This document shows positions 1 through 64,000 of a DNA stretch of 64,000 bases, one piece after another. This DNA comes from Alphaproteobacteria bacterium (GTDB lineage: Bacteria > Pseudomonadota > Alphaproteobacteria > CAAHEQ01 > UBA3637). Under the pieces are notes generated by a model, which saw only the letters and a list, made by a program, of their open reading frames with translations, was not told the origin of the DNA and made no database searches. The stretch spans positions 9,988 through 73,987 of the forward strand of contig JAGCKR010000064.1 of assembly GCA_017647405.1 (NCBI GenBank), written 5' to 3'. Positions within the stretch are counted from its first letter, which is position 1; each line of letters opens with the position of its first letter. The translations under genes and the position numbers were made by a program.

Positions 1-92
1 ATAATATAAAGGTGCCAAGATATAAAAACAGATTAAAACAATGAGATCTGATTTTAGATGGTTGATAAATATTGGTCATGAATGATATCCTT

Positions 93-665
93 TCAAAAAT
101 AAGCTTTTATCCTTGTGTAAATAACTTTATGATACTCGATAAATAATAGCCATGCATACCTTGTTTTTATCCAGTCAACGGAATTGTTAAACGATTTTGG
201 AAAAACAGGCAAAGGAGCAATTTGAATTTCTTTATTTAGCTGTTGAATCTCAAAAATGCTTCTTGGCATGTGATAAAAACTGGTAACCAGTAAAATGGAT
301 TTAATATTTCTTTCTTTAATCCATTCATTGACTTCTTGGGCGTTTCCTTTTGTGTCTAATGCCATATACCCTAAAGTAATTTTATCTAAAATATATGGCT
401 CAACAGAAGGAAAAAGCTTTTGCTTTGTTACTTCTTTATGAACCCCTGAAATAAGCATGTATTCAGCTTTTTTTTCTTTAATCAGTTTGAGTCCCGTGTT
501 AATTCGGTTACTTCCTCCTGTTAAAACAACAATAGCATCCGAATGCATTTGTGGCGCATATTTAAAGGATAATGCATAAAGACAAAAAAACAAAAATCCG
601 ATGAGCCAAAACATCAAGAAAATCATAGAAAAATAAATATGTAAATTAATAATTTTTTTTATCAT
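93..665 (-). CDS. DUF218 (YdcF/ElyC/SanA-like) membrane-anchored protein
   Basis: 190-aa ORF with an N-terminal TM helix, then VVLTGGSNRINTG...LISGVH...YHMPRS, typical of DUF218 proteins. It abuts the ftsX stop (665/666). Confidence 0.6.
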   Translation of the reverse strand: MIKKIINLHIYFSMIFLMFWLIGFLFFCLYALSFKYAPQMHSDAIVVLTGGSNRINTGLKLIKEKKAEYMLISGVHKEVTKQKLFPSVEPYILDKITLGYMALDTKGNAQEVNEWIKERNIKSILLVTSFYHMPRSIFEIQQLNKEIQIAPLPVFPKSFNNSVDWIKTRYAWLLFIEYHKVIYTRIKAYF

Positions 666-1559
666 CTATAACGTTTGTTTCAATGTTTTTGAAACGGTTC
701 TGTATGCTGTTAAGAAAGATAACAAAGCCGTTAACAAAGGAATGCTGAGTAAAATGAGCCATTGAGCTGGATTTAGTGTGCTTTCAAGAACAAAACTAGA
801 GCTCATTTGGCGCAAGAAATAATCAAATAAAACCATAATTGGAATGGCAAGTAAAAAACCGATAAAACTGCCCAAAAGTGTTAATTTAAAACTGCGCATG
901 GCAAATTGAATGGTGATATAAAAATCACTGGCTCCCATCATGTGAATCAGTTCAATAACCTTTTGATGAACGGACATGCTTGATTTTGTTACATAAATAA
1001 CTGATAGGGCCGTTGTAATTAAAATTAATAACAAAATAAAGGCAATCAGATGAACCATATTTTCAAAGAAGGCAACAAGATCGGAAAGCGCGGCGCGATG
1101 ACTATCTAACTGCGCTTCAGGAACTTGATCAAACAAGTCTGCTTTTAATCTTCTGATGTTTGGGAAATTGTTTGGATCGGCATTCACATCAATAATTTTA
1201 GGTAATGGCAATTCATTAATTGTGTCGCTTTGACCCAACCATGGCTCCATTAATGTTGCCATTTGTTCATCAGATAAAAGAGTGGCACCGGTAATACCTT
1301 CGCTTGAACGTAAAAGAGTGAGCGTCATTTCAATATCTTTATTGATTTGTTCTTCTCTACTTTCACCCTTTTCCGTGTGTGTTGGAATTTGAACGGTTAA
1401 TGTTCCAGAAATATTACTTGTCCATGATTGAACAGAGGAATAAACAACAATGGCAATAGCCAAAATAAGCGTGGCGATAAACACCATAAACATACTAAGC
1501 CATGGAATGAAAAATTTTGATGAATCGGATGAAAATGGAATGTCTGTTCTTTTTTTCAT
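666..1559 (-). CDS. ftsX: Cell division ABC transporter permease FtsX
   Basis: 297 aa, directly downstream of ftsE. One N-terminal TM, a large periplasmic loop and three C-terminal TMs, which is the FtsX topology. Confidence 0.8.
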   Translation of the reverse strand: MKKRTDIPFSSDSSKFFIPWLSMFMVFIATLILAIAIVVYSSVQSWTSNISGTLTVQIPTHTEKGESREEQINKDIEMTLTLLRSSEGITGATLLSDEQMATLMEPWLGQSDTINELPLPKIIDVNADPNNFPNIRRLKADLFDQVPEAQLDSHRAALSDLVAFFENMVHLIAFILLLILITTALSVIYVTKSSMSVHQKVIELIHMMGASDFYITIQFAMRSFKLTLLGSFIGFLLAIPIMVLFDYFLRQMSSSFVLESTLNPAQWLILLSIPLLTALLSFLTAYRTVSKTLKQTL

Positions 1560-1574
1560 AATTATATCCCTTGC

Positions 1575-2285
1575 TTATCCTTTATTTGATGAGTTTGATT
1601 TTTCAACCGCTTCAATTCTTCCGTGAGATAGGTGCAAGCGAGGGAAGCCGAAGTGTTTAATCAGATTGTGGTTGTGCGTGGCAATAACGGTAGTTGTGCC
1701 AAGTTTGTTGAGTTCTAAAAATAAATAAATTAATCTTTTTGCCATGGCGTCATCAACATTTCCAGTTGGTTCATCAGCGAGTAAAAGGCGTGGTCGATTA
1801 ATAACTGCGCGTGCAATGGCTACACGTTGTTTTTCGCCACCAGATAATTCGTGCGGATATTTATTAAGTTGTTTTTCAAGACCAACCCAGGCAAGTAATT
1901 CGCGAACGTGTTTTTTTATATCTTGTTCTTTTGTCCCAGAAATTCGCAAAGGAAGGGCAACGTTATCAAACGCATTTAAATGATCAAGCAAACGATAATC
2001 TTGGAAAACAACGCCGATTTGTCGTCTGATTTGAGCTTTGGCTTCCCTTGAAAGTGTGTCTAATGCATAGCCAAAAAGTCTGATACGCCCCTTTGTCGGT
2101 ATGTTATTTAAATAGAGCAAACTAAGAAGAGATGTTTTTCCGGCACCGCTTTCACCTGTCATAAAATAAAATGATCCCGGTTGTAAAGTTAGTTGAATAT
2201 CTTTTAAAACCTCAGGTCCTGTCGGATATTTAAAGGAAACGCCGTTGAATTCAGCAATTGGAGTTGATAATTTATTTGTCACCAC
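1575..2285 (-). CDS. ftsE: Cell division ATP-binding protein FtsE
   Basis: Walker A GESGAGKTS, ABC signature LSGGEKQRVAIARA and Walker B LLLADEPTG. Conserved ftsE-ftsX gene order. Confidence 0.9.
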   Translation of the reverse strand: MVTNKLSTPIAEFNGVSFKYPTGPEVLKDIQLTLQPGSFYFMTGESGAGKTSLLSLLYLNNIPTKGRIRLFGYALDTLSREAKAQIRRQIGVVFQDYRLLDHLNAFDNVALPLRISGTKEQDIKKHVRELLAWVGLEKQLNKYPHELSGGEKQRVAIARAVINRPRLLLADEPTGNVDDAMAKRLIYLFLELNKLGTTTVIATHNHNLIKHFGFPRLHLSHGRIEAVEKSNSSNKG

Positions 2286-2309
2286 TTTGATGCCCCTATA
2301 GAAAAACTG

Positions 2310-2338
2310 TTGTAAGTTATTTAAAAATCGTTTATATT
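2310..2338 (+). promoter_or_regulatory. Putative sigma70-type promoter of the zinc-ribbon gene
   Basis: TTGTAA (2310-2315), 17-nt spacer, TATATT (2333-2338), about 35 nt upstream of ATG 2374. Confidence 0.35.
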
Positions 2339-2373
2339 ATACTTACACTATTTTTTTTAAAAGGAAAAGATAA

Positions 2374-3513
2374 ATGTTAATTATTTGCCCAAAATGTTTT
2401 ACACAGTACCAAATTCCGAGTGAAAACGGTTCCTTGAAAGGGAAAAAATGTCATTGTTCGGCTTGTGGTTGTTATTTTGAGCATGAAGAAGAGGTTTTGG
2501 AGTTAACACCTAAAAAAGAAGAAAAAACAGCTCTTGAAAAAACGATGGATATTTTTGATATATCCGAAAAAAAAGAAGAACCTGTTTTTAAAGAAGAGGC
2601 TTATGAGCCAATCTCTCTTTCTTTGTTTAATGAGCCTCTTAATGATAAAAAAGAACCGAAATTTTCACAATCGCCATTTGAATATGTGCCTGAAGAATTT
2701 AAACCGGTTTCTTCAAAAAAAACGCCGTTATTGTCTTTAATGATTTGGTTGGGAGTTGCGGCCGGGATTTGTTATGCAGCTTATCTTCAAAAAGATTATT
2801 TATTGAATTTTATGAATAAAACGATTGAAAAACAATTTGAAAGAACGGCTGCTCAACCGGTGAAAACAAAAGAAAGCATAACAGCTGTTGTTCCAAAGAT
2901 GGAACCTGCAACTTTGGATGCATCAGCAGTTCAACCGGTTGTTTTAAATGATTTAAAAGAATTGCCTGTTCAAAATGAGAGTGCGCAAGAACCACAAAAA
3001 ACGATTGGGCAAGCTGAAATAGTAACAACTGTTTCGGAAGAAACGGTTCACGTAAATGGAGTAGAGGAAGTTGTTAATCAAAAGCAAGTTGGGGACGACT
3101 TGAAAGAGGTAAATAATTTAACACAATTAGCTGTTCAAGAAAATAATATTGAGGTAAATGCAGAGCAAAATACAGTGGTTGATGAACTTAAAAATATGCA
3201 ACCTCAAAATGAAATGCCAGTCGCATCTGTTGATGCATTAACCGTTCAAAATATTTCTTATGAAATTGGTTTAAACGAGGTTGGAATGGAACGTTTGCTG
3301 ATTCGAGGCGTTATTGCAAATACTTCGGTTTATCAGCAAAAATTGCCGTTAACAAAAGCGGTTGTTTATGATTTTTCTGATCGCGTTGTTGCGAGAAAAC
3401 GTATCGTATATCTAGAAAAAGTAATAGATGGAAATTCAGAAATTGCATTTGAAACATCTGTTGTTCCATCGCCAAAGTCAGTATCAAAAATAGAGGTGAA
3501 TTTTGATGAATAA
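2374..3513 (+). CDS. MJ0042-type zinc-ribbon / DUF3426-like membrane protein
   Basis: N-terminal CPKC...CSAC zinc ribbon, a charged linker, one TM (LMIWLGVAAGICYAAYL) and a C-terminal beta-rich domain. Divergent from ftsEX, as is common in Alphaproteobacteria. Confidence 0.6.
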   Translation: MLIICPKCFTQYQIPSENGSLKGKKCHCSACGCYFEHEEEVLELTPKKEEKTALEKTMDIFDISEKKEEPVFKEEAYEPISLSLFNEPLNDKKEPKFSQSPFEYVPEEFKPVSSKKTPLLSLMIWLGVAAGICYAAYLQKDYLLNFMNKTIEKQFERTAAQPVKTKESITAVVPKMEPATLDASAVQPVVLNDLKELPVQNESAQEPQKTIGQAEIVTTVSEETVHVNGVEEVVNQKQVGDDLKEVNNLTQLAVQENNIEVNAEQNTVVDELKNMQPQNEMPVASVDALTVQNISYEIGLNEVGMERLLIRGVIANTSVYQQKLPLTKAVVYDFSDRVVARKRIVYLEKVIDGNSEIAFETSVVPSPKSVSKIEVNFDE

Positions 3514-4225
3514 ATTTATTCTTTTTTTGGCTTGTTTTTTTGTTTCAACAATATCATTTTCAGCTTGCCCACAAGGAGATTCTTTCTATTCAAAAAGTGT
3601 TAAAGCCTCCATTCCATTTTATCAAAATTGTGCTTTATTGGAGAATGATGAGGAATCTCAAATCCGTTTAGCTGGTATTTTTAGAAATGGTGAAAAAAAT
3701 GCTCAAAAAAATGAAATGAAAGCGCTTCTTTTTTATCACTTAGCAGCTGATAACGGTAATGCTTTTGCGCAAACTGAATTGGCGAAAATGCTGATTGAAA
3801 TGGATTCAAATCCTGAAAAACGCGAACGTTTAGCCTCTTATTTAAGGCAAATTAAGTCCTCTTTAAATAGAGCAGGGGATTATTCGTTTAAAGGTGAAAT
3901 TTTGCATCCCTTTGTTTTGCTTTTGTTAGCATCGGAGTCGGCTGAACAAAAGTGGTATTATTCAACAACCGTAAAATATTCATCTGAAGCAGCAAAAATC
4001 ATAAAGGAATATCAGTTGTCTGAATCCAAAAAGCAAGAGTTGTTGCGAGCTGCTTCGTTGTGGAAGCAAAGAAAAATGATGGAAACGGCCAAAGAAGTGT
4101 TATCTGAATCCGAGTTTCAAACATTTGAAAAAATAATTTTTCCAAAACAGGGAAAAGCTGATCCGTTTTTAAGAAAACAGGCAATAAGTAATCTTAAAAC
4201 AAAAGTTGAAAATTATTTAAAATAA
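3503..4225 (+). CDS. Secreted Sel1-like (TPR-family) repeat protein
   Basis: Signal peptide MMNKFILFLACFFVSTISFSA. Sel1-like repeat LLFYHLAADNGNAFAQTELAKMLIE. Confidence 0.5.
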   Translation: MMNKFILFLACFFVSTISFSACPQGDSFYSKSVKASIPFYQNCALLENDEESQIRLAGIFRNGEKNAQKNEMKALLFYHLAADNGNAFAQTELAKMLIEMDSNPEKRERLASYLRQIKSSLNRAGDYSFKGEILHPFVLLLLASESAEQKWYYSTTVKYSSEAAKIIKEYQLSESKKQELLRAASLWKQRKMMETAKEVLSESEFQTFEKIIFPKQGKADPFLRKQAISNLKTKVENYLK

Positions 4226-4249
4226 GTTGTTAGTTAAGGAGTTTTAATT

Positions 4250-5563
4250 TTGAAAAAGATTTTTATCAAAACATTTGGTTGTCAGATGAATGCGTATGAT
4301 TCTGCTAGAATGCGCGATGCGATGTTTGTTCACGGGTATCAGGAAACAAATAATCCTGAACAAGCAGATATTTTGTTATTAAACACTTGTCATATCAGGG
4401 AAAAGGCTTCTGAAAAATTATTTTCAGAAATTGGGCGGTTAAATGAGTTTAAAGAAAAAAGAAAGCAAGAAGGCAAAGAAACTCTTATTGTTGTTACGGG
4501 GTGTGTTGTTCAAGCCGAAGGAGATGAAATTTTAAAACGCTCTCATTTGGTTGATATTGCTTTGGGACCGCAAAATTACCATCGTTTGCCGGAGCTTGTT
4601 GCTTCGTATAATCGAAAAAAAGGACGCGTACTGTTGGCTGATTTCCCAGCAGATTCAAAATTTGATTATTTGCCAAAAACAAAGGCGACATCAGCGACGG
4701 CATTTTTGGCTGTTCAGGAAGGGTGTGATAATTTTTGTACGTATTGTGTTGTACCCTATACACGGGGATGTGAATATTCAAGACCGGCATCGGATATTAT
4801 TCAAGAAGCCAAAGATTTGGTTGCAACTGGCGCCAAAGAAATTATGCTTTTGGGTCAAAATGTTAATTGCTGGCATGGTCAAGGAGCTTCCGATTTGGGA
4901 GATTTGATTCGTCAACTCGCTTTGATTGAGGGGCTTGACCGCATCAGATATACAACATCATATCCTTCTAAAATCACACAAAATTTAATTGAAGCGCATA
5001 AAGATTTGGAAAAATTAATGCCATATATTCATTTGCCGATTCAATCGGGAAGTGATAAGATTTTAAAAGCTATGAATCGTCAATATACGGCAAAAGGATA
5101 TGAAGAAATTGTGGCATCATTTAGAAAGGCTCGACCAGATATTGCAGTTTCTTCTGATTTTATTGTTGGGTTCCCCGGTGAAACGGATGATGATTTTCAA
5201 GAGACAATGGAAGTTGTTAAACGTGTTCGATATGCCAGTTCTTTTTCATTTAAATATTCTCCACGACCAGGAACGCCAGCTTCCATTATGAAAAATCAGG
5301 TGGCAGAAGATGTGAAAACTAAACGGCTTATGATTTTACAAAAAGAATTGATGGAGCAACAACAGGAATTTAATTCTAATACGGTTGGTAAAATTTTACC
5401 TGTTTTATTAACTGAAAAAGGAAAAAAAGAAGGTCAGTTGGTGGGATATACCCCATATCTTCAAGGAACGCATGTGTCATTGCCTGATAGTTTTTTAAAT
5501 AAGATTGTAATGCTTAAAATTACCAAAGCTTCGGCAACTTCATTAACAGGGGTGGAAGCTTAA
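4250..5563 (+). CDS. miaB: tRNA-2-methylthio-N6-dimethylallyladenosine synthase MiaB
   Basis: N-terminal FIKTFGCQMNAYDS (UPF0004 domain), radical-SAM CDNFCTYC and a C-terminal TRAM region. TTG start preceded by AAGGAG. Confidence 0.9.
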   Translation: MKKIFIKTFGCQMNAYDSARMRDAMFVHGYQETNNPEQADILLLNTCHIREKASEKLFSEIGRLNEFKEKRKQEGKETLIVVTGCVVQAEGDEILKRSHLVDIALGPQNYHRLPELVASYNRKKGRVLLADFPADSKFDYLPKTKATSATAFLAVQEGCDNFCTYCVVPYTRGCEYSRPASDIIQEAKDLVATGAKEIMLLGQNVNCWHGQGASDLGDLIRQLALIEGLDRIRYTTSYPSKITQNLIEAHKDLEKLMPYIHLPIQSGSDKILKAMNRQYTAKGYEEIVASFRKARPDIAVSSDFIVGFPGETDDDFQETMEVVKRVRYASSFSFKYSPRPGTPASIMKNQVAEDVKTKRLMILQKELMEQQQEFNSNTVGKILPVLLTEKGKKEGQLVGYTPYLQGTHVSLPDSFLNKIVMLKITKASATSLTGVEA

Positions 5564-5576
5564 AATTTAATTGCAC

Positions 5577-5605
5577 TTGTCAAAAAAGTTTAACCGTGAT
5601 ATAAT
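5577..5605 (+). promoter_or_regulatory. Putative sigma70-type promoter of ybeZ-ybeY-corC-mtaB-ftsY
   Basis: TTGTCA (5577-5582), 17-nt spacer, TATAAT (5600-5605), about 38 nt upstream of ATG 5643. Confidence 0.5.
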
Positions 5606-5642
5606 GAAAAGATAGAAGGGTAAACAAACAAAAGAGGAAAAA

Positions 5643-6350
5643 ATGACAGCTGAAATTGAACAAGAAGTTTATGCGGCTTCTGATTTGACACTGAAAACGA
5701 AAAAACGTCATATCAATCCAAGAAGCGAAACACAAGGTGCTTTTATTGAGGCGATGAATAAATATGAAATGGTTTTTGGTTTAGGGCCAGCCGGAACGGG
5801 GAAAACGTTTTTGGCGGTTGCAAAGGCTGTTTCGGCTATGTTAGAAGGTAAGGTTGATCGGATTATTTTAACAAGACCGGCAGTTGAAGCTGGGGAAAAT
5901 CTAGGTTTTTTACCTGGGAATTTGAAGGAAAAAATCGATCCATATTTACGTCCTCTTTATGATGCCTTGTATGAAATGCTTCCGGCCGACATGGTTGATA
6001 AAAAATTGGAAAACGGTGAAATTGAAGTGGCGCCGTTAGCTTATATGCGTGGACGCACTTTGAGTCACAGTGTTGTTATTTTAGATGAAGCGCAAAATAC
6101 AACTCCGATGCAGATGAAAATGTTTTTAACGCGTTTGGGTGAAGGATCACGTATGATTATTAATGGTGATTTAACGCAAACGGATTTGCCGCGTGGAACG
6201 GTTTCCGGTCTTTTGGACGCAGTTAAAATTTTGAAGAAAGTTTCGGGAATAGCATTTGTTGAATTTTCAGAAAAAGATGTAGTTCGGCATGGGCTTGTTT
6301 CAAAAATTGTGAAAGCCTATGATAAGGCTAATTCGGAAAGTAAGGAATAA
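5643..6350 (+). CDS. ybeZ: PhoH-like ATPase (YbeZ)
   Basis: Walker [18 protein letters not shown] Walker B and the conserved ybeZ-ybeY-corC order. Confidence 0.9.
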
Positions 6351-6820
6351 TGTCTGATATCGATATATGTATTCAACAATTAGATAAAAGATATTCAAGG
6401 CGCGTTTCAGCTGTTCAGGCGTTTTGTAAAAAAATTATTCGGTCGGCGTGGTTTTCTCACACGCCGGCTGAGGTTTCTTTGGTCTTGGCTGATGATGAGT
6501 TTGTTCATAAGCTGAATTTCGAATATCGCGGAAAAGATAGTGCCACAAATGTTCTTTCATTTGAGACTGGGAATATCCCACCAAAGGGTTTTTTGTGGTT
6601 GGCTGGGGATATTATTATTGCTTATGAAACTGTTTTAAAAGAAGCCAAAGATCAGAATAAAACTTTTGAAGCACATTTGGCTCATTTACTGATTCACGGC
6701 GCATTGCATCTGCAAGGGTATGATCATTTAAGTGAGAAAGAGGCCTTTAAGATGGAATCGCTTGAGAAAAAAATAATGAAATCATTGGGGTATGAAAACC
6801 CGTATAAGGATGTGGAATAA
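6350..6820 (+). CDS. ybeY: rRNA maturation endoribonuclease YbeY
   Basis: Metal-binding motif HLLIHGALHLQGYDH (H-x3-H-x5-H). 156 aa. Confidence 0.9.
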   Translation: MSDIDICIQQLDKRYSRRVSAVQAFCKKIIRSAWFSHTPAEVSLVLADDEFVHKLNFEYRGKDSATNVLSFETGNIPPKGFLWLAGDIIIAYETVLKEAKDQNKTFEAHLAHLLIHGALHLQGYDHLSEKEAFKMESLEKKIMKSLGYENPYKDVE

Positions 6821-7716
6821 TGACGATATTTTCAAAAATAAAATCTTTGTTTGTCAGGTTACCTGAGGAAGAAAAAGTTTTGGAGACCATTGAAGAAATT
6901 ATGGATGAACGGGTTGAACGTGGTGACAAAGTTTTAATTGATCCGGATGAAATTGGTTTGCTTAAAAATCTTTTTAGATTAAGGGATATTCGGGCAGGGG
7001 AAATCAGAATTCCAACTATTGATATTACAGGTATCAGTGTTGATGCCTCATCAGATGAATTAAAACGCATGATGGCGGAAGAAAAATTCACAAGACTTCC
7101 TGTGTATGAACAAACACTTGATAATATTGTTGGTGTTATCCATGTGAAAGATATTTTATGTGCGATGATGGAAAATGAAGAAGTTTCCGTTAAAAAATTA
7201 ATGACAGGAAGCATTTTATTTGTTCCACCTTCAGTCAGAGCGCTTGATTTATTGCGTGAAATGCAAGCAAAAAAAGCTCAAATGGCTATTATTATTGATG
7301 AATATGGTGGAACAGATGGTTTGATTACGTTGGAAGATTTGCTTGAGGAGATTGTGGGCGAAATTGAAGATGAACACGATGCATTGGATGAGGCGCCTGT
7401 TCTGCATAAAATCGGTAATTCGGTGATACAGGCTGATGCTAGAATTTTATTGAAGGACCTTGAAAAAATGATTGGTCCGTTTATGACGCAAAAAGAAAAA
7501 GAAGAATATGTCGATTCAGTTGGTGGTCTTGTTTTCCATTTAGCCGGTCGTTTACCGCGTGTTGGAGAAAAAATTGAACATTCTAGCGGTATTGTTTTCC
7601 AGGTTTTGGATGTAGATGCACGTCATATTAAAAAGGTGAAAATAACCCGTTTTAATAAAAGAAAACAGGAAAAGGAAAAGCATTCCTTTTTAAAGAAAAG
7701 AAAGAAAAAACGTTAA
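6820..7716 (+). CDS. corC: CBS-pair / CorC-HlyC domain protein (CorC/TlyC type)
   Basis: Tandem CBS domains followed by the transporter-associated C-terminal domain, with no DUF21 TM region. It has a Lys-rich C-terminal tail. Confidence 0.85.
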   Translation: MTIFSKIKSLFVRLPEEEKVLETIEEIMDERVERGDKVLIDPDEIGLLKNLFRLRDIRAGEIRIPTIDITGISVDASSDELKRMMAEEKFTRLPVYEQTLDNIVGVIHVKDILCAMMENEEVSVKKLMTGSILFVPPSVRALDLLREMQAKKAQMAIIIDEYGGTDGLITLEDLLEEIVGEIEDEHDALDEAPVLHKIGNSVIQADARILLKDLEKMIGPFMTQKEKEEYVDSVGGLVFHLAGRLPRVGEKIEHSSGIVFQVLDVDARHIKKVKITRFNKRKQEKEKHSFLKKRKKKR

Positions 7717-8912
7717 TGAAAATACTTTCTTTTGGGTGCAGATTAAATACTTTTGAATCAAAAATAATTGAAGGGTTGTTGTCAGATAAAGATGACCTTT
7801 TTGTGATTAATACTTGTGCGGTAACGGCGGAAGCGGAGCGTCAGTGTCGTCAAACCATTCGTAAAACGGCGAGAGAACATCCGAACATGAAAATTATTGT
7901 AACCGGTTGTGCAGCGCAATTAAATCCTGAACAATATTCAAAAATGCCGGAAGTCTATAAGGTTGTCGGCAATATTGAAAAATTAAATCGCGATAAATTA
8001 TTATCGGATAAAAAAGTTGAAGTCAGCGATATTATGAAATCAGAAACATCTGTTCCGGTTGTTTCTGATTTTGAATCAAGAACAAGGGCATTTTTGCAAA
8101 TTCAACAAGGTTGTTCGCATGCATGTACCTTCTGTATTGTTCATACAGCCAGAGGAAAAAATAAAGGCCTTTTGCCAGATCAGGTGATTGATGAAGCTAA
8201 ACGGTTTGTTGATAAAGGTTTTTTGGAATTAGTGTTAACGGGTGTTGATATTGCATCGTATCCGTATGGATTAAATGATTTATTAAAGCGTATTTTAAAA
8301 GAGGTTAAAGGCCTTAAAAGGTTGCGTTTAGGATCGTTTGATCCAGCATTAATGACGGATGAGTTTATTTCCATTATGGCCGATAATGAAATTATGATGC
8401 CGCATCTTCATTTATCAATGCAATCTGGGGATGATATGATATTAAAGCGGATGGGTAGAAGGCATTTGTCAGGGTCGGTTGTTGAAGCTTGTCAAAAACT
8501 CATTGAAAGAAGAAAAGATTTTGTTTTTGGGGCTGATATGATTGCAGGTTTCCCAACAGAAACAGAAGAGATGTTTTTTAATACGGCAGAGTTTATTAAA
8601 AATGCTCCGATTTCATTATTGCATGTTTTTCCATATTCAGAACGGCCAATGACTCCTGCGGCTAAAATGCCGATGGTTGAGATGAAAATTAGGAAGGAAA
8701 GAGCTTCTTATTTAAGAGAATTGGGGGGTCGCCTTTTAAATTTAAAATTAGCTGAATTTGAAGGAAAACGCTTAAATGTTTTGATTGAAAGAAATGGTGT
8801 CGGTTATAGTGAAAATTATTTAAAGGTTAAAACAAATTCAAATAAAACGGGAGAAATAGTTTCGGTTTTAATTACAAAAAGGAATGAAAATGAGTTGGTT
8901 GGACAAGCTTAA
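7716..8912 (+). CDS. mtaB: MiaB-like radical-SAM methylthiotransferase (MtaB type)
   Basis: ILSFGCRLNTFES N-terminal domain, radical-SAM CSHACTFC and a C-terminal TRAM-like region. Confidence 0.8.
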   Translation: MKILSFGCRLNTFESKIIEGLLSDKDDLFVINTCAVTAEAERQCRQTIRKTAREHPNMKIIVTGCAAQLNPEQYSKMPEVYKVVGNIEKLNRDKLLSDKKVEVSDIMKSETSVPVVSDFESRTRAFLQIQQGCSHACTFCIVHTARGKNKGLLPDQVIDEAKRFVDKGFLELVLTGVDIASYPYGLNDLLKRILKEVKGLKRLRLGSFDPALMTDEFISIMADNEIMMPHLHLSMQSGDDMILKRMGRRHLSGSVVEACQKLIERRKDFVFGADMIAGFPTETEEMFFNTAEFIKNAPISLLHVFPYSERPMTPAAKMPMVEMKIRKERASYLRELGGRLLNLKLAEFEGKRLNVLIERNGVGYSENYLKVKTNSNKTGEIVSVLITKRNENELVGQA

Positions 8913-9768
8913 ATTTGGAATGAAAAAAACAGCAAAATTGTTTTCATTTTCAAAGATTGATGCCTCTTCTTTGGATGAATTGGAAGATTCTCTTTTAATG
9001 GCAGATGTTGGTGTTTCAACAACTGAAGCCATCATTGAGTCAATTAAGAAAAAGGGTGCAACAGATGCGATGAGTATTAAGCGCATTATGAAAGAAGAAA
9101 TAATTGAGCGGTTAAAACCTTATGCGCAATCGCTTAAAATTAATGCGGAAAAAAAGCCATTTATCGTGTTAATGATTGGGGTTAATGGAGCAGGTAAAAC
9201 AACAACAATCGGAAAACTTGGTTCTTTTTATCAAGAACAGGGATATCAAGTTTCTTTTGTTGCCGCTGATACATTCAGAGCGGGAGCTGTTGATCAATTA
9301 AAGGAGTGGGGCAAAAGAAACAATTGTGTTGTTTATGCGGGTGAAACCGGTAAGGATGCGGCAGCACTTATTTTTGATTCAATCAAATTGGCTAAAGAAA
9401 AAAAAGATGATATTGTTTTTATTGATACAGCTGGCCGCCTTCAAAATAGAAAAGATTTGATGGATGAACTTAAAAAAATAACGCGTGTTATTCAAAAAAC
9501 AGATGAAACAGCACCACATGCCACTTTGCTGGTATTGGATGCAACAGTGGGGCAAAATGCTATTATGCAGGTGGAAGCGTTTTCATCTTTAACACCTGTT
9601 TCAGGTTTGATTATGACCAAATTGGATGGAACGGCAAAAGGCGGAATTTTGTTGGCGTTAACGGATAAATTTCATTTACCGATTTATGCAATTGGTGTAG
9701 GCGAAAAAATTTCTGATTTATCCTCATTTACGGCAGAAGAGTATGCCTCTTCATTATTGGATGGTTAA
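8890..9768 (+). CDS. ftsY: Signal recognition particle receptor FtsY (short form, NG domain)
   Basis: GVNGAGKTTTIGKL, DTAGR and TKLDG GTPase motifs. ATG 8890 (MSWLDKLK) has better AAGGA spacing than the track start at 8884. Confidence 0.9.
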   Translation: MSWLDKLKFGMKKTAKLFSFSKIDASSLDELEDSLLMADVGVSTTEAIIESIKKKGATDAMSIKRIMKEEIIERLKPYAQSLKINAEKKPFIVLMIGVNGAGKTTTIGKLGSFYQEQGYQVSFVAADTFRAGAVDQLKEWGKRNNCVVYAGETGKDAAALIFDSIKLAKEKKDDIVFIDTAGRLQNRKDLMDELKKITRVIQKTDETAPHATLLVLDATVGQNAIMQVEAFSSLTPVSGLIMTKLDGTAKGGILLALTDKFHLPIYAIGVGEKISDLSSFTAEEYASSLLDG

Positions 9769-9771
9769 AAA

Positions 9772-12546
9772 ATGACGTTTTTAAAAAAAGCATATTTGCG
9801 CGCTTCTGATATTCCAGGTTTTCATTTTGGGGAACTTGTTTGTTTAATGCTTCTTTCCTTTTTTATGGGAATGGCTCTGTCGGGATATGATGCGGCTTCT
9901 GTTCGTCTTTATTTTGAACATGTGCCTTTGCCGGTTATGGGATATGATTTTATTTATATTGCCTTTCTCTGGTTTTTTATTGGGTATCAAAGAAGTATTT
10001 TAACAAGGCAAAAAGGATATGGTGCTATCAAAATTTTAAGTGCCGTTGTGTTTTTAAATACGCTTGTTTTGATTGGAATGGAAACATTGAATCAAAATCT
10101 TTTTGCCCATGTGTTATTTGTCAGTAAGTACCTAGTTTTTTCTTTTTTTACAATGGCGCTTTTTTTAATTGTTTCGAGGTTTTTGCCATTCAGACGTGAA
10201 AGTTTAAAACGACTTTTTATTATGGGTGCTTTATTTTTGGGATTTATGTTTGGTGGATTTATCCCGTTGATTTTTAAATGGGGCGCGTACAGCGTTTTAT
10301 ATGTTTCATTTTTTTTGTTGCTCGGATGTTATTTTAGCTTATTTATTCTTTCAAAAATAGTTTCTGTTCCTAAGGAGCTTTTTGTTACTAAAACAGGCGC
10401 CGCCAAAAATCTTTCGGAACTTAAATTAGTTCGAACGGTTTTATTGGGTTCCTTTTTTGTTTTTGCTGTTAAATGTTTATCTGATTTTCTTTTTTACCAA
10501 TCAGTAGCCAAAGAATTTGAACTTATTGAAACATGGCAATATTTACTCAGTTGGTGGGGTTTATTAGGATTTTTTGGTATTTTATGTGTTGTTATTTTAT
10601 ATCGCACTCGTTATTTTTATATGATTACGGGGGGGATAGTATTATTTTTGATAGGTGCTTTTTGCATTTCTCTGGGCAGTTTATATCAGTTTGTTTATTT
10701 AACAATTATTGGAATGATTTTAAGTTCATTAGCCCTGTTTCTTTATTTTGAAGATTTTATATTGGCATTACTTCGGTTATTGAATCAGGGGATTGGGCAA
10801 AATATTAATAGAAAAAGATGGATGTTAATTGAGCCGGCCGGTTTTTTGGCGGGGGCGCTTTTAAGTGTTCATTTTGCAAATCAGGCATGGATTTTGTTTT
10901 ATCTAACAGCCGGATTGCTTGTTTTGTTTTTTTTATCACTTAAGTTTTACTCTTCTTTATTGGTTTCATTATTGTCATTAAGAGTATGGCGCGGTGGTCC
11001 GTTGTTGTTATTGGATGGTCCTGTTTTGGATTACATTCAAAAAAATATTGTTTCAGAAAATAAAAATGATGCCATTTATTTTTTAAGAATTTTGGAAGTT
11101 TCCAATAGATGGATTTATACAGTTTGGCTTTTAAAATCACTTAAAAATAAAAATGAAAAAGTGCGTCTGTATGTTTTGGAAAAAATGTCTGCGCTATATA
11201 ATTTATCGCGTTATGAAAAAACAATTGAACTTATTTTTTTAAGAGACGCCTCTTTAAAAGTCAGATGTCGAGCTTTAAGTCTTTTAATCCAAATTGCATA
11301 TGAAAATAAAGGGTTAAATGGAGTTAATGCGTATTTGCCATATTTGGATAATAAAAAATTAAAAGTAGGTGCAATGTGTGGTTTTTTAAAAACAGGTGGA
11401 GCACCGGCTTTATTGGTGGCTGATGGATTGCAAGAACTTGTTAACTCCAAAAAGATTAAAGATAATTTATTAGCTCTTGCAATTATTGATTGGGCCCCAA
11501 GTGTTGGGTTGATGCGACAATTAACCAGATTGATGAAAAGTACAACGCCGATTGTTGCTTCAAAATCTTTATTGGTTGCGGCTAAGATTGATCATCCGGA
11601 ATGTTTGCCTCTTATTTTGAATTCTTTGGATGATATGGCTTTAAGAGAAAATGCTCTTGTTGCGCTTAAAAGTTATGGTGTAAAAGCATTGCCGATGATT
11701 GAGCGTGCTTTAAACAATCCGGAAACACCGGCAATTCGTTTAAAAACATTAATTTTGTTTTTGAGTATGCTTCCAAGTGGGGAAGGTAAACAAGTTTTAT
11801 TGCGTTCTCTTCAAATTGGAAATCAAAAATTAAGAAAAACAATTATTCAAGGGATGATTGATAGCGGTATTTTTTGGACTCATCATGATAAATATGATTT
11901 GCTATTTAATGGGATTCAAAAAGATGTTAATCGGATTTTATGGTTGACTGAATTAATGTTAAAATATAAGCAAGTTTCATTTCCGCAAACAAGTGAAGTA
12001 TTTTCATTTTTAATCAGAGCAATTCAAGAAGACCTTAAAGAAACAAGAGAAACGATTTTATATCAACTGTTATTATTAAAAGATAACCAGCTTTATATTA
12101 AAGCTGTAAAATTATTGCTTTCTAAAAGAAAAGATGCCTATGATTTGGCAATGAGTTCATTACAGGATATGTTGCCAAGAAAATTATTTCGGTTGGTTAA
12201 AATTGCGTTGGTTGATACAACGAAAACGGAAAAATCAGTTATCCAATCAGATATCACAATTGAAAGTGCAACAAAAGATGTTTTGCTTTTATTGAACGAA
12301 CCGCCGTTTATGCTTCCTGATTGGATAAAAGCAACGGCGCTTTATGTTTTAAGAATGCTTGATTGTCCTTTGGCCTTAGAAACAGTTAAAAAATATTTAA
12401 AATCAAAAAATCCACTTGTTTTAGAAGCAGCAATTTGGGCATTTTGCAAATTAGAAAAAGATGAAGAAAAACGGCACCAAACATTGATTGGATTGCCAAC
12501 AAGTCAGCTTCTTTTACAATCATTGGATACGATTTTGGAAAGTTAG
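9772..12546 (+). CDS. 12-TM transporter-like domain fused to a C-terminal HEAT/ARM-repeat domain
   Basis: About 12 hydrophobic helices within aa 1-400. The remaining ~500 aa contain repeated HEAT-like units (NEKVRLYVLEKM, DASLKVRCRALSLL, NPETPAIRLKTL, NPLVLEAAIWAF). Confidence 0.6.
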   Translation: MTFLKKAYLRASDIPGFHFGELVCLMLLSFFMGMALSGYDAASVRLYFEHVPLPVMGYDFIYIAFLWFFIGYQRSILTRQKGYGAIKILSAVVFLNTLVLIGMETLNQNLFAHVLFVSKYLVFSFFTMALFLIVSRFLPFRRESLKRLFIMGALFLGFMFGGFIPLIFKWGAYSVLYVSFFLLLGCYFSLFILSKIVSVPKELFVTKTGAAKNLSELKLVRTVLLGSFFVFAVKCLSDFLFYQSVAKEFELIETWQYLLSWWGLLGFFGILCVVILYRTRYFYMITGGIVLFLIGAFCISLGSLYQFVYLTIIGMILSSLALFLYFEDFILALLRLLNQGIGQNINRKRWMLIEPAGFLAGALLSVHFANQAWILFYLTAGLLVLFFLSLKFYSSLLVSLLSLRVWRGGPLLLLDGPVLDYIQKNIVSENKNDAIYFLRILEVSNRWIYTVWLLKSLKNKNEKVRLYVLEKMSALYNLSRYEKTIELIFLRDASLKVRCRALSLLIQIAYENKGLNGVNAYLPYLDNKKLKVGAMCGFLKTGGAPALLVADGLQELVNSKKIKDNLLALAIIDWAPSVGLMRQLTRLMKSTTPIVASKSLLVAAKIDHPECLPLILNSLDDMALRENALVALKSYGVKALPMIERALNNPETPAIRLKTLILFLSMLPSGEGKQVLLRSLQIGNQKLRKTIIQGMIDSGIFWTHHDKYDLLFNGIQKDVNRILWLTELMLKYKQVSFPQTSEVFSFLIRAIQEDLKETRETILYQLLLLKDNQLYIKAVKLLLSKRKDAYDLAMSSLQDMLPRKLFRLVKIALVDTTKTEKSVIQSDITIESATKDVLLLLNEPPFMLPDWIKATALYVLRMLDCPLALETVKKYLKSKNPLVLEAAIWAFCKLEKDEEKRHQTLIGLPTSQLLLQSLDTILES

Positions 12547-12555
12547 GAGAAAAGT

Positions 12556-12957
12556 ATGTCGATTACATTTGAAAAAGTTTTGGTATTAAAAAATATTCCA
12601 ATGTTTGAAAGTGCATCTGAAATGGCTTTGTCAGATTTAATTGCCGCTTCGGAAGAAAAAACATATAAAGCTGGTGATGTGATTATTGATAACGAAAAAG
12701 AAAATTCGTTTTTGTTTATTGTGTTGTTTGGTAAAGCGGGTATTGTTCAAGATGGCGAAATAGTGCAAGAATTTGCTCCGCGTCAAATTTTTGGTGAAAC
12801 AACGGTTTTAAGTCCGGCTATTTTGCCTCATCCGATTAAAGCGATTGAAAAAACAATTGTTTTGAAAATTAGTGGTCACCGGTTATATCAAGTAATGTCA
12901 CTTCATCCATCTGTTGCAAAAGGATTTATCGGTGAACTTTCAAAACGGCTTCGTTAA
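12556..12957 (+). CDS. Stand-alone cyclic-nucleotide-binding (cNMP) domain protein
   Basis: 133 aa with a beta-roll-like GDVII...FLFIVLFG...IFGETTVL pattern. GGAG RBS sits 9 nt after the stop of the upstream HEAT gene. Confidence 0.55.
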   Translation: MSITFEKVLVLKNIPMFESASEMALSDLIAASEEKTYKAGDVIIDNEKENSFLFIVLFGKAGIVQDGEIVQEFAPRQIFGETTVLSPAILPHPIKAIEKTIVLKISGHRLYQVMSLHPSVAKGFIGELSKRLR

Positions 12958-13056
12958 AAAGATAAAATTAATTTAAAAAACCGTAAAATAAGGTTTGATT
13001 TTTCCTTAAAAAGTTATTATAAAAAAATTATTGTTAGCTAAAAAAAGGAGAGAATA

Positions 13057-14226
13057 ATGGTTAAAAAAACTAAAGAAGAAGCCGTTCAAACAGACGGTAC
13101 GGTTAAAACATCATGCAAGAAAGACTGCTGCAAATGCTCTTGTTTGTCAAAATTGAAAACAGGAACAGTTTTAGTTGGCGGTTTTGCTGTTATTGTTGCA
13201 ACAATTTGGGCAATGGCTGAAAATAAATGGATTCAAATTCCTTCATTTTCATCATTTACATCAAAAACAGGCACCGTTGTTGCTACTGTTGATGGTGATC
13301 CTGTTTACATGTCCGATGTGAAAGACTTGGTTGCTCAAATTCCACAATTATCCGAGTTGCCATTTGAAGCTATCTATCCGCAATTAGTTAAGGATGTTGT
13401 TTCAGAAAAAGTTCTTAAAAAAGCGGTTAAGGGTTCTAATGTTGAAAAAAATCCGATTGTTCAACAACGTGTGAATGCCATTTTGTTTGAAGCTTATTTA
13501 GTTGAAAAATTCAAAAAAATGGTTTCTGACGAAGAATTAAAACAAATCTATTTGGAAGAAATCAAAAATTTCCCACGTCAAGAAGAAGTACGTGCCCGTC
13601 ATATTTTGGTTAAATCAGAAAAAGAAGCCAAAGATATCTTGGTACAATTAAAAGCCGGCGCTGACTTTAAGATTTTGGCCAATAAAAAATCTTTGGATGC
13701 TGGAAGCAATAATGGCGGTGATTTAGGATACTTCAAAAAAGAAATGATGATTCCTGCCTTTACAGAACCTGTTTTTGCTTTAAAGAAAGGACAATTATCA
13801 GCTCCGATTAAAACATCATTTGGTTGGCATATTGTGTTGGTTGAAGATCGCCGTTTAGCCGCTCCACCTTCATTTGAAGAAACAAAAGATTTCTTGCGTA
13901 AACAATTGTTTGCTCAAAAAGTGCCAGAATTGATTGAAGATGAATTAAAACGTTTTAAAGCTGAAATTAAAGTTCCGTCAATTGAAACTAAACCGGCCGA
14001 AACCGAAGAAGAAGTAGCTGATATGGCTTTGGAACAAGAAGTTTTACCAGAAGAAACTGAAACGGCTGAACCAGTTGTTGAAAACACAACACCTGTTGTT
14101 GAAGCACCAACAGAAATGCCGGCAGAAGCTCCGGCTGTAACCCCTGTTGAAACACCAGCAGAAGCAACAGTTCCGACAGCAGAAACAACTCCGGTTGAAA
14201 CACCAGTTGTTACAGAAAACAAATAA
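13057..14226 (+). CDS. Membrane-anchored parvulin-type peptidyl-prolyl isomerase (PpiC/SurA-like)
   Basis: Parvulin core ARHILVKSEKEAKDIL...GGDLGYF...SFGWHIVLVEDRR. N-terminal TM and a C-terminal E/T/P/V/A-rich repeat tail. Confidence 0.8.
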   Translation: MVKKTKEEAVQTDGTVKTSCKKDCCKCSCLSKLKTGTVLVGGFAVIVATIWAMAENKWIQIPSFSSFTSKTGTVVATVDGDPVYMSDVKDLVAQIPQLSELPFEAIYPQLVKDVVSEKVLKKAVKGSNVEKNPIVQQRVNAILFEAYLVEKFKKMVSDEELKQIYLEEIKNFPRQEEVRARHILVKSEKEAKDILVQLKAGADFKILANKKSLDAGSNNGGDLGYFKKEMMIPAFTEPVFALKKGQLSAPIKTSFGWHIVLVEDRRLAAPPSFEETKDFLRKQLFAQKVPELIEDELKRFKAEIKVPSIETKPAETEEEVADMALEQEVLPEETETAEPVVENTTPVVEAPTEMPAEAPAVTPVETPAEATVPTAETTPVETPVVTENK

Positions 14227-14245
14227 TTTTCTGAAATAGTAAAAA

Positions 14246-14272
14246 AGGGCGCTTTTAAGCGCTCTTTTTTTT
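14246..14272 (+). terminator. Rho-independent terminator after the parvulin gene
   Basis: GGGCGCTT-tt-AAGCGCTC hairpin followed by a T9 run. Confidence 0.8.
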
Positions 14273-14343
14273 GTTGAAAAATTGATTGATTTGGTATAAA
14301 AATCAAATGATTATTTTTTTTATTTAAGAGTCGGAAATTTAAT

Positions 14344-14366
14344 GGTCGTTAGATTTGCCGGATTTT
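14344..14366. repeat. Repeat copy 1: GGTCG-TTAGATTT-GCCGGATTTT
   Basis: The left 13 nt are the perfect reverse complement of 14453-14465. The right 17/18 nt are a direct repeat of 14467-14483. Confidence 0.85.
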
Positions 14367-14423
14367 GACAAAATAGCCAAAAAAGTTAATCATATGATTT
14401 TATGTAAATTTTTTATAAATAAG

Positions 14424-14452
14424 TTGAAAAGTTTTACCTACTATGGTATAAG
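14424..14452 (+). promoter_or_regulatory. Putative sigma70-type promoter facing the glycan cluster
   Basis: TTGAAA (14424-14429), 17-nt spacer, TATAAG (14447-14452). It lies between the inverted repeats, about 50 nt upstream of ATG 14502. Confidence 0.45.
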
Positions 14453-14483
14453 AAATCTAACGACCCTTAGATTTGCCGATTTT
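14453..14483. repeat. Repeat copies 2 and 3: palindrome AAATCTAA-CGACCC-TTAGATTT followed by GCCGATTTT
   Basis: Read directly from the sequence. Copy 2 is inverted relative to copy 1 and copy 3 is direct. Confidence 0.85.
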
Positions 14484-14501
14484 TATTTTAAAGAAGAAAA
14501 A

Positions 14502-15077
14502 ATGACAATAGCTTATATAGATAAAAATAGTTTATTTATCAGTAAATTAGAGCAAAAAAAATTGCTCTTGTCGTTTTTGAATGTAAAAAAAATAACGGAT
14601 GTTAATTTTATTGAAAATGAGAATATTTTTGCCGATATTTCATTTTTTTCAAAATATAAAAGATTAATTATTCCATCATTATTATTGTTGGGAAAAGATT
14701 TGGATGAAGTGCAACGTCATCTTTCCATCTTGAGTCAATATGAAATGGAACTTATCTCTTTGAAAGAAAATTTAATTTTTTCAACAAAGGATGAAATAAA
14801 AAATTTCATTAAGGAATTCGAAATGATTCTTCAAATGAAAAAAGCATATTCATCTGTGAAAATTAAAAAAGCTCTTCAACAAAAGAAAGAACGAGGATTA
14901 AAAATTGGTCGATCATTTGGAGCAAAAAATAAGAAAAAAACGAAATGCGAAGAGAATCATGACTATATTATCAACGCATTAAAAAAAGGGGAAAATATGT
15001 TGACAATTGCAAATGCAATCGGCGTTAGTATCCGAACGCTTTTTAATTATAAGAAAATTATATTGTCAGGGAAATAA
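14502..15077 (+). CDS. Serine-recombinase (resolvase/invertase)-like protein lacking catalytic residues; probable DNA-binding regulator
   Basis: Collinear by eye with small resolvases, including an E-helix/arm (KKALQQKKERGLKIGRSFG) and a C-terminal HTH (ENMLTIANAIGVSIRTLFNY). YxRVS is replaced by YIDKNS and DRLGR by LLLGK. The track start at 14355 (TTG) is rejected in favour of ATG 14502. Confidence 0.6.
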   Translation: MTIAYIDKNSLFISKLEQKKLLLSFLNVKKITDVNFIENENIFADISFFSKYKRLIIPSLLLLGKDLDEVQRHLSILSQYEMELISLKENLIFSTKDEIKNFIKEFEMILQMKKAYSSVKIKKALQQKKERGLKIGRSFGAKNKKKTKCEENHDYIINALKKGENMLTIANAIGVSIRTLFNYKKIILSGK

Positions 15078-15103
15078 CAAATTAAGAAATAAGGAATTGA
15101 AAA

Positions 15104-15535
15104 ATGAAAACATATTATATTGTTTCGGGAGGATTTGATCCTATACATGAGGGACATATCGAAATGATAAAATCATCAGCGAAGGCTTCTGATGGGGTGA
15201 TTATTTTGGCAAATTCTGATGAATGGCTTATCAGAAAGAAAGGTAAGAATTTTTATCAAATGAAAACGCGTTTGGCCATTTTGGAAAATTTAAAAGGCGT
15301 TGTGGATGTGATTGAATTTGATGATAGTGACGATTCTGCTTCAGATGGTATCAGAAAAGCGCGTGCTAAATATCCGAATGAGAAGCTTGTTTTTGCAAAT
15401 GGTGGTGATCGTGGCAAAGATAATATCCGTGAAGATGCTGTTTGTGAAGAATTAAATGTTGAAAAAGTTTTTGGTGTTGGTGGAGATAATAAAGCCAATT
15501 CGTCATCATGGATTTTAAATAAGTGGGGAAAATAA
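15104..15535 (+). CDS. Cytidylyltransferase-superfamily nucleotidyltransferase (HxGH)
   Basis: GGFDPIHEGHIEM (HxGH motif), FANGGDR and GVGGDNKANSSS. Small (143 aa) sugar- or polyol-phosphate nucleotidyltransferase type. Confidence 0.7.
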   Translation: MKTYYIVSGGFDPIHEGHIEMIKSSAKASDGVIILANSDEWLIRKKGKNFYQMKTRLAILENLKGVVDVIEFDDSDDSASDGIRKARAKYPNEKLVFANGGDRGKDNIREDAVCEELNVEKVFGVGGDNKANSSSWILNKWGK

Positions 15536-15536
15536 A

Positions 15537-16730
15537 ATGAAAAAGAAACTTTTATTCGATGTGGAGCAATTGGCTGCTGATGGTTTAAAAGGAACAGGAG
15601 TTGTTCGTGTTTGTGATGAACTTTTGCGTCGTTTGGTCGCGAATGATGAAGTTGATGTTTATCCGGTTATTGTTTCTGGGCGAGGAGATTTTGAAGCCTA
15701 TTTAAAAGCCAAGGGATTATATAAAAAATTAAAGAACAAAATTGTTTATATGCCGAAGCTTAAATCAACAACAAAAAATTTGAATATTTTTCAAAAAATC
15801 AATTCTTATTGTTTAATCAAATTTTGTTCTTATAAATATAAAAATATTTTGGCTCAATATGATGCTTATATATCGATGTTTACGCCGATTTCACCGGTTG
15901 TTTATCAAAGTAAATTGAAAACGTATATGATTATTCATGATTTGATTCCGATTATGTATCCGGATGGGTGTTCATCTAAATTTATTAAAAAGTTTACGGA
16001 TTGGATGCAAAGAGCAAATGCTGATGAATATTTTGCTGTTTCGAATTTCACTAAGGATGATTTTTTGAAATATCGGCCAGATGAAAAGAATAAACCGATA
16101 CATACGCTTTATTTGGGTGCCAGTAAAAATTTTTCGCCGGTTAAGGATAAAAAAGTTATTCAAAAAGTCAAAGAAAAATATGGTATTAAAACAGATAAAT
16201 ATTTTTTGGCAGTATCAGAACTTTCAGCTCGCAAAAACTTTGTTCATTTACTTAAAAGTTTTGTTGCCTTTTTGGATGAAACAAAAGCGGATGATATTTC
16301 GCTTGTTTTGGTTGGACCTGTTCGCAAAGGGTATGATGCTGTCACATCTCAAGTGATGGGATTTGAAAAATATAAGGATAAAATTGTTCAAACCGGTTTT
16401 GCAGATAATGAAGATTTGGCTCCGCTTTATAGTGGGTCAACAAGTTTTATCTATCCAAGTTGTTATGAAGGTTTCGGATTGCCTGTTTTGGAAGGAATGC
16501 AATGTGGGGCGCCGGTGATAACGGCGGATAACACCTCTTTACCAGAAGTGGGAGGGGATGCTGTTTTATATATTACAGGGCGTGATGAAAAAGAAACCGT
16601 GAAAGCCCTTCAAAAGATATACGAAGATGAAAATTTAAGAAAAGAATTATCTAAAAAAGGAATTGAACGTGCTCAAAAATTCAATTGGGAATCTGCTGTT
16701 CAAGTGGTTGAAAATGCTGTGAGAGGGTAA
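15537..16730 (+). CDS. Glycosyltransferase family 4 (GT-B, RfaG-like)
   Basis: C-terminal EGFGLPVLEGMQCGAPVITADNTSLPEVGGDA (E-x7-E region). Confidence 0.8.
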   Translation: MKKKLLFDVEQLAADGLKGTGVVRVCDELLRRLVANDEVDVYPVIVSGRGDFEAYLKAKGLYKKLKNKIVYMPKLKSTTKNLNIFQKINSYCLIKFCSYKYKNILAQYDAYISMFTPISPVVYQSKLKTYMIIHDLIPIMYPDGCSSKFIKKFTDWMQRANADEYFAVSNFTKDDFLKYRPDEKNKPIHTLYLGASKNFSPVKDKKVIQKVKEKYGIKTDKYFLAVSELSARKNFVHLLKSFVAFLDETKADDISLVLVGPVRKGYDAVTSQVMGFEKYKDKIVQTGFADNEDLAPLYSGSTSFIYPSCYEGFGLPVLEGMQCGAPVITADNTSLPEVGGDAVLYITGRDEKETVKALQKIYEDENLRKELSKKGIERAQKFNWESAVQVVENAVRG

Positions 16731-16733
16731 AAG

Positions 16734-17720
16734 ATGCCAAAAATATCCGTTATAATGCCTGTTTATAACACGAAAGAAATTTATCTAAGACCGGCGATAG
16801 AATCTGTTTTAAATCAAACATATACAGATTTTGAATTGATTATCATTGATAATGGGTCGAAAAAAGAAACTGTTCAAATTTTAGAACAATATAAGGATAA
16901 TCGAATAAAATTATATCGTTTAGAAGAAAATTTGGGACCAGCCGGGGCAAGAAATTTGGGTATAGAAAATGCAAAAGGTGAATTTATTGCGTTTAATGAT
17001 TCTGACGATATTTCATCTTTGAATCGATTTGAAAAACAAATAGAGTTTTTTGAAAAAAATAAAGATATCGGTTGTTTGGGAACGGCTTCAAAGCATATTT
17101 ATAATGGCGTTGAAAAAATTCAGGTAAATCAATTGAAAAGTTCTGATGAAATTGAATGTTTTTTAATTTTTAACGGATGTGCATTCACGAATTCAACAGT
17201 TATGTTAAGAAAAGAAGTTTTAGATAAATATAACTTGAGATATGCATTAGATGATGTTCCAGCCGAAGATTATAAAATGTGGATTAATTTAATTGGAAAA
17301 ACAAAATTCCATATTATGGATGATGTATTGCTCACCTATAATTTTTATCCGGAAAATATTTCTTCTTTAAGACATAGTGAGCAAGAAGAAAAAACAATTT
17401 TATTTAAACAACAGTGTCTTTTACCTTTTTTGAAAGAAAAGGATGCTCAATTATTTGTTCATATTTTAAGTGGTAAACCGCATACATTTGAACAATTAAA
17501 GGAATTTTCTGTAAAATTTCCATTTTATATGGATGTCTTTTCTAAAAGATATTCAACTGAATTATTTAAGAAGTTTTTAAAGAAAAAAATCAAAAAAATA
17601 TTTTATAAAACGCACTCCCTTAAAGGTCAGTTATTTTTGTTTAGATCGTCGTTTGGGCAAATTTTTAATTTTTCTTTAAGTTGGCGTTTATGGTGTTTGA
17701 TAACGAAAGGAGTTTTATAA
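16734..17720 (+). CDS. Glycosyltransferase family 2
   Basis: ISVIMPVYNTKEIYLRPAIESVLNQTYTDFELIIIDNGS and the NDSDD (DxD) motif. Confidence 0.8.
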   Translation: MPKISVIMPVYNTKEIYLRPAIESVLNQTYTDFELIIIDNGSKKETVQILEQYKDNRIKLYRLEENLGPAGARNLGIENAKGEFIAFNDSDDISSLNRFEKQIEFFEKNKDIGCLGTASKHIYNGVEKIQVNQLKSSDEIECFLIFNGCAFTNSTVMLRKEVLDKYNLRYALDDVPAEDYKMWINLIGKTKFHIMDDVLLTYNFYPENISSLRHSEQEEKTILFKQQCLLPFLKEKDAQLFVHILSGKPHTFEQLKEFSVKFPFYMDVFSKRYSTELFKKFLKKKIKKIFYKTHSLKGQLFLFRSSFGQIFNFSLSWRLWCLITKGVL

Positions 17721-17830
17721 ATGAATTTAGTTGTCAACGCGGTTAAGTAATCTGAAATTTTAGGATAAACGGCCATTGTTCGTGATGATAAACTTATTTG
17801 ATTTTGGTTGTTTCTGAAAGGAAGAATATA

Positions 17831-20155
17831 ATGCCCAAAATATCAATTATTGTTCCGGTTTATAATGTTGAACAATATTTGCCAAAATGTTTGGATAGTT
17901 TAATTAACCAAACCTTAAAAGATATTGAAATTATCTGCGTCAATGATGGGTCAACGGATGGGTCTTTATCTGTTTTAAAAGATTATGCTCAAAAAGATAA
18001 ACGTATTCGGATTATTGATAAAGAAAATTCAGGTCCTGGGGCTTGCCGAAATATGGGGATTGAAAAAGCAACTGGTGAATTTATTCAATTTGTTGATTCG
18101 GATGATTGGATTGAACCTGAAACTTGCGAAGTTTGTTATCAAAAAGCCAAAGAACATAATGTTGATATGGTCAGCTTTAATGCCTTATTCCATAAAAAAG
18201 AGAAATCTAATCCATATATTTATTATAATATAAATGAGGAAAAAATAATCACATGGCAAGATATTTCCAGAGTTCTTTTTCAGAGCCATTTTAATGTTTG
18301 GCACTATATATTTAAAAAATCATTATTAGATAAACATCTAATTCGTTTTCCAAATATTGTGATGGGAGAAGATGTTCCTTTTACTCTAAATGCGTGGCTA
18401 TCAGTTAAAGGGGTTTATATTATACCTAAGCTGTTTTACCATTATGACGATAGTAGAGAGACTTCAATTTGTCGTTCATATCACAATAAAGTAGATACTT
18501 TTTCATTTTTAGAAATGAGTCGGAATATGATTAGTCCTTTTCAATCTAAAAGTTTAAATGAAAGTTTTTCTATGTTTAAATTAGTAAAGTTATTCTATGA
18601 ATATAGAAAAGAAATTGATGTTGTTGAACAAAAAAAATTCAAAAAATTTGTAAAAAAAATCTGTACAGAATCAGAATACAAGAAATTTATTTCGGCATGT
18701 GGTTATCAAAGGTATTTGTTTGGAAGAATTCCACTATTTGAAGCTAATAAGAAAAAAAATAAAACAATATATAAAGTTTTAGGGATTAATTTTTTAAGTA
18801 TATTAAAAAAAACAAAAAGATCACAGCGAACAGATAAAAAAGATTATAAAAAAACTTATAAATTATTGGGGGTTCCCTTTTTTAAAATTAAGAAAAAATA
18901 TAATTTTTATGGGTATAAAAAGTTTGTTTATTTTTGTGGGATTTGTGTTTATAAAAAATCAAAAGATAAATTAAATAAAAAAATTGCATCATTTAACAAA
19001 AAATATCAAAAAACACTTAAAAGATTAAAAATAAAAGTTCTAAATAAAGAGAAAATTAGAGTTGCTTTTTATGTAAATGATTCAAAGTTTAAAACACAAA
19101 AACTTTTTAATTTAATGAAAAAAAACAAATATTATCATCCATTTGTTTTGGTTGGTAAAAATTCTGTGCAGGAGAATAGTGCGGAATATCAAACGCAAGA
19201 AGAAGTTCAAAAAATTTTTGATTATTTTAAAAAAAATAAAATGGAAGTTTATTTTGCTTATGATTTTGAATCTAATAAACCGATCCCATTAAAAACGTTT
19301 AAACCTGATATTATTTTTTATTCGCGCCAATATGCATTAGCAAAAGAGCATAAAATAGATGTTATTGCAGATTATTCTTTGCCAGTATATGTTCCATACT
19401 TTGTTCCGAACTCTCCCTTGGCTGTGGAGGCAGGAAGTGAGTTTCATAACCTGTTATGGAAATATTTTATTTTAAATGCTGAAACAAAAGCAAATTATAG
19501 TCCTGTTATGCAAAATAAGGGGGAAAATTTGGTTGTGACGGGACATCCCATATTAGATGTTTATCTTGAACAGATGAAAAAACAAGAGAAGTACGTTATT
19601 TATGCACCACATTGGAGTGTTGGGGATACTTTATTGAATTATTCAACATTTGAATGGAGTGGAAAATTTATGCTCGAATGGGCGCAACAGCATCCTGAAT
19701 TTAAGTGGGTTTTTAAGCCCCATCCAATGTTATATAATCGTTTAATCACTTCTGGATATATGACTAAAGAAGAAGTTGAGAAATATTATTCTGAATGGGA
19801 AAAAATAGGGATATATTATTCTGGTCCTGATTATTTTGATTATTTTAAAAATTCAAAAGCATTGATTACCGATTGTGGGTCTTTTATTGCCGAATATTTG
19901 CCGACTGAAAAGCCGGTGATTTTAATGAGATCGTCTAGAGCGACACCTTATAATTTTTTGGGGAAAATAATATCAAACTCTTACTATAATATTCATAATT
20001 CGGATGAATTAACCGAGTGTTTAGAAAAAGTTTTAGTGCTTAAAAATGATGATAAAAAATCAAAGCGAATTCAGACGTTAACAAATTTAAATTTAATACA
20101 AAATGCATCCAATAATATTATTAAAGTTTTAAATCGGGAGTTGGGAATAAAATGA
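17831..20155 (+). CDS. Bifunctional GT2 glycosyltransferase / CDP-glycerol glycerophosphotransferase (TagF/TagB-like)
   Basis: N-terminal ISIIVPVYNVEQYLPKCLDSLINQT...VDSDD. The C-terminal domain has YAPHWS, KPHP and LITDCGSFIAEYLPTEKPVIL, which resemble the Glyphos_transf motifs YAPTWR and LITDYSS. ATG 17831 has a GGAAG RBS. Confidence 0.75.
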   Translation: MPKISIIVPVYNVEQYLPKCLDSLINQTLKDIEIICVNDGSTDGSLSVLKDYAQKDKRIRIIDKENSGPGACRNMGIEKATGEFIQFVDSDDWIEPETCEVCYQKAKEHNVDMVSFNALFHKKEKSNPYIYYNINEEKIITWQDISRVLFQSHFNVWHYIFKKSLLDKHLIRFPNIVMGEDVPFTLNAWLSVKGVYIIPKLFYHYDDSRETSICRSYHNKVDTFSFLEMSRNMISPFQSKSLNESFSMFKLVKLFYEYRKEIDVVEQKKFKKFVKKICTESEYKKFISACGYQRYLFGRIPLFEANKKKNKTIYKVLGINFLSILKKTKRSQRTDKKDYKKTYKLLGVPFFKIKKKYNFYGYKKFVYFCGICVYKKSKDKLNKKIASFNKKYQKTLKRLKIKVLNKEKIRVAFYVNDSKFKTQKLFNLMKKNKYYHPFVLVGKNSVQENSAEYQTQEEVQKIFDYFKKNKMEVYFAYDFESNKPIPLKTFKPDIIFYSRQYALAKEHKIDVIADYSLPVYVPYFVPNSPLAVEAGSEFHNLLWKYFILNAETKANYSPVMQNKGENLVVTGHPILDVYLEQMKKQEKYVIYAPHWSVGDTLLNYSTFEWSGKFMLEWAQQHPEFKWVFKPHPMLYNRLITSGYMTKEEVEKYYSEWEKIGIYYSGPDYFDYFKNSKALITDCGSFIAEYLPTEKPVILMRSSRATPYNFLGKIISNSYYNIHNSDELTECLEKVLVLKNDDKKSKRIQTLTNLNLIQNASNNIIKVLNRELGIK

Positions 20156-20544
20156 AACGAGTAATTACATATGGAACTTTTGATGTGTTGCATTATGGAC
20201 ACATTAATTTACTGAAAAGAGCCAAAGCTTTGGGTGATTATTTGATTGTTGTTCTTTCAAGTGATGAGTTTAATAAACAAAAAAATAAGCAATCATTTTA
20301 TACTTATGAACAACGCAAAATGATATTGGAAGCTTGCAGATATGTTGATTTAGTTATTCCTGAATATAATTGGGAGCAAAAAGTTGAAGATGTGAAAAAA
20401 TATCAAGCTGATGTCTTCGTGATGGGTGATGATTGGAAAGGTCAATTTGATTTTTTAAAAGATTATTGCGAAGTTGTTTATTTGCCAAGAACCCCAGATG
20501 TTTGCTCGACGAATACCAAAAAACATTTGAAAGAGAAAGGGTAA
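20152..20544 (+). CDS. tagD: Glycerol-3-phosphate cytidylyltransferase
   Basis: MKRVITYGTFDVLHYGHINLLKRAKALGDYLIV is a near-canonical TagD/TarD N-terminus. 130 aa. Its ATG overlaps the upstream TGA stop. Confidence 0.85.
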   Translation: MKRVITYGTFDVLHYGHINLLKRAKALGDYLIVVLSSDEFNKQKNKQSFYTYEQRKMILEACRYVDLVIPEYNWEQKVEDVKKYQADVFVMGDDWKGQFDFLKDYCEVVYLPRTPDVCSTNTKKHLKEKG

Positions 20545-20552
20545 TAAAAACA

Positions 20553-21665
20553 ATGAATCCAATAACACCTGTTTTTGAAAAAAATAATATTGCGATTTGT
20601 TTTTCTACAGATAATAATTTTGTTCCATATTTAGCTGTTGTTATGCAATCATTGGTACATAATATTTCACAGTTTAATAACTATGATATTGTAATTTTAG
20701 AAGAGAATTTAACAGATTTTCATAAAAAAGACTTTTTTAAGTATTCAAGAGAAAATGTTTCCATTAGATTTATAAATATGACTTCATATATGGAATCTTA
20801 TAAAGATGTATGGTATATTCATAATTGGGGTAAAAAATGGCACTCTTTAAGTGTTTATTATCGATTTTTTATTCCTGAAATATTTAAAGAGTATCAAAAG
20901 GTTGTTTTTTTGGATGGGGATATCATTATTAATATTGATATTGCTGAATTATACAATGTTGATTTAAAAGAAAATTTAGTTGGTGCAGTTCAGGATTTTG
21001 CAAGAAATATCAAAAATGACGCTATAGCAGAATATTCTGAAAAAGTTTTGGATGTTGATAGAAAAAAATATTTTAATGCAGGGGTTCTTGTTTTTAATTT
21101 GAAAAAATTAACAAAAATAAAATTTTTGGATAATTGTATTAAAACACTCCAAGAAATTGGTCGCCCTAAATTACAAGATCAAGATATTTTAAATATTGTT
21201 TTAAAAGATCAAGTCTTATATTTAAATAACGCATATAATTGTTTGTTTTGGTCCATTTTACACGGACGGAGCAATGCTAAAGAACTACTAGACTCAGAAC
21301 TTTATAGTTTATGGGAGGAAATGGCAAAAAATCCAAAAATATTCCATTATGCAGGCTCTAGAAAACCTTGGAGTGAACCTAATTTAGAATATGCAACTTA
21401 CTTTTGGTCATATGCTCGTCAAACCCCATTTTATGAAGAGATTTTGGGTAGAATGATTGATTTTAAAATTTCTCAACGACAGAATCAAAATATTTTTCAA
21501 AACTATCCGAGTATGTTTTTTTTGAATGCTAAAAAAATCATTTATAAAATTAAAAAGTTATTTTCAAAGGGTGAAAAAAGAAAAAAATATAAAATGAAAT
21601 ATAAAAAAGTTAAATCGATTATAAAAGAAGCTAAGAAGTTTAAAAAAAATCTTTTTAAAATTTAA
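20553..21665 (+). CDS. Glycosyltransferase family 8 (LgtC/RfaJ-like)
   Basis: FSTDNNFVPYLAVVMQSL, VVFLDGDIII, YFNAGVLVFN, QDQDILN and HYAGSRKPW motifs. Lys-rich amphipathic C-terminal tail. ATG 20553 replaces the track start at 20466. Confidence 0.75.
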   Translation: MNPITPVFEKNNIAICFSTDNNFVPYLAVVMQSLVHNISQFNNYDIVILEENLTDFHKKDFFKYSRENVSIRFINMTSYMESYKDVWYIHNWGKKWHSLSVYYRFFIPEIFKEYQKVVFLDGDIIINIDIAELYNVDLKENLVGAVQDFARNIKNDAIAEYSEKVLDVDRKKYFNAGVLVFNLKKLTKIKFLDNCIKTLQEIGRPKLQDQDILNIVLKDQVLYLNNAYNCLFWSILHGRSNAKELLDSELYSLWEEMAKNPKIFHYAGSRKPWSEPNLEYATYFWSYARQTPFYEEILGRMIDFKISQRQNQNIFQNYPSMFFLNAKKIIYKIKKLFSKGEKRKKYKMKYKKVKSIIKEAKKFKKNLFKI

Positions 21666-21670
21666 TACCA

Positions 21671-21701
21671 AAAAAAAGCGAGTCGTCTGACTCGCTTTTT
21701 T
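21671..21701. terminator. Bidirectional rho-independent terminator between convergent genes
   Basis: A7-AGCGAGTC-gtct-GACTCGCT-T6. Confidence 0.8.
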
Positions 21702-21717
21702 ATATCCAAAGAAACTT

Positions 21718-22182
21718 TTATTGTCTTTGTGAACTATCTCTTCCGCCGGCATCGTAACGGCCGAAGTTTTTAACCAATTGTTCCATAACAGAAAGTTCTT
21801 TGCCTGTAACTTTTGTGTGAGCTTCATCAAAGGCAACTTCATTGCCGTCTTTTAACGTAAAATGCTCAACGGCATTGACTGTTTTATTCGGTGCAAAAGA
21901 AATCACGTATATATCGCGTTCAATTTCTTCAGGATGAAAGAATGCTCTGTTTTCCTTTTTCGTTTTAAAATAAATATAAAACGATTCTCGGCCAATTTTA
22001 TTTTCAAAAATCGGATTCCCAAGCAAATCAACAACTTTCTCTTGAGAAATGCCTTTTGTTATCAGACTTAATCTTTTTTCGGATGGCAAATCTCCGCTTT
22101 GATATGTTTCAAATCCACAAGCGGATAAAAGAATTGTGCCTGAAAGCAAAGATAAATAAATAAGTTTCTTGAACATTGTCAC
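21718..22182 (-). CDS. bamE: Outer membrane assembly lipoprotein BamE (SmpA/OmlA)
   Basis: Lipobox LLSAC and a SmpA/OmlA-like GISQEKVVDLLGNP region. Divergent from yceD, as in many Alphaproteobacteria. Confidence 0.7.
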   Translation of the reverse strand: MTMFKKLIYLSLLSGTILLSACGFETYQSGDLPSEKRLSLITKGISQEKVVDLLGNPIFENKIGRESFYIYFKTKKENRAFFHPEEIERDIYVISFAPNKTVNAVEHFTLKDGNEVAFDEAHTKVTGKELSVMEQLVKNFGRYDAGGRDSSQRQ

Positions 22183-22237
22183 CTTCTTTGATATAATAAA
22201 TTTAATTTAATATAAGCAGAAGAAAGGTATTTCGTCA

Positions 22238-22768
22238 ATGGAAAAATCTGTTAATCATAAAAAAGACATTGCTTTTGTGCTCGATACAAGAACGGTTAAT
22301 AAAACCAAAAAACATTATGTGTTGGAAGCCAATGATACGCAAAAAGAAAATTTGAAAAAGTTTTTTGAATTGCCGGCTATTAAAAATTTGAGCTTTGAAT
22401 TTGATGTTTTTTTGAATAAGGATTGTATCGAAATTAATGGCATTTTAAAAGCGGTTGTGACGCAAAAATGCGTTGTTTCTTTAAATGAGTTTGATGAAAA
22501 AATTAATGAAGGTGTTCGTCTTTTATTTACGGAAGATGAAGCTCTTTATCAGTCGCTTTTAAAAACGGAAGATTTTTCATTGGAAGATGAGGATGTTGAA
22601 CTCATTGAAAAAGGCAAAATTTATTTTTATGATCTTGTGCAAGAACAATTAGGTCTTGCTCTTAATCCGTTTCCTAAAAAAACAGATGAGGCATTTTCTT
22701 ATTATGAATTAAAAGCCGAAGAAGTGAAGGAGAATCCGTTTAGTGTTTTAAAACACTTGACAAAATAG
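22238..22768 (+). CDS. yceD: YceD/DUF177 family protein
   Basis: 176 aa, an acidic protein with C-terminal LGLALNPFPKK. Confidence 0.7.
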   Translation: MEKSVNHKKDIAFVLDTRTVNKTKKHYVLEANDTQKENLKKFFELPAIKNLSFEFDVFLNKDCIEINGILKAVVTQKCVVSLNEFDEKINEGVRLLFTEDEALYQSLLKTEDFSLEDEDVELIEKGKIYFYDLVQEQLGLALNPFPKKTDEAFSYYELKAEEVKENPFSVLKHLTK

Positions 22769-22810
22769 TTAAATATGTTAAAATAAAAGAAGAATAACAT
22801 ATTGATATAG

Positions 22811-23647
22811 GTGGGTAATATGGAAAAAGAATTGGAAACCGGCGTGGAAGAAAAAGACGTTAACGAGGAAAAAGAAACAGAGCATGTTGAAGAGCCTGTT
22901 GAAAATGAAGAGTCTTTAAATAATGCTGCTGATGAAAATCAAAAGTCTGAACCAACGCCGGCTGATTTGATTAAACAACAAGCACTTCAAGCTGAGTATG
23001 TTGAAAAAATGAATGCTTTGTTGAATAAAAATGAAATTACGGATGAAGATATTCAAACGGTTGATTTCGTTAAATCCGAATTGTTATCTCAGTTGGTGGG
23101 AGTTGCTGTTTTTTCAAGTACGCTTGGTATGGATGATTCCAAAATAAAAGGAGCCGATGCTTTATCAACGCATATAACAAATGTTTATGTGAAAGCGGCT
23201 TTATTGCGCGAAAAAATGGAAAGAAAACGTTTAGCCCAACTTGAAAAAATGGATGTGGCAGATGCTTATTTTGGTCCGAACCAAGAAGGGTCAAATGCGG
23301 CAAATAAGGTGACTGTGATAACGGATATGATGTTATTGCCAAGAAATCATCATCAATTAACTGTGGCGTTGTCTAATTCTTCTCCGCAATTAGCTGCGGC
23401 TTTAAATCTTGTTGAATTTGCAAAAGATCCAGAAGCAAGATTAACGGCGATGATGCCGGATTTGATGCAGGAGTTTAAAGATAAAACAACGGCTGACGAA
23501 CAAAAAGGCTTTTCTGCTTGGGCTGAAAAAATTGTTTCCGGTTTGGCTCAGATGAATTCAAAAGGTTCAATGATGGCTGCGTTACAAGGCGTGAAGTTAG
23601 GTCAAACGTTAGCTAGGGTAAGTGGCGCTAATGAATTAGCAGGATAA
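22811..23647 (+). CDS. Hypothetical protein (acidic N-terminus)
   Basis: Long ORF with ordinary composition and no family recognised. The start could be GTG 22811 or ATG 22820. Confidence 0.5.
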   Translation: MGNMEKELETGVEEKDVNEEKETEHVEEPVENEESLNNAADENQKSEPTPADLIKQQALQAEYVEKMNALLNKNEITDEDIQTVDFVKSELLSQLVGVAVFSSTLGMDDSKIKGADALSTHITNVYVKAALLREKMERKRLAQLEKMDVADAYFGPNQEGSNAANKVTVITDMMLLPRNHHQLTVALSNSSPQLAAALNLVEFAKDPEARLTAMMPDLMQEFKDKTTADEQKGFSAWAEKIVSGLAQMNSKGSMMAALQGVKLGQTLARVSGANELAG

Positions 23648-23657
23648 GGAGTTTATT

Positions 23658-24305
23658 ATGGCGGAAGAATCTTTTTATACGGATAAGGTTACCGAATATC
23701 GAAAAAATTCAAGATTCCCGACATTGAGCCGTTATCGTGATTTAATTAATTTTTTAAAAAATGTTTTTTCGGATGGAATTGTAACCGGTCAAGAGCTTGA
23801 TATTGTAACAAAAGTTGAACGCGATATTTTGCTTGAATATGAATTGGCGGCGGATATTTGTTCTAAATTACCGCCGGATTCGGAACGAAAAACAGCGGCA
23901 GAACGCTTGTTAAATCATTTGTATCGCTGTTTTATTGTTGTTAGTTTTGCAAAAGATAGGGCGCGTCTTCAACATGCAAATCAATCTTCGCGCTCTAAGG
24001 CGGAGCGGATTATTCGTCCTCTTGAAGTTGATAAAAAACTTAAAGTCAAAACAACTTTGGCTCAACGCATTTTGCTTGAAGGGTTAGGAAATGAACGGGC
24101 ACGTATTGAAGCGGATTTGCCTCGTATTCGGCGCGATTTGGCGAAATTAACACCGGAAGAACGCGTTGAATATGAAGGGATGATTAATGCGGCCTTGGAT
24201 CATTTAGAGCGAATAAATCATGAATGTTTGAATGTTCAAGAGATGAATCGTCTTTTGGGGCTTGAAAAGTATTTGAATGATGAAAAAGACCATGTTCGCG
24301 AATAA
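23658..24305 (+). CDS. Hypothetical protein
   Basis: 215-aa ORF, 10 nt after the previous stop, with an AAGGAG RBS. No family recognised. Confidence 0.5.
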   Translation: MAEESFYTDKVTEYRKNSRFPTLSRYRDLINFLKNVFSDGIVTGQELDIVTKVERDILLEYELAADICSKLPPDSERKTAAERLLNHLYRCFIVVSFAKDRARLQHANQSSRSKAERIIRPLEVDKKLKVKTTLAQRILLEGLGNERARIEADLPRIRRDLAKLTPEERVEYEGMINAALDHLERINHECLNVQEMNRLLGLEKYLNDEKDHVRE

Positions 24306-24329
24306 TTTTGAACTTTTATAAAAAAATGC

Positions 24330-24358
24330 TTGACTTTCTTATATAAAAACTGTATAAA
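24330..24358 (+). promoter_or_regulatory. Putative sigma70-type promoter of rpmH-rnpA
   Basis: TTGACT (24330-24335), 17-nt spacer, TATAAA (24353-24358). Confidence 0.5.
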
Positions 24359-24437
24359 GAAGAACACTTTAATTAAAACAGGCCCGAAACAGGCGGTCTG
24401 ATAATGCCATAATGATATTAATTTAAGGAGAAATAAG

Positions 24438-24572
24438 ATGAAACGCACATATCAACCAAGTAAGCTTGTTCGGACACGTCGTCATGGGTTCAGAGCAAGA
24501 ATGGCCACATTAGGTGGTCGCAAAGTTTTGAACGCTCGTCGTCGTAAAGGTCGCAAAGTTTTAAGCGCTTAA
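24438..24572 (+). CDS. rpmH: 50S ribosomal protein L34
   Basis: Hand translation gives [53 protein letters not shown]. It is below the ORF-track size cutoff. Confidence 0.95.
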
Positions 24573-24612
24573 GTTTAACCATAAGAGACGAAACAGTTTA
24601 AACGAAATTAAA

Positions 24613-24642
24613 AGGGAGCGATGCGATATTGTTCCCTTTTTT
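24613..24642 (+). terminator. Hairpin plus T-run between rpmH and rnpA (attenuator/terminator)
   Basis: GGGAGC-11 nt-GTTCCC followed by T6. Confidence 0.5.
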
Positions 24643-24657
24643 CATTGAAAGAAGAAG

Positions 24658-25056
24658 ATGCTAAAAATCACAAATGAGCAACCATTAAGAATGAAAAAAC
24701 GCCGTATGTTTTTAAAAGCAACGCATAACGGCAAAAAGTTTGTTGCAAAAAACATGATATTGCAAGTGGTTGCGCAAAATGAAGTTTCGGGTGCGCGTTT
24801 GGGGTTTACGGTAACAAAAAAACTTGGAAATGCAGTTCAAAGAAACCGTATTAGAAGGCGGTTAAAAGAAGTTGCTCGACTTGTTTTTAAAGAATATGCT
24901 TGCGATGGGTTTGATTATGTGATTATTGCAAGAAATTCGGCATTGGATGAAGATTTTGCCATTCTTAAAAAAGATTTAAAATATCTTTTAAAATCTTTTA
25001 TCAAGCGTCAATCAGAAGAAGAGGAACAAAAACAAGATGTTGAAATTTCTGAATAA
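24658..25056 (+). CDS. rnpA: Ribonuclease P protein component
   Basis: [25 protein letters not shown] (RNR motif). The start is uncertain, 24658 or 24691. Confidence 0.85.
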
Positions 25057-25285
25057 ATCAGCATTGTTTTTTTGTTTATTTTTAATTAGGGTTTATCAAC
25101 TTGTTCTTTCGCCGATAAAGGGGAATATTTGTCGGTTTCAGCCAACCTGTTCCGACTATGCAAAAGAAGCTTTTTTGTTGCATGGGGTTGTAAAAGGTGC
25201 TATTTTAACAGGAAAGCGACTTTTAAAATGTCATCCATGGGGCGGATCGGGATATGATCCTGTTCCAAATAAATTATCAAAATAA
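25037..25285 (+). CDS. yidD: Membrane protein insertion efficiency factor YidD
   Basis: [14 protein letters not shown]...[12 protein letters not shown]. Confidence 0.85.
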
Positions 25286-25295
25286 GGGAATATAT

Positions 25296-26966
25296 ATGAG
25301 TAATAAATTAGATAATCCGCAAAAAGAAGAAGTTAAAAATATGATGGTTGCCATGGTTTTGGTAACGTTGATATTTTTTGGATTTAATTATATGAATGCG
25401 CCAACAAAACAATCTGCCGAAAATAGTGCGGTTGTTGAAACCATTCAGTCGTCAGATAAACCAACAGAGGTAATAGAAGGTGGGGCGACTGAAACGGCAG
25501 TTCAGGAAGTTGTGGTTCAAAAAACGGAACCGGTAACTCTTGAAAATGAATATGTTAAAGCTTCTTTTGATGCGGCTTTGGGGGGGATAACAGATTTATC
25601 TTTATTAAAATATAAAGAATCGATTGAAGATGACTCTAAAAAAGTTCAGCTTTTTAATAATGATTATTTCACTAATTTGATGTGGCAAAGTAAAGATGTG
25701 AATTTGCCTCATTTGAATTCTTTGTGGGTATTAAATGAAGAAGCCTCAACACCAACAACAAAGGTTTTTGTTTTTTCAAATGCTGATGTTAAAATTGAAA
25801 GAATTGTTTCTCTTGATGATAAATATATGATTTCAATTACGGATAAAGTTTATAATTTGAAAGATCAGCCAATTAAAGTTTATCAACAAGGTTCTTTTGA
25901 AAGAAAAATGGATCAAATGCCACCGGTTTCAACGGTGCATCAAGGGTTTGTCGGATTTTTAAATGATGAATTAGTTGAAGAAAAATATGCTGATAAGCCG
26001 ATTATTTATTCTGGAAGAAGCTCAGCCGGTTGGTTTGGATTAACGGATAAATATTGGCAAGGATTAATGGTTTTAGGCGATGACGAAACCGTTGCTGTAA
26101 CTTTTTCTTCTGATAAAGATAAAAAATATATTGCTCGTTTTGAAACGGATAACATCTTGATTCCGGCACAAGGAAACATTGAAAAAAAAGTGATGCTTTT
26201 TGCTGGCGCAAAAGATATTGATGTGATTAATGATTATCAAAAATCTTTAAATATCAAACATTTTGATTTAAGTTTGGATTTTGGTTGGTTCCGCTTTTTA
26301 ACGCAACCGTTTTTGCATTTCTTAAATTATCTTTATTCGTTAATTGGTAACATGGGTGTTGCTATTATCGTGTTTGCGACACTCATCCGTTTTGCCATGC
26401 TTCCAATCGCAACAAAATCATATGAAAGTATGGCTAAAATGCGTAAGGTTCAACCGAAATTGAAGCAAATTCAAATGCGTTTTAAAGATGACCCGCGTCG
26501 TCTTCAAATGGAAATGGCAAATCTTTATAAACGGGAAAAGATTAATCCTGCTTCCGGATGTTTGCCTCTTTTATTGCAAATTCCGGTTTTCTTTGCTTTG
26601 TATAAAGTTCTTTCTATTTCGATTAATATGAGACAGGCGCCATTTTTTGGATGGATTGAAGATTTATCCATGCCGGATCCGTTAACAATTTTTAATGGAT
26701 TTGGGTATTTTGATTGGAATGTTCCTGCTTTCCTTTGCATTGGAATTTGGCCGATTTTGATGGGGATCACAATGTATGTTCAACAAAAACTTTCGCCAAC
26801 TCCGACAACGGATAATGCTCAAGCAAAAATGATGCAGTTTTTACCTGTTATTTTCACGTTAATGATGGCTTCATTTGCTTCCGGTTTAATTATTTATTGG
26901 ACGTGGAGCAATGTTCTTTCAATTATTCAACAAAAATACATCATGAAAAAAGTGGGAGTTAACTAA
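25296..26966 (+). CDS. yidC: Membrane protein insertase YidC
   Basis: N-terminal TM, a large periplasmic domain and a conserved C-terminal core (GCLPLLLQIPVFFALYKVL). ATG 25296 is preferred over 25254, which lies inside yidD. Confidence 0.9.
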   Translation: MSNKLDNPQKEEVKNMMVAMVLVTLIFFGFNYMNAPTKQSAENSAVVETIQSSDKPTEVIEGGATETAVQEVVVQKTEPVTLENEYVKASFDAALGGITDLSLLKYKESIEDDSKKVQLFNNDYFTNLMWQSKDVNLPHLNSLWVLNEEASTPTTKVFVFSNADVKIERIVSLDDKYMISITDKVYNLKDQPIKVYQQGSFERKMDQMPPVSTVHQGFVGFLNDELVEEKYADKPIIYSGRSSAGWFGLTDKYWQGLMVLGDDETVAVTFSSDKDKKYIARFETDNILIPAQGNIEKKVMLFAGAKDIDVINDYQKSLNIKHFDLSLDFGWFRFLTQPFLHFLNYLYSLIGNMGVAIIVFATLIRFAMLPIATKSYESMAKMRKVQPKLKQIQMRFKDDPRRLQMEMANLYKREKINPASGCLPLLLQIPVFFALYKVLSISINMRQAPFFGWIEDLSMPDPLTIFNGFGYFDWNVPAFLCIGIWPILMGITMYVQQKLSPTPTTDNAQAKMMQFLPVIFTLMMASFASGLIIYWTWSNVLSIIQQKYIMKKVGVN

Positions 26967-27619
26967 TGACGTTTTTAACCCTTGAAGAACAAACCGAAAA
27001 ACTTAAAAAAGAAGGAAATGATTTATTTAAAAAAAGTCCGACTTTTTTAAGAGGGGTGGCCAGTGTTGATCAACTACCGGTTACTCAATTACCTGAATTT
27101 GCCTTTGCTGGTCGATCAAATGTTGGTAAATCATCCTTGATTAATGCTGTTACCATGACAAGAGGTTTAGCAAGGGCATCTAATACACCGGGACGAACTC
27201 AAGAACTTAATTTTTTTGATGCTGATGGGCAATTCTATATTGTTGATTTGCCTGGGTATGGCTATGCGGCAGCACCTGAAAAAATGGTTCAGGCGTGGAC
27301 GCGTTTGATTCATGATTATTTGCGAGGACGTGTGCAATTAAAAAGGGTTTTTTTATTAATTGATTCGCGTCATGGGATAAAAGAAGTTGATGTAAAAATT
27401 ATGAAAATGTTGGATGCAGCAGCTGTTAGTTATCAGATTATTTTAACAAAGATTGATAAAATTTCAAAAACGGCTTGTGAAAAAGTTTTGGCTGAAACAG
27501 TTGAAAAAGCAAGAATGCATGTAGCGGCTTATCCTGAAATTTTAGTAACAAGTTCTGAAAAAAATATCAATATTGAGGCGGTTCGTTCCCAGTTTGTGAA
27601 AGTTTTGAAGGGTATATAA
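26966..27619 (+). CDS. engB: Ribosome biogenesis GTPase EngB/YsxC
   Basis: AFAGRSNVGKSSLINA, DLPGYGYA and TKIDK motifs. Confidence 0.9.
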   Translation: MTFLTLEEQTEKLKKEGNDLFKKSPTFLRGVASVDQLPVTQLPEFAFAGRSNVGKSSLINAVTMTRGLARASNTPGRTQELNFFDADGQFYIVDLPGYGYAAAPEKMVQAWTRLIHDYLRGRVQLKRVFLLIDSRHGIKEVDVKIMKMLDAAAVSYQIILTKIDKISKTACEKVLAETVEKARMHVAAYPEILVTSSEKNINIEAVRSQFVKVLKGI

Positions 27620-27620
27620 A

Positions 27621-28946
27621 ATGGCATATTCAATGGCTGAAACAATTTATGCATTATCGTCAGGAGCTGGAAAAGGTGGTGTAGCTGTTATCAGGCTTTC
27701 TGGAAAAGAAGCATTGACTGTTTTTGAAGAAATGACGCAAATTAAAAATCCTAAACCAAGATATGCTTATTTTTCAAAATTAATGAATCGGGATGGGGTA
27801 GAGATTGATCAGGCGCTTTGTCTTTATTTCAAAGGTCCAAACAGTTTTACGGGGGAAGATACCGTTGAGTTTCAGGTTCATGGTGGGCAAGGGGTTATTA
27901 CTGCTCTTTTTAAAGCATTATCCGGTTTTAAAAATTTGCGTCCGGCAGAAGCTGGCGAATTTTCAAGAAGAGCCGTTGTATATGGTAAAATGGATCTAAC
28001 TGCTGCCGAAGGGTTGATGGATTTAATTGATGCGCAAACAGAATTGCAACGTAAACAAGCTTTAACACAAATGCAAGGTGTGTTAGGTTCGTTGTATGAA
28101 AATTGGCGTCAGGCCTTGGTGCATGATATGGCATATTTAGAGGCTTTTATTGATTTTCCAGAAGAAGATATTCCACCTGAAAAAATGGATGTTATTGATA
28201 AAGGCATTCAAGAACTTATTCAAAAAATTGAAATGCATTTAAAAGATAATCAAAAAGGTGAACGGTTGAGAAATGGTTTTCAAATTGCTATTGTTGGAGA
28301 GCCGAATGTTGGTAAATCATCTTTAATTAATCTGCTTTCAAAAAGGGATGTTGCTATTGTTTCGGATATTGCAGGAACAACAAGGGATGTTGTTGAAAGT
28401 TATTTGGATATAGATGGGTTCCCTGTTTGTTTGGCGGATACAGCTGGACTTCGTGAAAGTTTAGAGGCTATTGAAGCCGAAGGGATTAAAAGAGCTGTTC
28501 GAAAAGCAGAAAGTTCAGATTTAATTTTGCATGTGGTAGATATTGCGTCTTACCCGAATAAAGAACCACTCCCGCAAGAGCTTGAAAATATTCCGGTTAT
28601 TACTATTTGGAATAAGCTTGATATCGTTCATAGAAAATCACAATCAGGTGAAATTTTTATGAGTGCTAAAACAGGTGAGGGCTTTAAGGAATTACAGACA
28701 ACCATTTCAAATTTCCTTAAAGAAAATTTTGCACCGGACAGTAATGGCGTTATTACAAGAGAGCGATATCGTATTGCTTTAAAAGATTGTTTACTTGCAT
28801 TAAAAAGCGCATTAGTTGCGCCAGAAATTGAGTTGAAAGCCGAAGATTTAAGATTGGCTGCTCGTGCATTAGGTCGCATTGTTGGAAAGATTGAAATGGA
28901 TGAACTTCTTGATGTTGTGTTCCGTGACTTTTGCATTGGAAAATAA
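27621..28946 (+). CDS. mnmE: tRNA modification GTPase MnmE
   Basis: GEPNVGKSSLIN, DTAGLRE and the C-terminal FCIGK motif. Confidence 0.95.
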   Translation: MAYSMAETIYALSSGAGKGGVAVIRLSGKEALTVFEEMTQIKNPKPRYAYFSKLMNRDGVEIDQALCLYFKGPNSFTGEDTVEFQVHGGQGVITALFKALSGFKNLRPAEAGEFSRRAVVYGKMDLTAAEGLMDLIDAQTELQRKQALTQMQGVLGSLYENWRQALVHDMAYLEAFIDFPEEDIPPEKMDVIDKGIQELIQKIEMHLKDNQKGERLRNGFQIAIVGEPNVGKSSLINLLSKRDVAIVSDIAGTTRDVVESYLDIDGFPVCLADTAGLRESLEAIEAEGIKRAVRKAESSDLILHVVDIASYPNKEPLPQELENIPVITIWNKLDIVHRKSQSGEIFMSAKTGEGFKELQTTISNFLKENFAPDSNGVITRERYRIALKDCLLALKSALVAPEIELKAEDLRLAARALGRIVGKIEMDELLDVVFRDFCIGK

Positions 28947-28969
28947 AAATATTAAAATAAAAGAAAATA

Positions 28970-28998
28970 TTGACATAATGTTGCTTGTATGGTAATAT
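28970..28998 (+). promoter_or_regulatory. Putative sigma70-type promoter upstream of mnmG
   Basis: TTGACA (28970-28975), 17-nt spacer, TAATAT (28993-28998). Confidence 0.45.
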
Positions 28999-29004
28999 TC
29001 ATGT

Positions 29005-29039
29005 ACCCGTTTTATCAGGGAGGAAGGATAAAACGGGTC
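29005..29039 (+). other. Perfect 12-bp hairpin (leader structure or mnmE terminator)
   Basis: ACCCGTTTTATC-AGGGAGGAAG-GATAAAACGGGT followed by CTTGTTTATT. Confidence 0.6.
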
Positions 29040-29155
29040 TTGTTTATTAAGGTAAAAAAGAAAATGATGCGCAAAGGATAAATTGTATCTGTTTACTTTG
29101 ACTTTACTTTTTGATAATAAACGGATATAATTTAAAAAAATTAAGGAAAATGAAA

Positions 29156-31003
29156 ATGAAACAATATGATGTAATTGTTATTGGTGGTGGGCATGCAGGA
29201 TGTGAAGCAGCAGCTGCATCTGCAAGAGTTGGTGCGCAAACGCTTTTGGTAACTCATCATATTGAAACAATTGCAGATATGTCTTGCAATCCGGCAATTG
29301 GTGGATTGGGAAAAGGAACTTTGGTCAGGGAGATTGATGCTCTTGATGGGTTGATGGGGCATGTGATTGATAAAACAGGAATTCAGTTTCGCATTCTTAA
29401 TCGTTCCAAGGGTCCGGCTGTTCAAGGTCCACGTGCCCAAGCTGATAAAGATGCTTATAAAAAATATATGCAAGAAATTTTGCTTTCCTATCCGAATTTA
29501 AAAATTAAAGAAGGTGATGCTGGAAATTTGATTTTTGAAGATGGTCAAATTAAAGGTGTTCAAGTGGGAGATGAAGAAATTTTTGCTTCTGCTATTGTTG
29601 TTACAACGGGGACATTTTTAAACGGGTTGATGCATATCGGACCCGAAAAAATTGAAGGAGGGCGTTTTGGGGAAGAAGCTTCCAAGGGGATTACGCCATC
29701 ATTAAAAGAAATGGGTTTTCAAATGGGGCGATTAAAAACGGGAACGCCTGCAAGGTTGGATAAAGATTCCATTAATTGGGAGTTGACCGAAGAGCAAGAA
29801 GGTGATTATCCGCCTAAACCGTTTTCATTTATGACAAAGGATTTTGAGCCAAAACAGATTTCTTGTTTTATTACGCATACAACGCTTGAAACACACAAAA
29901 TCATTTTGGATAATTTGGATAGAGCTCCTCTTTATTGTGGGCAGATTAATTCAATAGGCCCAAGATATTGCCCAAGTATTGAAGATAAGCTTGTTCGTTT
30001 TCAAGGGCGCGAATCACATCATATTTTTTTAGAACCGGAAACAAGAGATGGTATCAGCATTTATCCAAATGGGATTTCTACCTCTCTTCCAAAAGATGTT
30101 CAAGAAGCTTTTTTAAGAAGTATTCCGGGACTTGAAAACGTTAAAATTTTAAGATATGCCTACGCGATCGAATATGATTATGTGGATCCGCGGGAATTAA
30201 AATTAACACTGGAAACAAGAAAAATTAAGGGACTTTATCTGGCGGGTCAAATTAACGGAACAACTGGGTATGAAGAAGCGGCCGGGCAGGGACTTTTAGC
30301 TGGGGTGAATGCCGCGCATTTTGCTTTGAAAACAGGAAAAGAATTAACATTTGATAGGGCTGATTCCTATTTAGGGGTGATGATTGATGATATCACAACG
30401 CAAGGCATTGACGAGCCTTATCGTTTATTTACATCCAGAGCGGAATATCGTTTAACAATGCGTGCAGATAATGCAGATTTAAGATTAACGCGTTTGGGAA
30501 TTGAATATGGTTGTGTGGGGAAAGAGCGCGCTCAAGTTTTTCTTGAAAAAGAGGCCTTGATGAATAAATCAAGAGATTTGGTTTTAACATTGTTTAGAAC
30601 ACCAAAAGAACTTAATCAAATGGGGTATATGGTAAATTCTGATGGGCAAAAACGAAATCCATTTGATTTACTATCTTGTCAGGGAATAACTTGGTCTGAT
30701 GTTATTAAAGTTTGGCCGGTTTTGAAAGATATCAGGGATGATGTTGCCGAGCAACTTGAAATTGAAGGGCGGTATCAAGGATATTTAAATCGTCAAAAAA
30801 CGGATATTGATTCATTCAAAAAGGATGAAGCATTAAAAATTCCTGAGGATATTGATTATTCACTTGTTGGTGGGCTTTCAAATGAAATTCAAATGCGTTT
30901 GAATCGGCATCGGCCACTCACAATCGGGGCGATGAATCGGTTAATGGGAATAACGCCTGCAGCTGTAACGGCAGTTATTGCATATTTGAAAAAAAATAAA
31001 TAA
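29156..31003 (+). CDS. mnmG: tRNA uridine 5-carboxymethylaminomethyl modification enzyme MnmG (GidA)
   Basis: [22 protein letters not shown] fold with collinear GidA motifs throughout. ATG 29156 has AAGGA 8 nt upstream. Confidence 0.95.
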
Positions 31004-31132
31004 GATTTTTTTGATTTTCTTTGTTCTCTTGACAAATCTTTTTTCGAAACACACCTATAACAGTGATTGATAAGGCTTTCACGCCTTTATAAATAATGCT
31101 TTTTAACCAATTACTTATTTGGGGGTTTGTAT

Positions 31133-31396
31133 ATGAAACAGGAAATAAATAAAGATTTATGTTTATCTCAAGAAGAAAGAAAAATTTTAAAACAGGAAAT
31201 TGCTGTTGCTTGGGATGAAATGCCTCTTGAATTAAAAGAGTTTATTGTGGAAGCTCATCAGCAAAACTTAAAAACACTTTATATGTTGCAAGATTGGGCA
31301 AAGAAAAATAATCATGAAACAATGCTGGAATTATTATCAAGGAAAATAGCATATAAAGAGGAGAAGATTCAAAAAATGGAATCCTCCTTAAAGTAA
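31133..31396 (+). CDS. Hypothetical small protein
   Basis: 87-aa ORF with a GGGGG RBS 7 nt upstream of ATG 31133. Immediately upstream of the LuxR-type gene. Confidence 0.4.
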   Translation: MKQEINKDLCLSQEERKILKQEIAVAWDEMPLELKEFIVEAHQQNLKTLYMLQDWAKKNNHETMLELLSRKIAYKEEKIQKMESSLK

Positions 31397-31408
31397 CAGG
31401 AGTAAAAA

Positions 31409-31654
31409 ATGAATCAAAGTATCAGACCGTATCAAAAAGAAGCATATTCGCTTGGAGATGGCACTTTTTTATCTGAAAGGCAAGTAGCTGTTTTAAACCA
31501 ATTAGCTCAGGGATTGTCAAATAAACAGATAGCGCATATTTTGGGTGTTGCAGAACCGACTATAAAAATGCATGTCAGTTCTCTTTTAAGAGCTTTTAAA
31601 GTGCAAAATCGTGTTCAAATTTTATTAAAAGCGAAAGAAAAAAATTTTGTTTAG
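31409..31654 (+). CDS. LuxR/GerE-type HTH protein (no receiver or ligand domain)
   Basis: LSERQVAVLNQLAQGLSNKQIAHILGVAEPTIKMHVSSLLRAFKVQNRVQ. Confidence 0.7.
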   Translation: MNQSIRPYQKEAYSLGDGTFLSERQVAVLNQLAQGLSNKQIAHILGVAEPTIKMHVSSLLRAFKVQNRVQILLKAKEKNFV

Positions 31655-31680
31655 TCAAAAATAAAGAGGAATATTTTTTT

Positions 31681-31713
31681 TATCCGGTTTACATTTAAGC
31701 CGGATATTTTTTT
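31681..31713 (+). terminator. Rho-independent terminator
   Basis: ATCCGG-13 nt-CCGGAT followed by a T-run. Confidence 0.65.
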
Positions 31714-31799
31714 GACTTTTGAATAAAAATAAATTTGATTTTAACATGAAAGTTTGATAGTGTTTTAGTAGTTTTAAATTATTTTTTTTAGAGGGTTAA

Positions 31800-33380
31800 A
31801 TGAAAAAATCACAGTTGTTCTTATATAGCGCTTTAAGTTTTTGTTTTGTTTGGATGAATGGGGGGCAAGGATTTGCAACCGAGGCAAAAAAAGCGCCGGA
31901 TCAAAAATCAACAGAAGCAAAAAAAACAATCGAAGTGCCGGTATATACGAAAGATGATGTGGTTTTTCAAAGCCCTTTTATGCTGAAAAAATCAGATAAA
32001 ACACCGGTAAATGGAATTTTACAAAGAACATATCCCAGTGGAAAAATTGAAGCAAAGGCTTTCTTTTTTAATGGATTACCACATGGGGAAAGTGTCACTT
32101 ATTATGAAAATGGTCAAACAAAAACCATTGAAAAATATAATCAGGGGCGGTTGCATGGAAAATCAGTTTCCTATTATGAAAACGGTAAACTTTTAAATGA
32201 ATCTTATTTTAACATGGGATTGCCGGAAGGTTTATCAAAAGTTTATTACCAAAGCGGGTCTGTTCAATATGCAACAATGTATAAAAATGGTAAACGTAAT
32301 GGTGAAGATAAGGCTTATTTTGATGGAGATAAGTTGCAACGTGTTCGGGTTTATACAGATGGTTATTTAGATGGTGAAGTGAAAGAATATTATGAAAACG
32401 GTAAATTAAAAGGAGAGGGGCTTTTCAAAAAAGAGGGGCCCGAAGGGATTGTTAAAACATATTATGAAAATGGCAAGTTACGTACTGAAGAAGGGTATAA
32501 AGCCGGTAAAAAAGATGGTTTTTCAAAATCTTATTATGATTTTGGTCAGTTGATGCAAGAAGAAGAATATAAAGAGGATATGTTGGCCGGTGTTTCTAAA
32601 ACATATTATGAAGACGGAAGTATCGAAAAAGAAGTTTTTTATAAAGATGGTAAACAAAACGGAACGGCTAAAGTTTTTTATAACACTGGTCAATTAAAGT
32701 TAGAAGGCAATTATAAAGATGATAAAATTGAGGGAAAACTGACAACCTATTATTTGGATGGCAATGTTCAATCCAGTGTTGAAATGAAAAATGGTGTTTT
32801 GGATGGTAAATTAGTTGAATTTTATGAAAATGGTCAGGTTGCTCTTGAAAAAAATTATAAAAACGGATCAGAAGAAGGCCCTGTTGTAGCTTATTATCCA
32901 ACCGGAAAAGTGAAGATGACAACGCTTTTTAAAGCGGGGAAAAAAGATGGTGAATTCGCAATTTATTATGAAGATGGAACATTAAGTACCAGAACAATGT
33001 TTAAAAATGATTTGCCTCATGGTGAGTTTAAACAATATTATCCGAGTGGCACAATCAATGTTGAAGGTATTTATGAAAATGGAAAATTAAACGGCAAGCA
33101 AACAATTTATTACAATAATGGTGTTATTCAAAGCGTTGATTTTTATAAAAATGATAAGCTTGATGGGGAAAGCAAAACCTTTTATGAATCCGGAGAATTA
33201 AGAAGTATTTCTTCATTTAAAGATGGCAAAAAAGACGGAAAAGCTAAGATTTATGATGAAGAAGGAAATCTGACTTTAGATATGGAATTTAAAATGGATG
33301 AGTTAGTTAGCGCTAAAACAAAAAAGATTTTAGAAGAAGAGGCGAAAAAAAATAAACAAGCTTCAACCCCCTCAGAATAA
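31800..33380 (+). CDS. Secreted MORN-variant (YwqK-like) repeat protein
   Basis: Signal peptide, then about 19-20 tandem ~23-aa units of the form YYENGKLK.E..YK.GK.DG. Confidence 0.8.
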   Translation: MKKSQLFLYSALSFCFVWMNGGQGFATEAKKAPDQKSTEAKKTIEVPVYTKDDVVFQSPFMLKKSDKTPVNGILQRTYPSGKIEAKAFFFNGLPHGESVTYYENGQTKTIEKYNQGRLHGKSVSYYENGKLLNESYFNMGLPEGLSKVYYQSGSVQYATMYKNGKRNGEDKAYFDGDKLQRVRVYTDGYLDGEVKEYYENGKLKGEGLFKKEGPEGIVKTYYENGKLRTEEGYKAGKKDGFSKSYYDFGQLMQEEEYKEDMLAGVSKTYYEDGSIEKEVFYKDGKQNGTAKVFYNTGQLKLEGNYKDDKIEGKLTTYYLDGNVQSSVEMKNGVLDGKLVEFYENGQVALEKNYKNGSEEGPVVAYYPTGKVKMTTLFKAGKKDGEFAIYYEDGTLSTRTMFKNDLPHGEFKQYYPSGTINVEGIYENGKLNGKQTIYYNNGVIQSVDFYKNDKLDGESKTFYESGELRSISSFKDGKKDGKAKIYDEEGNLTLDMEFKMDELVSAKTKKILEEEAKKNKQASTPSE

Positions 33381-33411
33381 ATATATTGAATTTATACAAT
33401 CTTTTTAAAAT

Positions 33412-33436
33412 AAAAGTGCTTTACAAAAGCACTTTT
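33412..33436 (+). terminator. Hairpin terminator after the MORN gene
   Basis: AAAAGTGCTT-tacaa-AAGCACTTTT. Confidence 0.55.
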
Positions 33437-33494
33437 ATCATTTATCAAATAGAAGACATATTTTTGTGTGAAACAACAAAAAAGGATTTTAATA

Positions 33495-34379
33495 ATGTTA
33501 AATTCAGTAAAAAAAATTGGTATGTGTTCTTTGGTTGTTGCAGGATTTATTTCTGTATCAGCTAATGCTGAAGAAAATCCATTAAATGAACCTCAATGGC
33601 GTTTGAATTTCAGACGGGTAGGGTTGGAGTTATCTTCAACAAAAGTTTCTAATGCCAAGGAATATGAAAATTCACCGGTGACGCAATTAAATGCCGATAA
33701 TCAAAGTTTGATTAAAGGTGTTTTTGATGCGGTTTTAGAACATGAAACAAACACATATCGCTGGGATAACTCTGTTTTCTTAAATTATGGCAGAACCAAA
33801 ATTAAAGGGCATCAAGAGGGAGATGTTTCAGAAACAAGTGAAAATGAAGATAAAATTTTACTTTCGTCGGATTATACCTATAAAACATGGAAATACCGTG
33901 GAATGGATTTAGGTCCTTTTGCAAGCCTTGCCTATCAGACGGAATTTACACGCAATGAAGATGCTCCTCGTATGAAAGTTTTTCGTGGTAAGAGCGGTTT
34001 AAAATTGTTAAGCGGTAAAATTGTTGAAGAATTATATGTTGCAGGTGTTGGCGAATATGATATCACTTATAGTGATCATGTGAGTAAATTTGCACTTGAA
34101 ACAGGGTGGCGATTGGGACATACTTTAAGAGAAGGTGTTAAGTTATCCACAGATGGATATTTCAGAAAATATCTTTCTTATAGTCAATATATTGGCACCG
34201 ATTTGGAACACGATTTGAATTTGACGGCTAGAATGGATGTTGATATCACGGATACATTAACTTTTGGGCCTTATATTTCTTATCGTTTGGCGAAATCAAG
34301 AGAAGCTTCTTCTCATGCCAGCAACTTGATGATTGGTGTTTCTCTTTCATATAAAAATTTGTTTCAATTATTTAAATAA
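33495..34379 (+). CDS. Putative outer-membrane beta-barrel protein
   Basis: Signal peptide MLNSVKKIGMCSLVVAGFISVSANA, alternating amphipathic beta-strand pattern and an aromatic-rich C-terminus. Family uncertain (possibly DUF3078-like). Confidence 0.5.
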   Translation: MLNSVKKIGMCSLVVAGFISVSANAEENPLNEPQWRLNFRRVGLELSSTKVSNAKEYENSPVTQLNADNQSLIKGVFDAVLEHETNTYRWDNSVFLNYGRTKIKGHQEGDVSETSENEDKILLSSDYTYKTWKYRGMDLGPFASLAYQTEFTRNEDAPRMKVFRGKSGLKLLSGKIVEELYVAGVGEYDITYSDHVSKFALETGWRLGHTLREGVKLSTDGYFRKYLSYSQYIGTDLEHDLNLTARMDVDITDTLTFGPYISYRLAKSREASSHASNLMIGVSLSYKNLFQLFK

Positions 34380-34392
34380 AGGAGTATTTTAA

Positions 34393-34872
34393 ATGAAATT
34401 ATTAGCTGAATTTAAAAAATTTGCTATGCGCGGTAACGTGCTTGATATGGCTGTTGGTATTATCATTGGGGCTGCATTTGGAAAAATTGTAGATTCCCTT
34501 GTTAAAGATGTGATTATGCCTCCGCTTGGTATTTTGCTTGGCAAAATTGACTTTGCAAATTTATTCTTTGTTTTGAAAGATGGTGCAGGAGCTTCTGGTC
34601 CATACCATTCACTTTCAGCTGCTCAAGCTGCTGGTGCTGTCACAATGAATGTTGGTATGTTTTTAAACACGATTATCAGCTTTACAATTGTTGCTTTTGC
34701 CGTGTTTATGTTGATTAAAGCTGTGAATACATTGCAAGCTAAATTAGAAGCTCAAGAAAAAGAAGAAGCAGCTGCTGCAGAACCGACAACAAAAGATTGT
34801 CCGCACTGTTTTTCAAAAATTGATATTCGCGCTAAAAAATGTCCGCATTGTACGGGTGATATCAAAAAGTAA
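34393..34872 (+). CDS. mscL: Large-conductance mechanosensitive channel MscL with a C-terminal CxxC-x13-CxxC extension
   Basis: [28 protein letters not shown] is the canonical MscL N-terminus. The C-terminus reads [18 protein letters not shown]. Confidence 0.9.
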
Positions 34873-34885
34873 TTCTTTTTAAAAT

Positions 34886-34928
34886 AAAAAGCGGTTTTTG
34901 CAGTTGAATGGCAAGAACCGTTTTTTTT
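34886..34928. terminator. Bidirectional rho-independent terminator
   Basis: CGGTTTTTGC-9 nt-GCAAGAACCG followed by T8, between convergent mscL and the nitroreductase gene. Confidence 0.75.
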
Positions 34929-34933
34929 ATGTC

Positions 34934-35530
34934 TTATTTAAAAACATGAAGACGTTTATTGATATCTAAAAACGTTTTTTCATCAGCTTCTTTTTGAATG
35001 CCACCAAAGTTCATTTGAGCCATTAGTTTCCAAGATTGCGGCAAGTTGAATGTTTGGTAGATATATTCATCAACTAATGGATTATAATGTTGTAAATTGG
35101 CTCCTAAATTTAATTCTGCAAGTGCAAGCCAAACGGCATATTGTAACATTCCGGAGGATTGATTGCTCCAAATTTGAAAGTTGTCTTTATAAAGGGTGAA
35201 TTTTTCTTCCAAGGCTTCAAGAGTATGTTGTTCTTCAAAAAACAAAATTGTTCCAATTCCTTTTTTAAAAGAATCAATTTTTTCTTTTGTTTGTTCAAAT
35301 TTTTCTGGACTTGTTATTTTTTTTAAAGTCTTTTTTGTTGAGTTCCAGAAAGAAAGATAAGGTTCGTGGAATAAAATAACAATTCTACCGGTTTGAGAGT
35401 TAAATGCGGTGGGGGTGTATTTTAAGCACGTTTCAACAGTTTTTATAATTTCTTTTAAAGAAATATCTGTTTTTCTATTTAAATGATAAATTGAGCGGCG
35501 TTTTTGAATTAAATCCAAAAAATTTTGCAT
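34934..35530 (-). CDS. Nitroreductase-family protein
   Basis: MQNFLDLIQKRRSIYHL is a nitroreductase-type N-terminus. GGAGG RBS before ATG 35530. The track start at 35593 is rejected. Confidence 0.7.
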   Translation of the reverse strand: MQNFLDLIQKRRSIYHLNRKTDISLKEIIKTVETCLKYTPTAFNSQTGRIVILFHEPYLSFWNSTKKTLKKITSPEKFEQTKEKIDSFKKGIGTILFFEEQHTLEALEEKFTLYKDNFQIWSNQSSGMLQYAVWLALAELNLGANLQHYNPLVDEYIYQTFNLPQSWKLMAQMNFGGIQKEADEKTFLDINKRLHVFK

Positions 35531-35672
35531 TTTTCCTCCAGTAAAAAAATCTTTTAATTTATGGTAAAAAATAAATAGGATAAAATCAAGCATTTTTCAA
35601 GAGATTGAAAATGAATAAAATATAATAAAATCAATAAGAAATAAAAAAAACAAAAAATAATTAAAAAAGTTC

Positions 35673-35701
35673 TTGCATTTTTAGTAATAAAAGTGTATAA
35701 A
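35673..35701 (+). promoter_or_regulatory. Putative promoter of tRNA-Glu
   Basis: TTGCAT (35673-35678), 17-nt spacer, TATAAA (35696-35701), 16 nt before the tRNA 5' end. Confidence 0.5.
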
Positions 35702-35717
35702 ATACACATCTTACGAT

Positions 35718-35793
35718 GACCCCATCGTCTAGAGGCCTAGGACATCGCCCTTTCACGGCGGTAACCGGGGTTCGAATCCCCGTGGGGTCGCCA
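35718..35793 (+). tRNA. tRNA-Glu (anticodon UUC), CCA encoded
   Basis: Acceptor stem GACCCCA/TGGGGTC, anticodon loop CTTTCAC and T-arm GGGGTTCGAATCCCC, followed by GCCA. Confidence 0.95.
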
Positions 35794-35799
35794 ATAAAA

Positions 35800-35822
35800 A
35801 CCACCGAAAGGTGGTTTTTTTT
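35800..35822 (+). terminator. Rho-independent terminator of tRNA-Glu
   Basis: ACCACC-gaaa-GGTGGT followed by T8. Confidence 0.85.
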
Positions 35823-35946
35823 ATGGGTGAAATTCCATGGAGGGTGAGAAGCCCGGAGGGGTTCGTTCACGAAGCTGAAAGCGAAGTAGACGTCCGATTA
35901 AGGACGGTCCCGAATAAAATGAGGGACGAGCGTAAGGAACGCGAGC

Positions 35947-35986
35947 AATCCCCGTGGGGTCGCCAAATAAAACCGCCGAAGGAGTA
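35947..35986 (+). repeat. Duplicated 3' end of tRNA-Glu plus a degraded copy of its terminator
   Basis: AATCCCCGTGGGGTCGCCAA (35947-35966) is identical to 35775-35794. The next ~20 nt resemble the terminator region (aaaacc.ccgaa.gg). Confidence 0.85.
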
Positions 35987-36183
35987 ACGAGAGAGAATAT
36001 TTTGATTTATTCTAAATGAAGTTGTTGGTGAAGATGTGAAATGATAATATCTTAAAAAATATCTGCTTATTTATTTTTATTGTATATTTTTCAATGATGT
36101 TAAAGTATTTGATTGATTGTTATGATGAATCTTTCATTAATCGCGTATATTTTGTTTTATCGAAATTAATGTGGATGATAAAT

Positions 36184-36210
36184 AAAAAAAAGCACCAGTT
36201 GGTGCTTTTT
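36184..36210 (-). terminator. Rho-independent terminator of tRNA-Phe
   Basis: AGCACC-agtt-GGTGCT flanked by A8 and T6 runs. Confidence 0.8.
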
Positions 36211-36214
36211 TAAA

Positions 36215-36290
36215 TGGTGCCTGGGGACGGAATCGAACCGCCGACACAGGGATTTTCAGTCCCTTGCTCTACCAACTGAGCTACCCAGGC
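36215..36290 (-). tRNA. tRNA-Phe (anticodon GAA), CCA encoded
   Basis: Reverse complement is GCCTGGGTAGCTCAGTTGGTAGAGCAAGGGACTGAAAATCCCTGTGTCGGCGGTTCGATTCCGTCCCCAGGCACCA. Confidence 0.95.
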
Positions 36291-36377
36291 GAACCCAAAG
36301 TAAGACTCTTATACACTACTTTTTTTTAAATGTCCAGTAGTTTTTTTAAAAATCTTACTTTTTTTTGTTTTTTTTTA

Positions 36378-36563
36378 TTATTCGCTGTCAGTTATCTCTT
36401 TTAAAAGATCTTCTGGTTCTGGTTTTTCATCTGTATGGACAACATAAGAGCCCTTGAGCCAACGGCCTAAATCAACATCAGCACATTTTTTTGAGCAAAA
36501 TGGAGCATATCTTGTTTCAGGTTCTTTACCGCAAATTGGGCATTTTACTTTGATGTCTGTCAT
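36378..36563 (-). CDS. yacG: DNA gyrase inhibitor YacG (zinc finger)
   Basis: CPICGK...APFCSKKCADVDLGRWL. Confidence 0.85.
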   Translation of the reverse strand: MTDIKVKCPICGKEPETRYAPFCSKKCADVDLGRWLKGSYVVHTDEKPEPEDLLKEITDSE

Positions 36564-36564
36564 T

Positions 36565-37512
36565 TTAATTTTCCTTTAATTCAAAATAATCTGGTGGAAT
36601 GTTTAAGTTTGGTTCAATTTGAACTTGGTTTTTGATTGTTTTTGAAAGATATTGTTCCTGGGAAGGATGAATTATTAGCTTTAATTTTCCGCTTTTGGAT
36701 GATAAAATAGCTCTTTCAATCAGATAGGAAACATAAAGTGGATGTTTTAAACCTTTTTTTGTTAAAAAAAGATCATAGATATCGGCACGTTCGCTTTTTC
36801 GTTTTATTTCTAAAAGTCGAAGAGCGCTGAATCCATAGATTTTTGTTCGACTATCATTCTTAAAGGCTTTTTTAATTTCTTTTAATAGAAAGTCTTGTTC
36901 GTTTTTTCTTTTACTGCCTGCAAAATCAATTAAAATCATACCGCTGATATTTTTTAGTTGAATTTGTTTTTGAATGAGTTGAACAGCTTTTTTATTGATT
37001 TCTTCTAGAGAAGCTTCTGAATCTTTAGAATCAATATCAATGCTCCACAAACTTTCTGTTTTTTGAATGGTTGCGCAGGCACCATCTAAGAAAGAAATTT
37101 CTTCTTCAAGCGCTTCTTCGATCAATGGTTCTAAAGAGGAAAGGGGGACTTCTTTAAAAGGATATTCTTTCTTGATTTCATCAATAAAAGAAGGTGAATT
37201 TGTTAAACTATCAACAAATTCAGCGGTAGCATCTTTTTGTCGTCTGGCTTCTTTTTTAATGTGAATAAAAACTTTTTTGCCAATGGGAAGTTTTTTGTCA
37301 GAAGGAACAAAAGCATTTAATCTCTTTTCGGTTTGAACAAAATAACCTTTTAATTTCGGATGATATGAAACGATTTTTGCTGAATACTCTCTATCAAAAT
37401 TTAAAGCGTTTTTTCTTGTGACAAAAAGTTCAGATAAATTTTCATTTTCATCTAAAATGGCTATAATAGTTTGATTTTCCAATTGATGACAAATAAGCGA
37501 TTTTTCACTCAT
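36565..37512 (-). CDS. Short RNase E/G-family protein
   Basis: S1-like segment (YSAKIVSYHPKLKGYFVQT) and GMILIDFAGS, which resembles the DFIDM region of RNase E/G. Only 315 aa. Sits between maf and yacG as in other Alphaproteobacteria. Confidence 0.6.
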   Translation of the reverse strand: MSEKSLICHQLENQTIIAILDENENLSELFVTRKNALNFDREYSAKIVSYHPKLKGYFVQTEKRLNAFVPSDKKLPIGKKVFIHIKKEARRQKDATAEFVDSLTNSPSFIDEIKKEYPFKEVPLSSLEPLIEEALEEEISFLDGACATIQKTESLWSIDIDSKDSEASLEEINKKAVQLIQKQIQLKNISGMILIDFAGSKRKNEQDFLLKEIKKAFKNDSRTKIYGFSALRLLEIKRKSERADIYDLFLTKKGLKHPLYVSYLIERAILSSKSGKLKLIIHPSQEQYLSKTIKNQVQIEPNLNIPPDYFELKEN

Positions 37513-37515
37513 TTT

Positions 37516-38103
37516 TTACAAAATGCCTCTTAAAATTTGAACGGTTTCATAAACTGGAATACCAACAATGCTTGAATATGAACCGGATATTTGTTTTACA
37601 AAAGCAGATAAAACACCTTCAATTTGGTATCCTGCAACGCCTTTCCATTCGTTAGATGCTAATATTAACCGGATATCTGATTCATCCAATTTTTTCATAG
37701 TGACAAAGCTAGTGTTGACCTTAGAAATGATTTTCCCGCTTGGAGAAATAACGCAAATTCCAGTGAGAACGCGGTGTTTTCTACCAGATAAAAGATTTAA
37801 GTTTGCACGAGCTTCTTCTTCGGTATATGCTTTTCGAATAAGACGGCGTCCAACAGCTAGAACCGTATCAGCAGCAACAATTGTTTCCCCTGGATGTGTT
37901 AATGAAACAGCTTTTGCTTTTTCTGTGGCAATACGTTTTACATATCTGGCAGGTAATTCGCCTTCCAGTTGACGTTCATCAATTTCGGGAGAAATAATCT
38001 TAGTAGGAATAAGACGAACACTTTCAAGAAGTGCTCGTCTATTCACAGAAGCAGAGGCTAAAATAAACCCCGATTTTAAATTCCAAAAATTTGAATTACT
38101 CAT
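37516..38103 (-). CDS. maf: Maf-like nucleoside triphosphate pyrophosphatase
   Basis: FILASASVNRRALLESV...VGRRLIRKA...VAGYQIEG, characteristic of the Maf family. ATG 38103 is preferred. Confidence 0.85.
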   Translation of the reverse strand: MSNSNFWNLKSGFILASASVNRRALLESVRLIPTKIISPEIDERQLEGELPARYVKRIATEKAKAVSLTHPGETIVAADTVLAVGRRLIRKAYTEEEARANLNLLSGRKHRVLTGICVISPSGKIISKVNTSFVTMKKLDESDIRLILASNEWKGVAGYQIEGVLSAFVKQISGSYSSIVGIPVYETVQILRGIL

Positions 38104-38515
38104 CTGATTGCATTTTTTCTTTGCGTTCATGACGTTCTTGTGCTTCGATAGATAGCGTTGTTACCGGACGGGCTTCTAAACGGCCCAATCCAATGGGTTC
38201 GCCTGTTTCTTCACAATAACCATATGTACCGTTTTCAATTCTATCTAAAGCGGCATTAATCTTTTTGATGAGTTTACGCATTCTGTCTCTTGTACGTAAT
38301 TCCAAAAACTGATCTGTTTCACTGCTGGCTCGGTCATTCATATCGGATTCTTGCAAGCTTGTTTCTTTTAAATCTTGCAATGTGAATTCAGAGTTTTTAA
38401 CAAGCTCAGCACGCCAGTCAATGAGTTTTTGACGAAAATATTCAAGTTGACGTTCGTTCATGTACTCTTCGTCTTGCGTTGGTTTATAATCTGGCGGTAA
38501 AGTTACGATAGTCAT
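38096..38515 (-). CDS. dksA: RNA polymerase-binding transcription factor DksA (only 1 of 4 zinc-finger Cys retained)
   Basis: YMNERQLEYFRQKL..., the DxxDxA-type coiled-coil tip (SDMNDRAS) and C-terminal YGYCEETGEPIGLGRLEARP. ATG 38515 has an AAGGAG RBS. The track N-terminal extension is rejected. Confidence 0.9.
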   Translation of the reverse strand: MTIVTLPPDYKPTQDEEYMNERQLEYFRQKLIDWRAELVKNSEFTLQDLKETSLQESDMNDRASSETDQFLELRTRDRMRKLIKKINAALDRIENGTYGYCEETGEPIGLGRLEARPVTTLSIEAQERHERKEKMQSDE

Positions 38516-38643
38516 TATCAGCTCCTTTTGGTTAAATTGATTTTTTTTAACGTAACGTTTTTTTTTTGAAAAGTCAAGCATGGAATTTGCTTGATAACCT
38601 GTTTGATATTTGGTATAAAAAAAGAAAAATAAAGGAGAGACGC

Positions 38644-40023
38644 ATGAAATATTTTTTTTCAAAGACATTGTTGTTGGCTTGTTGTTTTTTTTCTGTTTTG
38701 AGTTATGCTAAGGAGTATCCGTCAATTGATTGCGAAAAATTATTGGAAGATCTTGAAACAGGAAAAATTCAGGATACTTCGAATTATGATAAGTGCGGTT
38801 TTGCAAATGAAGAATTTGTTTGGTCAAAATGGGCGGGTTATGTTTCTGAAAAAAAGATGAAACGTGCTATTCATGAAATTTGTGTTCGTTATCCGGATCA
38901 TGAATATCATGACCTTTATTGTGAAAAAGCTATTTTGCTTGGACATCCGGCTGCCTATATTTTAAAAGGGCGAAAGTTGATTGAAAAAGATGATTTTCAA
39001 GGTGGATATGAATATTTAACAAAGGCTTTGGCAACGAATGCTCTAACGCAAGAGGAAGAAGCGCAAGTATTGGAAATTTTGGGTTTTTATTACATGCGTA
39101 CGAATAATTCAAAAGCATTTTCCTATTTAGATGCGGCCGCAAAAAAAGGATCTGCTGTTGCACATAATATTTTGGCATATAATTTCTTTTTGAAAAAAGA
39201 CGAGAGTCTGGGAAATGAAGAGGCTGCTTTGGATCATTTCTGGCAAGCTATTTTAATTGGATGCAAAACAGCAGAAGAAAATTATGGTTTAATGCAATTA
39301 GCAAAACAAGGGAAAATAACATCTCAAAAAGCTGAAGCAGAAATGCGCAAGAATATAAAATCCTGCACCCCGATATCTGCTCAAAAACGGTTTGCAGATA
39401 ATAAACTTTATAATTGCCGATGTGCTTTTTCATTAGAACAAGAAAAAAGATTAAATCAAAAACCATATCTGCTATTAAAAACAGAAGCTAAAATGGCGGT
39501 TTTAAAAGATACGCAAACAGGAGATGAAATCAGCGTGACGGAACAGCGGAATTTGCCAAATGGTGCAAATGTATTAGAAGTAAGAAAAACAGCTGTGATT
39601 TTAAGATATCCGGGAGATGTGCGTGAAATTTTGAATCTTTATAAAAAAGATGAATGTGTTGATTTTTGTAAAACCAATCATATCACAAATAATCTTTCAG
39701 CAGAAGAAATGCGTTTAAAAATTGAAGGGGCAAAAGAAACGGTTCGAATTAAGCCTTATCATATTACATACACGCCCAAAGAATGCGAATTTATTTCTTA
39801 TTATGCCGAAAAACTTTTACCGGTTGGAGCTGACTATAAAGGCAAAGAAGAATGCAAAAATTTGGTGCTGGAAGAAGATGCTATTTTGCAAAATATGGAA
39901 ATGCCGGAACAAAAAATTGTTCAGCCGGTTATGAAGAAAAAAGAAGAGACGGTTGATGTTCTTTCCAGTCAGGAAAAGAAAAAATTACTTCAATCAGTTG
40001 GTGGCGCTTTAAATTTTGAATAA
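38644..40023 (+). CDS. Secreted Sel1-like repeat protein with an extra C-terminal domain
   Basis: Signal peptide MKYFFSKTLLLACCFFSVLSYA and Sel1-like units (AAKKGSAVAHNILAYNFF). ATG 38644 has an AAGGAG RBS. Confidence 0.6.
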   Translation: MKYFFSKTLLLACCFFSVLSYAKEYPSIDCEKLLEDLETGKIQDTSNYDKCGFANEEFVWSKWAGYVSEKKMKRAIHEICVRYPDHEYHDLYCEKAILLGHPAAYILKGRKLIEKDDFQGGYEYLTKALATNALTQEEEAQVLEILGFYYMRTNNSKAFSYLDAAAKKGSAVAHNILAYNFFLKKDESLGNEEAALDHFWQAILIGCKTAEENYGLMQLAKQGKITSQKAEAEMRKNIKSCTPISAQKRFADNKLYNCRCAFSLEQEKRLNQKPYLLLKTEAKMAVLKDTQTGDEISVTEQRNLPNGANVLEVRKTAVILRYPGDVREILNLYKKDECVDFCKTNHITNNLSAEEMRLKIEGAKETVRIKPYHITYTPKECEFISYYAEKLLPVGADYKGKEECKNLVLEEDAILQNMEMPEQKIVQPVMKKKEETVDVLSSQEKKKLLQSVGGALNFE

Positions 40024-40263
40024 AGGGGGGCTATATTAATTAAGCTTTCAAATTTATTTTTAATTTGATAATTTTATCAACTTGAAAATATCTTGATTTT
40101 TTTTGTTGCTTCAGTTTAGTTGTTTTTTTTGGGGGAGGGGATAAGTAGAGAATCTTATCAGGTGATTTTTAATATATGAATGGGTAACAGTCTTGATTTG
40201 TTAATATATTTAACCTTGAATGGATTTGCCGTTGTTTGTGATTACTTGTGGGTTGATTTATAT

Positions 40264-40302
40264 AAAAAAATACCAGCTTATTTAACAGCTGGTATTTTTT
40301 TT
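40264..40302. terminator. Bidirectional rho-independent terminator
   Basis: A7-ATACCAGCT-8 nt-AGCTGGTAT-T8. Confidence 0.8.
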
Positions 40303-40320
40303 ATAGATTAATATTGAAGT

Positions 40321-40782
40321 TTATCTGTTGAATGCTTTACGCATGGCTTCAATACCACGACCAAGTTCACGAACGCCTTGACCCATTGTTTTAAATGCTC
40401 TGGCATTTTCAGTGTTGGCTCTAGCATATTCTTTTTCTGCTCTAGCTTGTTCTACGGCGTTGAATTCAGAATAAGATGTTGTTCTGGAAGTTAATTTTCC
40501 ATAGGAATTATATTCGTAACGTGTTTGCGTTGTTCCTTGACGAGTGACTAAATTATTGACCCCCATTGGACTTGATGCACAGGAAGATAAAAAGAGTCCA
40601 GAAGTTCCAATAGCAAGAGTAAAAGCAACATTTTTTGCAACTTTTAATTTCCCTTTGACTTCGCCGACTAAATAACCGAATCCTGATTGTGTTGAAGCAT
40701 TTAAAACAGGTTCTTTATTTTCTTTTTTATTGGCAAGTTTTTTGGCTTTGATTGAGCCGTGAATTGTTTCGTATTTTGACAT
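40321..40782 (-). CDS. Hypothetical membrane-anchored protein
   Basis: AGGAGG RBS. Lys-rich N-terminus, one TM ending in LFLSSC (lipobox-like but internal) and a helical C-terminus. Confidence 0.5.
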   Translation of the reverse strand: MSKYETIHGSIKAKKLANKKENKEPVLNASTQSGFGYLVGEVKGKLKVAKNVAFTLAIGTSGLFLSSCASSPMGVNNLVTRQGTTQTRYEYNSYGKLTSRTTSYSEFNAVEQARAEKEYARANTENARAFKTMGQGVRELGRGIEAMRKAFNR

Positions 40783-40855
40783 GATATCCCTCCTTAAAAT
40801 GAATCATTATATATATGATATACTACTTTTTGTTTTTTGTCAACACTTTTTTTAA

Positions 40856-41647
40856 TTAATTGGATTGAGTTTTATTTAAGAGGATATATCCTCTGTTTCG
40901 CATAACTGAGCGATATTGCCAACCATAAATTATTGAAGGATAGAAGGACTCTCTTTCAATATGATGACCAAGTGTTCTGGCTAGCTTATTAAGCAAGCGA
41001 TCTTCATTGACTATAAATGAAGATTTGTTTTCTGTCGGGATATATTCTTTGATTAATGAAGGATTTTGTTCAATTTGTAAGGATAGTTTTATGAGCTCTT
41101 TTGAAAAACAAAGTGTTGGACTGGTAAGATCAGTGTTATTTTTGTTGAGGTGAGTTGTTGAAATATCTTCAGTGAGAATAAGTCCTATATGGTAAGATCT
41201 TGATGAATATATTTGTTCTTTTTTTGATAAGTGATTTAAATTACGGTTGACATCTTTCAAATAATCGGGGGCATACCAATCATCATCATCGATTTTGCAA
41301 AAGTAATCATACTTGTCGATGTTAATATGTTTTATTGTGTCAAAAGGGTTTGATAATTGATTCTTGTTGTGGTCAAATCAAATAAAAACTTTACCTGATT
41401 GTTTAAATTGATCAAATTTTCTTGAAAAAGTTGAGGCAAACCCATAATCGTTCAGACTTCCTTTAATAGAGACGCTGATATCAAAATTTTGATAGGTTTG
41501 GTTAAGTAATCGATAAATTTGTCCTGAAAGGAAAATTGGGCGTTTAAAAGAAGAAAGCATCAATAAGTAACGATAATTTTTTTGCGTAAACTGTTTTTGA
41601 ACAGATATAAAAAACTGCTGATTGTTAAAATGCATAAGAAAAGGCAA
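40856..41647 (-). pseudogene. Decaying tandem paralogue of 41671..42477
   Basis: The same reading frame runs throughout and has high nucleotide identity to the upstream copy. An in-frame TGA at 41378-41380 replaces the AGA (Arg) of the intact copy. A 1-nt deletion in the signal-peptide region destroys the N-terminus. Confidence 0.7.
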
Positions 41648-41670
41648 ACGACTAGCTTCAAAACATTTTT

Positions 41671-42477
41671 TTATTTGAAATCAACATAGTTATAATTCCG
41701 AATAACAGAGCGATATTGCCAACCGTAGATAACAGAAGGATACAATGCATCTCTTTCAATATGCGTACCATTTTGTCTTGCCATATGATCTAAAAAGCGA
41801 TCTTCTCTGTTTACAAATAAGGATTCGTTGGCATTAGGTAGATATTTTGTTATCAGTTTTGGATTTTTTTCAAGTCGGAGTGCTATTTGAATAATTGCTT
41901 TTGAAAAGCATTGTGTTGGACCCGAAAGGGGAGTTGTATTTTTATTAAGATAAGTTTGCTTAATATCTTCTGTTAAAATAAGTCCTAAATGATATGTTGA
42001 AGATGAGATGGCTTGCTCTTTTTTTGATAATTGATTTAAATTACGATTGAGTTCTTCCAAATAATCTGGCGCATACCAATCATCATCATCGATTTTGCAA
42101 AAGTAATCATAGTTATTAATATCAAGATGGCGAACTGTGTCTAATAAATTTGAAAATTGATGTCCGTTATGATCAAATCTAACAAAAACTTTACCGGATT
42201 GTTTAAATCGATCAAACTCTCTTGAAAAAGTTGAGGCAAAGCCATAATCGTTCGGACTTCCTTTAATAGAGACGCTGATGTCAAAATTTCGATAGGTTTG
42301 GTTAAGTAAACGATAAATTTGTCCCGAAAGGAAAATTGGGCGTTTAAAAGAAGAAAGCATCAATAAGTAACGATAATTTTTTTGCGTAAACTGTTTTTGA
42401 ACAGGCATAAAAAAACTACCGATTGTAAAAATGCATAAGAAAAAACAAATGATTAATTTTATTGTATTTTTTTTCAT
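41671..42477 (-). CDS. Secreted or membrane-anchored GT-A-like glycosyltransferase candidate (DDDD motif)
   Basis: N-terminal hydrophobic anchor. LLMLSSFKRPIFLSGQIYRLLNQTY resembles a GT2 N-terminus, and FCKIDDDDWYAPDYL is DxD-like. Confidence 0.5.
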   Translation of the reverse strand: MKKNTIKLIICFFLCIFTIGSFFMPVQKQFTQKNYRYLLMLSSFKRPIFLSGQIYRLLNQTYRNFDISVSIKGSPNDYGFASTFSREFDRFKQSGKVFVRFDHNGHQFSNLLDTVRHLDINNYDYFCKIDDDDWYAPDYLEELNRNLNQLSKKEQAISSSTYHLGLILTEDIKQTYLNKNTTPLSGPTQCFSKAIIQIALRLEKNPKLITKYLPNANESLFVNREDRFLDHMARQNGTHIERDALYPSVIYGWQYRSVIRNYNYVDFK

Positions 42478-42487
42478 GAATAAACTC

Positions 42488-42691
42488 TTAATAATGAGGG
42501 GGAGGTGTTTCTTCAGAAAGAGGTTTTACATTACTTTCTTTCAAATGATCTGTTAGCATTTTTATTTGTTTAACAAGGTCATCAATAATTTTATTCATAC
42601 GGATGCATTCATCGTTAAGATCAGTAATGATTTTTTCCTGTTCGGTTAGTGTTATTTCAATATCGATAAGTTTTTCTTCAACGGTTTTCAT
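42488..42691 (-). CDS. slyX: SlyX-like coiled-coil protein
   Basis: 67-aa heptad-repeat protein: EEKLIDIEITLTEQEKIITDLNDECIRMNKIIDDLVKQIKML. Confidence 0.55.
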   Translation of the reverse strand: MKTVEEKLIDIEITLTEQEKIITDLNDECIRMNKIIDDLVKQIKMLTDHLKESNVKPLSEETPPPHY

Positions 42692-42765
42692 TTATTTTAC
42701 CTTTCTGTTTTTTGCATAGTAGTCTGAATAAAATAAATAATCAACTGTTTTTTTATTAAAATCGA

Positions 42766-42794
42766 TTGACAAATAAGTTTTTTTTTGATAAAAT
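42766..42794 (+). promoter_or_regulatory. Putative sigma70-type promoter of rpmI-rplT
   Basis: TTGACA (42766-42771), 17-nt spacer, TAAAAT (42789-42794). Confidence 0.55.
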
Positions 42795-42872
42795 AGGCGC
42801 CGATTGGCTAAAAAGGCTACAGGCTGCCTTCAGGCCGTTATTCGAAACATTTATTAGTAAAGGGAAATGAAA

Positions 42873-43067
42873 ATGCCTAAATTGAAAACAAAAAGCGCTG
42901 TTAAAAAGCGTTTTTCCTTAACAGGAACAGGAAAAGTCAAAGGAACACAATCCTTTAAACGTCACAACTTGCTTTGTAAAACTTCTAAAATGAAAAGAAA
43001 AGCAAAAGGCTGCACAATTATGAGTGAAGCTGCTTCAAAAGTCATTAAGAAATTTTTGATCGGATAA
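42873..43067 (+). CDS. rpmI: 50S ribosomal protein L35
   Basis: MPKLKTKSAVKKRF... Start taken at MPK (42873). Confidence 0.9.
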   Translation: MPKLKTKSAVKKRFSLTGTGKVKGTQSFKRHNLLCKTSKMKRKAKGCTIMSEAASKVIKKFLIG

Positions 43068-43079
43068 GGAGGTTTACAA

Positions 43080-43433
43080 ATGGCTAGAGTTAAACGCGGC
43101 ACGACAGTTCGTGCAAAACACAATAAAATTTTAAAAATGGCAAAAGGTTACCGTGGACGTAATTCCAAGGTTTACACTGTTGCAAAACAAAAAGTTGAAA
43201 AAGGTTTGCAATATGCCTACCGTGACCGTCGCAAGAAAAAAACAGAAATCCGCCAATTATGGATTGTTCGCATCAATGCGGCTGTTCGTGCAAACGGCAT
43301 GGTTTATTCCCGCTTTATGAACGGTTTGGCAAAAGCTGGTATTGCTTTAGACCGTAAAATGTTGGCAGATATTGCTTTGAATGATTCAAAAGCATTTGCT
43401 TCATTGGTTGAAAAAGCAAAAGCTGCTTTATAA
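43080..43433 (+). CDS. rplT: 50S ribosomal protein L20
   Basis: [27 protein letters not shown]... Confidence 0.95.
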
Positions 43434-43457
43434 TTTAAAGCTGTTCAAAATTTAAAA

Positions 43458-43487
43458 AGCCGCTTCGAAAGAGGCGGTTTTTTTACT
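43458..43487 (+). terminator. Rho-independent terminator after rplT
   Basis: CCGCTTC-gaaa-GAGGCGG followed by T7. Confidence 0.8.
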
Positions 43488-43654
43488 ATAATGAACGTGG
43501 CTTATTTAAAATACTTTATCAAGAATAACGCAGGATTAGAGTAAGGACGCTGAAAAAGGTTATTAATCGGATTATGAAAGTGGGTTATTTTAAAAGGTGA
43601 AATATAAACCAAAATTTGGTTAATGGCAAAGATGAGATTGTTTTTTTATAAAGT

Positions 43655-43861
43655 TTAATTTTCCTTCATATTAAACAGGGAAAATAAGTCATCTGGAAGA
43701 GGTTGTTGTTCAGCCTTTTGTCGATTGAGAAGGAAGTTGTATCGGTTATTTTGAATTTGGGCATATTTTTTTAAAAAAGAACGCTCATAATCGCGAATTT
43801 CTTCTGAATCTGAAATGCGCGTCAAAGTGGAAAGCAATGTTCTTTTTTCATCAGTTGTCAT
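43655..43861 (-). CDS. Hypothetical small protein
   Basis: 68-aa ORF with an AAGGA RBS about 8 nt upstream. No family recognised. Confidence 0.35.
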   Translation of the reverse strand: MTTDEKRTLLSTLTRISDSEEIRDYERSFLKKYAQIQNNRYNFLLNRQKAEQQPLPDDLFSLFNMKEN

Positions 43862-44053
43862 TGATTTTTCCTTTAAGGCGTTAAGCGTTTTTTAAAGCAT
43901 AACAAAAAATACCGTTCCTGTCAAATCTTTTGGCTTTATTTGTTATTTTTATCCTTTATTTTTTTTAGAAAATATGATATAAATGCGTTATAAATAAAGA
44001 TATTTTAAATCTTTTTTATAATAAAGAAAACGAAATTAAACAAAAGGTGTTTT

Positions 44054-45145
44054 ATGGAACAAAGAATTTCAAATTTGCGCGAAGAAATTAATGCTTCTTT
44101 AGCTCAGGCTGAAACATTGATTGCTTTGGATGAAGTGAGAGTTAAAACATTGGGTAAAAGTGGTTCGGTAACCGGATTAATGAAAGAACTGGGCTCTTTA
44201 CCTGTTGAAGAAAAAAAACAAATGGGTCAACTTTTAAATGTTTTTAAAAATGAAATTGCAGCCCTTATTGAAGAAAAGAAATCCTTTTTGGAAGAAAAAG
44301 AATTAAATGAGCGGTTACAATCTGAAAAAGTTGATGTCACTTTGCCGGTTCGTCCTGAGGTTTCAATGGGTCGAATTCATCCGGTTTCTCAAGTGATGGA
44401 AGAAATGCTTTCCATCTTTGCGCAAATGGGATTTGATTTGGCTGAGGGTCCGGATATTGAAGATGACTTTCATAATTTTGAGGCTTTAAACATTCCGCCA
44501 TCACATCCGGCACGCCAAATGCAAGCAACATTTTTTATGCAAAATACAACGGATAAGGTTTTGCGCACGCAAACTTCCGGCGTTCAAATCAGAACGATGG
44601 AAGGTAAAAAACCGCCGATTAAAATTGTTGCTCCGGGACGCACGTATCGAAGAGATTATGATATGACTCATACGCCGATGTTCCATCAGATTGAAGGGCT
44701 TGTGATTGATAAAAAAACAAATTTAGCTCATTTGAAAACAACATTGGTTGAATTTATGAAGCTCTTTTTTGAAACGGATGATGTGGCTCTTCGTTTTCGC
44801 CCAAGTTATTTCCCGTTTACGGAACCTTCTTATGAAGCTGATGTTGGTTGTTCCAGAGAAAATGGTGAATTTAAAATTAAATCCGGTGCCGGTTGGTGTG
44901 AATTGCTCGGATGTGGCATGGTTCATCCGAATGTTTTGAAAAACTGTGGGTTGGATCCGGATGAATATCAAGGATATGCTTTCGGTTGTGGGATAGACCG
45001 CTTTGCAATGCTTAAATATGGCATTCCTGATTTAAGAAGTTTCTTTGACGCCGATATGCGTTGGATTAAACATTATGGTTTCTTGCCGCTTGATATTCCG
45101 ACAAACACAAGCGGATTGAGTTTGAACGGAGGATCAAAACGATGA
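44054..45145 (+). CDS. pheS: Phenylalanine--tRNA ligase alpha subunit
   Basis: FRPSYFPFTEPS and GCGMVHPNVL class II motifs. Confidence 0.95.
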   Translation: MEQRISNLREEINASLAQAETLIALDEVRVKTLGKSGSVTGLMKELGSLPVEEKKQMGQLLNVFKNEIAALIEEKKSFLEEKELNERLQSEKVDVTLPVRPEVSMGRIHPVSQVMEEMLSIFAQMGFDLAEGPDIEDDFHNFEALNIPPSHPARQMQATFFMQNTTDKVLRTQTSGVQIRTMEGKKPPIKIVAPGRTYRRDYDMTHTPMFHQIEGLVIDKKTNLAHLKTTLVEFMKLFFETDDVALRFRPSYFPFTEPSYEADVGCSRENGEFKIKSGAGWCELLGCGMVHPNVLKNCGLDPDEYQGYAFGCGIDRFAMLKYGIPDLRSFFDADMRWIKHYGFLPLDIPTNTSGLSLNGGSKR

Positions 45146-47502
45146 AAGTTTCTTTAAGTGCATTAAAAAGTTATTTAAAAACAGAGGCGTCTGTAACCGA
45201 AATTTCGGATACCTTAACTTCAATTGGTTTGGAAGTTGAAGAAGTGATTGATAAAGGTGCCGAACTTCAAGGGTTTGTTATCGGTGAAATTAAAGCGGTT
45301 GAAAATCATCCCAATGCTGATAAGTTGCATGTTCTTCGTGTTTCAAATGGGAAAGAAATTCTTCAAATTGTTTGTGGAGCACCCAATGTTTATGAAGGAA
45401 TGAAATCTATTTTGGCACAGCCGGGAGTAATGATCCCTTGTTATGGAGAACGGTTGGAAAAAGGTGTTATTCGTGGGGTTGAAAGCTGCGGGATGCTTTG
45501 CTCTGAAAAGGAATTAAATTTGGGGTCAGATCATTCAGGTATTTTAGATTTAAAAACTGATTTGCCTGCTGGAACACCTGCTAGTGAATTTTTTAATGCC
45601 GATGTTATTTTTGATGTTAATGTAACGCCAAACAGAGGTGATTGCTTTGGTGTTAAAGGTATTGCTCGAGATTTATCTGCCACTGGTATTGGTGAATTTA
45701 TTTATGAAGAGGCTAAAGATATCCAAGGAACATTTAAATCTCCGATTAATGTTCATATTGAAGATGAAAACTGTTTGGAATTTGCCGGTCGTTATATCAA
45801 AAACGTAAAAAATGGCCCAAGTCCGAAGTGGATGCAAGACTTTTTAATTTCAATGGGGTTGCGCCCGATTTCGGCTTTGGTTGATATTACCAACTATTTG
45901 AATTTGGCAGAATGCAGACCACTTCATGTGTTTGACGCTGATAAGTTAACGGGTGATTTATATGTTCGTTCAGCAAAAGAAGGCGAAACATTAAAAGCTT
46001 TGGACGAAAAAGAATATATCCTAAAAGAAGGTATGTTAGTCATTGCTGATGAAAAAAAAGCACAAAGCATTGCCGGCGTGATGGGTGGTGAAGAAACGGG
46101 TTGTTCTGATGAAACCGTGAATGTTTTCTTGGAATCTGCGTATTTTAATCCGATTTCAATTGCCTCAACCGGGCGTATTTTGAATGCGGAATCAGATTCA
46201 AGAACAAGATTTGAACGTGGCATAGACTCAGCTTCTCAAATCAGTGGAAATAACAGAGCAACACAATTAATTTTAGATATTTGTGGCGGTGAAGCTTCAG
46301 ATCTTATTGTTGTTGGAAAAGGAGCAGGTCAAACGCATGAAATTGATTTTGATTTTAACGAAATTAAACGTTTATGTGGGTTTGAAATCCCTCATGAAAA
46401 AGTTGTTCAAATTTTGCAAAGTTTAGGCTTTAAAGTAAATGGCAATAAAATAACAGTTCCGACATGGAGAACAAATGATGTTTGCTTAAAAGCTGATATT
46501 GTTGAGGAAGTTGTTCGAATTTATGGACTGGATGAGTTGCCGGTAGCACCTCTTCGTCCTGAAGAGCTTACAACAAGTATCTTATTGCCACATCAAAAAC
46601 GGGAAATTGCGATTAGACGGTCTTTGGCTCATCGTGGTCTTAATCAAGCAATTACTTGGTCATTTATGGATTCAAAATTAGCAAAATATTTTGATTCAAA
46701 AGGGATCTTAATCGCTAATCCGATTGCTTCTGATTTAGATGAGATGCGTCCGAGTTTAGTGCCGAATTTACTTTCTGCTGTTAAACGCAATCAAGATAGA
46801 GGCATTAAAGATGTTCAATTATTTGAGGTCGGTCCTGAATTTTATTCAGCAACACCAAATGAACAGCGTATGGTTGCTTGTGGGGTGAGAGCTGGTTCAT
46901 TTTATCCGCGTCATTTCTTAACGGATAATCGTTCAGTTGATATTTTTGATGCTAAGGCTGATGCATTAGATGCGTTATGCGCTATTGATGCACCGCAAAA
47001 TCTTCAAGTTGCAAGACGTGCTCCATCTTGGTATCATCCGGGGCGTTCTGGTTCCTTTGTTTTGGGCAAAAATGTTGTAGCCCATTTTGGAGAAATTCAT
47101 CCAGCTATTTTAAAAGTTTTTGATATTAAAACACCGGTGGTTGCATTTGAAGTTTATATGGATAATGTGCCTCAACCAAGAGCTAAGTCAAAATCACAAA
47201 AACTTTTGAAGATGTCTAACTTAATGCCGTTTACAAGAGATTTTGCTTTTGTGATGGATCGAGATGTTGATGCAGCAAAAGTTTTGTCAGCGATTTCAAA
47301 CGTTGATAAAGAAAAAATCACAAATGTAACTGTTTTTGACGTTTATGAAGGCGAAAAATTACCTGAAAACAAAAAATCATTGGCAATTCAGGTAACGGTT
47401 TCGCCGGTTGAAAAAACAATGACGGATAAAGAAATTGAAATTTTAAGCGTTCAAATTATCAATGCTGTTCAAAAAGCAACTGGCGCTGAGTTAAGAGCTT
47501 AA
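45142..47502 (+). CDS. pheT: Phenylalanine--tRNA ligase beta subunit
   Basis: N-terminal tRNA-binding domain (VIGEIKAVENHPNADKLHVLRV), then B3/4, B5 and FDX-ACB regions. Its ATG overlaps the pheS TGA. Confidence 0.95.
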   Translation: MKVSLSALKSYLKTEASVTEISDTLTSIGLEVEEVIDKGAELQGFVIGEIKAVENHPNADKLHVLRVSNGKEILQIVCGAPNVYEGMKSILAQPGVMIPCYGERLEKGVIRGVESCGMLCSEKELNLGSDHSGILDLKTDLPAGTPASEFFNADVIFDVNVTPNRGDCFGVKGIARDLSATGIGEFIYEEAKDIQGTFKSPINVHIEDENCLEFAGRYIKNVKNGPSPKWMQDFLISMGLRPISALVDITNYLNLAECRPLHVFDADKLTGDLYVRSAKEGETLKALDEKEYILKEGMLVIADEKKAQSIAGVMGGEETGCSDETVNVFLESAYFNPISIASTGRILNAESDSRTRFERGIDSASQISGNNRATQLILDICGGEASDLIVVGKGAGQTHEIDFDFNEIKRLCGFEIPHEKVVQILQSLGFKVNGNKITVPTWRTNDVCLKADIVEEVVRIYGLDELPVAPLRPEELTTSILLPHQKREIAIRRSLAHRGLNQAITWSFMDSKLAKYFDSKGILIANPIASDLDEMRPSLVPNLLSAVKRNQDRGIKDVQLFEVGPEFYSATPNEQRMVACGVRAGSFYPRHFLTDNRSVDIFDAKADALDALCAIDAPQNLQVARRAPSWYHPGRSGSFVLGKNVVAHFGEIHPAILKVFDIKTPVVAFEVYMDNVPQPRAKSKSQKLLKMSNLMPFTRDFAFVMDRDVDAAKVLSAISNVDKEKITNVTVFDVYEGEKLPENKKSLAIQVTVSPVEKTMTDKEIEILSVQIINAVQKATGAELRA

Positions 47503-47511
47503 AATTAAAAG

Positions 47512-47546
47512 AAAAAAAGACAGGCGGTTTTACCGCCTGTTTTTTA
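47512..47546 (+). terminator. Rho-independent terminator after pheT
   Basis: ACAGGCGG-tttta-CCGCCTGT followed by T6. Confidence 0.85.
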
Positions 47547-47678
47547 ATTGGTATTTTTTGATAGGATTAGACTTGAATTTTTTTAAGTGAACAAATATTT
47601 TTATGACAGAAATATGAAAAAAAGTTTTTTATAAAAAAAAGACTTTCTTTTTAATTTTTTTTATTTTATATTAAAATT

Positions 47679-47697
47679 GTTAATGATAATAATTACT
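47679..47697. promoter_or_regulatory. Fur-box-like operator candidate
   Basis: GTTAATGATAATAATTACT matches 15 of 19 positions of GATAATGATAATCATTATC. It lies just upstream of the ygiW-like RBS. Confidence 0.3.
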
Positions 47698-47711
47698 ATT
47701 AAGGAGTTCAA

Positions 47712-48089
47712 ATGAAAAAAATAGTTCACACTTCTCTTTTTGCCCTTTTAGTGGCATTTTCTTGTGTTGCAAGTGCCGGCTTTGAACCGAATGCACCGGT
47801 AGCACAAGGAGGATTTAAAGGTCCATCAAATGGCGTTACAACAGTTGCTGATGCATTAAAAGCAAAAGATGATACGCTTGTTCAATTAACGGGCCATATT
47901 GAAAAAGAAACAGCTAAAGAAAAATATGAATTTAGAGATTCAACCGGTGCAATAGTGGTTGAAATTGATAATGATGATTGGAATGGGTTAACTGTAACAC
48001 CGGCTGATACGGTCATAATTTATGGTGAAGTAGATAAAGAGATTATGCACGCACCGGAAATAGATGTTGATCGAATTGAAAAAAAATAA
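47712..48089 (+). CDS. Periplasmic OB-fold protein, YgiW/BOF family
   Basis: Signal peptide and GFKGPSNGVTTVADALKAKDDTLVQLTGHIEKE...YEFRDSTGAIVVEIDNDDW. Confidence 0.75.
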   Translation: MKKIVHTSLFALLVAFSCVASAGFEPNAPVAQGGFKGPSNGVTTVADALKAKDDTLVQLTGHIEKETAKEKYEFRDSTGAIVVEIDNDDWNGLTVTPADTVIIYGEVDKEIMHAPEIDVDRIEKK

Positions 48090-48108
48090 GTTAATTGTCT
48101 CCCTCTTT

Positions 48109-48139
48109 AAAACCGCTCTTTTATTTAGAGCGGTTTTTG
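48109..48139 (+). terminator. Rho-independent terminator
   Basis: AACCGCTCT-7 nt-AGAGCGGTT followed by a T-run. Confidence 0.8.
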
Positions 48140-48528
48140 TTTGGTAAATGTTAGATGCTATGATAAAGTCAATTTGGGGAAAAATTAAGGAGTGGAAAAT
48201 ATATTACCATTTTATTGGATGCTAAATATATTCCTTTAGCATTATATTTTTCGCAAAAACAGAGTAATTGTGATAAATATGAAGAAATACCGGAAAATAT
48301 TTTTAAGATTTTAAAAACAAGATATTCCTCATATGAGGATCCGAAATGTTTTGAAACACATCTTGCTGTTTAAAAAAAATGATCAGTTAAAAGATTTTGT
48401 GAGTAAGTGTAGAGAATAAATTTTAAATAAGTTTTTTAATGAGAGAAAATGCTCTTTTTTTGAGGGCATTTTTATTATTGTCAAAAAGATGAAAAGATGG
48501 TATCCTATAAGAAGAGGAGGGACTTTTT

Positions 48529-49341
48529 ATGGTTCAGGTAACACTTTTAACTGAAGAGCAAATTTGGGGCGAGAATGCGCTTGAAGTGATTAAAAAATAC
48601 GGCACAAAAGTGGCATTAAGTGATTTGGCTATTGTTTTAGGAGGGTGGCTGGGAAGTGCCGGAACAACAATTGAAGGTGATCGTTCTGGCTATATTTGGA
48701 CAGCATCCGGTTTAATTGATTTGGGTCTTGTTAGAACGATTACGCATGCGGGTGATCTTTGTTATTATTATCCAAATCGGCGCCGAGATGGTGTTCGTCC
48801 GGTATTGCTTAAAAAGGAAACGGATAAAATTAAAAACGCCAAAATTAAAAAAGTTTTGCTACCGAATGATTTGGAAGTGACGATGGCCGTTTTTGGCGAA
48901 TATCCGCAAAAATCGGTTAAGATCAAGTTAAGTGATTTACTTGAAAAAATGTATCATAATCGGGAGTTGAAAAAAACAAAAAGGTATTTTACATTTGATA
49001 CTGCTGGTTTAACGGATTATGAACATCCTTTTAAACCCAAACTCTATTTTGTTTATGAACATGAAGGTAAAAAATATATTCGGGTTGAAGGGCGGCCGGC
49101 AGACAGTGACTCGATTCTTTCGAATGGAAAGGATGTTCAAATTGGAGAACCATATTGGATTGAAGTGTTGCCGATTAAATGGTTGGTTGATGAAAAAACA
49201 GGGATTTGGATTTCGAAAAAAGCACTTATCAGTGGTATTCGATTTGGTAAAGATGATTTTTATGATGGAAAATTTGAAAAAACGGACATGCGCGCATATC
49301 TGAAAGATTATTTTGCAAAAGAGATGCTTCAAAAAGAGTGA
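48529..49341 (+). CDS. Hypothetical protein
   Basis: 270-aa ORF with a GGAGG RBS. The FGEYPQ and PIKWLV motifs recall a domain of unknown function (possibly DUF6273-like). That identification is from memory and weak. Confidence 0.5.
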   Translation: MVQVTLLTEEQIWGENALEVIKKYGTKVALSDLAIVLGGWLGSAGTTIEGDRSGYIWTASGLIDLGLVRTITHAGDLCYYYPNRRRDGVRPVLLKKETDKIKNAKIKKVLLPNDLEVTMAVFGEYPQKSVKIKLSDLLEKMYHNRELKKTKRYFTFDTAGLTDYEHPFKPKLYFVYEHEGKKYIRVEGRPADSDSILSNGKDVQIGEPYWIEVLPIKWLVDEKTGIWISKKALISGIRFGKDDFYDGKFEKTDMRAYLKDYFAKEMLQKE

Positions 49342-49348
49342 TATTTCC

Positions 49349-49951
49349 ATGGAATTGATAGATGTTTTTAATGCGCAAGGTGAATTTTTAGAAGTTGCGA
49401 CAATAGATGATGTTCATCAAAAAGGGTTATGGCATCAAACAGTGGCTTATTGGCTTTTTAATCCGATTAAAAAAGAAGTTTATTTGCAGTTGCGTGGACC
49501 TAAAAATAGGGTGGGAGCGAATACATTTGATGCAACAGCTGGAGGGCATTTATCTGCAGGAGAAACAAAAGAACAAGGAATTCGGGAAGTCCAAGAAGAA
49601 CTTGGTGTTTTGATTCAAAATAAGGATGTTTATTATTTTAAAAGATTTTTAAATCAAGCTGTTTTAGGGATGTATAGAAATAATGAGTTTTGCCATATTT
49701 ATTTGGTCAACACTTTATATTCATTATGGGATTTTTCTCCTGAAAAAGGAGAGGTTGCAAATATTTTTGCTTTAAAAATAAGAGATATTCCTGCTTTTTT
49801 GAGAGGAAGTTTGGTTGAAATTTGTGGAAAACGGGAAACACGGCAAATTTCAATTAAAGAAATGTGTTTATCTGATAAAAGAATTGCAAACAAATATTAT
49901 GAATCCGTTTTAAAAGAGATTCAAAAAAGATGTGAAAAAGGAGAGAATTGA
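49349..49951 (+). CDS. NUDIX hydrolase (Idi/YfcD-like subfamily)
   Basis: GLWHQTVAYWLFN...GGHLSAGETKEQGIREVQEELGV (Nudix box with a one-residue-shorter spacer). Confidence 0.75.
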   Translation: MELIDVFNAQGEFLEVATIDDVHQKGLWHQTVAYWLFNPIKKEVYLQLRGPKNRVGANTFDATAGGHLSAGETKEQGIREVQEELGVLIQNKDVYYFKRFLNQAVLGMYRNNEFCHIYLVNTLYSLWDFSPEKGEVANIFALKIRDIPAFLRGSLVEICGKRETRQISIKEMCLSDKRIANKYYESVLKEIQKRCEKGEN

Positions 49952-50070
49952 AAAATCAATTTAATTCCCTTTAAATGTTATTTATTGAGAGGATTAGTGA
50001 AAAAATAATTAAAAAAAGGTCTTGAGGCACCAAAACCTTTTGATCTTTTATAAAAAGAGAAGTGTTATTT

Positions 50071-50226
50071 TTAGGGTGTTTTTTTCCAAGTATCATCTAT
50101 GCGGGAAGCTTTTTTTTGCTCCCAGTTATTTTGTTTTTTTAACTTAGCCCAAAAACTAGCGTGGGCTGAAAAAGATCCTAAACAAAAAACGGATATCAAA
50201 ATTGCAAGTAAAATTTTTTTCATTTT
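50071..50226 (-). CDS. Small secreted protein (hypothetical)
   Basis: GGAGG RBS and signal peptide MKKILLAILISVFCLGSFSAHA. 51 aa. Confidence 0.4.
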   Translation of the reverse strand, partial: KMKKILLAILISVFCLGSFSAHASFWAKLKKQNNWEQKKASRIDDTWKKTP

Positions 50227-50299
50227 ATCCTCCTTTTTTCTTTCTTCTTTTATTATAGCATATTTTTGCTGAAAGAACAAATAAAAGTTTTGGATATAA

Positions 50300-50325
50300 A
50301 AAAACCCCTTTCGGGGCTTATTTTA
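50300..50325 (-). terminator. Rho-independent terminator after rpmJ
   Basis: On the minus strand, GCCCCGAAAGGGGTTTTTTT. Confidence 0.75.
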
Positions 50326-50334
50326 CTGTTTGGA

Positions 50335-50460
50335 TTAACCTTGTTTAGCTTTCAATTTTGGCTTTTTCTTGTTAATCACATAAACACTGCCTTTACGACG
50401 AACAACGATACAATCTTTATCGCGCATCTTGGCTGATTTTAATGAACAACGAACTTTCAT
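50335..50460 (-). CDS. rpmJ: 50S ribosomal protein L36 (long alphaproteobacterial type)
   Basis: Hand translation gives [41 protein letters not shown]. It is below the ORF-track size cutoff. Confidence 0.9.
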
Positions 50461-50536
50461 GATACGACCCTTTCTTAAAACTTAACCGATAAGTAACGGC
50501 ATTATATATAATAAAAAACTCTTTGTCAAGTGCTTT

Positions 50537-52069
50537 TTATTGATTTTGATATCTTTTTTCTCTTCTGTTTGTTAATAGAGCAAAGATAAAAATCATGAAA
50601 ATCATTAAAAGAGGCAGAGTATTTCCATATTTTGAAAAGAGTGTTGGCGGATTGGAACGGGGAAGGGATGTGTCTAAAACCCCTTGTTTCCCAAGTGGTA
50701 ATGAGGCAATAATTTCTCCGTAAGGATTAATGACAGCACTGACTCCGTTATTAGTAGCGCGTACAAGAGGTAACCCCTCTTCAACGGCGCGCATTTGGGC
50801 AATACTTAAATGTTGATATGGGCCGGCAGAAATGCCATACCAAGCGTCATTGGTTATATTTAAAAGCCATTCAGGGCGTTTTTCTTTATTCACCACGTGT
50901 CCTGAAAAAATCACTTCGTAGCAAACAAGCGGAGAAACTGGTGGTGCTTTAGGAATAAATAATGTTTGAAGCCCGGAACCTTTTTTAAAATCTGCAGGTA
51001 TAGGCACAATTTTATCGATTTTTAAAACCTCTCTAAATGGCACATATTCGCCGAATGGGACTAAATGAGATTTATCATAGTATCCGATAATATTTGCTAA
51101 GTGATCAAAAACAAATAAAGAATTTGCTAGTTCTCTTTTTCTAAGATTTATAATGCGCATGCCTCCGGCCAATAAAACAGAGCCTTGTCTTAATGCGCCC
51201 ATTAAACGCAAGCGTTCCACCTCATCAATATCCGGATAAAATGGTAAAGCTGATTCCGGCCAAATTACATGAGTGATATTTTGATTTTTTTCGCGCGAAA
51301 GAGTGAGAAGTTGATTATAATTATCTTGTGCTTTATTTTTATCCCATTTATAAGATTGAGGGATATTGGGTTGAACTAATCTCAAATGAACACCCCAAAC
51401 CATTTCATTTTTATTTTCAATAAGAGATAGAGTACCTCCAAATGAAAAAAGGCAAAAAATAAGACTAAGAAGAATCACATATCTTTTTTTAGGCAGTAGC
51501 GCAAATGATGTGAAAAACAACAATGTGATCAATGAAAGACCCAATACGCCGATTAAAGATGCTGTTTGCAAAAAAGGAAGGAATGTTGTCCAAATATTGC
51601 CGATTTGATTCCAAGGGAAACCTGTGAAAATCCATGAACGGACCCATTCAAAAAAAGCAAAGAAGCTGGAAAATGCCAGCCATTTTGCAATCCCTTTTTT
51701 AAAGAAAAAAGAGCAAATTGCGGGTAACATAAAAAAAAGACCCATAAAAAGAGCAAAACCTAACAGCGCCACCGGAATAAATATAGAAAAGGCTCCACCA
51801 TCAATTAGAAAGGCATTTGTGATCCATTTTAGGGAGAAGACACCTAATCCTGCGCCAAATGAAAAAGAAAAAAGCGCGGTTTGTTTTTTTGTTTGAGCTT
51901 GATTTAAAAAACTCATTAAACATGTTAATCCGATTAAAAGGAAAAACAAAAGATAATAAGGGGCAAAAGAAAAAGCGGAACATCCTCCTAATAAAAAGAG
52001 CAAAACGGATTTTTTGAAAGAAGGCATCTTTTTTATATATGATTGAAAAGAAAGAAGAATTCGTTTCAT
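50537..52069 (-). CDS. lnt: Apolipoprotein N-acyltransferase
   Basis: About 7 N-terminal TMs and a CN-hydrolase domain with VIWPES, a Lys region and the PLVCYEVIF catalytic Cys. Confidence 0.9.
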   Translation of the reverse strand: MKRILLSFQSYIKKMPSFKKSVLLFLLGGCSAFSFAPYYLLFFLLIGLTCLMSFLNQAQTKKQTALFSFSFGAGLGVFSLKWITNAFLIDGGAFSIFIPVALLGFALFMGLFFMLPAICSFFFKKGIAKWLAFSSFFAFFEWVRSWIFTGFPWNQIGNIWTTFLPFLQTASLIGVLGLSLITLLFFTSFALLPKKRYVILLSLIFCLFSFGGTLSLIENKNEMVWGVHLRLVQPNIPQSYKWDKNKAQDNYNQLLTLSREKNQNITHVIWPESALPFYPDIDEVERLRLMGALRQGSVLLAGGMRIINLRKRELANSLFVFDHLANIIGYYDKSHLVPFGEYVPFREVLKIDKIVPIPADFKKGSGLQTLFIPKAPPVSPLVCYEVIFSGHVVNKEKRPEWLLNITNDAWYGISAGPYQHLSIAQMRAVEEGLPLVRATNNGVSAVINPYGEIIASLPLGKQGVLDTSLPRSNPPTLFSKYGNTLPLLMIFMIFIFALLTNRREKRYQNQ

Positions 52070-52079
52070 TTTTTTGCCT

Positions 52080-54081
<2,002 letters not shown>

Positions 54082-55167
54082 TTATTGCTCTTGTGCCATT
54101 GCGCCGGAAACGACTTCGGCAATATCTGTTGTAATTTTTGATTGTCTGGTTCTTCTGTAAATTTTTTGCATATCATGAAGCATATCGCTGGCATTTTTTG
54201 TTGCATTATCCATTGCCATTAAACGGGCAGCATTGTCAGCAACTTCTGTTTCAATTAAAACGCGGTTCACATATGCGGTCATATATTGAGGTAAAATGCG
54301 TTCTAAAATCCCTAAATCTCCCCCTTCATAATCATACATTTCGGGTTCTCTGGTCGGTTGTTTTAGCAAGGTGGCATCCAAAGCGCCAAACGGGGAAAAT
54401 AAATCCCCTTTACCAAAGGCCTTTAAAAAGCTTGTTTGTTTAAGCGCAATCTTTTTTTGACCTAAAACGTCTCTGGAAATATAATCGAGATCATTGGTGT
54501 CAATTAAAAATTGCCAAGGGTTTTCTTCTGAAAACATTTTACCAGGGATAAGCTGTTCAATGGTTGGACGTTGTGAAACAACGGATTTAAATTGATTGTA
54601 TATGAAAAGACAAACGTCAAATTTATCTTGATAAAAGGCCTTTGTCAGATCACTTGAAAGACGTTCGGCATCCAAATAGCTTTCATTTGAATTAAAAACT
54701 TTTTTCTTAACGGTAATAATTCTGATGTTTGGGTAAAAACGTTTTAAAATTTCAGCACCCTTTGTTCCAAAACAAAGAAGTGTTATCTCTTTATTTTCTT
54801 TTTGAAGATATTTAACAACTTCTTGCGTTTTTTGAACAACCTGAACATTTGAAGCCCCACTTAATCCATCATCTGATGTGATAACAACAAGAGTATATTT
54901 TAAATCTTTTCCATTTCCTTTTAAAAGGCGTGGTAATGGTAAAAGAGTGGGATCATTTTGCCAAATTAAATCTTCTTGGCGTTTGGTCGCACTTCTGATT
55001 AACCGACGGATAACGCGGTTCATTTCCGTCATATAAGGTGTTGTTTTCATAAAAGTAGTTTGCAGTTTTTTCAGTCTTGAAATGGCAACCACTTTCATTG
55101 AAGAGGTGACCTGATAAGTTGATTTAATCGTTTTTATCCGGTCGGATATCTTTTTTAATGAGCTCAT
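54082..55167 (-). CDS. atpG: ATP synthase F1 gamma subunit (with a ~50-aa internal insertion)
   Basis: N-terminal [21 protein letters not shown] and C-terminal [12 protein letters not shown]...[16 protein letters not shown] helices. 361 aa. Confidence 0.9.
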
Positions 55168-56960
55168 TCGTCATCGGTTCCCATTGTTGCTGATAAATCT
55201 TTAAGTACACTGCTTAATTTTTCTTTTGTTTCTTCTGTTAGGTCATTGGTTGATAGGATACTTTCAATGATTTCTTTATGCTCTTTTTCAACCGTTTTGA
55301 GAAGTTTTTCTTCAAAAGCAGAGATATTATCTAATGGAATTTTATCCAAATACCCATTTACCCCTGCAAAAATGGAAATGACTTCTTCGGCCATGGAATA
55401 AGGATGATATTGTTTTTGTTTCATGATTTCCGTTAGACGAGAACCCCTGTTAAGTAAAGCTTGTGTCGCTGGATCCAAATCCGATGCAAATTGAGAAAAG
55501 TTCATTACTTCGCGATATTGGGCTAAATCAAGTTTTAAAGAGCCGGCAACTTTTTTCATGGCTTTGCTTTGAGCAGCTGAACCTACACGGCTGACGGATA
55601 ACCCAACGTTAATGGCTGGACGAACCCCTTGTAAAAAGAGATTTGTTTCCAAAAAGATTTGTCCGTCAGTGATGGAAATAACGTTTGTTGGAATATAGGC
55701 TGAAACGTCGCCTTCTTGCGTTTCAATCACTGGTAATGCTGTGAGCGAGCCACCACCATATTCTTTACTGAGCTGGGCGGCGCGTTCCAATAAACGGGAG
55801 TGTAAGTAAAAAACGTCACCTGGATAAGCTTCGCGCCCTGTCGGACGTTTAAGTAATAAACTCATTTCGCGATAGGCAACGGCATGTTTGGAAAGGTCGT
55901 CATAAAAGACGATGGCATTCATGGAGTTATCTCTGAAATATTCCCCAATAGTACAACCAGCATAAGGAGCTAGATATTGCATGGCAGCGCTATCAGAAGC
56001 TGTTGCTGAAACAATAACTGTATATTCCATGGCTCCGTTTTCTTCTAAAATGCGCATAATATCGCGAACAGTTGATTGTTTTTGGCCGATAGCGACATAG
56101 ATACAGAATAATTTTTCAGAATCTGGTAAAACAGCATTTTTTTCTTTTTGGCTTAAAATAGTATCTAAAATAATAGCTGTTTTCCCTGTTTGACGATCGC
56201 CAATAATTAATTCGCGTTGCCCTCTGCCGATTGGAACAAGGGAGTCAATCCCTTTAATCCCAGTTTGAATCGGTTTATTAACGGAGCTTCTGGCAATAAT
56301 TCCCGGAGCGGGAGCCATCACTGGTTTGTGCGGTAAATCATTAAATCCTTCTTTCCCATCAATAGGGGCTCCCAGAGGGTTGATAACCCGACCTAATAGT
56401 TCCATGCCGACAGGAACAGTGTTCATCTGATTGGTTCTAGCAACGAAGGCACCTTCTTTAATGTTTTGTGCATCGTTAAAGATAACAATATCTACTACAT
56501 CCGGATTTAAGTTTAAGGCCATACCAGTTTGACCAGATTCAAATTCAACGCGTTCACCAGAGGCGATGGATTTTAATCCTTCAACTCTGGCAACCCCATC
56601 GGAAACGGATAGAACTTTACCAATTTCTTTGATTTCTTTTTTTTCTTCAAAGTCTGAAACGGTATCAGAAAAAACTTCGGCAATTTTTGTAACATCAACG
56701 GCTCGGGCGACACGTTTTTCGATTTCTTGTTGAAAAGAGGAAAGTTGACCCTTAACAGATGCATCGATAAGTAGGGAGTCAACATTCAATTTAAGGCCGC
56801 CAAGTAAAGATTCGTTTACTTTTACTTGCAAAATAAAATTATCCGTTTTTAAAATGTCACTTAATCTTGTTCTTAAAGTTGCAAGTTGTTTTTCAGATAA
56901 GCTGATAGCTGATTCAACTTCAACGAATTTTGTTTTATCTAAAGTGTTTGTCATAACCAT
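55164..56960 (-). CDS. atpA: ATP synthase F1 alpha subunit fused N-terminally to a delta (OSCP) C-terminal domain
   Basis: [10 protein letters not shown]-loop and a full alpha core from about aa 95. Residues ~12-85 resemble the delta C-terminal domain ([22 protein letters not shown]). A TAA stop lies immediately 5' of the ATG. Confidence 0.9.
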
Positions 56961-57043
56961 TTAATCCTTTGAAAAAAAATAATGCTTTCTTTTAACATAA
57001 TTATCTGTTTCTTGCAAGAGAAGATAAGTCTTTTTTATAAAAA

Positions 57044-57076
57044 TAAAAAAAAGCACACTTATTGAAAAAGTGTGCT
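57044..57076 (-). terminator. Rho-independent terminator after 57095..57409
   Basis: On the minus strand, AGCACACTT-tttcaat-AAGTGTGCT followed by T8. Confidence 0.8.
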
Positions 57077-57094
57077 TTCATAAAAAGAGTTTGA

Positions 57095-57409
57095 TTATTT
57101 GCTAATATTTTCTTTGATTTCGTTATCGATTTTCATCATGTATCCTTCCTGATATGGGTCTTTACCATTGATCACGTTTTGAGCTTCTTCGAGTCCATAT
57201 TTGTTAGCTTTTGCCCCCAATCTGGAAGAAGCATCAAAAAATAAATGTAGTTGTCTGGAAACAATATTTTTATATTGTGTTAATTGATGAGTTGTTTTGC
57301 CTGTTGTTTCAAAAGGATCCATTCCAAGGAAAAACCATGTTAGGATAAAAAATTCAAGAATGCGTATTCCAATCCAGATGAGAAATTTTTTTAATTTTTC
57401 AAAGTCCAT
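57095..57409 (-). CDS. Hypothetical small membrane protein
   Basis: 104-aa ORF with one TM (FLIWIGIRILEFFILTWFFLG). It has its own terminator. Confidence 0.4.
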   Translation of the reverse strand: MDFEKLKKFLIWIGIRILEFFILTWFFLGMDPFETTGKTTHQLTQYKNIVSRQLHLFFDASSRLGAKANKYGLEEAQNVINGKDPYQEGYMMKIDNEIKENISK

Positions 57410-57488
57410 GAGCTATTTATCCTTTCTTTTGTTAAAAAAGTGGTGCATACTTACCATTAAGTTTAAAGAAAAAAAATAAATATTGCAA

Positions 57489-58163
57489 ATGAAAAAAATA
57501 ACTGTTAATGGGCTTGATGTTATTCTTTTAAAACGCTTGAAGCAAAAAACACTTCGGTTAAGTGTTGCAAAAACTGGATCTGTTCGATTGACGATGCCTT
57601 ATTTTGTGAGCGAAAAGAAAGCTGTTTTGTTTTTAATGACGCATTTTAACTGGATTAAGGAAAAACAGAGTGCTTGTAAGGAAAAAGTTTTTAAAGATGG
57701 TGATGAAGTTTTAATACTTGGAAAAAAATATAAAATTATACATGATGAAACGCAAACCCATGGCGTTGTGATTCAACAGGATGAAATGTATGTGGGGGGA
57801 GAAAAAGAGTTTTTGCACCGTCGAATTTCAAATTTTGCCAAAAAAGAACTTTTGAAATATATTTGTGAAAAAGCACCTAAGATGGCATCGGGTTTTGATA
57901 AAAAAATTAATCGAATAACTTTGAAAGATACAACTTCCAGATGGGGGAGTTGTTCCTCAAAAGGGAATCTGAATTTTTGTTTTAAATTGGCCTTTGCTCC
58001 CCTTTTTGTGATTGACTATTTGATAGCTCATGAAGTAGCGCATTTAAAAGAAATGAATCATTCTGATGATTTTTGGCAGTGTGTGGCAAAAATGAATGTT
58101 GAGCAGGCACAGGCAGAAATTTGGTTGCGAAAAAATGGTAGAGAGCTGATGAAAATTAAATAG
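57489..58163 (+). CDS. YgjP-like metal-dependent hydrolase (DUF45/M48 superfamily)
   Basis: C-terminal VIDYLIAHEVAHLKEMNHSDDFW (HExxH...H). Confidence 0.75.
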   Translation: MKKITVNGLDVILLKRLKQKTLRLSVAKTGSVRLTMPYFVSEKKAVLFLMTHFNWIKEKQSACKEKVFKDGDEVLILGKKYKIIHDETQTHGVVIQQDEMYVGGEKEFLHRRISNFAKKELLKYICEKAPKMASGFDKKINRITLKDTTSRWGSCSSKGNLNFCFKLAFAPLFVIDYLIAHEVAHLKEMNHSDDFWQCVAKMNVEQAQAEIWLRKNGRELMKIK

Positions 58164-58237
58164 ATGGCATAAAGAGTATTTTTATGGGTATAAATTTTTT
58201 TTATATCTTGAATAGTATGGATTAGTTTGAGTGATAC

Positions 58238-58266
58238 AAAAAGAAAAGGGGCCCTAGAAGGGCCCC
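58238..58266 (-). terminator. Intrinsic terminator of the candidate sRNA
   Basis: On the minus strand, GGGGCCC-ttcta-GGGCCCC followed by TTTTCTTTTT. Confidence 0.8.
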
Positions 58267-58392
58267 TAGCGGAAAGAGGAACAATGAAAAAAGGGGGGGG
58301 ACAGGTTCTCTCTTTCCCAATGGTGTTTGGTTTCACAAAAATAGGGAGACTAAAAAATAACTCAAACACCTTGATCATCACCTCTTGATGAT
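58238..58392 (-). ncRNA. Candidate small RNA (family not recognised)
   Basis: Lies between a consensus promoter and a GC-rich intrinsic terminator. Four hairpins are readable by eye. It is a GC-rich island in an AT-rich spacer with no credible ORF. Confidence 0.5.
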
Positions 58393-58398
58393 GGTTGC

Positions 58399-58427
58399 AT
58401 TATAGCTTATTTTTAAAAAAAAGTCAA
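58399..58427 (-). promoter_or_regulatory. Near-consensus sigma70 promoter of the candidate sRNA
   Basis: On the minus strand, TTGACT (58427-58422), 17-nt spacer, TATAAT (58404-58399). Confidence 0.6.
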
Positions 58428-58803
58428 CACTTTTTTATAAATAAATTGACAAAAGAGTTAAAATAGAAAATATGCTAAAAATATCTTTTAATATCAATAT
58501 ATTATAAGGTTATTGATTTTTTGTTTTTTTGAGAAAAAGTAAAAAAAATAAAAATCAAAAAAATTTTTTTTAATAAAAATATACCTTAAAATCCTCTTAA
58601 AATGGGGTTTTAAGCGTAAAAATTAACAAATTATTAATCAGATTCGCGATATTTAAATTTAAATCTTTGTAACATGTTGAAAAATAAAAATAATTTTGAT
58701 TTTTCTGATTCTTAAAAAATCAAGAAAAAAGAGCGACAGAGGAAGTTTCGTTTTTTTTAGGAGGAGTATCGCTCTTTAATGGAAGAATAAGAAGATATGT
58801 CTT

Positions 58804-59487
58804 TTAATGATAAGCGCGCATTAACCCAACCAATAATCCTTGAACTTCAACACGAGCAATATCAAGAGTTCTTGGTTCATAAGCAGGATTTTCTGGAATA
58901 AGGGTGACTTGTCTGCCTTTAACTTGAATACGTTTTAATGTAGCTTCAAAACCATCAACAAGCGCCACAACAATAGATCCATTTGGAGCATAGTCAGCGC
59001 GTTTGATAATAACGGTATCGCCATCCATAATCCCCGCATTGATCATTGAGTCCCCTTCAATTTTAAGGGCATAATGTTCACCGGAGCCCATCATATGGGA
59101 TGGAACGGTAACCATATCGTTGGGATTGCGAATAGCCTCAATGGGAACGCCGGCGGCAATTTTGCCAAATAATGGAATTTCAATTGAGTTATCGTTTACA
59201 ACATTGTAAACAGCTTGAGAAAATCCTTTTGTTTTATTTTTGCCCATCACTTTAACGGGGGCAACATATTTTTCAGCCGGCATGGCAATTACTTCGATGG
59301 CTCTAGCCCTATTAGGTGCTCTTTTAATGAACTTTCTTTGCTCAAGGGCGTTGATAATCCGATGAATGCCGGATTTTGAATGAAGATTAAGTTTTTCTTT
59401 CATTTCATCAAATGAAGGGCAAACACCTTTTTCTTTAATGGTGTCATTAATAAAAGTTAAGAGTAAATATTGTTTTTGTGTTAGCAT
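58804..59487 (-). CDS. lexA: SOS repressor LexA
   Basis: N-terminal winged HTH (LTQKQYLLLTFINDTIKEKGVCPSFDEM). S24 peptidase domain with GDSM (Ser) and ATLKR (Lys). GGAGGG RBS before ATG 59487. Confidence 0.9.
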   Translation of the reverse strand: MLTQKQYLLLTFINDTIKEKGVCPSFDEMKEKLNLHSKSGIHRIINALEQRKFIKRAPNRARAIEVIAMPAEKYVAPVKVMGKNKTKGFSQAVYNVVNDNSIEIPLFGKIAAGVPIEAIRNPNDMVTVPSHMMGSGEHYALKIEGDSMINAGIMDGDTVIIKRADYAPNGSIVVALVDGFEATLKRIQVKGRQVTLIPENPAYEPRTLDIARVEVQGLLVGLMRAYH

Positions 59488-59510
59488 ATCATCCCTCCGA
59501 TTTAAGAAAT

Positions 59511-59525
59511 ATTCTACTTTTGTTC
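59511..59525. promoter_or_regulatory. Alphaproteobacterial-type LexA box candidate (GAAC-N7-GAAT on the lexA strand)
   Basis: The plus strand reads ATTC-tactttt-GTTC. It lies immediately downstream of the lexA -10 element. Confidence 0.5.
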
Positions 59526-59527
59526 TT

Positions 59528-59556
59528 ATGCTAAAATAAAAAAAATGCTTTGTCAA
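59528..59556 (-). promoter_or_regulatory. Putative lexA promoter
   Basis: On the minus strand, TTGACA (59556-59551), 17-nt spacer, TAGCAT (59533-59528). Confidence 0.5.
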
Positions 59557-59668
59557 TAAAAAAAATTTTAAGATTAAAATGGATGTTTTTTAGGGGTTTT
59601 TATTGAAATATTTGACTTTTTCTTCACTTTGAGTTATACTTGTATTTAATATGACAGAATGAAAAGGG

Positions 59669-60163
59669 ATGAAAAAGATGATTGAAGAAGAAATTGAAAG
59701 AGATAATATTCAGGTTTTGATGGCTCATCGGATTCAAAGTGCAATTGATGCGGGGGATTTGATTGAGCTTCAAGATTGTGCCGCTCTTTTGGATGTGAAA
59801 CGCATCTTTTTTGTTGAAATGGATGAGGAAACGGATCGAAAACTTGCCAAGCCGATTCTTGTTTATGCCGCAGAACATGGATCTGTTGATGTGGTTAAAT
59901 TTTTGCTTGAGATGGGGTGCGATATTAATGCTCAGGATACGTTTGGGAATACGGCGCTTTTATGTGCGGTTGAAAATAACAGATATGAATTGATGAAATT
60001 TTTGTTGCGTCAACCGGGCATTCACGTTGAGCTTGCCAATTTTTATGGCGAGAATATTTTTTCAATTGCGGCTCTTAATAATGATGAACAGATCATGTCG
60101 CATTTAAAAACGTTAAAGTTTCAAAAATCAGATATTGCCGAAAGTGTTTTCCAAGTTAATTAA
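59669..60163 (+). CDS. Ankyrin-repeat protein
   Basis: PILVYAAEHGSVDVVKFLLEMGCDINAQDTFGNTALLCAVENNRYELMKFLL gives at least 2-3 ANK units. Confidence 0.75.
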   Translation: MKKMIEEEIERDNIQVLMAHRIQSAIDAGDLIELQDCAALLDVKRIFFVEMDEETDRKLAKPILVYAAEHGSVDVVKFLLEMGCDINAQDTFGNTALLCAVENNRYELMKFLLRQPGIHVELANFYGENIFSIAALNNDEQIMSHLKTLKFQKSDIAESVFQVN

Positions 60164-60201
60164 AATTATTTTAAGTTGTTAAATCAATAAGGCTGTTATT
60201 T

Positions 60202-62334
60202 TTATGATTTAATTTTGATTAATCTCGGTGTTTCAATATTTTCAAATTTAATTAGTCCGGTATTATCGTTTTGGTTATATTCAATAAGAGTGCCTTTCCC
60301 TAAATATTTATGGTTAATAGTAGATCCAACTTCATAATTATGCATTTGTGTGTTGTTAATAAATGCATCGATTCTTGTGATTTGTTGTTTTGTTTGATTT
60401 TTGTATTCTTCATCTAGTTTGGTAATAAATGTTAATAGCTTTGGATTTATTTCTAAAATAAAGCGAGATGGATATCTGAATGAATTATCAAAATTTAGGC
60501 CTTCTGAATCAGATAAAAATAATTTGAGTTCAGCTCTTGTAATTGCAACATAAGCAAGTCGTCGTTCCTCTTCAAGTTCTGTATTGCTTTTGACATTATA
60601 AGATGGAAAAATACCTTCAGATAGTGAGCAAAGAAATACATAAGGGAACTCTAATCCTTTTGCGGTGTGGATAGTCATAAGTTTAATGGAATTTTGATCA
60701 GTTGTTTTTTTATCTTGATTTGTTAGCAATGATATTTGTTGTAAATATTCAGTAAGTTCAAGTTTCTCGCCAAAATGACTTTCATACTCAATGATTGATT
60801 GTTTGAGCTCAGCTAAATTATCAAGTCGTTCTTGATCTCCATCCCTTTTTAGTTCTTCTTGGTAGCCACTTTTTGTTAATAAAAATTCTAATATGTCTGT
60901 TAATTTTGCTGTTTTTAATTTTTTTTCTGCTGTATTAAATAATTTAACAAAATTCATAGCGTGAGTGTTGGTTAATCTATTTTCTTTTATGTTTTTGATT
61001 AAAGCAGAGTATAGTGAGCACGAATTTTGATTTGCAGTGTTTTGAATTAGTTCAATCTTTTTTTTCCCAATACCTCGTTTTGGGGTGTTGATGATTCTTA
61101 AAAAAGAAATATCATCTTTATATAAAAGGAATCTCATATAAGACAGTATATCTTTTACTTCTCTTCGTTCATAAAAGCTGATTCCACTGTAAATAGTGTA
61201 GGGTATTTTTGCTCTTATTAGGCCATCTTCAAGTGTTCTCGAACAATAATGAGCTCTGTATAGAATAGCAATATCCCTGTAGTTTGCTTTTTGTTTTTTG
61301 AGTTTTTTGATTTCTTTTATAATCCAATCAGTTTCTAATTTTGCCGTTTTTAGATGATTATAAATGACTGGATTTGTTAGAGTTTTAACGGCAGATAAAT
61401 CTTTTTTTATTCTATCTTTGTTGTTTGAAATAAGTGAATTTGCAACGTCTAAAATATTTTGCGTTGACCTGTAATTTTTATTCAAAACAAAGGTTTTAAC
61501 GTTTTTAAATTGATTGTTGAAATCTAAAATGAAATTTTGTTGGGATCCGCGCCAAGAATAAATGGTTTGATCTGGATCACCAACAATAAATAGGTTTTTA
61601 TGGTGTTGGCTTAAATAAGATACTAAGATATATTGACGTTCTGATACATCTTGAAATTCGTCAACCATAATATATTGAAGACGTTCTTGCCATTTTTTTA
61701 AAATTTTTTTAAAATTTCTGAATATATACAGTGTAAAATAAATTAGATCATCAAAATCTAGACCAAATGCTTTCTTTTGCTCATAGATGTACCCATATAA
61801 TATTTTATTATGAGGATCAGGATTTTGTTTTGCGAGATTATATTTTTTTGATATCTCACTTGTATTTGAATTAATTAAAAAATCAATATCTTTATTTTTG
61901 GATATGAAATCAATAGCATTTTTGAATGTAATGTCACTTTGTGAAAGCTGGCAATCCTCATATACTTTTCTTAGAATTGTTTTTTTATCTTCGTTATCTA
62001 TAATAAAAAATTGTTTTGGGTAATTGAGTGTGTGGATATCTTCTCGTAAAATGGTTACACAGAAAGAGTGGAATGTCGAAATGTAGGCAGTATCGTGATC
62101 GCCAATTAGGTTTTTAATGCGATTTTTCATTTCTTGTGCTGCTTTATTAGTAAAAGTTACGCAAAGAATACTTTTTGTTGGAATGTCTAAATTTTGGACA
62201 AGGTGCGCATACCTGTGTGTTAAAACTTTTGTTTTTCCGCTTCCTGCTCCAGCTATGATTCTGATATAGCCTTCTGTTTCAAGAACACAAATTTGTTGAT
62301 CGGGATTTAGACTATTTAATAAACTGTTTGTCAT
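60202..62334 (-). CDS. UvrD/PcrA/Rep-family superfamily 1 DNA helicase
   Basis: AGAGSGKTKVLTHR (motif I), IMVDEFQDVS (motif II), TIHTAKGLEF and VAITRA late motifs. Tudor-like C-terminal tail. Confidence 0.85.
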   Translation of the reverse strand: MTNSLLNSLNPDQQICVLETEGYIRIIAGAGSGKTKVLTHRYAHLVQNLDIPTKSILCVTFTNKAAQEMKNRIKNLIGDHDTAYISTFHSFCVTILREDIHTLNYPKQFFIIDNEDKKTILRKVYEDCQLSQSDITFKNAIDFISKNKDIDFLINSNTSEISKKYNLAKQNPDPHNKILYGYIYEQKKAFGLDFDDLIYFTLYIFRNFKKILKKWQERLQYIMVDEFQDVSERQYILVSYLSQHHKNLFIVGDPDQTIYSWRGSQQNFILDFNNQFKNVKTFVLNKNYRSTQNILDVANSLISNNKDRIKKDLSAVKTLTNPVIYNHLKTAKLETDWIIKEIKKLKKQKANYRDIAILYRAHYCSRTLEDGLIRAKIPYTIYSGISFYERREVKDILSYMRFLLYKDDISFLRIINTPKRGIGKKKIELIQNTANQNSCSLYSALIKNIKENRLTNTHAMNFVKLFNTAEKKLKTAKLTDILEFLLTKSGYQEELKRDGDQERLDNLAELKQSIIEYESHFGEKLELTEYLQQISLLTNQDKKTTDQNSIKLMTIHTAKGLEFPYVFLCSLSEGIFPSYNVKSNTELEEERRLAYVAITRAELKLFLSDSEGLNFDNSFRYPSRFILEINPKLLTFITKLDEEYKNQTKQQITRIDAFINNTQMHNYEVGSTINHKYLGKGTLIEYNQNDNTGLIKFENIETPRLIKIKS

Positions 62335-62556
62335 GTTTTACTCGTTTGCCTGTGATCATAAAGTATCATTTTTTTTAAATTTAAACAATCTTTTTTTATG
62401 AAAAATGAGGTGTTGAATGAAGAGTATTTTATTGTTTTTTACGATAATAGGCAAAAATAAGAAAATTTTGCTGTTCAAATACATTAAAGAATTTCAACTA
62501 GCAAGTTGATAGTTGGAATTAGACGAGAACCCTTGTGTGAGAGTTCTTTCACGCAC

Positions 62557-62580
62557 AAAAAAAAGACCGCGAATGCGGTC
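62557..62580 (-). terminator. Rho-independent terminator of tRNA-Asp
   Basis: On the minus strand, GACCGC-attc-GCGGTC followed by T8. Confidence 0.8.
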
Positions 62581-62586
62581 CTTAAA

Positions 62587-62663
62587 TGGCGGGAGTGAAG
62601 GGACTCGAACCCTCGGCCTCCTGCGTGACAGGCAGGCGCTCTAACCAGCTGAGCTACACCCCC
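62587..62663 (-). tRNA. tRNA-Asp (anticodon GUC), CCA encoded
   Basis: Reverse complement is GGGGGTGTAGCTCAGCTGGTTAGAGCGCCTGCCTGTCACGCAGGAGGCCGAGGGTTCGAGTCCCTTCACTCCCGCCA. Confidence 0.95.
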
Positions 62664-62751
62664 AAGGTGTGCTATAATTAATAGCAGAAAAAATTTAGGT
62701 TTGCAAGCTTTTTTTTATAAAAAATAATTTTTTTTTATAATCTATTTATTT

Positions 62752-63768
62752 TTAAACATTTTTTGCCAAATAAACAAGCCCGTTTAATTGGATATCTTGT
62801 TGTTCAATCAAGAAAACGGAAATATTTTTGAGATAATCAGCAAAAGATTTTTTTAGATAAAAATATTTTTTAAAGTCTGATTTGAGAAGCAAGGTGCGAA
62901 TGGTTGCTTGATTTAATAAGTTCCCAACCAAATAAACGCCCCCCTTTGTTTTAAGAGAAAGAGCCAAGTTTGAAGCATATATACCTAAAAATTCAAAAAA
63001 GTACCAAAAGGTCAGTAAGGCAATTTCATCATGTTTGGCTGCCAAATCAGTTACTTCTTTAGGCCTGAGTGGGAAAAGGTCTGCTTCAGTTGTTTCTGTT
63101 ATACCAAAAGAGGTTTTCATGGTTTCGGTTTCGCTTATCCATGAAGCATCCGGTGCTTGTTGATGGATTTTTAAAATAGCGCTATAAAGACGAAGCAATC
63201 CAGAGCCGGAAAGAATATCTTCAAATGAAACAACTTGTTCTTCTTTTGAGATTTCCGCCAAAATTTTTTGTTGATTTTGAGTGATTGGCGAAAGAGATGA
63301 GTGTCCGGCTTCTGAGGAAAGAACTTGATATTCTGAACTGTTCGGTATTAAAAAACAGCTACCAAGACCTGTTCCTGGGCCTAAAACAAGTTTGATATCC
63401 TGTTCTTCTTTTGTGTTACTCGTTAGCGGTCGCAAATCTTTTTCTTTGGCTTTTAAAATCCCCCATCCTTGCAATTCAAAATCATTCACAAGTTTGATTT
63501 TTGTGTTAGGATATTCTTTTTTTAAATCTAATAAGTTAATTTCAAAATCGGCATTGGTGAGACGGGTGATATCTTCTTGAATAATCCCTGCAACTCCAAA
63601 AATCATTTTTTGGGGGATAATGGATATAGGGGTTAAATATTCCTTTAAAACATCACTGAGTGTGCGATAATTGCTTGTTTTATAATATTGAAGGAAAGAA
63701 ACTTGCGTTTCATTTAAAAGCATTAATCTGATATTTGTTCCACCGATATCTGCTAATAACACACTCAT
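62752..63768 (-). CDS. glk: Glucokinase
   Basis: LLADIGGTNIRL ATP-binding N-terminus, GPGTGLG, and the size and layout of Glk. Confidence 0.8.
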   Translation of the reverse strand: MSVLLADIGGTNIRLMLLNETQVSFLQYYKTSNYRTLSDVLKEYLTPISIIPQKMIFGVAGIIQEDITRLTNADFEINLLDLKKEYPNTKIKLVNDFELQGWGILKAKEKDLRPLTSNTKEEQDIKLVLGPGTGLGSCFLIPNSSEYQVLSSEAGHSSLSPITQNQQKILAEISKEEQVVSFEDILSGSGLLRLYSAILKIHQQAPDASWISETETMKTSFGITETTEADLFPLRPKEVTDLAAKHDEIALLTFWYFFEFLGIYASNLALSLKTKGGVYLVGNLLNQATIRTLLLKSDFKKYFYLKKSFADYLKNISVFLIEQQDIQLNGLVYLAKNV

Positions 63769-63778
63769 ACAGCCCTCC

Positions 63779-64000
63779 TTATTTAAAAATTGAAATGAAT
63801 TCTTTGCCGACGCAAGCCAAATTTTGGAAAACGCATTTAATGCCGATTAAAATTTTTGCATACCATTTTTCATGCTCAGTTGAAGATAAGCAAGACAGAA
63901 GTTTATTCGTGCATCCGGCGGTGAATACTTCATTTGAAAAAAGCGCAATCACCCAACAAATCAGAGCCACAATAATTCCAAAGGCTAAAACTTTTCCAAA
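63779..64000 (-). CDS. C-terminal fragment of a membrane protein (gene continues beyond the window)
   Basis: The reading frame stays open to position 64000 and the translation is hydrophobic. No family assignable. Confidence 0.3.
   Translation of the reverse strand, partial: FGKVLAFGIIVALICWVIALFSNEVFTAGCTNKLLSCLSSTEHEKWYAKILIGIKCVFQNLACVGKEFISIFK

Follow-up and report, generated by a model that had tools for sequence, protein, structure and literature searches.

A 96-bp promoter segment in the DNA analyzed here is, with a probability of roughly 80%, an active inverton of an Mpi-like regulon, placed before a glycan operon. The window, meaning the whole 64,000-nucleotide stretch under analysis, corresponds to G000:C63:9988-73987, where G000 is an assembly of 1.61 Mb in 68 contigs with 35% GC. 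Wild gut samples contain the segment both as in the window and reversed, and it therefore represents a real on/off switch. In the ON state, the promoter would read across the proximal recombination site (R) into a catalytically dead invertase paralog and the glycan-biosynthesis operon. A recombinase encoded elsewhere would exchange strands at the central GT/AC dinucleotide of the two sites and so flip the segment, after which both promoter-like elements point at the terminator of the upstream PPIase gene. In this OFF state, site R gains a second CGGC-extended arm, giving a predicted long hairpin followed by a U-run that would probably block read-through. The locus is one of a set of invertons with a common site, the others of which have interiors of about 255 bp and precede genes for Pmp-repeat autotransporters, and a site held in common would allow the cell to vary surface glycan and adhesin-like proteins with one enzyme.

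Two recombination sites around a predicted promoter

The features of the locus are as follows, in window coordinates.
14241-14270, + strand: GGGCGCTT/AAGCGCTC and then T8, a hairpin terminator belonging to the parvulin PPIase gene upstream
14335-14356, + strand: distal recombination site L, AAATTTAATG-GT-CGTTAGATTT, in which an asymmetric GT separates two 10-bp arms
14357-14452, unstranded: invertible segment, 96 bp between the sites, bounds taken from contig comparison
14365-14393, + strand: second promoter-like match, TTGACA-17-AATCAT, at the distal (A) end of the segment
14424-14452, + strand: main promoter, predicted from a sequence match, TTGAAA-17-TATAAG with TGG directly 5' of the -10 hexamer
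14453-14474, + strand: proximal recombination site R, AAATCTAACG-AC-CCTTAGATTT, with 10-bp arms around AC
14475-14488, + strand: GCCG and T-run (GCCGATTTTTATTT), the outer half-site extension of site R
14502-15077, + strand: first gene of the operon, a 191-amino-acid paralog of Mpi-family invertases, identified by domain scan and alignment
15104-21665, + strand: downstream glycan genes, encoding two cytidylyltransferases, GT4, GT2, a long GT2-containing protein, and GT8

The first-pass annotation had described three copies of a short core around the promoter, and the sequence carries all three as described: GGTCG-TTAGATTT-GCCGGATTTT at 14344-14366 (GGTCGTTAGATTTGCCGGATTTT), AAATCTAA-CGACC at 14453-14465 (AAATCTAACGACC), and C-TTAGATTT-GCCGATTTT at 14466-14483 (CTTAGATTTGCCGATTTT). 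A repeat finder and pattern searches reduce the three copies to a pair of 22-bp sites, L and R, which are mutually inverted and identical at 20 of 22 positions when R is reverse complemented. Extended arms of site L cover approximately 14330-14361 (GTCGG... / ...GCCGG), and the outer arm of site R runs on into GCCG, to 14478. Written towards the center, the half-sites are GAGTCGG-AAATTTAATG, AATCCGGCAAATCTAACG, GGTATAAGAAATCTAACG, and AAATCGGCAAATCTAAGG; the CGG(C) extension is present in three of them and replaced in the fourth by the -10 hexamer. The perfect palindrome claimed for the second and third copies exists for the 8-bp arms only, as its center, CGACCC, is asymmetric. The right flank shared by the first and third copies is present as strings, but past recombination did not leave it behind: the flank consists of the GCCG at the distal end of the consensus half-site and a T-run, a combination found in three of four half-sites, and the claimed direct repeat (TTAGATTTGCCG(G)ATTTT) is simply each site's right-hand arm with its GCCG extension and T-run.

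Positions 14453 to 14465 are the exact reverse complement of 14344 to 14356, confirming the 13-bp perfect inverted repeat. Four perfect 13-bp inverted-repeat pairs were present in the window, compared to a mean of 1.04 in shuffled sequence. A repeat of this length is therefore near chance in an AT-rich window, and its significance rests on recurrence of the site. As stand-alone evidence the inverted repeat was dropped, since shuffles yield about one pair per window. The other three pairs in the window (4130/4412, 15789/16058, and 40387/40696) have arms 40 to 300 bp apart; all are AT-rich, and their number is close to the chance expectation.

Within the 96-bp segment, the promoter proposed earlier could be read exactly, with TTGAAA at 14424-14429, a 17-nt spacer, and TATAAG at 14447-14452. 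It is inferred to be of the sigma-70 type; its -10 hexamer adjoins site R, and in the window orientation it reads into the operon. The second promoter-like match points in the same direction, and its TTGACA is kept in the related genomes G003 and G004 and absent in G013. The design in which -35, 17-nt spacer, and -10 elements adjoin the proximal site recurs in six species (G000, G003, G013, G006, G007, and G018), whose segment interiors have diverged. On the other side of the switch, the predicted PPIase terminator insulates it from upstream transcription.

Orientation also changes the RNA structure predicted at the proximal site. RNA spanning site R in the OFF orientation folds with −20.5 kcal/mol (z score of −5.3) compared to −6.8 kcal/mol (z score of −1.3) in the ON orientation, and a terminator scan flagged the site R hairpin in the OFF orientation only. 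In that orientation, a terminator-like hairpin takes its 3' half and its U-tail from positions 14475 to 14488, and the CGGCAAA...TTTGCCG-T-run pairing can also be seen in G004 and G013, in their OFF copies. The ON transcript, taken from its predicted start, has only −1.8 kcal/mol at the site; this start falls inside site R, which would leave the ON transcript unable to form the site hairpin. According to these folding models, the OFF-state hairpin at site R probably blocks read-through as a terminator. A search of 14100-14700 for known RNA families returned no match near any gathering score.

The protein encoded at 14502-15077 lacks the YIRVS and SRLGR catalytic motifs of serine recombinases but keeps the C-terminal GR...NKK arm and helix-turn-helix (HTH). 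It scored 16.7 bits against Pfam Resolvase and 43.6 bits against NF009949, the NCBIfam "master DNA invertase Mpi family," which has a curated equivalog cutoff of 272 bits. The idea that this protein closes a regulatory loop is speculative and on balance doubtful: made in the ON state only, the dead paralog might bind the 32-bp sites or form dead heteromers and so freeze the state, with the OFF state assembling the terminator, in which case the switch would be self-referential. If true, phase variation would have a built-in, orientation-dependent inhibitor, freezing could extend from the glycan switch to the whole autotransporter regulon, and flipping would both remove the promoter and build a terminator from the recombination site itself.

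Orientation of the segment in other assemblies and species

Contigs carrying the locus were located by the exact downstream protein or by members of its 90% cluster. Among same-species loci from independent public assemblies, at least three have the orientation of the window and two are flipped.
L056, ENA ERZ27256955: orientation as in the window (7 further similar contigs are listed, their orientation unread)
L057, ENA ERZ28019291: orientation as in the window
L058, NCBI GCA_016852305.1: orientation as in the window
L030, Logan SRR24653786: flipped
L059, ENA ERZ28436054: flipped

The L030 contig contains the reverse complement of 14357-14452 at 96 of 96 positions, between a right flank with 2 mismatches in 700 bp and a left flank with a handful; 2 positions in the outer arm of site L differ from the window. 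The same inversion is present in L059, with 2 SNPs in the segment, and the flanks of both flipped contigs match the window apart from a few strain differences. When these contigs were aligned, the breakpoints coincided with the inner edge of each 22-bp site, with the outer arm of L staying in place and the inner arm traveling with the segment. Because both inner arms are identical, the exchange point is not mappable at this locus; it most likely lies within the sites, at the central GT/AC, 118 bp apart from center to center. The first-pass annotation had offered a small invertible promoter flipped in trans as one of two explanations. This proposal is supported by the exact segment being reverse complemented in place in contigs from other samples and, as to action in trans, by an adjacent gene devoid of catalytic motifs and intact Mpi-family invertases encoded elsewhere in the genome. 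An exact pattern of site R with its flank had 0 matches in JGI metagenome contigs.

A C/T polymorphism also occurs at the equivalents of window positions 14349 and 14461, two bases from the center. It affects both inner arms in L057 and one arm only in L058, a pattern that hints at sequence exchange between the two inner arms.

Related species carry the same elements. The half-site 13-mer GGTCGTTAGATTT occurs 5 times in G000, 15 times in G013, 8 times in G003, twice in G011, and once in G004. It is confined to these five related species of the genus, with 0 copies in the other 16 congeners searched, and a reversed control pattern had 0 hits in those five genomes and 1 in all 80 searched. The arrangement of dead invertase gene and glycan genes is also found in G003, G004, and G013. 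In G013, where PEPCK is the gene before the cassette, the interior has the opposite orientation to that in G000 and G003, and in G004 the distal (A) end adjoins the gene, i.e., the segment is flipped. In addition, the G003:C1 contig (L023 2147-2496) runs from gene through segment to gene and then stops, making it a hairpin contig; its terminal 104 nt are the reverse complement of the other flank at 104 of 104 positions, so that both junctions must have existed in that sample. A second hairpin contig, at the start of G013:C12 (L036 1-363), contains an autotransporter-type switch with flanks identical at 32 of 32 positions. In both contigs the assembler passed through the switch and returned along the reverse complement of the flank it had come from. 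From the assemblies and hairpin contigs together, we infer that switching takes place within one clonal population. Based on a reading of flank types, the promoter end lies away from the gene-type flank in about 9 of 10 paired switches in G013, and in one (L038) it faces that flank.

Outside the five species, G006, G007, and G018 have a pilin-like gene, two sites 104 to 130 bp apart, the dead-invertase gene, and glycan genes. The promoter in these genomes is TTGCAA-17-TATAAG adjoining the proximal site, and the arms differ slightly (e.g., GCAAATTTAACG-GT-CGTTAAATTTGC). Gene and sites thus stay together in seven species. In G018:C52 (L033, intergenic 1507-1785), the two sites, AAAAAAACG-GT-CGTT... 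and AAATTTAACG-GT-CATT..., do not differ in the strand that carries GT; being directly oriented by the center rule, they may leave this switch locked ON.

Among congeners, the switch, dead invertase, and glycan genes form a cassette that is located at different chromosomal places, with a PPIase gene as upstream neighbor here, PEPCK in G013, and the pilin-like gene in G006, G007, and G018. Its glycosyltransferase content varies between congeners as well, and from gene content and placement the cassette appears to resemble a variable glycan island in its behavior. In G000, G003, and G013, numerous contigs terminate within switch elements, which makes the switches a major cause of fragmentation in these metagenome-assembled genomes (MAGs).

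The site family, its candidate recombinase, and rival explanations

A tolerant pattern search identified 19 sites on 14 contigs of G000, none near the three invertase genes described below and many within 300 bp of contig ends. When oriented by their flanks, 19 of 19 read outer arm-GT-inner arm, with the consensus AAaGTCGG-AAATCTAAsG-GT-CGTT.... The central GT and the neighboring G and C are invariant, and flanking positions vary. According to BLAST and alignment, most of the sites delimit repeats about 300 bp long, in which the two sites are separated by about 255 bp, and paired sites on one contig are 118 to 277 bp apart. Inner end B of these larger elements reads ...CATGGTATAAT... and faces outward through the site. 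One kind of outside flank leads to the AAGGAGG...ATG of genes with products starting ...TLRELKKRYLNILKKC, and the other kind follows a housekeeping gene and consists of a terminator-like hairpin.

Twelve open reading frames (ORFs) in G000 encode large proteins with the N-terminal motif (T/A)L(R/K)ELKKRY..(I/L)LKKC, several of them cut by contig ends (contigs C12, C14, C20, C25, C33, C42, C43, C48, C50, C52, and C54). One complete ORF of this kind was scanned and contained Chlamydia-PMP repeats and an autotransporter beta-domain. A switch lies directly upstream of six such ORFs; three of these have the promoter end next to the gene-side flank (C54, C20, and C50), and three have the other end there, at the same junction (C52, C43, and C48). 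Fixed flanks around an interior that turns are the pattern of an inverton, unlike that of a transposon family. The possibility raised in the first-pass annotation, that the motif is a dispersed genomic repeat unrelated to this locus, was half right: the motif is dispersed, over 19 sites, but not unrelated, since it is the common inverton site. As the shared recombination site of an inverton family, the dispersed motif supports the switch.

A solo site that has no partner, at G000:C59:48406-48427 (outside the window; L031 6406-6427), TGGCATAAG-AAATCTAACAACCCTTAGATTT, lies within a second small locus with a pilin-like gene, a cytidylyltransferase gene, and a glycosyltransferase-like ORF, and looks like the relic of a switch such as the one in the window. 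At G000:C58:26134-26400 (L001 ~1480-1760), an autotransporter-type switch has one site only, and its other end seems to run straight into an autotransporter beta-domain-like fragment, which suggests that a deletion locked the switch and orphaned its promoter.

G000 encodes three intact serine recombinases of about 200 amino acids, on C35, C59, and C11, in which the YIRVS and SRLGR catalytic motifs are intact, and four tyrosine recombinases, two of them on an island of C59. Against NF009949, the serine recombinases scored 294.2 bits (C35), 274.6 bits (C59), and 255.7 bits (C11), so that the C35 and C59 copies pass the Mpi-family cutoff. The C35 invertase (G000:C35:60892-61485) is located among housekeeping genes, unlinked to the switch. 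Its homologs are 85 to 90% identical in exactly G003, G004, G011, and G013, the other site-bearing species, where the best matches of the C59 and C11 copies reach 53 to 70%; this high identity may mean simply that the five species are each other's closest relatives. The dead paralog of the operon is closest to the C35 invertase, and both have the recognition-helix motif GVSxxTxxNY. Taken together, these comparisons make the C35 Mpi-family small serine invertase the best candidate for the flipping enzyme. In both the window and flipped L059, partner sites differ two bases from the center (T versus G), and an invariant 2-bp center appears to suit a serine-type overlap better than a tyrosine-type overlap of 6 to 8 bp.

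Three other explanations were weighed against an Mpi-like inverton. Tyrosine recombination, in the style of fimS with FimB/FimE or of RecV, would accept the inverton as real and treat the central 6 bp as the overlap. The genome could supply such an enzyme, with its four tyrosine recombinases and two of these on the C59 island, and the site also parses as 8-bp arms around a 6-bp spacer. However, partner spacers differ in the window and in flipped L059 (TGGTCG versus GGGTCG), and tyrosine recombinases are generally intolerant of mismatch between the overlap regions of partner sites. The constancy of only the central GT with its neighboring G and C, the decayed serine invertase encoded behind the switch, and the conserved Mpi-family enzyme elsewhere in the genome also point away from a tyrosine recombinase, which we consider unlikely. 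The sites could instead be mainly operators, with the HTH protein of 14502-15077 binding the palindromes to autoregulate its operon and inversions being incidental. Operator half-sites for this protein were the other explanation offered in the first-pass annotation. Dyad-symmetric sites suit a dimeric binder, the C-terminal arm and HTH that Mpi-family invertases have are retained in the protein, and gene and sites occur together in seven species, yet most of the 19 sites precede autotransporter genes with no such protein nearby, the segment demonstrably inverts, and neither an invariant asymmetric GT center nor a fixed polarity has a role in an operator. As a main function, operator activity is thus highly unlikely; as an added layer, operator binding by the dead paralog is possible and compatible with an inverton.

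Almost no credence is given to the explanation in which a miniature transposable element, or another dispersed repeat that plays no part in switching, has these repeats as its ends, with the orientations arising from independent insertion, homologous recombination, or misassembly. It draws on the dispersal of the motif and on its position: the motif terminates ~300-bp repeats at which the assembly breaks, as many contig ends show. Against it, the same 96 bp is precisely inverted within a species between identical flanks, with neither target duplication nor flank change. The two orientations come from five independent assemblies made with different assemblers (flipped in L030 and L059), a perfect repeat of only 13 bp offers little length for RecA-type recombination, a conserved promoter facing outward is present in the interiors, which always precede surface-structure genes, and no pair of sites on one contig has the spacing of about 1 to 2 kb expected around a transposase gene. 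Termini of miniature elements or insertion sequences were rejected on the basis of the in-place inversion and of flanks recurring with both inner ends.

Comparison with known systems

The switch is a known kind of element, an Mpi-like inverton, in a new lineage. Invertons have been reported widely across bacterial phyla in surveys (PMC11602134), and our literature search found no paper on the switches of this lineage. Mpi of Bacteroides fragilis is described as inverting 13 regions, 7 of which are PS promoters (PMC4747536, citing Coyne et al. 2003). The system described here resembles that regulon in having an unlinked small serine invertase (in this case a candidate), many dispersed short promoter segments with a common inverted-repeat site, and targets that are surface polysaccharide loci and other surface structures, and the candidate enzyme passes the NCBIfam equivalog cutoff for the Mpi family. 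It differs in its host, an uncultured gut alphaproteobacterium rather than a member of the Bacteroidales, in an interior of only 96 bp with the -10 hexamer adjoining the site, and in the Pmp-type autotransporters that make up most of its other targets. Bacteroides loci begin with UpxY/UpxZ regulators, whereas the first gene here is a catalytically dead Mpi paralog. The site, CGGCAAATCTAAsG-GT-CGTTAGATTTGCCG, appears to be this lineage's own.

If this reading is right, uncultured gut Alphaproteobacteria use the Bacteroides strategy of one master invertase, for which there is a candidate here, acting on many small promoter switches. The resulting variation would cover surface glycans and adhesin-like autotransporters and would bear on evasion of phages and host immunity by these common gut residents. 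Numerous contig breaks and "hairpin" contigs in the MAGs are also explained by the switches. The system is compact and experimentally tractable, as its site measures 32 bp and its switch 96 bp, and the dead invertase is a natural partner.

The Hin, Gin, Cin, and Pin systems (hix/gix sites) share with this one small serine recombinases, imperfect palindromes with an asymmetric 2-bp center that sets polarity, and two inverted sites flanking a promoter or gene segment. In Hin and Gin, the invertase gene lies inside or beside a segment of about 1 kb (Hin) to several kilobases (Gin), and inversion needs a Fis-bound enhancer. Here, by contrast, the candidate active enzyme is unlinked, the arms are 10 to 14 bp, and the 96-bp segment offers no obvious place for a Fis enhancer. 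With its adjacent gene catalytically dead (43.6 bits), the locus is not a Hin/Gin-type cassette. The fimS switch of FimB/FimE and the RecV switches of Clostridioides difficile are likewise short invertible promoters with short inverted repeats that control ON/OFF phase variation of surface structures, and RecV serves several loci, as does the enzyme proposed here. Those systems use tyrosine recombinases, whereas site symmetry, the 2-bp center, and the associated genes point to a serine enzyme in this lineage.

The predicted OFF-state hairpin at site R also has a counterpart. At the EPS locus of B. fragilis, transcription correlates inversely with how many inverted repeats lie between promoter and genes (PMC4747536, citing Chatzidaki-Livanis et al. 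2008), an inverted-repeat barrier analogous to the hairpin proposed here. The difference is that the strong hairpin of this switch is predicted in one orientation only, as flipping brings in the second GC-clamped arm. A dead invertase that would be expressed only in the ON state and a recombination site that doubles as a predicted OFF-state terminator are two features of note in this switch.

Follow-up and report, generated by a model that had tools for sequence, protein, structure and literature searches.

We asked what a recombinase-like gene that seems to have lost its active site does at the head of a surface-glycan operon. The gene lies at 14502-15077 of the window, by which we mean the whole 64-kb stretch of DNA that was analysed. 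A sequence-only reading had described its product as a domesticated serine recombinase that keeps DNA binding, has lost strand exchange and probably regulates the glycan genes behind it. The anatomy of the locus suggests a related answer: the gene stands behind a promoter segment that is found in both orientations, and its product probably serves the resulting on/off switch for surface glycan as a helper or regulator that does not itself cut DNA.

The gene and its neighbourhood

We refer to the gene product, a non-catalytic paralogue of the Mpi family of serine recombinases, as pseudo-Mpi. The features on either side of its gene are the following.

Ends at 14226, upstream of the pseudo-Mpi gene: gene for a PpiC-type rotamase
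14241-14270, no strand: bidirectional terminator hairpin (AAAAAAGGGCGCTT/AAGCGCTCTTTTTT) 3' of the rotamase gene
14502-15077, + strand: pseudo-Mpi gene, ATG start, intact reading frame of 191 aa
15104-21665, + strand: surface-glycan operon of six co-directional genes
15104-15535, + strand: CTP-transferase-like gene
15537-16730, + strand: GT4 gene
16734-17720, + strand: GT2 gene
17798-20155, + strand: GT2/TagF-like gene, 785 aa
20152-20544, + strand: second CTP-transferase-like gene
About 20553-21665, + strand: GT8 gene

A gap of 27 bp separates the pseudo-Mpi gene from the glycan operon, and a convergent bamE comes after the end of the cluster. The six genes of the operon were taken from the list of open reading frames and their families from Pfam matches on identical contigs (L009-L012); these families are the ones that the sequence-only reading had named, in the same order. 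Longer callings of the pseudo-Mpi reading frame (227 and 240 aa) start within the invertible segment described below, and the extension is not conserved; the 227-aa version is the output of a gene caller on identical public contigs. Because every orthologue begins at MTIA(Y/L)I, we take 14502 to be the true start. A search of Rfam over 13900-15300 gave no match above threshold, and a search of RNA runs found none that contains the locus. We also considered a terminator-like hairpin at 15021-15040 as a conserved structure and rejected it, as the stretch is coding sequence of the conserved HTH.

A remote homologue of small serine recombinases

Pseudo-Mpi is a true but remote homologue of the small serine recombinases, and the homology claimed for it earlier holds on several lines of evidence. 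The Pfam Resolvase profile (PF00239) matched residues 53-132 with an E value of 0.0078, but the score of 16.7 bits did not reach the curated gathering threshold of 23.3 bits. A much stronger match was obtained with the NCBIfam model NF009949 ('master DNA invertase Mpi family'), which covered residues 53-185 (E 2.5e-11, 43.6 bits). The window protein does not reach the equivalog cut-off of this model, 272 bits, and is a homologue and not an equivalog. A profile of the orthologue family matched Sin/Bin3 (2r0q, E 1.8e-5), and BLASTP against P0196, an active Mpi-type invertase of a relative, gave an E value of 6e-13 with 28% identity over 131 aa. For the DRLGR block, for the arm and for the HTH, the HMM alignments agreed with the earlier alignment made by hand. 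In plasmid and phage collections we found only distant active recombinases, at ∼28% identity.

The predicted structure agrees with these matches. An AF2 model built from an 11-sequence alignment (mean pLDDT 81) has the fold order b1-aA-b2-aB-b3-aD-b4-b5, followed by a long E-helix, a disordered arm and a 3-helix HTH, that is, the mixed beta-sheet N-terminal domain, E-helix, arm and HTH of the resolvase fold. Its best PDB matches in Foldseek extended over the full length and were Sin (2r0q), gamma-delta (1gdt, 2gm4, 1zr2) and Tn3 (5cy1) resolvases, with E values from 4.7e-8 to 5e-5; a comparison with gamma-delta resolvase was among the checks that the sequence-only reading had proposed. The degenerate catalytic domain takes up residues 1-95 and is followed by the E-helix at 96-130, the arm at 131-146 and the HTH at 148-188.

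Loss of the active site

The catalytic positions were read from alignments to active relatives. The changes in the window protein are these.

YIRVST in active relatives, YIDKNS in the window protein: Arg to Asp, nucleophile Ser to Asn
E(V/L)SRLGR in active relatives, SLLLLGK in the window protein: arginines of (D/S)RLGR lost
Loop ETISGTKDFE (10 residues) in active relatives: absent from the window protein
E-helix AEIERNLISQR in active relatives, LQMKKAYSSVK in the window protein: EIER..R to QMKK..K

The first two changes are those that had been noticed from the sequence before, namely the loss of the catalytic Arg and the loss or shift of the Ser in YIDKNS, and the loss of both DRLGR arginines in LLLGK. 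Inspection of the active-site columns confirmed that neither the catalytic Ser nor the Arg is retained and that Asn stands at the nucleophile position; the Ser that follows this Asn in YIDKNS is not conserved and is Asn in most orthologues. Every member of the pseudo-Mpi clade defined below has lost all the active-site positions. No alternative nucleophile is apparent either, as the N-terminal domain has no Ser, Thr, Tyr or Cys that is conserved across the clade except Tyr5. Judged by its sequence, the window protein thus has neither the nucleophile nor the arginines of an active serine recombinase and stays under the curated threshold, and we class it as a non-catalytic paralogue because these defining features are absent.

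An old inactive clade under purifying selection

The pseudo-Mpi gene is maintained by purifying selection and is not decaying. Pairwise dN/dS values (Nei-Gojobori) lie between 0.17 and 0.34, and the closest pairs have synonymous differences only (L001 versus L002: pS 0.052, pN 0). An exhaustive profile search yielded 570 relatives. Among the 118 of normal length, all four scored catalytic positions are kept in 39 and not in 79. In a maximum-likelihood tree, the window protein falls into nested all-inactive groups of 11, 18, 37 and 53 representatives with SH-aLRT values of 100, 100, 99 and 97, respectively (the members of the 53-member clade are counted as cluster representatives), and identity within the dead clade falls as low as ∼25%. 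Because these nested groups are exclusively inactive, the loss of the active site is old, with the inactive protein kept and diversified since.

The pseudo-Mpi clade had no name before and is defined in this analysis. Its members are ∼190-200 aa long, their N-terminus is of the (G/A)Y(L/I)D..KNI type and not YxRVST, a block of the N(I/V)xCLG type stands in place of ELSRLGR, and a K(L/I)GR..G.KN arm and the HTH are conserved. The window protein fits this definition and is nested in the all-dead group of 53. What the clade conserves best are the parts that would contact DNA: among the dead proteins, the mean identity is 40% in the arm and HTH versus 25% in the N-terminal domain, while the active Mpi enzymes show the reverse pattern (75% in the catalytic domain, 91% in the E-helix and 54% in the arm and HTH). 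Across 22 diverse members, S118 and R137 (of the arm Gly-Arg) are invariant and G132, G136, G140 and N143 nearly so; S118, in the E-helix, also occurs in active enzymes. The recognition helix retains the active-Mpi pattern GVS.RT(L/I)(F/Y)N(Y/F). The description as a domesticated recombinase is therefore supported by the dead active site, the kept arm and HTH and the selection on the gene (dN/dS 0.2-0.3), and its interpretation has to be widened from a regulator to a component of a phase-variation switch, as described in the following.

An invertible promoter in front of the gene

The segment directly in front of the gene, 14344-14465, is a working inverton that flips in nature. Its parts are listed here.

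14330-14361, no strand: left crossover site, quasi-palindrome GTCGGAAATTTAA-TGGTCG-TTAGATTTGCCGG
14344-14465, no strand: invertible segment of 122 bp that contains the promoters, with a perfect 13-bp inverted repeat at its ends (GGTCGTTAGATTT / AAATCTAACGACC); ON in the window
14365-14393, + strand: promoter-like site P1, TTGACA-17-AATCAT, within the segment (a consensus match only)
14424-14452, + strand: promoter P2, TTGAAA-17-TATAAG with TGG upstream of the -10, within the segment and directed toward the gene
14453-14479, no strand: right crossover site, AAATCTAA-CGACCC-TTAGATTTGCCGA
Inverton site sequence: AAYGGTCGTTAGATTT

In each crossover site, an asymmetric centre is flanked by two ∼13-bp half-sites that are inverted relative to each other, and the two sites are mutually inverted, as is the rule for the crossover sites of serine invertases. 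The best copy of the quasi-palindromic site is TCGGCAAATCTAA-GGGTCG-TTAGATTTGCCGA. The right crossover site follows directly after the -10 of P2 and thus lies over the expected transcription start.

Both orientations of the segment were found in public metagenomes that contain the same species, where the orientation was read from joints on opposite strands when contigs were compared with the window. The ON orientation of the window occurs in 4-5 metagenomes (named are X1, X2, X4 and X12). The flipped orientation was found with both junctions on one contig in X5 (2704 nt), X6 (2367 nt), X7 and X11, and the inversion joints at the left site fall at 14342-14357. The flanks in these contigs, which come from ruminant-gut metagenomes, are 97-100% identical to the window. 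X3 is mixed: its assembly graph breaks exactly at both repeats, and a 47-nt junction unitig (depth 2.9 versus 8.6) agrees with what the flipped right junction should give in its length, its two mismatches and its 8 loose letters. Only one of the two flipped junctions was seen in X3, on this single unitig, and a mixture of two strains, without any switch inside one clone, could also account for the mixed state. L009-L012 do not count as separate evidence for ON, as they were retrieved via the 227-aa reading frame, which is present only in the ON orientation. Relatives give a further view of the flip. The inner segments of L001, L008 and L018 align to the window segment only when flipped, and their promoter, TTG(C/T)AA-17-TATA(G/A)(A/G), is spaced from the repeat as in the window but points away from the gene.

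The sequence-only reading had noticed a promoter bracketed by repeats at this place and had treated the repeats as possible binding sites. The bracketed promoter stands, but the repeats are more than a set of operators: they serve a working inverton as its crossover sites. Because they bound a segment that is found in both orientations, we infer that pseudo-Mpi is a component of a phase-variation switch. While the segment is flipped (OFF), the hairpin at 14241-14270 would halt transcripts from the promoter.

Apart from the two copies at the inverton, the half-site TTAGATTTGCCG does not recur in the 64-kb window, with looser matches at chance level, and besides the two crossover sites we saw no accessory sites. 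A search of genome contigs for the two-site pattern found only L002 and L008, besides a match in a Jutongia MAG, which was rejected because it is a spurious hairpin that precedes a PTS gene. Two scans of metagenome contigs returned no match. A 73-nt unitig in X2 was considered as a second inverton of this genome and was likewise rejected: its depth ratio to the window contig was 0.31 in X1 versus 0.89 in X2, and its flank resembles the start of another species' pseudo-Mpi gene, so it was not counted.

The same arrangement in relatives

The arrangement seen in the window recurs in nine distinct loci (window, L001, L005, L018, L019, L016/17, L020, L021 and L023). In all nine, a glycan-synthesis operon begins with the dead gene, and an inverted-repeat-flanked segment with 93-119 bp between the arms lies directly upstream of it. 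The operons behind the dead genes contain GT2, GT4, GT8, TagF, Stealth, Glf, Rml or NeuB-type genes. The proteins of L001 and L005 are 53% identical to the window protein, and those of L018, L019, L016/17, L020, L021 and L023, at ∼25-36% identity, span the 53-member clade. A further locus, L008, shows the same arrangement but may be an artefact. Its apparent toggle, one inverton between two divergent copies, was set aside for the same reason: a perfect 126-nt inverted repeat reaches the contig end exactly. The assemblies of the relatives are mostly in the OFF state (L001-L007, L018).

At four of these loci (L016/17, L020, L021 and L023), an intact active Mpi-type invertase of 196-198 aa, with YxRVST and E(V/I)SRLGR, is encoded across the segment from the dead gene. 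The repeat of L021 (TTTAACGGTCGTTAAA) and that of the window (AATGGTCGTTAG) have the common core AACGGTCGTT. No active recombinase was found in the window, nor within 10 kb of the dead gene in window-type loci. The window segment inverts, yet its neighbouring recombinase homologue has lost the active site, which argues that another enzyme performs the inversion; the active Mpi-type invertase for the window inverton would have to be encoded elsewhere in the genome. Within the four loci, the DNA-binding domains of cognate dead and active proteins are no more alike than those of non-cognate ones (n = 4 loci). Modules of Mpi, inverton and glycan genes also occur in large number without a dead paralogue, including one in an abundant relative, so that we regard the dead gene as an optional add-on and not as a core part of such modules.

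What the inactive protein may do at the switch

Which part could pseudo-Mpi play in a switch that it does not itself flip? All promoters that can be recognised for the gene are within the invertible segment, and pseudo-Mpi would therefore be made only in the ON state. A dimer of it would bind the palindromic crossover sites of its own inverton through the arm, with its invariant Gly-Arg, and the HTH. As it should be unable to cleave, we propose that it hinders the active Mpi-type invertase, either as a competitor or by drawing it into dead-end synapses, and that it thereby changes the ON-to-OFF rate. Since the right site covers the transcription start, binding would also damp the protein's own promoter. 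Taken as a whole, this model of a site-binding switch modulator, drawn from anatomy and context, seems to us evenly balanced between right and wrong. As to the direction of the effect, we think that a lock on the ON state is more likely, the choice between a lock and an accelerator being a guess.

A more specific version, which we put forward tentatively as one possibility, is that pseudo-Mpi acts as a natural dominant-negative subunit. Made in ON cells only and placed on the crossover sites or in the Mpi synaptic tetramer, it would make the ON state resist flipping back. On this reading, an old clade of pseudo-enzymes would have co-diversified with glycan loci in uncultured gut Alphaproteobacteria.

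The kept arm and HTH could also belong to a plain transcription factor for its own or other glycan loci that has no effect on inversion, for example one that, like UpxZ, cross-represses other loci so that one glycan is made. The position as first gene of the operon is that of upxY and upxZ in Bacteroides loci, Tn3/gamma-delta resolvase itself represses at res, the expected transcription start falls within the right-hand site, and some relatives have extra HTH-only genes right after the dead gene (L020, 5133-5285; L023, a 339-aa gene). Against this explanation, the crossover sites are the only candidate binding sites, with no further copy of the half-site in the 64-kb window. Because the only candidate sites are crossover sites, an effect of binding is hard to separate from an effect on recombination. 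We consider this explanation somewhat unlikely.

The opposite effect on the switch, that of a stimulator like FimE, is improbable in our view. Pseudo-Mpi would here be an ON-specific architectural or accessory-site subunit that speeds the change from ON to OFF, and the ON state would be transient. There is a precedent in fimE for an orientation-dependent switch factor, the top structural match of pseudo-Mpi is the regulatory, non-catalytic DNA complex of Sin (2r0q), and the mostly OFF assemblies of the relatives would fit a short-lived ON state. The window species, however, is ON in about half of the samples, the accessory sites on which such a subunit would sit are not visible beyond the two crossover sites, and one would expect a dead subunit that sits on a crossover site to prevent cleavage and not to help it.

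Two further explanations are very improbable. If pseudo-Mpi were a decaying, functionless relic of a once-adjacent invertase gene, the loss of all catalytic residues and the Pfam and NCBIfam scores under the cut-offs would be accounted for, but this is contradicted by an intact reading frame in an AT-rich genome, by the dN/dS of 0.2-0.3 with zero non-synonymous changes in the closest pairs, and by a 53-member dead clade that reaches down to ∼25% identity with arm, HTH and operon position conserved. That pseudo-Mpi might still be the invertase of the window switch, using an unconventional nucleophile, is suggested by its being the only recombinase-like gene beside a flipping switch in a window with no other recombinase, but it is hardly credible for a protein with no conserved N-terminal Ser, Thr, Tyr or Cys except Tyr5, with the catalytic loop deleted and the phosphate-positioning arginines all replaced, which would not be made in the OFF state and whose relatives keep a canonical active Mpi beside the same kind of switch.

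Comparison with known switches

Promoter inversion is a textbook means of surface variation in gut bacteria and is usually described as the work of one enzyme on two repeats. The closest known system is Mpi of Bacteroides fragilis, which acts on capsular-polysaccharide promoters and, according to the best-matching HMM (NF009949), shares its protein family with pseudo-Mpi. As in the window, surface-glycan operons are preceded there by short promoter segments between inverted repeats whose core contains ACG. The B. fragilis segments are reportedly somewhat longer (roughly 170-190 bp versus 122 bp here). In contrast to Mpi, pseudo-Mpi has no active site, its gene is part of the switched operon and follows the promoter, and it is found in an uncultured gut alphaproteobacterium.

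The other parts of the proposed behaviour have separate precedents. In Tn3, gamma-delta and Sin, subunits at accessory sites use the same fold for DNA binding without catalysis, and 2r0q is the best match of pseudo-Mpi in both sequence and structure; there one active protein fills both roles, whereas here a separate, permanently inactive gene product would serve. Tn3/gamma-delta resolvase is also known as a repressor at res. FimE and FimB of the E. coli fim switch provide a switch modulator of a recombinase family that is made according to the orientation of the element, as we propose here, fimE being the known case of such orientation-dependent expression; FimE is an active tyrosine recombinase, while pseudo-Mpi is an inactive homologue of serine recombinases. 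The genes upxY and upxZ are the first genes of Bacteroides capsular polysaccharide operons and, as proposed for pseudo-Mpi, stand behind an invertible glycan promoter and are expressed only in ON. The folds of their products are unrelated (a NusG-like antiterminator and its inhibitor), and they act on transcription and not on DNA sites. Finally, catalytic-serine mutants of Hin, Gin and resolvase (e.g. S10A) bind and synapse, do not cleave and are dominant negative, which is the behaviour proposed here. These are engineered point changes, whereas pseudo-Mpi has naturally lost at least seven active-site positions together with the loop and has long been kept. A full-text literature search found no published description of inactive paralogues of Mpi or other invertases, an absence that is not proof.

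If the proposed role is true, a dead copy of an invertase that is made only in ON and kept by selection would be a new control element for inversion switches. It would give the inverton a memory, as a layer of protein-level feedback on phase variation by DNA inversion, and would be a clear bacterial case of a pseudo-enzyme derived from a recombinase. Pseudo-Mpi could also serve as a natural 'lock' part in synthetic recombinase circuits. The loci described here extend Mpi-type glycan phase variation from Bacteroidales to uncultured Alphaproteobacteria of the ruminant and human gut. The active family is large and tightly conserved, with ∼8000 clusters at 77-98% identity to P0196, and several of the P0196-like clusters are named 'master DNA invertase Mpi family' of Alphaproteobacteria MAGs by NCBI.

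Glycan genes behind the dead gene and behind active Mpi

We compared two loci from relatives, L001 (10001-13669) and L005 (10001-13393), whose flanks are the same at the species level, with PEPCK upstream and an identical inverton (the invertible promoter segment). Their dead genes, which are orthologues of the non-catalytic Mpi-family serine-recombinase paralogue of the window, are 89% identical, and most of their differences appear to fall within the 3′ part. The glycan genes that follow are wholly different: GT1/TagF/TagD in L001 versus Stealth/GT2 in L005. This suggests that cassettes have been exchanged, with a breakpoint inside the dead gene or close to it. L024 and L025 differ by the same kind of glycan-gene swap, there behind an identical active Mpi (the intact Mpi-type DNA invertase).

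Genes adjoining Mpi and the inverton in relatives

In the regions covered (L016 1-7020, L023 1-5054 and L024-L029 1-3840), several relatives have, immediately before the Mpi gene and the inverton, a set of tail-like genes (DUF1833, NlpC/P60, GpJ-like) and small ORFs, joined in L016 and L023 by an HU gene. The set is reminiscent of how an alphaproteobacterial gene-transfer-agent or prophage tail cluster ends. After the dead gene, two loci carry an additional gene with an HTH only:

L020 5133-5285, HTH-only ORF, 66 aa, 42% identity to the HTH of active Mpi
L023 6596-7615, HTH-only gene, 339 aa, many faint HTH-family matches

These are further recombinase-derived DNA-binding pieces within dead-gene operons.

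Dead-gene starts and crossover sites at other positions

In L008 (1-350; L014 lies on that contig too), the invertible segment has a dead-gene start (…IAYIDKYNKYINMLEQKNILLEFL) on either side, by way of a 126-nt perfect inverted repeat. Such an arrangement would amount to a toggle between two divergent operons. Because the left arm of the repeat stops exactly at the contig end, the doubled start may be an assembly error brought about by the inverton.

The left crossover site (window 14329-14366) was found with 1-3 mismatches on many short unitigs with other flanks in metagenome runs X1, X3-X7 and X9-X11. The summed depth of these unitigs reached ∼110, compared to 6-8 for the window contig, and some ran on into a small hairpin and ...AAAATGGG, resembling an L018-type dead-gene start. 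Several co-occurring relatives or loci therefore share this site family.

Among genome contigs, the only further match to the paired crossover-site pattern was L013 5024-5153 in a Jutongia (Firmicutes) MAG, where a long, unrelated hairpin precedes a PTS EIIBCA gene. Rather than an inverton of the window family, this hairpin is probably a leader or antiterminator.

Window genes upstream of the switch

Upstream of the inverton lie:

9772-12957, polytopic membrane protein (924 aa, C-terminal half HEAT-repeat), then a cNMP-binding-domain protein (133 aa), just upstream of the rotamase gene
13057-14226, PpiC-type rotamase gene

The C-terminal tail of the rotamase is of low complexity: Glu, Thr, Pro, Ala and Val dominate, and motifs such as ETPAEA and TPVETPV nearly repeat. 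This composition probably also accounts for a long ORF on the antisense strand (13914-14306).

What the first reader, a model, noticed from the sequence alone, without database searches (positions are those of the whole stretch)
56691..56960. atpA is fused in frame to only the C-terminal domain of subunit delta, and no delta N-terminal domain is encoded at the locus
**Seen in the sequence**
- The 598-aa ORF at 55164..56960 (minus strand) is about 85-90 aa longer than ordinary alpha subunits.
- Residues ~12-85 are [71 protein letters not shown].
- By eye these align with the C-terminal domain of F1 delta/OSCP. E. coli delta, from memory, ends [65 protein letters not shown].
- The normal alpha N-terminus and beta-barrel ([19 protein letters not shown]) continue in the same frame.
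- A TAA stop (56961-56963) lies immediately 5' of the ATG.
- Only ~130 nt of non-coding DNA precede it, and these include the terminator of the upstream gene. The ~100-aa delta N-terminal helical bundle therefore cannot be encoded here.

**Established knowledge**
- The delta N-terminal domain clamps the N-terminal helix of an alpha subunit.
- The delta C-terminal domain binds the b-dimer peripheral stalk.

**Inference**
- A covalent tether to alpha would make the N-terminal domain dispensable.
- It would also place a stalk-binding module on all three alpha copies instead of one.
- b-delta fusions are known, for example in mycobacteria. I am not aware of a described delta(C-terminal domain)-alpha fusion.
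Basis: partly seen in the sequence, partly recalled or inferred. Interest (0 to 1): 0.72.

Follow-up and report, generated by a model that had tools for sequence, protein, structure and literature searches.

The report
Natural delta-CTD–alpha fused ATP synthase subunit
The ATP synthase alpha subunit of this uncultured gut alphaproteobacterium has the stalk-docking half of subunit delta fused to its front, a design that gave engineered enzymes up to three stator stalks, and it has been noted in one other bacterial group but never studied in nature.

Summary
ORF 55164..56960 (-) encodes 598 aa. Residues 7-84 are the C-terminal domain of F1 delta/OSCP (Pfam PF00213 positions 99-171 of 172, E 2e-16). 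They continue in frame into a complete alpha subunit (TIGR00962, 762 bits). No delta N-terminal domain is encoded at the locus.

It is not an assembly artefact:
- 16 species-level gut Alphaproteobacteria MAGs carry the same fusion.
- 116 of the 120 best database clusters (59-100% identity) also carry it.
- The delta part is under purifying selection (dN/dS 0.06-0.12).
- The junction length is fixed at 55 residues in 48 of 50 sequences.

The architecture is already described. Ueno et al. (Nat Commun 2025, PDB 9jc1) engineered exactly this fusion in Bacillus PS3. They obtained up to three peripheral stalks and three a-subunits, with H+/ATP of 5.8. They also noted natural fusions in Acidaminococcus fermentans. 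9jc1 is the best sequence match in the PDB for the first 161 residues. It is also the only structure that matches my model over its full length.

The case here is alphaproteobacterial and arose independently of the Firmicutes-type fusions. A multi-stalk function is inferred, not shown. Whether a free atpH exists elsewhere in the genome could not be tested.

Verdict: real, a new member of a recently recognised kind, moderately interesting.

The parts
55164..56960 (-). Whole fused gene: delta C-terminal domain joined to F1 alpha, 598 aa
   Evidence: The ORF is listed. Pfam finds OSCP, ATP-synt_ab_N, ATP-synt_ab and ATP-synt_ab_C in it. TIGR00962 scores 762 bits. A protein identical from Met3 onward, P0164, is named 'F0F1 ATP synthase subunit alpha' by NCBI.
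56709..56942 (-). Delta/OSCP C-terminal domain, aa 7-84, the module that normally docks the b-dimer stalk
   Evidence: PF00213 profile positions 99-171 of 172 match at E 1.9e-16. hhalign against full-length deltas gives 99.3% probability. The AF2 model shows strand 11-17, helix 23-37, strands 42-48, 56-60 and 63-66, and helix 69-84, which is the four-strand, two-helix delta-C fold. dN/dS is 0.06-0.12.
56697..56699 (-). Codon for Val88 (GTT), at the position of the ancestral alpha start Met
   Evidence: This alignment column holds M in some lineages (for example SSMDV, QSMDA) and V, I or L in others. TIGR00962 model position 3 aligns to aa 89. GTT is not a start codon, so no free alpha can be initiated here.
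56631..56699 (-). Retained alpha N-terminal helix and its link to the beta-barrel, aa 88-110
   Evidence: The AF2 model has a helix at aa 90-102. The region aligns without gaps to the same part of the engineered fusion chain 9jc1_I. The spacing from D66 to D121 is 55 residues in 48 of 50 homologues, the same as in 9jc1.
56637..56644 (-). A8 run inside the linker (codons E-K-K), a hot spot for frameshifts in related assemblies
   Evidence: The sequence is. Relatives L002 and L003 have A9, and L004 has A7 where its in-frame relatives have A6; in each case the gene is split. The run is A8, A6, A5 or absent in the 16 reference MAGs, all of which are in frame.
56430..56630 (-). Alpha N-terminal beta-barrel domain, aa 111-177
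   Evidence: PF02874 matches aa 111-177.
55590..56261 (-). Alpha nucleotide-binding domain, aa 234-457, including the alphaproteobacterial/mitochondrial-type insertion [17 protein letters not shown]
   Evidence: PF00006 matches at E 3e-80. The insertion is present here and in P0163 but absent from the Firmicutes-type fusion P0162.
55197..55571 (-). Alpha C-terminal helical domain, aa 464-588
   Evidence: PF00306 matches at E 7e-48.
56965..56970 (-). Shine-Dalgarno-like AAAGGA, followed by an in-frame TAA at 56961-56963
   Evidence: Read directly from the sequence. The upstream stop is confirmed.
57039..57079 (-). Hairpin plus T-run that looks like an intrinsic terminator, ending the upstream small ORF
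   Evidence: The scan found a 12-pair stem, a 7-nt loop and a T-rich tail. One such site was found against 0.3 expected by chance.
54082..55167 (-). atpG (gamma), 361 aa; its start overlaps the fusion's stop codon
   Evidence: The ORF is. The best PDB hit is Paracoccus gamma, 5dn6_G, at E 2.6e-44.
52609..54069 (-). atpD (beta), 486 aa
   Evidence: The ORF translation has the typical beta sequence. The homologous operon genes in L021 carry the ATP-synt_ab domains.
52080..52616 (-). atpC (epsilon), 178 aa
   Evidence: PDB epsilon chains match aa 27-136.

Best explanation
**Shown**
- The gene encodes a genuine, conserved fusion: the C-terminal domain of F1 subunit delta/OSCP joined to the N-terminus of a complete alphaproteobacterial F1 alpha subunit.
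- It heads an atpA-G-D-C operon.
- Relative to the ancestral atpH-atpA pair, the delta N-terminal domain, the atpH stop codon and the alpha start codon are all missing. The alpha Met1 position is now Val88. The junction length is essentially unchanged.
- No in-frame start codon lies between the delta domain and the alpha barrel, so every alpha copy is made with its own delta C-terminal domain.

**Inferred**
- In ordinary F-ATP synthases a single delta N-terminal domain sits on the pseudo-threefold axis of the alpha3beta3 crown, and this limits the enzyme to one peripheral stalk.
- Here that cap is absent, and each of the three alpha subunits carries, in cis, the module that binds the C-terminus of the b/b' dimer.
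- The enzyme can therefore anchor a stalk without free delta. It most likely binds more than one stalk, each bringing an a-subunit.
- That would raise the H+/ATP ratio and allow ATP synthesis at a low proton-motive force, which would suit life in an animal gut.

**How likely**
- I put about 0.97 on the fusion being real and functional as the stalk anchor.
- I put about 0.55 on more than one stalk per complex in vivo. That figure is the confidence given for this explanation.
For: **Identity of the two parts**
- PF00213 profile positions 99-171 of 172 match at E 2e-16, and the alpha domains are all present.
- TIGR00962 scores 762 bits, starting at aa 89.
- hhalign against full-length deltas gives 99.3% probability, restricted to the C-terminal domain.

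**Not an artefact**
- All 16 GTDB species-representative MAGs have an in-frame ORF of 598-606 aa.
- 116 of the 120 best clusters, at 59-100% identity, carry PF00213 together with the alpha domains.
- dN/dS of the delta part is 0.06-0.12, similar to the alpha part at 0.05-0.06.
- The junction spacing is 55 residues in 48 of 50 sequences.
- A more distant lineage (L021, 56% identity) has the same operon.

**No free alpha**
- There is no ATG, GTG or TTG in frame between the delta domain and Met146.

**Mechanistic precedent**
- The engineered Bacillus PS3 fusion of N-terminally deleted delta to alpha binds up to three b2 stalks and three a-subunits.
- Its H+/ATP is 5.8 and its equilibrium pmf is halved.
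- The interface between the delta C-terminal domain and b is the canonical one (PMC12229609).

**Similarity to that enzyme**
- 9jc1_I is the top PDB sequence hit for aa 1-161. It aligns without gaps across the junction at E 2.7e-17.
- The AF2 model (mean pLDDT 75) has its highest query-normalised TM-score, 0.82 over 579-581 columns, against 9jc1 chains I and K. Ordinary alphas reach at most 0.74 over about 500 columns.

**Natural precedent for more than one stalk**
- Chloroflexus aurantiacus F1Fo has two stalks and two a-subunits, linked to a shortened delta N-terminal domain (PMC12002316).
Against: - No Fo genes (a, b, b', c) are in the window or in any of the alphaproteobacterial loci. Stalk and a-subunit stoichiometry cannot be assessed.
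- The rest of the genome could not be searched, so a free full-length atpH elsewhere is not excluded.
- The engineered enzyme also showed single-stalk particles. Fusion alone does not prove several stalks in vivo.
- The alpha N-helix and linker region is the least conserved part, at 37% mean identity.
- Three lineages have assemblies with a frameshift in the linker. These are unexplained.
- The organism's energy metabolism is unknown. The window holds only housekeeping genes.
Confidence: 0.55

Rival explanations
1. The fusion is real but only replaces free delta. One b/b' stalk and one a-subunit assemble per complex, for example because b, b' and a are made in limiting amounts. The other two delta C-terminal domains stay unoccupied, and the H+/ATP ratio is ordinary.
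For: The engineered fused enzyme gave single-, double- and triple-stalk classes, and its average a and b stoichiometry was about 2, not 3. In Alphaproteobacteria the Fo genes lie in a separate operon, and none is in the window or loci. Their expression is therefore uncoupled from the fusion gene.
Against: In the engineered enzyme extra stalks assembled spontaneously once the N-terminal cap was removed and each alpha carried a C-terminal domain. Losing the N-terminal domain offers no obvious benefit if only one stalk is used. Yet the architecture is fixed across a large clade and arose independently in Firmicutes-type lineages.
Confidence: 0.3
2. A normal full-length delta (atpH) is encoded elsewhere in the genome and forms the canonical single stalk. 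The fused C-terminal domain is then an accessory or regulatory appendage, or a tolerated relic.
For: Only 64 kb of this genome and about 10-20 kb around the gene in relatives could be examined. Alphaproteobacterial atp genes are normally split between loci.
Against: In Alphaproteobacteria atpH normally sits directly upstream of atpA, which is exactly where the fused domain is. The junction column still holds the alpha Met in some lineages. No delta N-terminal domain was found in 305 kb of window plus loci. The fused domain is under strong purifying selection and keeps the family's core motif. Three fused C-terminal domains on the crown would probably clash with a delta N-terminal domain binding the same alpha N-helices; this last point is my inference.
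Confidence: 0.07
3. The linker is a slippery or phase-variable site. Frameshifting or transcriptional slippage at the A-run yields two products: a roughly 110-aa protein (delta C-terminal domain plus alpha N-helix) and an N-terminally truncated alpha. This would tune how many alpha copies carry a stalk anchor.
For: Related assemblies carry +1 frameshifts in the A-run. L002 and L003, from two different samples, have A9, and L004 has A7. L024 has a -1 frameshift at the same codon, and there the new TGA stop overlaps an in-frame GTG.
Against: All 16 reference MAGs and 116 of the 120 best clusters are in frame. The A-run is not conserved: it is A8, A6 or A5, and is absent in L010 and L016. Other short fragments are broken at unrelated positions (codons 133, 162, 203), as expected from errors in low-coverage contigs. 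My N-terminal query also favoured the retrieval of truncated ORFs.
Confidence: 0.05
4. Assembly or sequencing artefact, or a pseudogene: in reality a short atpH remnant and atpA are separate genes.
For: A few metagenomic contigs show split ORFs.
Against: The in-frame fusion recurs in independent assemblies from many hosts and studies. dN/dS is low across the junction. No start codon exists for a separate alpha.
Confidence: 0.02

Closest known systems
Engineered fusion of N-terminally deleted delta to alpha in Bacillus PS3 FoF1 (Ueno et al., Nat Commun 2025, PMC12229609; PDB 9jc1)
   Same: The architecture is the same: delta C-terminal domain (PS3 residues 105-178), short link, alpha N-terminus, with no delta N-terminal domain. 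The spacing between the C-terminal-domain motif and the alpha barrel is also the same, at 55 residues. It is the best PDB sequence hit for aa 1-161 (E 2.7e-17, no gaps) and the only structural match over the full length (TM 0.82).
   Different: That enzyme is man-made, in a Firmicute backbone (48-50% identity), with a GSGG linker, b2 homodimers and a truncated epsilon. The gene here is natural and alphaproteobacterial. It presumably pairs with b/b' heterodimers, and its function has not been tested.
Natural fusions of N-terminally deleted delta to alpha in Acidaminococcus fermentans (UniProt D2RLW6) and entries G4Q3K6 and A0A1I2C5T3, noted in the same paper
   Same: These are natural genes with the delta N-terminal domain missing and the C-terminal domain fused to alpha. 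The authors propose that they form multi-stalk enzymes. Firmicutes-type examples were also recovered here (P0162, P0047, P0155).
   Different: The lineage and origin differ. The Firmicutes-type fusion P0162 is 47% identical to the window protein. It lacks the alphaproteobacterial/mitochondrial alpha insertion and sits in an a-c-b-fusion-gamma-beta operon. The window gene heads an F1-only operon typical of Alphaproteobacteria. I did not have the D2RLW6 sequence itself for comparison.
[quoted passage not shown]
   Same: It is a natural F-type enzyme in which a change to the delta N-terminal domain lifts the one-stalk limit. Each delta C-terminal domain docks one b-dimer.
   Different: Delta is a free subunit there. 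It has a shortened four-helix N-terminal domain that dimerises, giving two stalks. There is no fusion to alpha.
Mycobacterial b-delta fusion (atpFH)
   Same: It is a covalent fusion involving delta that stabilises the connection between the peripheral stalk and F1. NF009961 'subunit B/delta' matches the window's delta part weakly, at E 1e-6.
   Different: Delta is fused to b, not to alpha. The N-terminal domain is kept, and there is one copy and one stalk per complex.
N-ATPase (alternate F1Fo), whose subunit b carries a delta-like C-terminal end and whose operon has no delta gene
   Same: A delta C-terminal-like module is attached to another subunit, and free delta is absent. TIGR03321 positions 178-246 of 246 match aa 12-81 at E 7e-4.
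   Different: The module is on b, not on alpha. The window's alpha fails the N-ATPase alpha model (TIGR03324 scores 564 bits against a cut-off of 750).
V/A-type ATPases with two or three EG peripheral stalks
   Same: Several stalks attach separately around the catalytic head, leaving its top unoccupied (discussion in PMC12002316).
   Different: The stalk proteins are unrelated, and there is a single a-subunit.

Membership tests
F1 ATP synthase subunit alpha (TIGR00962 / PF02874 + PF00006 + PF00306) | A full-length match to the equivalog model above its curated cut-off, with all three alpha domains present | tested here: met
   TIGR00962 scores 762.4 bits against a cut-off of 484.45, aligning aa 89-592 to model positions 3-500 of 503. 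The three Pfam domains are all above their cut-offs.
F1 subunit delta / OSCP (PF00213, TIGR01145) | C-terminal domain: four-stranded sheet plus two helices, which binds b | tested here: met
   PF00213 positions 99-171 of 172 match at 61 bits against a cut-off of 22.3. hhalign gives 99.3% probability. The AF2 model has the strand-helix-three strands-helix order at aa 11-84.
F1 subunit delta / OSCP (PF00213, TIGR01145) | N-terminal helical-bundle domain, which binds the alpha N-termini on the crown axis | tested here: not met
   Only 6-11 residues precede the C-terminal domain, and a TAA lies directly upstream. The full-length equivalog TIGR01145 scores 55.9 bits, below its cut-off of 57.5. An HMM of the N-terminal domain finds nothing below E 0.1 in 305 kb. 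The upstream 104-aa ORF is unrelated (hhalign 0.04%).
Fusion of N-terminally deleted delta to alpha (engineered 9jc1; natural Acidaminococcus type) | Delta C-terminal domain fused in frame to the alpha N-terminus, with the alpha N-helix retained and the delta N-terminal domain absent from the polypeptide | tested here: met
Fusion of N-terminally deleted delta to alpha (engineered 9jc1; natural Acidaminococcus type) | No separate full-length delta gene in the genome | not testable with these tools
   None was found in the window or in 24 related loci.
Fusion of N-terminally deleted delta to alpha (engineered 9jc1; natural Acidaminococcus type) | More than one peripheral stalk and a-subunit per complex, with a raised H+/ATP ratio | not testable with these tools
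   This needs biochemistry or cryo-EM. It has been shown only for the engineered PS3 enzyme.
N-ATPase (alternate F1Fo) | Alpha and beta match the alt_F1F0 exception models; the operon order is beta-epsilon-(I)-a-c-b-alpha-gamma | tested here: not met
   TIGR03324 scores 564.5 bits against a cut-off of 750.5. The operon here is alpha-gamma-beta-epsilon.

The most novel reading that the evidence does not exclude
A whole clade of uncultured animal-gut Alphaproteobacteria, the class from which mitochondria arose, runs a native F-ATP synthase with two or three b/b' stalks and as many a-subunits. This design evolved independently of the Firmicutes examples by reading through from atpH into atpA and deleting the delta N-terminal domain. 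It would give an H+/ATP ratio two to three times that set by the c-ring alone. The clade-specific 64-aa gamma insertion, the extended epsilon and the conserved small membrane ORF upstream might be co-adaptations to a rotor caged by several stalks.
Probability: 0.4. Interest if true: 0.8.

Novelty: new member of a known kind. Interest (0 to 1): 0.55.

Why it matters
- **Bioenergetics.** The H+/ATP ratio is a basic parameter long thought to be set only by c-ring size. Work in 2025 showed it can also be changed by multiplying stalks and a-subunits, once by engineering and once in Chloroflexus.
- **A second natural origin.** This locus shows that the exact engineered design also exists in a large clade of gut Alphaproteobacteria: 116 of the 120 best 90%-identity database clusters (the listing is capped at 120) and 16 species-level MAGs. 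It arose independently of the Firmicutes cases, which points to adaptation, plausibly to low-pmf anaerobic niches.
- **Material for experiments.** The sequences could be expressed heterologously for cryo-EM and pmf-threshold measurements.
- **Annotation.** Pipelines label the protein simply 'subunit alpha', or label split fragments 'subunit delta'. They would then score atpH as missing, so metabolic reconstructions could wrongly call the ATP synthase incomplete.

Tried and rejected
1. **Hidden delta N-terminal domain.** I searched an HMM of 12 delta N-terminal domains, and a full-length delta HMM, against all six-frame segments of the window plus the loci fetched by then (305 kb). Only the fused ORFs matched, and only through the C-terminal domain.
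2. **The 104-aa ORF upstream (57095..57409) as a split-off N-terminal domain.** It has no Pfam hit. hhalign against delta gives 0.04% probability. It has an N-terminal hydrophobic helix. Rejected.
3. **Internal start for a free alpha.** There is no in-frame ATG, GTG or TTG between aa 3 and Met146. A Met at the old alpha start survives only in some lineages.
4. **Programmed frameshift at the A-run.** The run is not conserved, and all reference genomes are in frame. I kept this only as a low-probability rival.
5. **Fo genes.** phmmer with a, b and c queries, plus motif scans, found none in the window or in the alphaproteobacterial loci. Stalk genes could therefore not be examined.
6. **Exact look-up of the 598-aa product.** It found nothing, because databases start the protein at Met3 (P0164).
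7. **Metabolic context.** NCBIfam annotation of the ten largest ORFs gave only housekeeping genes (YidC, MnmE, MnmG, PheS, PheT, MiaB, a glycosyltransferase). This gave no information on the organism's energy metabolism.
8. **Organisms behind UniProt G4Q3K6 and A0A1I2C5T3.** They are not named in the paper or its supplements.
Full report
**1. The observation**

- The codon directly 5' of the ATG is TAA at 56961-56963. An AAAGGA ribosome-binding motif lies at 56965-56970.
- The upstream ORF's stop codon ends at 57095, which leaves 134 nt between the genes. Within that gap a 12-bp hairpin plus T-run at 57079-57049 looks like an intrinsic terminator.
- Pfam places PF00213 (OSCP/delta) profile positions 99-171 of 172 on aa 7-79. 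E is 6e-15 in the whole protein and 1.9e-16 for aa 1-100 alone, at 61 bits against a cut-off of 22.3. The three alpha domains follow.
- NCBIfam TIGR00962 (atpA) aligns aa 89-592 to model positions 3-500 at 762 bits. The alpha subunit is therefore complete, including its N-terminal helix.
- The full-length delta equivalog TIGR01145 scores 55.9 bits against a cut-off of 57.5, as expected for half a delta.
- A profile-profile comparison of the N-terminal region with seven full-length deltas gives 99.3% probability and E 1e-20, confined to delta columns 108-182 of 192.

**2. It is real and conserved**

*In genomes.* A scan of one genome per GTDB species returned 16 MAGs. All are labelled 'Alphaproteobacteria bacterium' and come from animal guts, with record names pointing to sheep rectum, roe-deer colon, water-buffalo rectum, rabbit and other hosts. 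In each, tblastn matches query residues of about 1-161 in one in-frame segment.
- The ORFs I reconstructed are 598-606 aa.
- An in-frame stop codon lies shortly upstream of each start: at most 7 codons in most loci and 20-31 codons in four rabbit-gut MAGs.

*In protein databases.* A search with the full-length protein lists 120 clusters at 59-100% identity.
- 116 of them carry PF00213 together with the three alpha domains, at 506-638 aa.
- One has 100% identity and is NCBI's 'MAG: F0F1 ATP synthase subunit alpha'.

*Across 50 aligned homologues.*
- Only 8-17 residues precede the delta domain.
- The delta core positions are invariant or nearly so: Q25, L29, N49, G54, G55, D66, S68, G71 and F76.
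- The distance from D66 to the barrel's D121 is 55 residues in 48 sequences and 54 in the other two.

*Selection.* Against three relatives of about 92% identity, dN/dS is 0.06-0.12 for the delta part and 0.05-0.06 for alpha. The delta domain is therefore maintained by selection.

*A deeper lineage.* L021 (56% identity) has the same order: YgjP-like gene, small ORF, fusion, gamma, beta, epsilon.

**3. How the fusion arose**

- The alignment column at Val88 still holds Met followed by Asp in some lineages (SSMDV, QSMDA, PSMDV). Alphaproteobacterial alphas start MDIRA.
- In Alphaproteobacteria atpH directly precedes atpA; this is my own knowledge.
- The simplest history is therefore loss of the atpH stop codon and the alpha start codon, plus deletion of the delta N-terminal domain, with no change at the junction.
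- In the window Val88 is GTT. No ATG, GTG or TTG lies in frame before Met146. A free alpha cannot be initiated, and all three alpha copies must carry the delta domain unless the protein is cleaved.

**4. Is a delta N-terminal domain hidden nearby?**

- HMMs of delta N-terminal domains and of whole deltas were searched with filters off against all six-frame segments of the window and the loci fetched by then (305 kb). They hit only the fused ORFs, through the C-terminal domain. Nothing else scored below E 0.1.
- The only candidate of the right size is the 104-aa ORF at 57095..57409, directly upstream on the same strand.
  - It has no Pfam hit and starts with a hydrophobic helix.
  - It shows 0.04% probability against delta by hhalign.
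- No Fo genes are present, as expected for the split atp operons of Alphaproteobacteria.
- The rest of the genome could not be searched.

**5. What it most likely does**

The literature search found that this architecture has been built and characterised. Ueno et al. (bioRxiv 2024; Nat Commun 2025, PMC12229609) made the following argument and test.
- *Reasoning:* the delta N-terminal domain sits on the pseudo-threefold axis of the crown and so limits the enzyme to one stalk.
- *Construct:* they deleted delta residues 2-104 and fused residues 105-178 to the alpha N-terminus in Bacillus PS3 FoF1.
- *Result:* the enzyme carried up to three b2 stalks, each with its own a-subunit and with canonical contacts between the delta C-terminal domain and b. 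H+/ATP was 5.8 and the equilibrium pmf was halved.

The deposited fusion chain, 9jc1_I, compares with the window protein as follows.
- It is the best PDB sequence hit to aa 1-161. It aligns aa 20-160 to its residues 13-153 without a gap, at E 2.7e-17.
- Its spacing from the C-terminal-domain motif to the barrel is also 55 residues.
- My AlphaFold2 model was built from 50 sequences and has mean pLDDT 75 and pTM 0.73. It shows the expected four-strand, two-helix delta-C fold at aa 11-84, followed by the alpha N-helix at aa 90-102.
- In a Foldseek search of the PDB, 9jc1 chains I and K give the highest query-normalised TM-score, 0.82 over 579-581 columns. Ordinary alphas cover about 480-510 columns at TM 0.74 or less.

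A natural two-stalk, two-a-subunit F-ATP synthase is also now known from Chloroflexus aurantiacus. There a shortened delta N-terminal domain dimerises (PMC12002316).

My best explanation is that each alpha carries a built-in stalk anchor and the axis cap is missing. The complex then needs no free delta and probably binds two or three b/b' stalks with their a-subunits. The fusion and its conservation are shown. The multi-stalk stoichiometry and the raised H+/ATP are inferred by analogy, and I give them about 0.55.

**6. Comparison with what is known, and novelty**

- Ueno et al. already reported natural fusions of this kind in Acidaminococcus fermentans (D2RLW6) and two further UniProt entries. 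They proposed that such enzymes have several stalks.
- I found no later paper that tests this, and none that mentions Alphaproteobacteria.
- The exhaustive representative search recovered Firmicutes-type fusions: P0047, P0051, P0155 (a Eubacterium sp. MAG) and P0162.
- P0162 sits in an a-c-b-fusion-gamma-beta operon.
- The window protein is 47% identical to P0162 but 58-62% identical to the mitochondrial alpha chains in the list.
- Its best gamma match is Paracoccus.
- It carries the insertion [17 protein letters not shown] in the nucleotide-binding domain, which P0162 lacks. That this insertion is typical of alphaproteobacterial and mitochondrial alphas is from my own knowledge.
- The fusion here therefore arose independently.
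- I class it as a new, alphaproteobacterial and clade-wide member of a recently recognised kind, not a new kind.

**7. Loose ends**

*Frameshifted relatives.* Some related contigs split the gene in the linker.
- L002 and L003, from two different samples, have A9 where the window and L005 have A8.
- L004 has A7 where L001 and L013 have A6.
- L024 has a -1 deletion at the same codon, without an A-run.
- All 16 reference MAGs are in frame, and the run is absent in L010 and L016.
- Other fragments are broken elsewhere.
- I therefore regard these as errors or strain-level mutations at a fragile site, but I could not settle it.

*Other unusual subunits.*
- Gamma (361 aa) has an insertion of about 64 aa where Paracoccus has residues 198-207.
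- Epsilon (178 aa) has extensions at both ends.
- The small membrane ORF upstream lies upstream on the same strand in most relatives that have enough flanking sequence (directly adjacent in most).
- Whether any of these is connected to the fusion is unknown.

**8. Verdict**

It documents a second, independent and widespread natural occurrence of the architecture that multiplies stalks in an engineered F-ATP synthase, and it offers concrete sequences for testing whether such enzymes exist in nature.

Noticed in passing
window 56637-56644 (A8 run on the minus strand); relatives L002:~4020, L003:~365, L004:~1715, L024:~1115: Three related lineages have assemblies with a frameshift within the same ~10 nt of the linker between the alpha N-helix and the barrel. 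L002 and L003 have A9 instead of A8, L004 has A7 instead of A6, and L024 has a -1 deletion with no A-run. Each splits the gene into a ~110-aa ORF (delta C-terminal domain plus alpha N-helix) and an N-terminally truncated alpha. In L024 the new TGA stop overlaps an in-frame GTG. All 16 reference MAGs are in frame.
   Followed up: partly
window 54082-55167 (-), atpG: Gamma is 361 aa, against about 290 in Paracoccus. An insertion of about 64 aa lies between aa 211 and 276, at the same topological site as the chloroplast and cyanobacterial regulatory loop. A further ~10 aa are inserted near aa 63-75. The distant fused lineage L021 also has a long gamma (353 aa), whereas the Firmicutes-type fused operon L023 has 296 aa.
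   Followed up: partly
window 52080-52616 (-), atpC: Epsilon is 178 aa. PDB epsilon chains align only to aa 27-136, which leaves an N-terminal extension of about 22 aa and a C-terminal tail of about 40 aa. The epsilon in L021 is 136 aa.
   Followed up: no
window 57095-57409 (-): A conserved 104-aa ORF with an N-terminal hydrophobic helix and no family match. It lies upstream of the fusion on the same strand in most relatives, and only 6 nt before it in L021. It is not related to delta. NCBI calls it a hypothetical protein (J6V53_06700).
   Followed up: partly
public proteins P0016, P0019, P0052 (delta N-terminal domain plus 2-3 tandem C-terminal domains); P0027, P0028, P0082 (two C-terminal domains, no N-terminal domain): Metagenomic delta proteins with two or three tandem C-terminal domains. 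This could be another natural way of offering several stalk-docking sites on one F1 head.
   Followed up: no
public proteins P0055, P0062, P0064/P0161, P0072, P0075: Firmicutes-like proteins in which a full-length delta (N-terminal and C-terminal domains) runs in frame into alpha. These may be intermediates on the way to the N-terminally deleted fusion, or gene-calling artefacts.
   Followed up: no
protein P0252: One fused homologue at 71% identity is labelled 'Lactobacillales bacterium' by NCBI. All others with a name are 'Alphaproteobacteria bacterium'. This is probably a mis-binned contig.
   Followed up: no
window 9772-12546 (+) and 38566-40023 (+): Two large ORFs (924 aa and 485 aa) have no NCBIfam match at E 1e-10 or better. 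The ORF at 31800-33380 has a domain resembling a LIC20035-family adhesin.
   Followed up: no
window 59669-60163 (+) and 58804-59556 (-): The counterparts of these two neighbouring ORFs in L002 are an ankyrin-repeat protein and LexA (Pfam). Ankyrin repeats may hint at a host- or protist-associated lifestyle. The window has 33.8% G+C.
   Followed up: no

Follow-up and report, generated by a model that had tools for sequence, protein, structure and literature searches.

A conserved four-hairpin small RNA with candidate pyrimidine-rich pairing loops in uncultured low-GC Alphaproteobacteria

A gene for a structured small RNA (sRNA) of about 155 nt lies beside lexA, on the minus strand of the 64,000-nt stretch of alphaproteobacterial DNA analysed here (the window), placed between a promoter and an intrinsic terminator of its own and conserved in sequence and structure in related bacteria (Table 1). 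This locus is the founding member of a new sRNA family that is absent from Rfam. On balance, and with somewhat better than even confidence, we favour the reading that it is a stand-alone non-coding RNA gene representing a new trans-acting family, whose C- and U-rich loops would pair with the ribosome-binding regions of mRNAs. By analogy with better-studied bacterial regulators, the sRNA probably silences mRNAs by means of two invariant pyrimidine-rich loops. To our knowledge, almost nothing is known of RNA regulation in the uncultured low-GC Alphaproteobacteria of human and animal guts. The locus defines a well-delimited family with support from covariation, which could be added to Rfam, and it extends the theme of sRNAs with C-rich loops resembling the anti-Shine-Dalgarno sequence, typified by cuckoo/CcsR, RsaE and RepG, to a new lineage and a different motif. 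This suggests that C-rich-loop sRNAs have been invented convergently and repeatedly. The invariant second hairpin and the length-variable poly-C seed of the new RNA are concrete and testable features; the family, being a further lineage-specific one, is of modest immediate consequence.

Table 1. Features of the sRNA locus, with positions counted along the window
Feature	Position	Strand	Description
TTGTCAA box	58446..58452	minus	18-19 nt upstream of the -35 hexamer
Sigma-70 promoter	58427..58399	minus	TTGACT-17-TATAAT; 11/12 consensus matches
Whole sRNA gene	58392..58238	minus	four-hairpin segment of ~155 nt; predicted 5' end ~58392 and 3' end ~58240
H1	58392..58374	minus	AUCAUCA-AGAGG-UGAUGAU; 5' hairpin of the MFE fold
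H2	58373..58318	minus	stem CAAGGUGUUUG / CAAACACC(A)UUG with a 33-nt loop; MFE fold
H2 loop motif	58341..58352	minus	UAGUCUCCCUAU; candidate seed 1; identical in 6/6 sequence types
H3	58317..58271	minus	stem GGAAAGAG(A)GAAC / GUUCCUCUUUCC with a 22-nt loop; MFE fold
H3 loop	58283..58304	minus	CUGU-C8-U6-CAUU; candidate seed 2; C-run then U-run conserved
H4 terminator and U-tail	58267..58238	minus	terminator scan; hairpin 58267..58247, U-tail 58246..58238

The boundaries of the gene are set by its transcription signals. The sigma-70 promoter lies exactly where a preliminary description of this DNA had placed it, and it is the top match over the 2.3 kb scanned. That description had also proposed a segment of about 155 nt ending in an intrinsic terminator, and the terminator scan recovers the latter as AGGGGCCCU-UCU-AGGGCCCCU followed by UUUCUUUUU. 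The segment had further been described as a GC-rich island, and its G+C content is indeed 0.42-0.50, against 0.13-0.25 in the spacer around it. The minus orientation alone suits both the promoter and the T-run, and reading the homologues on the opposite strand would turn several of their G-U pairs into A-C mismatches. In all six sequence types that we recovered, the promoter consists of TTGAC(A/T), a spacer of exactly 17 nt and a TATAAT-like hexamer; the spacer is fixed in length and varies in sequence among the types, most of which also possess a TGn extended -10 element. As H1 begins 6-8 nt past the -10 hexamer, it forms the extreme 5' end of the transcript. Further upstream, the TTGTCAA box forms an inverted repeat with the TTGAC(A/T) hexamer. 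This box is kept in the window genus and in the contigs L098, L100 and L086, and was not seen upstream of the sRNA promoter in L088, L090 and L091; it may serve as an operator or activator site, or belong to an UP-like element. Control of the sRNA by LexA was considered and rejected, in that the LexA box of this lineage, GAAC-N7-GAAT, is found at the lexA promoter in all the lineages and none was seen on reading the sRNA promoter regions. The idea that the AT-rich spacer might be a replication origin was likewise dropped, because across the window the GC skew is positive throughout and DnaA boxes do not cluster.

The minimum free energy (MFE) fold of the whole gene has a value of -50.5 kcal/mol (z = -3.9), which none of 200 shuffled sequences equalled. 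It is made up of four independent hairpins, H1 to H4, with no mutual pairing of the 5' and 3' ends, and these are precisely the four hairpins that had earlier been read by eye and put forward for folding. When folded singly, the homologues adopt the same four hairpins with z-scores of -4.9 to -9.5, and linkers of 0-8 nt separate the hairpins in the window and all homologues alike.

Homologues were recovered from five further lineages of uncultured low-GC Alphaproteobacteria, with LexA identity down to 63% and with two metagenome contigs included. A search of related genomes had been called for in the preliminary description; it turns out that the promoter and all four hairpins, including the terminator, are kept in each of the six independent sequence types available (n = 6). 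The scores of L098 and L100-102 are 129-137 bits, those of L086 and L088 are 69 and 62 bits, and those of L091 and L090 are 38-40 bits with the model R1, L091 reaching 108 bits with the model R2. Among congeneric species the region from promoter to terminator is 96-98% identical, whereas their lexA DNA is only 81-85% identical and the flanking intergenic DNA is largely unalignable. Judging from such comparisons, the sRNA region appears to be under purifying selection. All the differences between congeners within the RNA affect either predicted unpaired positions or both sides of one pair, and are located at the bulge, in the poly-C tract and in the terminator loop along with its closing pair (U-A to G-U in L081).

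The hosts of the family are uncultured low-GC, largely gut-associated Alphaproteobacteria, and the fetched homologue loci have G+C contents of 31-42%. Synteny walks via relatives of YgjP and LexA led to homologues in L081, L086, L088, L098 and L100-102, and to none beside lexA or ygjP in L083-85, L087, L089, L095-97 and the distant L005-L008. Thus, linkage to lexA is frequent, though not universal. Scanning metagenome contigs with the pattern GGTGTTTG-N4-14-TAGTCTCCCTAT gave five matches, three of which are real (L090, L091 and the conspecific contig L094). The other two, L092 and L093, were set aside as chance matches: they score 11-12 bits with R2, and have a T7-promoter-like CTATAGGGAGAC on the opposite strand. 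No homologue was found among the viral contigs, plasmids and phages searched, and an origin from a mobile element was therefore rejected. The gene is present in a single copy, with no paralogue found in the 64-kb window using both R1 and R2; a weak match at 1130..1174 was discarded as it lies inside a coding region and is devoid of the motifs.

Covariation, a check on which had been proposed earlier, bears out three of the stems. In an alignment fitted to the model, double changes are seen at 24 of the 39 pairs, and the stems of H1, H3 and H4 have been rewritten compensatorily, with such changes at 5/7, 10/12 and 9/9 pairs, respectively. In L090 and L091 the H3 stem has a wholly different sequence with its pairing kept. 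Paired cells amount to 96.6-97.4%, as against about 50% with slid partners, and none of 500 shuffles reached the observed covariation values. A sequence-only alignment by MAFFT followed by RNAalifold recovers H2 alone, because the other stems have diverged too far for alignment by sequence. The loop of H1, which resembles a Shine-Dalgarno (SD) sequence, varies between AGAGG, AGAG, CAAG, UUCG and UGAGAG, and H1 is hence most likely just a protective hairpin at the 5' end.

The preliminary description had regarded the segment as probably not coding, naming the ORF at 58058..58381 as the only one there. This ORF of 107 aa is as it was described, running through the terminator and then antisense into the YgjP-like gene, but it is not the sole one; the plus strand has a further ORF of 53 aa (58227..58388), which had been overlooked and is not conserved. 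In the conspecific contig L094 the 107-aa ORF is broken, with UGA in place of the AGA of the window and C9 in place of C8. No conserved ORF was found among the homologues, in which the lengths differ and the frames are shifted or interrupted from one type to another. Judged by its reading frames, the RNA is non-coding.

It nevertheless deserves consideration whether the transcript might encode a small protein or have a dual function, with AUG 58379 or GUG 58370 as the start of a short peptide of hydrophobic character (MMIKVFELFFSLPIFVKPNTIGKE in relatives), which might be a membrane peptide of the type I toxin kind encoded beside lexA. Such ORFs measure 24 aa (window genus), 31 aa (L098/L100-102) or 23 aa (L090/L091) and cross the conserved GGUGUUUG...AGUCUCCCUAU in one common frame, and the spacing from GGUGUUUG to AGUCUCCCUAU varies by 3 nt between types. 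Additionally, the window genus has an SD-like AAGAGGUGAU ahead of the ORF. However, the same frame hits UGA after three codons in L086 and stops after nine in L088, and the window itself has lost the stop that its conspecific L094 keeps, which leaves it with the 107-aa frame through the terminator. Frameshifts make the C-termini differ, the SD-like sequence varies among relatives, and a typical type I toxin helix would need a longer and less charged hydrophobic stretch. Moreover, synonymous sites and the 80 nt past the stop are conserved equally with the putative codons, implying that the constraint acts at the level of the RNA. We accordingly hold this possibility to be very improbable.

The neighbouring genes bear on the question of whether the element might act in cis, be it as an attenuator or 5' leader for the gene downstream, by antisense regulation of the convergent YgjP-like gene or simply as a shared bidirectional terminator region. 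Two arrangements would fit such a role: in L090, tsaB follows the RNA on the same strand after 38 nt, and in the window genus the YgjP-like gene has its 3' end right next to the terminator. Against this, the downstream gene changes with the lineage, being a convergent ygjP-like gene, a convergent lexA or, in L091, minus-strand genes, and all the sequence types have a strong terminator with a U-run after H4. The sRNA does not overlap ygjP, and the plus strand lacks a T-run after the hairpin, which would make it a poor terminator for that gene; a terminator alone would in any case leave the conserved promoter and three further hairpins unexplained. A cis-acting element is thus a highly improbable account of the locus, and the stand-alone gene for a trans-acting RNA remains our preferred one.

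Comparison with catalogued RNAs revealed no known family. At gathering score Rfam 15, a search of which had been recommended, reports only three tRNAs in the whole window, and ARAGORN similarly finds three tRNAs and no tmRNA. The RNA had not been recognised earlier as 6S, SRP RNA, tmRNA or RNase P RNA, and this judgement stands, with neither program matching any of them and with four independent hairpins seen instead. E-value scans of Rfam for the locus and for five homologous loci returned nothing beyond sub-threshold, chance-level matches, with no known sRNA family for the five loci up to E = 1. The best match at the locus itself is BjrC68 (RF02353), with 22.3 bits and E = 0.0034 in a 1-kb search, the gathering score being 39. 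The likeness consists of a hairpin followed by a GGGGCCC-type terminator, aligned to model positions 1-82. However, the match is limited to H3 and H4 and needs a 31-nt insertion in the loop, H2 and both loop motifs of the new family have no counterpart in BjrC68, and the five homologous loci have no BjrC68 match in E-value mode.

These results also speak to the notion that the RNA is a highly diverged housekeeping or otherwise catalogued RNA that covariance models have missed in an AT-rich lineage, candidates being 6S, SRP RNA, a piece of a two-piece tmRNA, BjrC68 or an RNA of the cuckoo/AbcR type. Its very high conservation, its strong and constitutive-looking promoter and the sub-threshold match to BjrC68 would be in keeping with this. 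Yet that match amounts to a generic hairpin plus terminator, far under 39 bits and unsupported by the homologous loci; the gathering-score scan of Rfam has no match at the locus, and ARAGORN gives no tmRNA. Four hairpins with unpaired ends fit neither the rod of 6S nor domain IV of SRP RNA, and the loop motif CCUCCUCCC of the cuckoo RNAs is absent. We consider this alternative extremely improbable.

Among better-characterized sRNAs there are several instructive likenesses. Members of the cuckoo family (RSs0680/CcsR, alpha-r14, NfeR1) from Rhizobiales and Rhodobacterales have CCUCCUCCC or an accepted variant in each loop, and their C-rich, anti-SD-like loops are proposed to occlude ribosome-binding sites (PMC4615179). 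The new RNA shares with them its alphaproteobacterial host, an architecture of two to four adjacent hairpins with linkers of at most about 10 nt and without a multiloop, covarying stems, C-rich anti-SD-like loops and a Rho-independent terminator. Nevertheless, its loops read AGAGG in H1, ...UAGUCUCCCUAU... in H2, CUGU-C8-U6-CAUU in H3 and UCU in H4, and membership in the cuckoo/CcsR family was rejected given the absence of CCUCCUCCC from all four; the closest sequence is CCUCCCCCU, with two mismatches, in a single loop, that of H3 in L090 and L091. Unlike the cuckoo RNAs, it has C-rich loops on only two of its four hairpins, with the mutually different motifs UAGUCUCCCUAU and C5-9U6-9, as well as an invariant H2 stem, and it occurs in uncultured low-GC MAGs, in single copy in the 64 kb. 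AbcR1/2 (alpha-r15) of Rhizobiales carry CUCCC-type anti-SD motifs and repress the translation of many mRNAs. The new RNA is likewise an alphaproteobacterial sRNA with a CUCCC-type motif, but it differs in having four hairpins and an invariant H2 and in lacking a tandem gene arrangement. The likeness to CcsR/cuckoo and AbcR drawn in the preliminary description hence does not extend to family membership, and neither family is among the Rfam matches listed for the locus (E = 10) or the five homologous loci (E = 1).

Outside this class, the UCCC motif of the S. aureus Rsa RNAs is thought to pair with SD sequences (PMC2790875, PMC4132741). With S. aureus RsaE/RoxS, the hairpins of RNAIII and Listeria LhrC, the new RNA has in common a low-GC host and unpaired UCCC loops (here UCUCCCU) borne on stable hairpins, but it comes from a different phylum and displays no sequence or covariance-model similarity to them; this resemblance is best viewed as functional or convergent only. 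In H. pylori RepG, a C/U-rich loop seed pairs with a homopolymeric G-repeat, the length of which tunes regulation (PMC8295292). The new RNA also combines a C/U-rich hairpin loop with a homopolymer of variable length (C7-C9). In RepG, however, the loop is that of the terminator and it is the target mRNA that holds the variable repeat, whereas here the variable homopolymer sits in the sRNA, in its penultimate hairpin, and there is no homology between the two.

The RNA has three constant parts, namely the stem of H2, its loop motif UAGUCUCCCUAU and the C5-9/U6-9 tract of the H3 loop, the latter being the range over all types. The core stem of H2, GGUGUUUG/CRAACAYC, has only G-C to G-U and U-A to U-G changes in all the types, and all 56 nt of H2 are identical within two lineages that have completely different terminators. 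The loop motif is predicted to form a mini-hairpin, UAG-UCUCC-CUA, which is present in each independent fold; as regards its invariance, nhmmer detected L086 and L088 without reference to the motif, and the pattern that led to L090 and L091 contained it. The H3 tract reads C7-C9 plus U6-U9 in types A-D and ACCUCCCCCUUUUUUU in L090 and L091.

Since the conserved unpaired elements are C/U-rich, as in the sRNAs that occlude ribosome-binding sites (cuckoo/CcsR, Rsa and RepG), we propose that the RNA acts in trans by base pairing with mRNAs. Its seeds would be the two pyrimidine-rich apical loops, UCUCCC in H2 and C5-9 U6-9 in H3, which would bind purine-rich ribosome-binding regions (GGGAGA-like, or A-rich/G-rich) and thereby block binding of the 30S subunit and repress translation. 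H1 would shield the 5' end of the RNA, and H4 with its U-tail would end transcription and may bind a chaperone. The earlier suggestion that the C-rich and CUCCC loops are anti-SD seeds is strengthened, though not proven, by loop elements that stay unchanged while the stems surrounding them are rewritten.

Searches for targets were confined to the 64-kb window, which contains no extended complement of either loop outside the sRNA gene. In RNAduplex comparisons with 60 translation-initiation regions, the mean for the H2 loop was -11.9 kcal/mol as against -11.0 for internal coding segments, and that for the H3 loop was -9.2 as against -8.2 kcal/mol, such that neither loop clearly prefers initiation regions over the internal controls of the window. 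The top match, to the gene at 48529..49341, was rejected as a target because it reflects merely a strong generic SD sequence. Runs of G6-7 occur six times elsewhere in the window, none of them after an A-run or clearly in a leader, and no G-repeat target for the C/U loop was found there.

The want of an mRNA target in the window is one of several points that accord with a protein-binding or ribonucleoprotein RNA, in which a protein sequestered or scaffolded by the RNA would recognise the H2 module and the poly-C/poly-U loop. Possible partners include the KH-domain proteins KhpA/B, ribosomal protein S1, Hfq or a lineage-specific protein. The H2 stem stays constant in each of the six types, in contrast to the free rewriting of the other three, the identity of H2 in lineages with different terminators points the same way, and the RNA as a whole, at 96-98% identity among congeners, is conserved more in the manner of a housekeeping RNA than of a typical regulatory sRNA. 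The invariance of both stem and loop in H2 goes beyond what the scaffold of a seed would need, a hint that H2 has a protein partner or forms a structured module for recognition. Conversely, repeated motifs of the CsrB/RsmZ type are missing, each element is present only once, the conserved unpaired sequences are of the anti-SD type seen in base-pairing sRNAs, and the locus has no linked candidate protein, its neighbours differing between lineages. A protein-binding role is therefore an unlikely, though not a negligible, substitute for base pairing with mRNAs.

A more speculative and rather doubtful reading is that the RNA is either a tunable mimic of the anti-SD sequence or a small ribonucleoprotein with a lineage-specific protein at H2. 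As a mimic, the H3 loop together with the UCUCC loop of H2 would act as a copy of the 3' tail of 16S rRNA, in competition with ribosomes for SD sequences; the H3 loop resembles the 16S anti-SD sequence ACCUCC...UUU most clearly in L090 and L091. As a ribonucleoprotein, the RNA would offer the invariant H2 module as the binding site for such a protein. The poly-C at 58293..58300 differs within the species, being C8 in the window and C9 in L094, and this slippage-prone seed could serve the mimic as a phase-variable rheostat located in the sRNA rather than in its target. In the same hairpin, the bulged A58309 of the window is U in all relatives, including the conspecific contig L094.

On the minus strand of the window, in a spacer downstream of lexA, a predicted promoter is followed by a 155-nt segment that closes with an intrinsic terminator, AGGGGCCCU-UCU-AGGGCCCCU and then UUUCUUUUU. 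This segment is an island of high G+C content (0.42-0.50 against 0.13-0.25 in the surrounding spacer), and RNAfold returns exactly the four hairpins (H1-H4) that had been read by eye, at -50.5 kcal/mol (z = -3.9; 0/200 shuffles as stable). The promoter, terminator and G+C island of the preliminary description are thus present as claimed, and its overall reading of a novel structured sRNA with its own promoter and terminator is supported by the fold, conservation, covariation and the lack of an Rfam match. Judged by comparative sequence analysis, the element is shown to have a strong promoter of its own and a terminator, and to be structured, non-coding and under strong purifying selection, and we consider it very probable that the locus is a genuine sRNA gene.

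Features of the sRNA locus and its surroundings (coordinates of the window unless a contig is named)
Feature	Coordinates	Strand	Remarks
OSCP-alpha fusion ORF	55164..56960	-	598 aa
Small protein beside ygjP	57095..57409	-	104 aa
YgjP-like M48 peptidase gene	57483..58163		convergent with sRNA
sRNA segment	58392..58238	-	starts six bases past TATAAT
H1	58392..58374	-	
H2	58373..58318	-	
H3	58317..58271	-	
Poly-C tract, H3 loop	58293..58300	-	C8
H4	58267..58247	-	terminator
sRNA promoter	58427..58399	-	TTGACT, 17-nt spacer, TATAAT; 11/12, top match in 2.3 kb scanned
TTGTCAA box	58446..58452	-	18-19 nt upstream of sRNA -35, inverted repeat with -35
30-nt block	58618..58647	-	GCGAATCTGATTAATAATTTGTTAATTTTT
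lexA terminator hairpin	58725..58777	-	AAAGAGCGA...UCGCUCUUU, then U-run
lexA start	59487	-	ATG; lexA upstream of sRNA
LexA-box-like repeat	59525..59511	-	GAACAAAAGTAGAAT
lexA -10	59533..59528	-	TAGCAT, 17 nt from -35
lexA -35	59556..59551	-	TTGACA
Ankyrin-repeat protein gene	59669..60163	+	
sRNA, L086	3961..4112		convergent with lexA
sRNA, L088	4097..4248		convergent with lexA
Poly-C tract, L094	around 2125..2135		C9
Rejected match, L092	271..295		
Rejected match, L093	1382..1412		

The MAGs of the window's uncultured alphaproteobacterial lineage originate from human-associated and sheep-rectum samples, and the sRNA occurs at the same position in three congeneric species (contigs L001, L002 and L004) and in L081, a congener at greater distance. 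Identity among the congeners is 96-98% over a stretch that opens some 30 nt before the -35 hexamer and closes with the terminator, against only 81-85% for lexA DNA in the same comparisons, and the rest of the spacer is hardly alignable. The few differences within the RNA fall at predicted unpaired positions or on both sides of one pair: A58309, the bulged base of H3, becomes U, the poly-C tract varies in length, and the terminator loop is altered together with its closing pair (U-A to G-U in L081). Walking out from YgjP and LexA relatives, along with one metagenome pattern scan, recovered five additional sequence types. These are L098 of type B (LexA ~84-85% to the window; H2 and H3 stem identical to the window, terminator wholly different); L100-102, with the same LexA range and pattern, counted here as another sequence type of B; L086 (type C; LexA 73%); L088 (type D; LexA 63%); and the metagenome contigs L090 and L091 (type E), in which the RNA lies beside a divergent tRNA gene and close to tsaB. 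No copy was detected near lexA or ygjP in L083-85, L087, L089, L095-97 or the distant L005-L008, no paralogue in the window, and nothing resembling the sRNA in viral contigs, plasmids and phages. As far as seen, the family appears confined to uncultured low-GC Alphaproteobacteria. Two further pattern matches, in metagenome contigs L092 and L093, were rejected as homologues at 11-12 bits with search model R2; their opposite strand is CTATAGGGAGAC, the core of T7-type phage promoters.

In all types a TTGAC(A/T) hexamer and a TATAAT-like hexamer are kept exactly 17 nt apart, the spacers being unrelated in sequence; most types also have a TGn extended -10, and H1 starts 6-8 nt past the -10 hexamer. 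Each homologue folded singly gives the same four hairpins (z -4.9 to -9.5). In the model-guided alignments A3 and A4, standard pairs occupy 96.6-97.4% of cells, against ~41-53% with the 3' partners slid by 1-3 columns, and 0/500 column shuffles reach the observed pairing values. Double-sided changes affect 24/39 pairs (H1 5/7, H2 0/11, H3 10/12, H4 9/9), counts that rest on an alignment fitted to the model; MAFFT/RNAalifold on sequence alone recovered H2 and none of the other stems, which have diverged too far for such an alignment. H2 is unchanged across types except for G-C to G-U and U-A to U-G, and its loop motif UAGUCUCCCUAU, with a predicted UAG-UCUCC-CUA mini-hairpin, is invariant. nhmmer detected L086 and L088 independently of the H2 motif; L090 and L091 were found by a pattern that included it, and their identity in this motif is therefore partly ascertainment. 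The H3 loop keeps a run of C and then a run of U in all types (C7-9U6-9, or ACCUCCCCCUUUUUUU in type E), and the SD-like H1 loop varies between types. The invariance of one hairpin, while the other three are wholly rewritten between lineages, is a standout feature of this RNA.

That the locus encodes a small peptide is unlikely. The ORF spans 107 aa in the window and 24 aa in L094, a conspecific contig, and in all congeners, which carry UGA in place of the window's AGA and also differ in poly-C length; the long form is an accident of one sequence. Between types the same-frame ORF is altered or stopped, as expected from the earlier view that the segment is probably not coding: it has 24 aa in type A (the window's relatives of the same genus), 31 aa in B, where the C-terminus is frameshifted, and 23 aa in E; it stops after 3 codons in C and ends after 9 in D. 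Furthermore, synonymous positions and 80 nt past the stop are conserved as well as the putative codons, and hence the constraint acts on the RNA.

The sRNA is likewise unlikely to be a diverged housekeeping RNA: Rfam 15 at gathering score finds three tRNAs and nothing else in the whole window, and ARAGORN no tmRNA there, so the proposed novelty stands. In E-value mode the top match to the locus is BjrC68 (22.3 bits, with the gathering score at 39), covering H3 and the terminator only, and known sRNA families are absent among such matches for five homologous loci. The closest RNAs in presumed mode of action are cuckoo/CcsR and the staphylococcal UCCC-motif sRNAs. The suggested likeness to cuckoo/CcsR thus holds for the C-rich anti-SD loops but does not extend to family membership, as the defining CCUCCUCCC motif is missing; nor is the sRNA a UCCC-motif member, and it is recognized by no covariance model. 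It is a new family within a known kind of regulator, and adds a covariation-supported sRNA family for a poorly known gut lineage.

We propose that H1, which opens the RNA at its 5' end in every case and varies in sequence, would serve as a protective hairpin and H4 as the terminator, the functional roles falling to H2 and H3. The unpaired stretches that stay constant in these two are pyrimidine-rich, resemble the 16S anti-SD and could pair with mRNAs and repress translation. Such loops are characteristic of sRNAs that mask ribosome-binding sites, as in cuckoo/CcsR (PMC4615179), the staphylococcal UCCC motif (PMC2790875) and RepG (PMC8295292), and a trans-acting repressor is therefore favored; that the gene is genuine and acts by base-pairing as such a repressor has, taken jointly, slightly better than even chances. 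Of the anti-SD seed idea, the invariance of the C-rich loop parts is borne out, but no mRNA target was found within the 64-kb window, which weakens the pairing model. The main rival, recognition by a protein partner or as a structured element, can invoke the invariance of the H2 stem itself, and we hold it to be rather improbable. A cis-acting role of this independently promoted RNA is unlikely. Within the presumed seed of the favored repressor, the poly-C tract is C9 in L094, L001, L002 and L004 and C7 in L081, reflecting slipped-strand variation or else errors in homopolymer sequencing; a slippage-prone tract at this place, differing between two contigs of one species, is another standout feature.

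Upstream of the sRNA promoter, the TTGTCAA box, which may be a regulator binding site, is kept in the window genus, L098, L100 and L086, and not in L088, L090 and L091. The sRNA adjoins lexA in four genus-level groups with variable orientation, being on the same strand in the window genus, L098 and L100-102; the gene on its other side is ygjP-like, rsfS or unknown. The listed TTG start of lexA (59556) is its -35 hexamer, so that the 250-aa TTG ORF begins within promoter sequence, with the ATG as the true start. Downstream of the lexA TAGCAT lies a GAAC-N7-GAAT direct repeat resembling the alphaproteobacterial LexA box, which occurs at lexA in all six lineages; none was seen by eye in the sRNA promoter regions. 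The lexA terminator stem shows compensatory changes between congeners, such as AAGCAGC/GCUGCUU in L001. The 30-nt block, nearly invariant in five congeneric species within otherwise unalignable AT-rich spacer, has a GANTC site and a CtrA-box-like TTAA-N7-TTAA motif, which is common by chance (17 in the window against 11.4 expected).

Elsewhere in the window, the 598-aa ORF is an apparent fusion of the ATP synthase delta (OSCP) and alpha subunits, with orthologs in L081 and L083 (604 aa) uniting the Pfam domains OSCP, ATP-synt_ab_N, ATP-synt_ab and ATP-synt_ab_C in a single protein. The 104-aa protein, also found beside ygjP in L081 and L082, has no recorded Pfam hit. The small ankyrin-repeat protein is encoded divergently from lexA at almost every related locus, and ankyrin-repeat genes are frequent in related MAGs.
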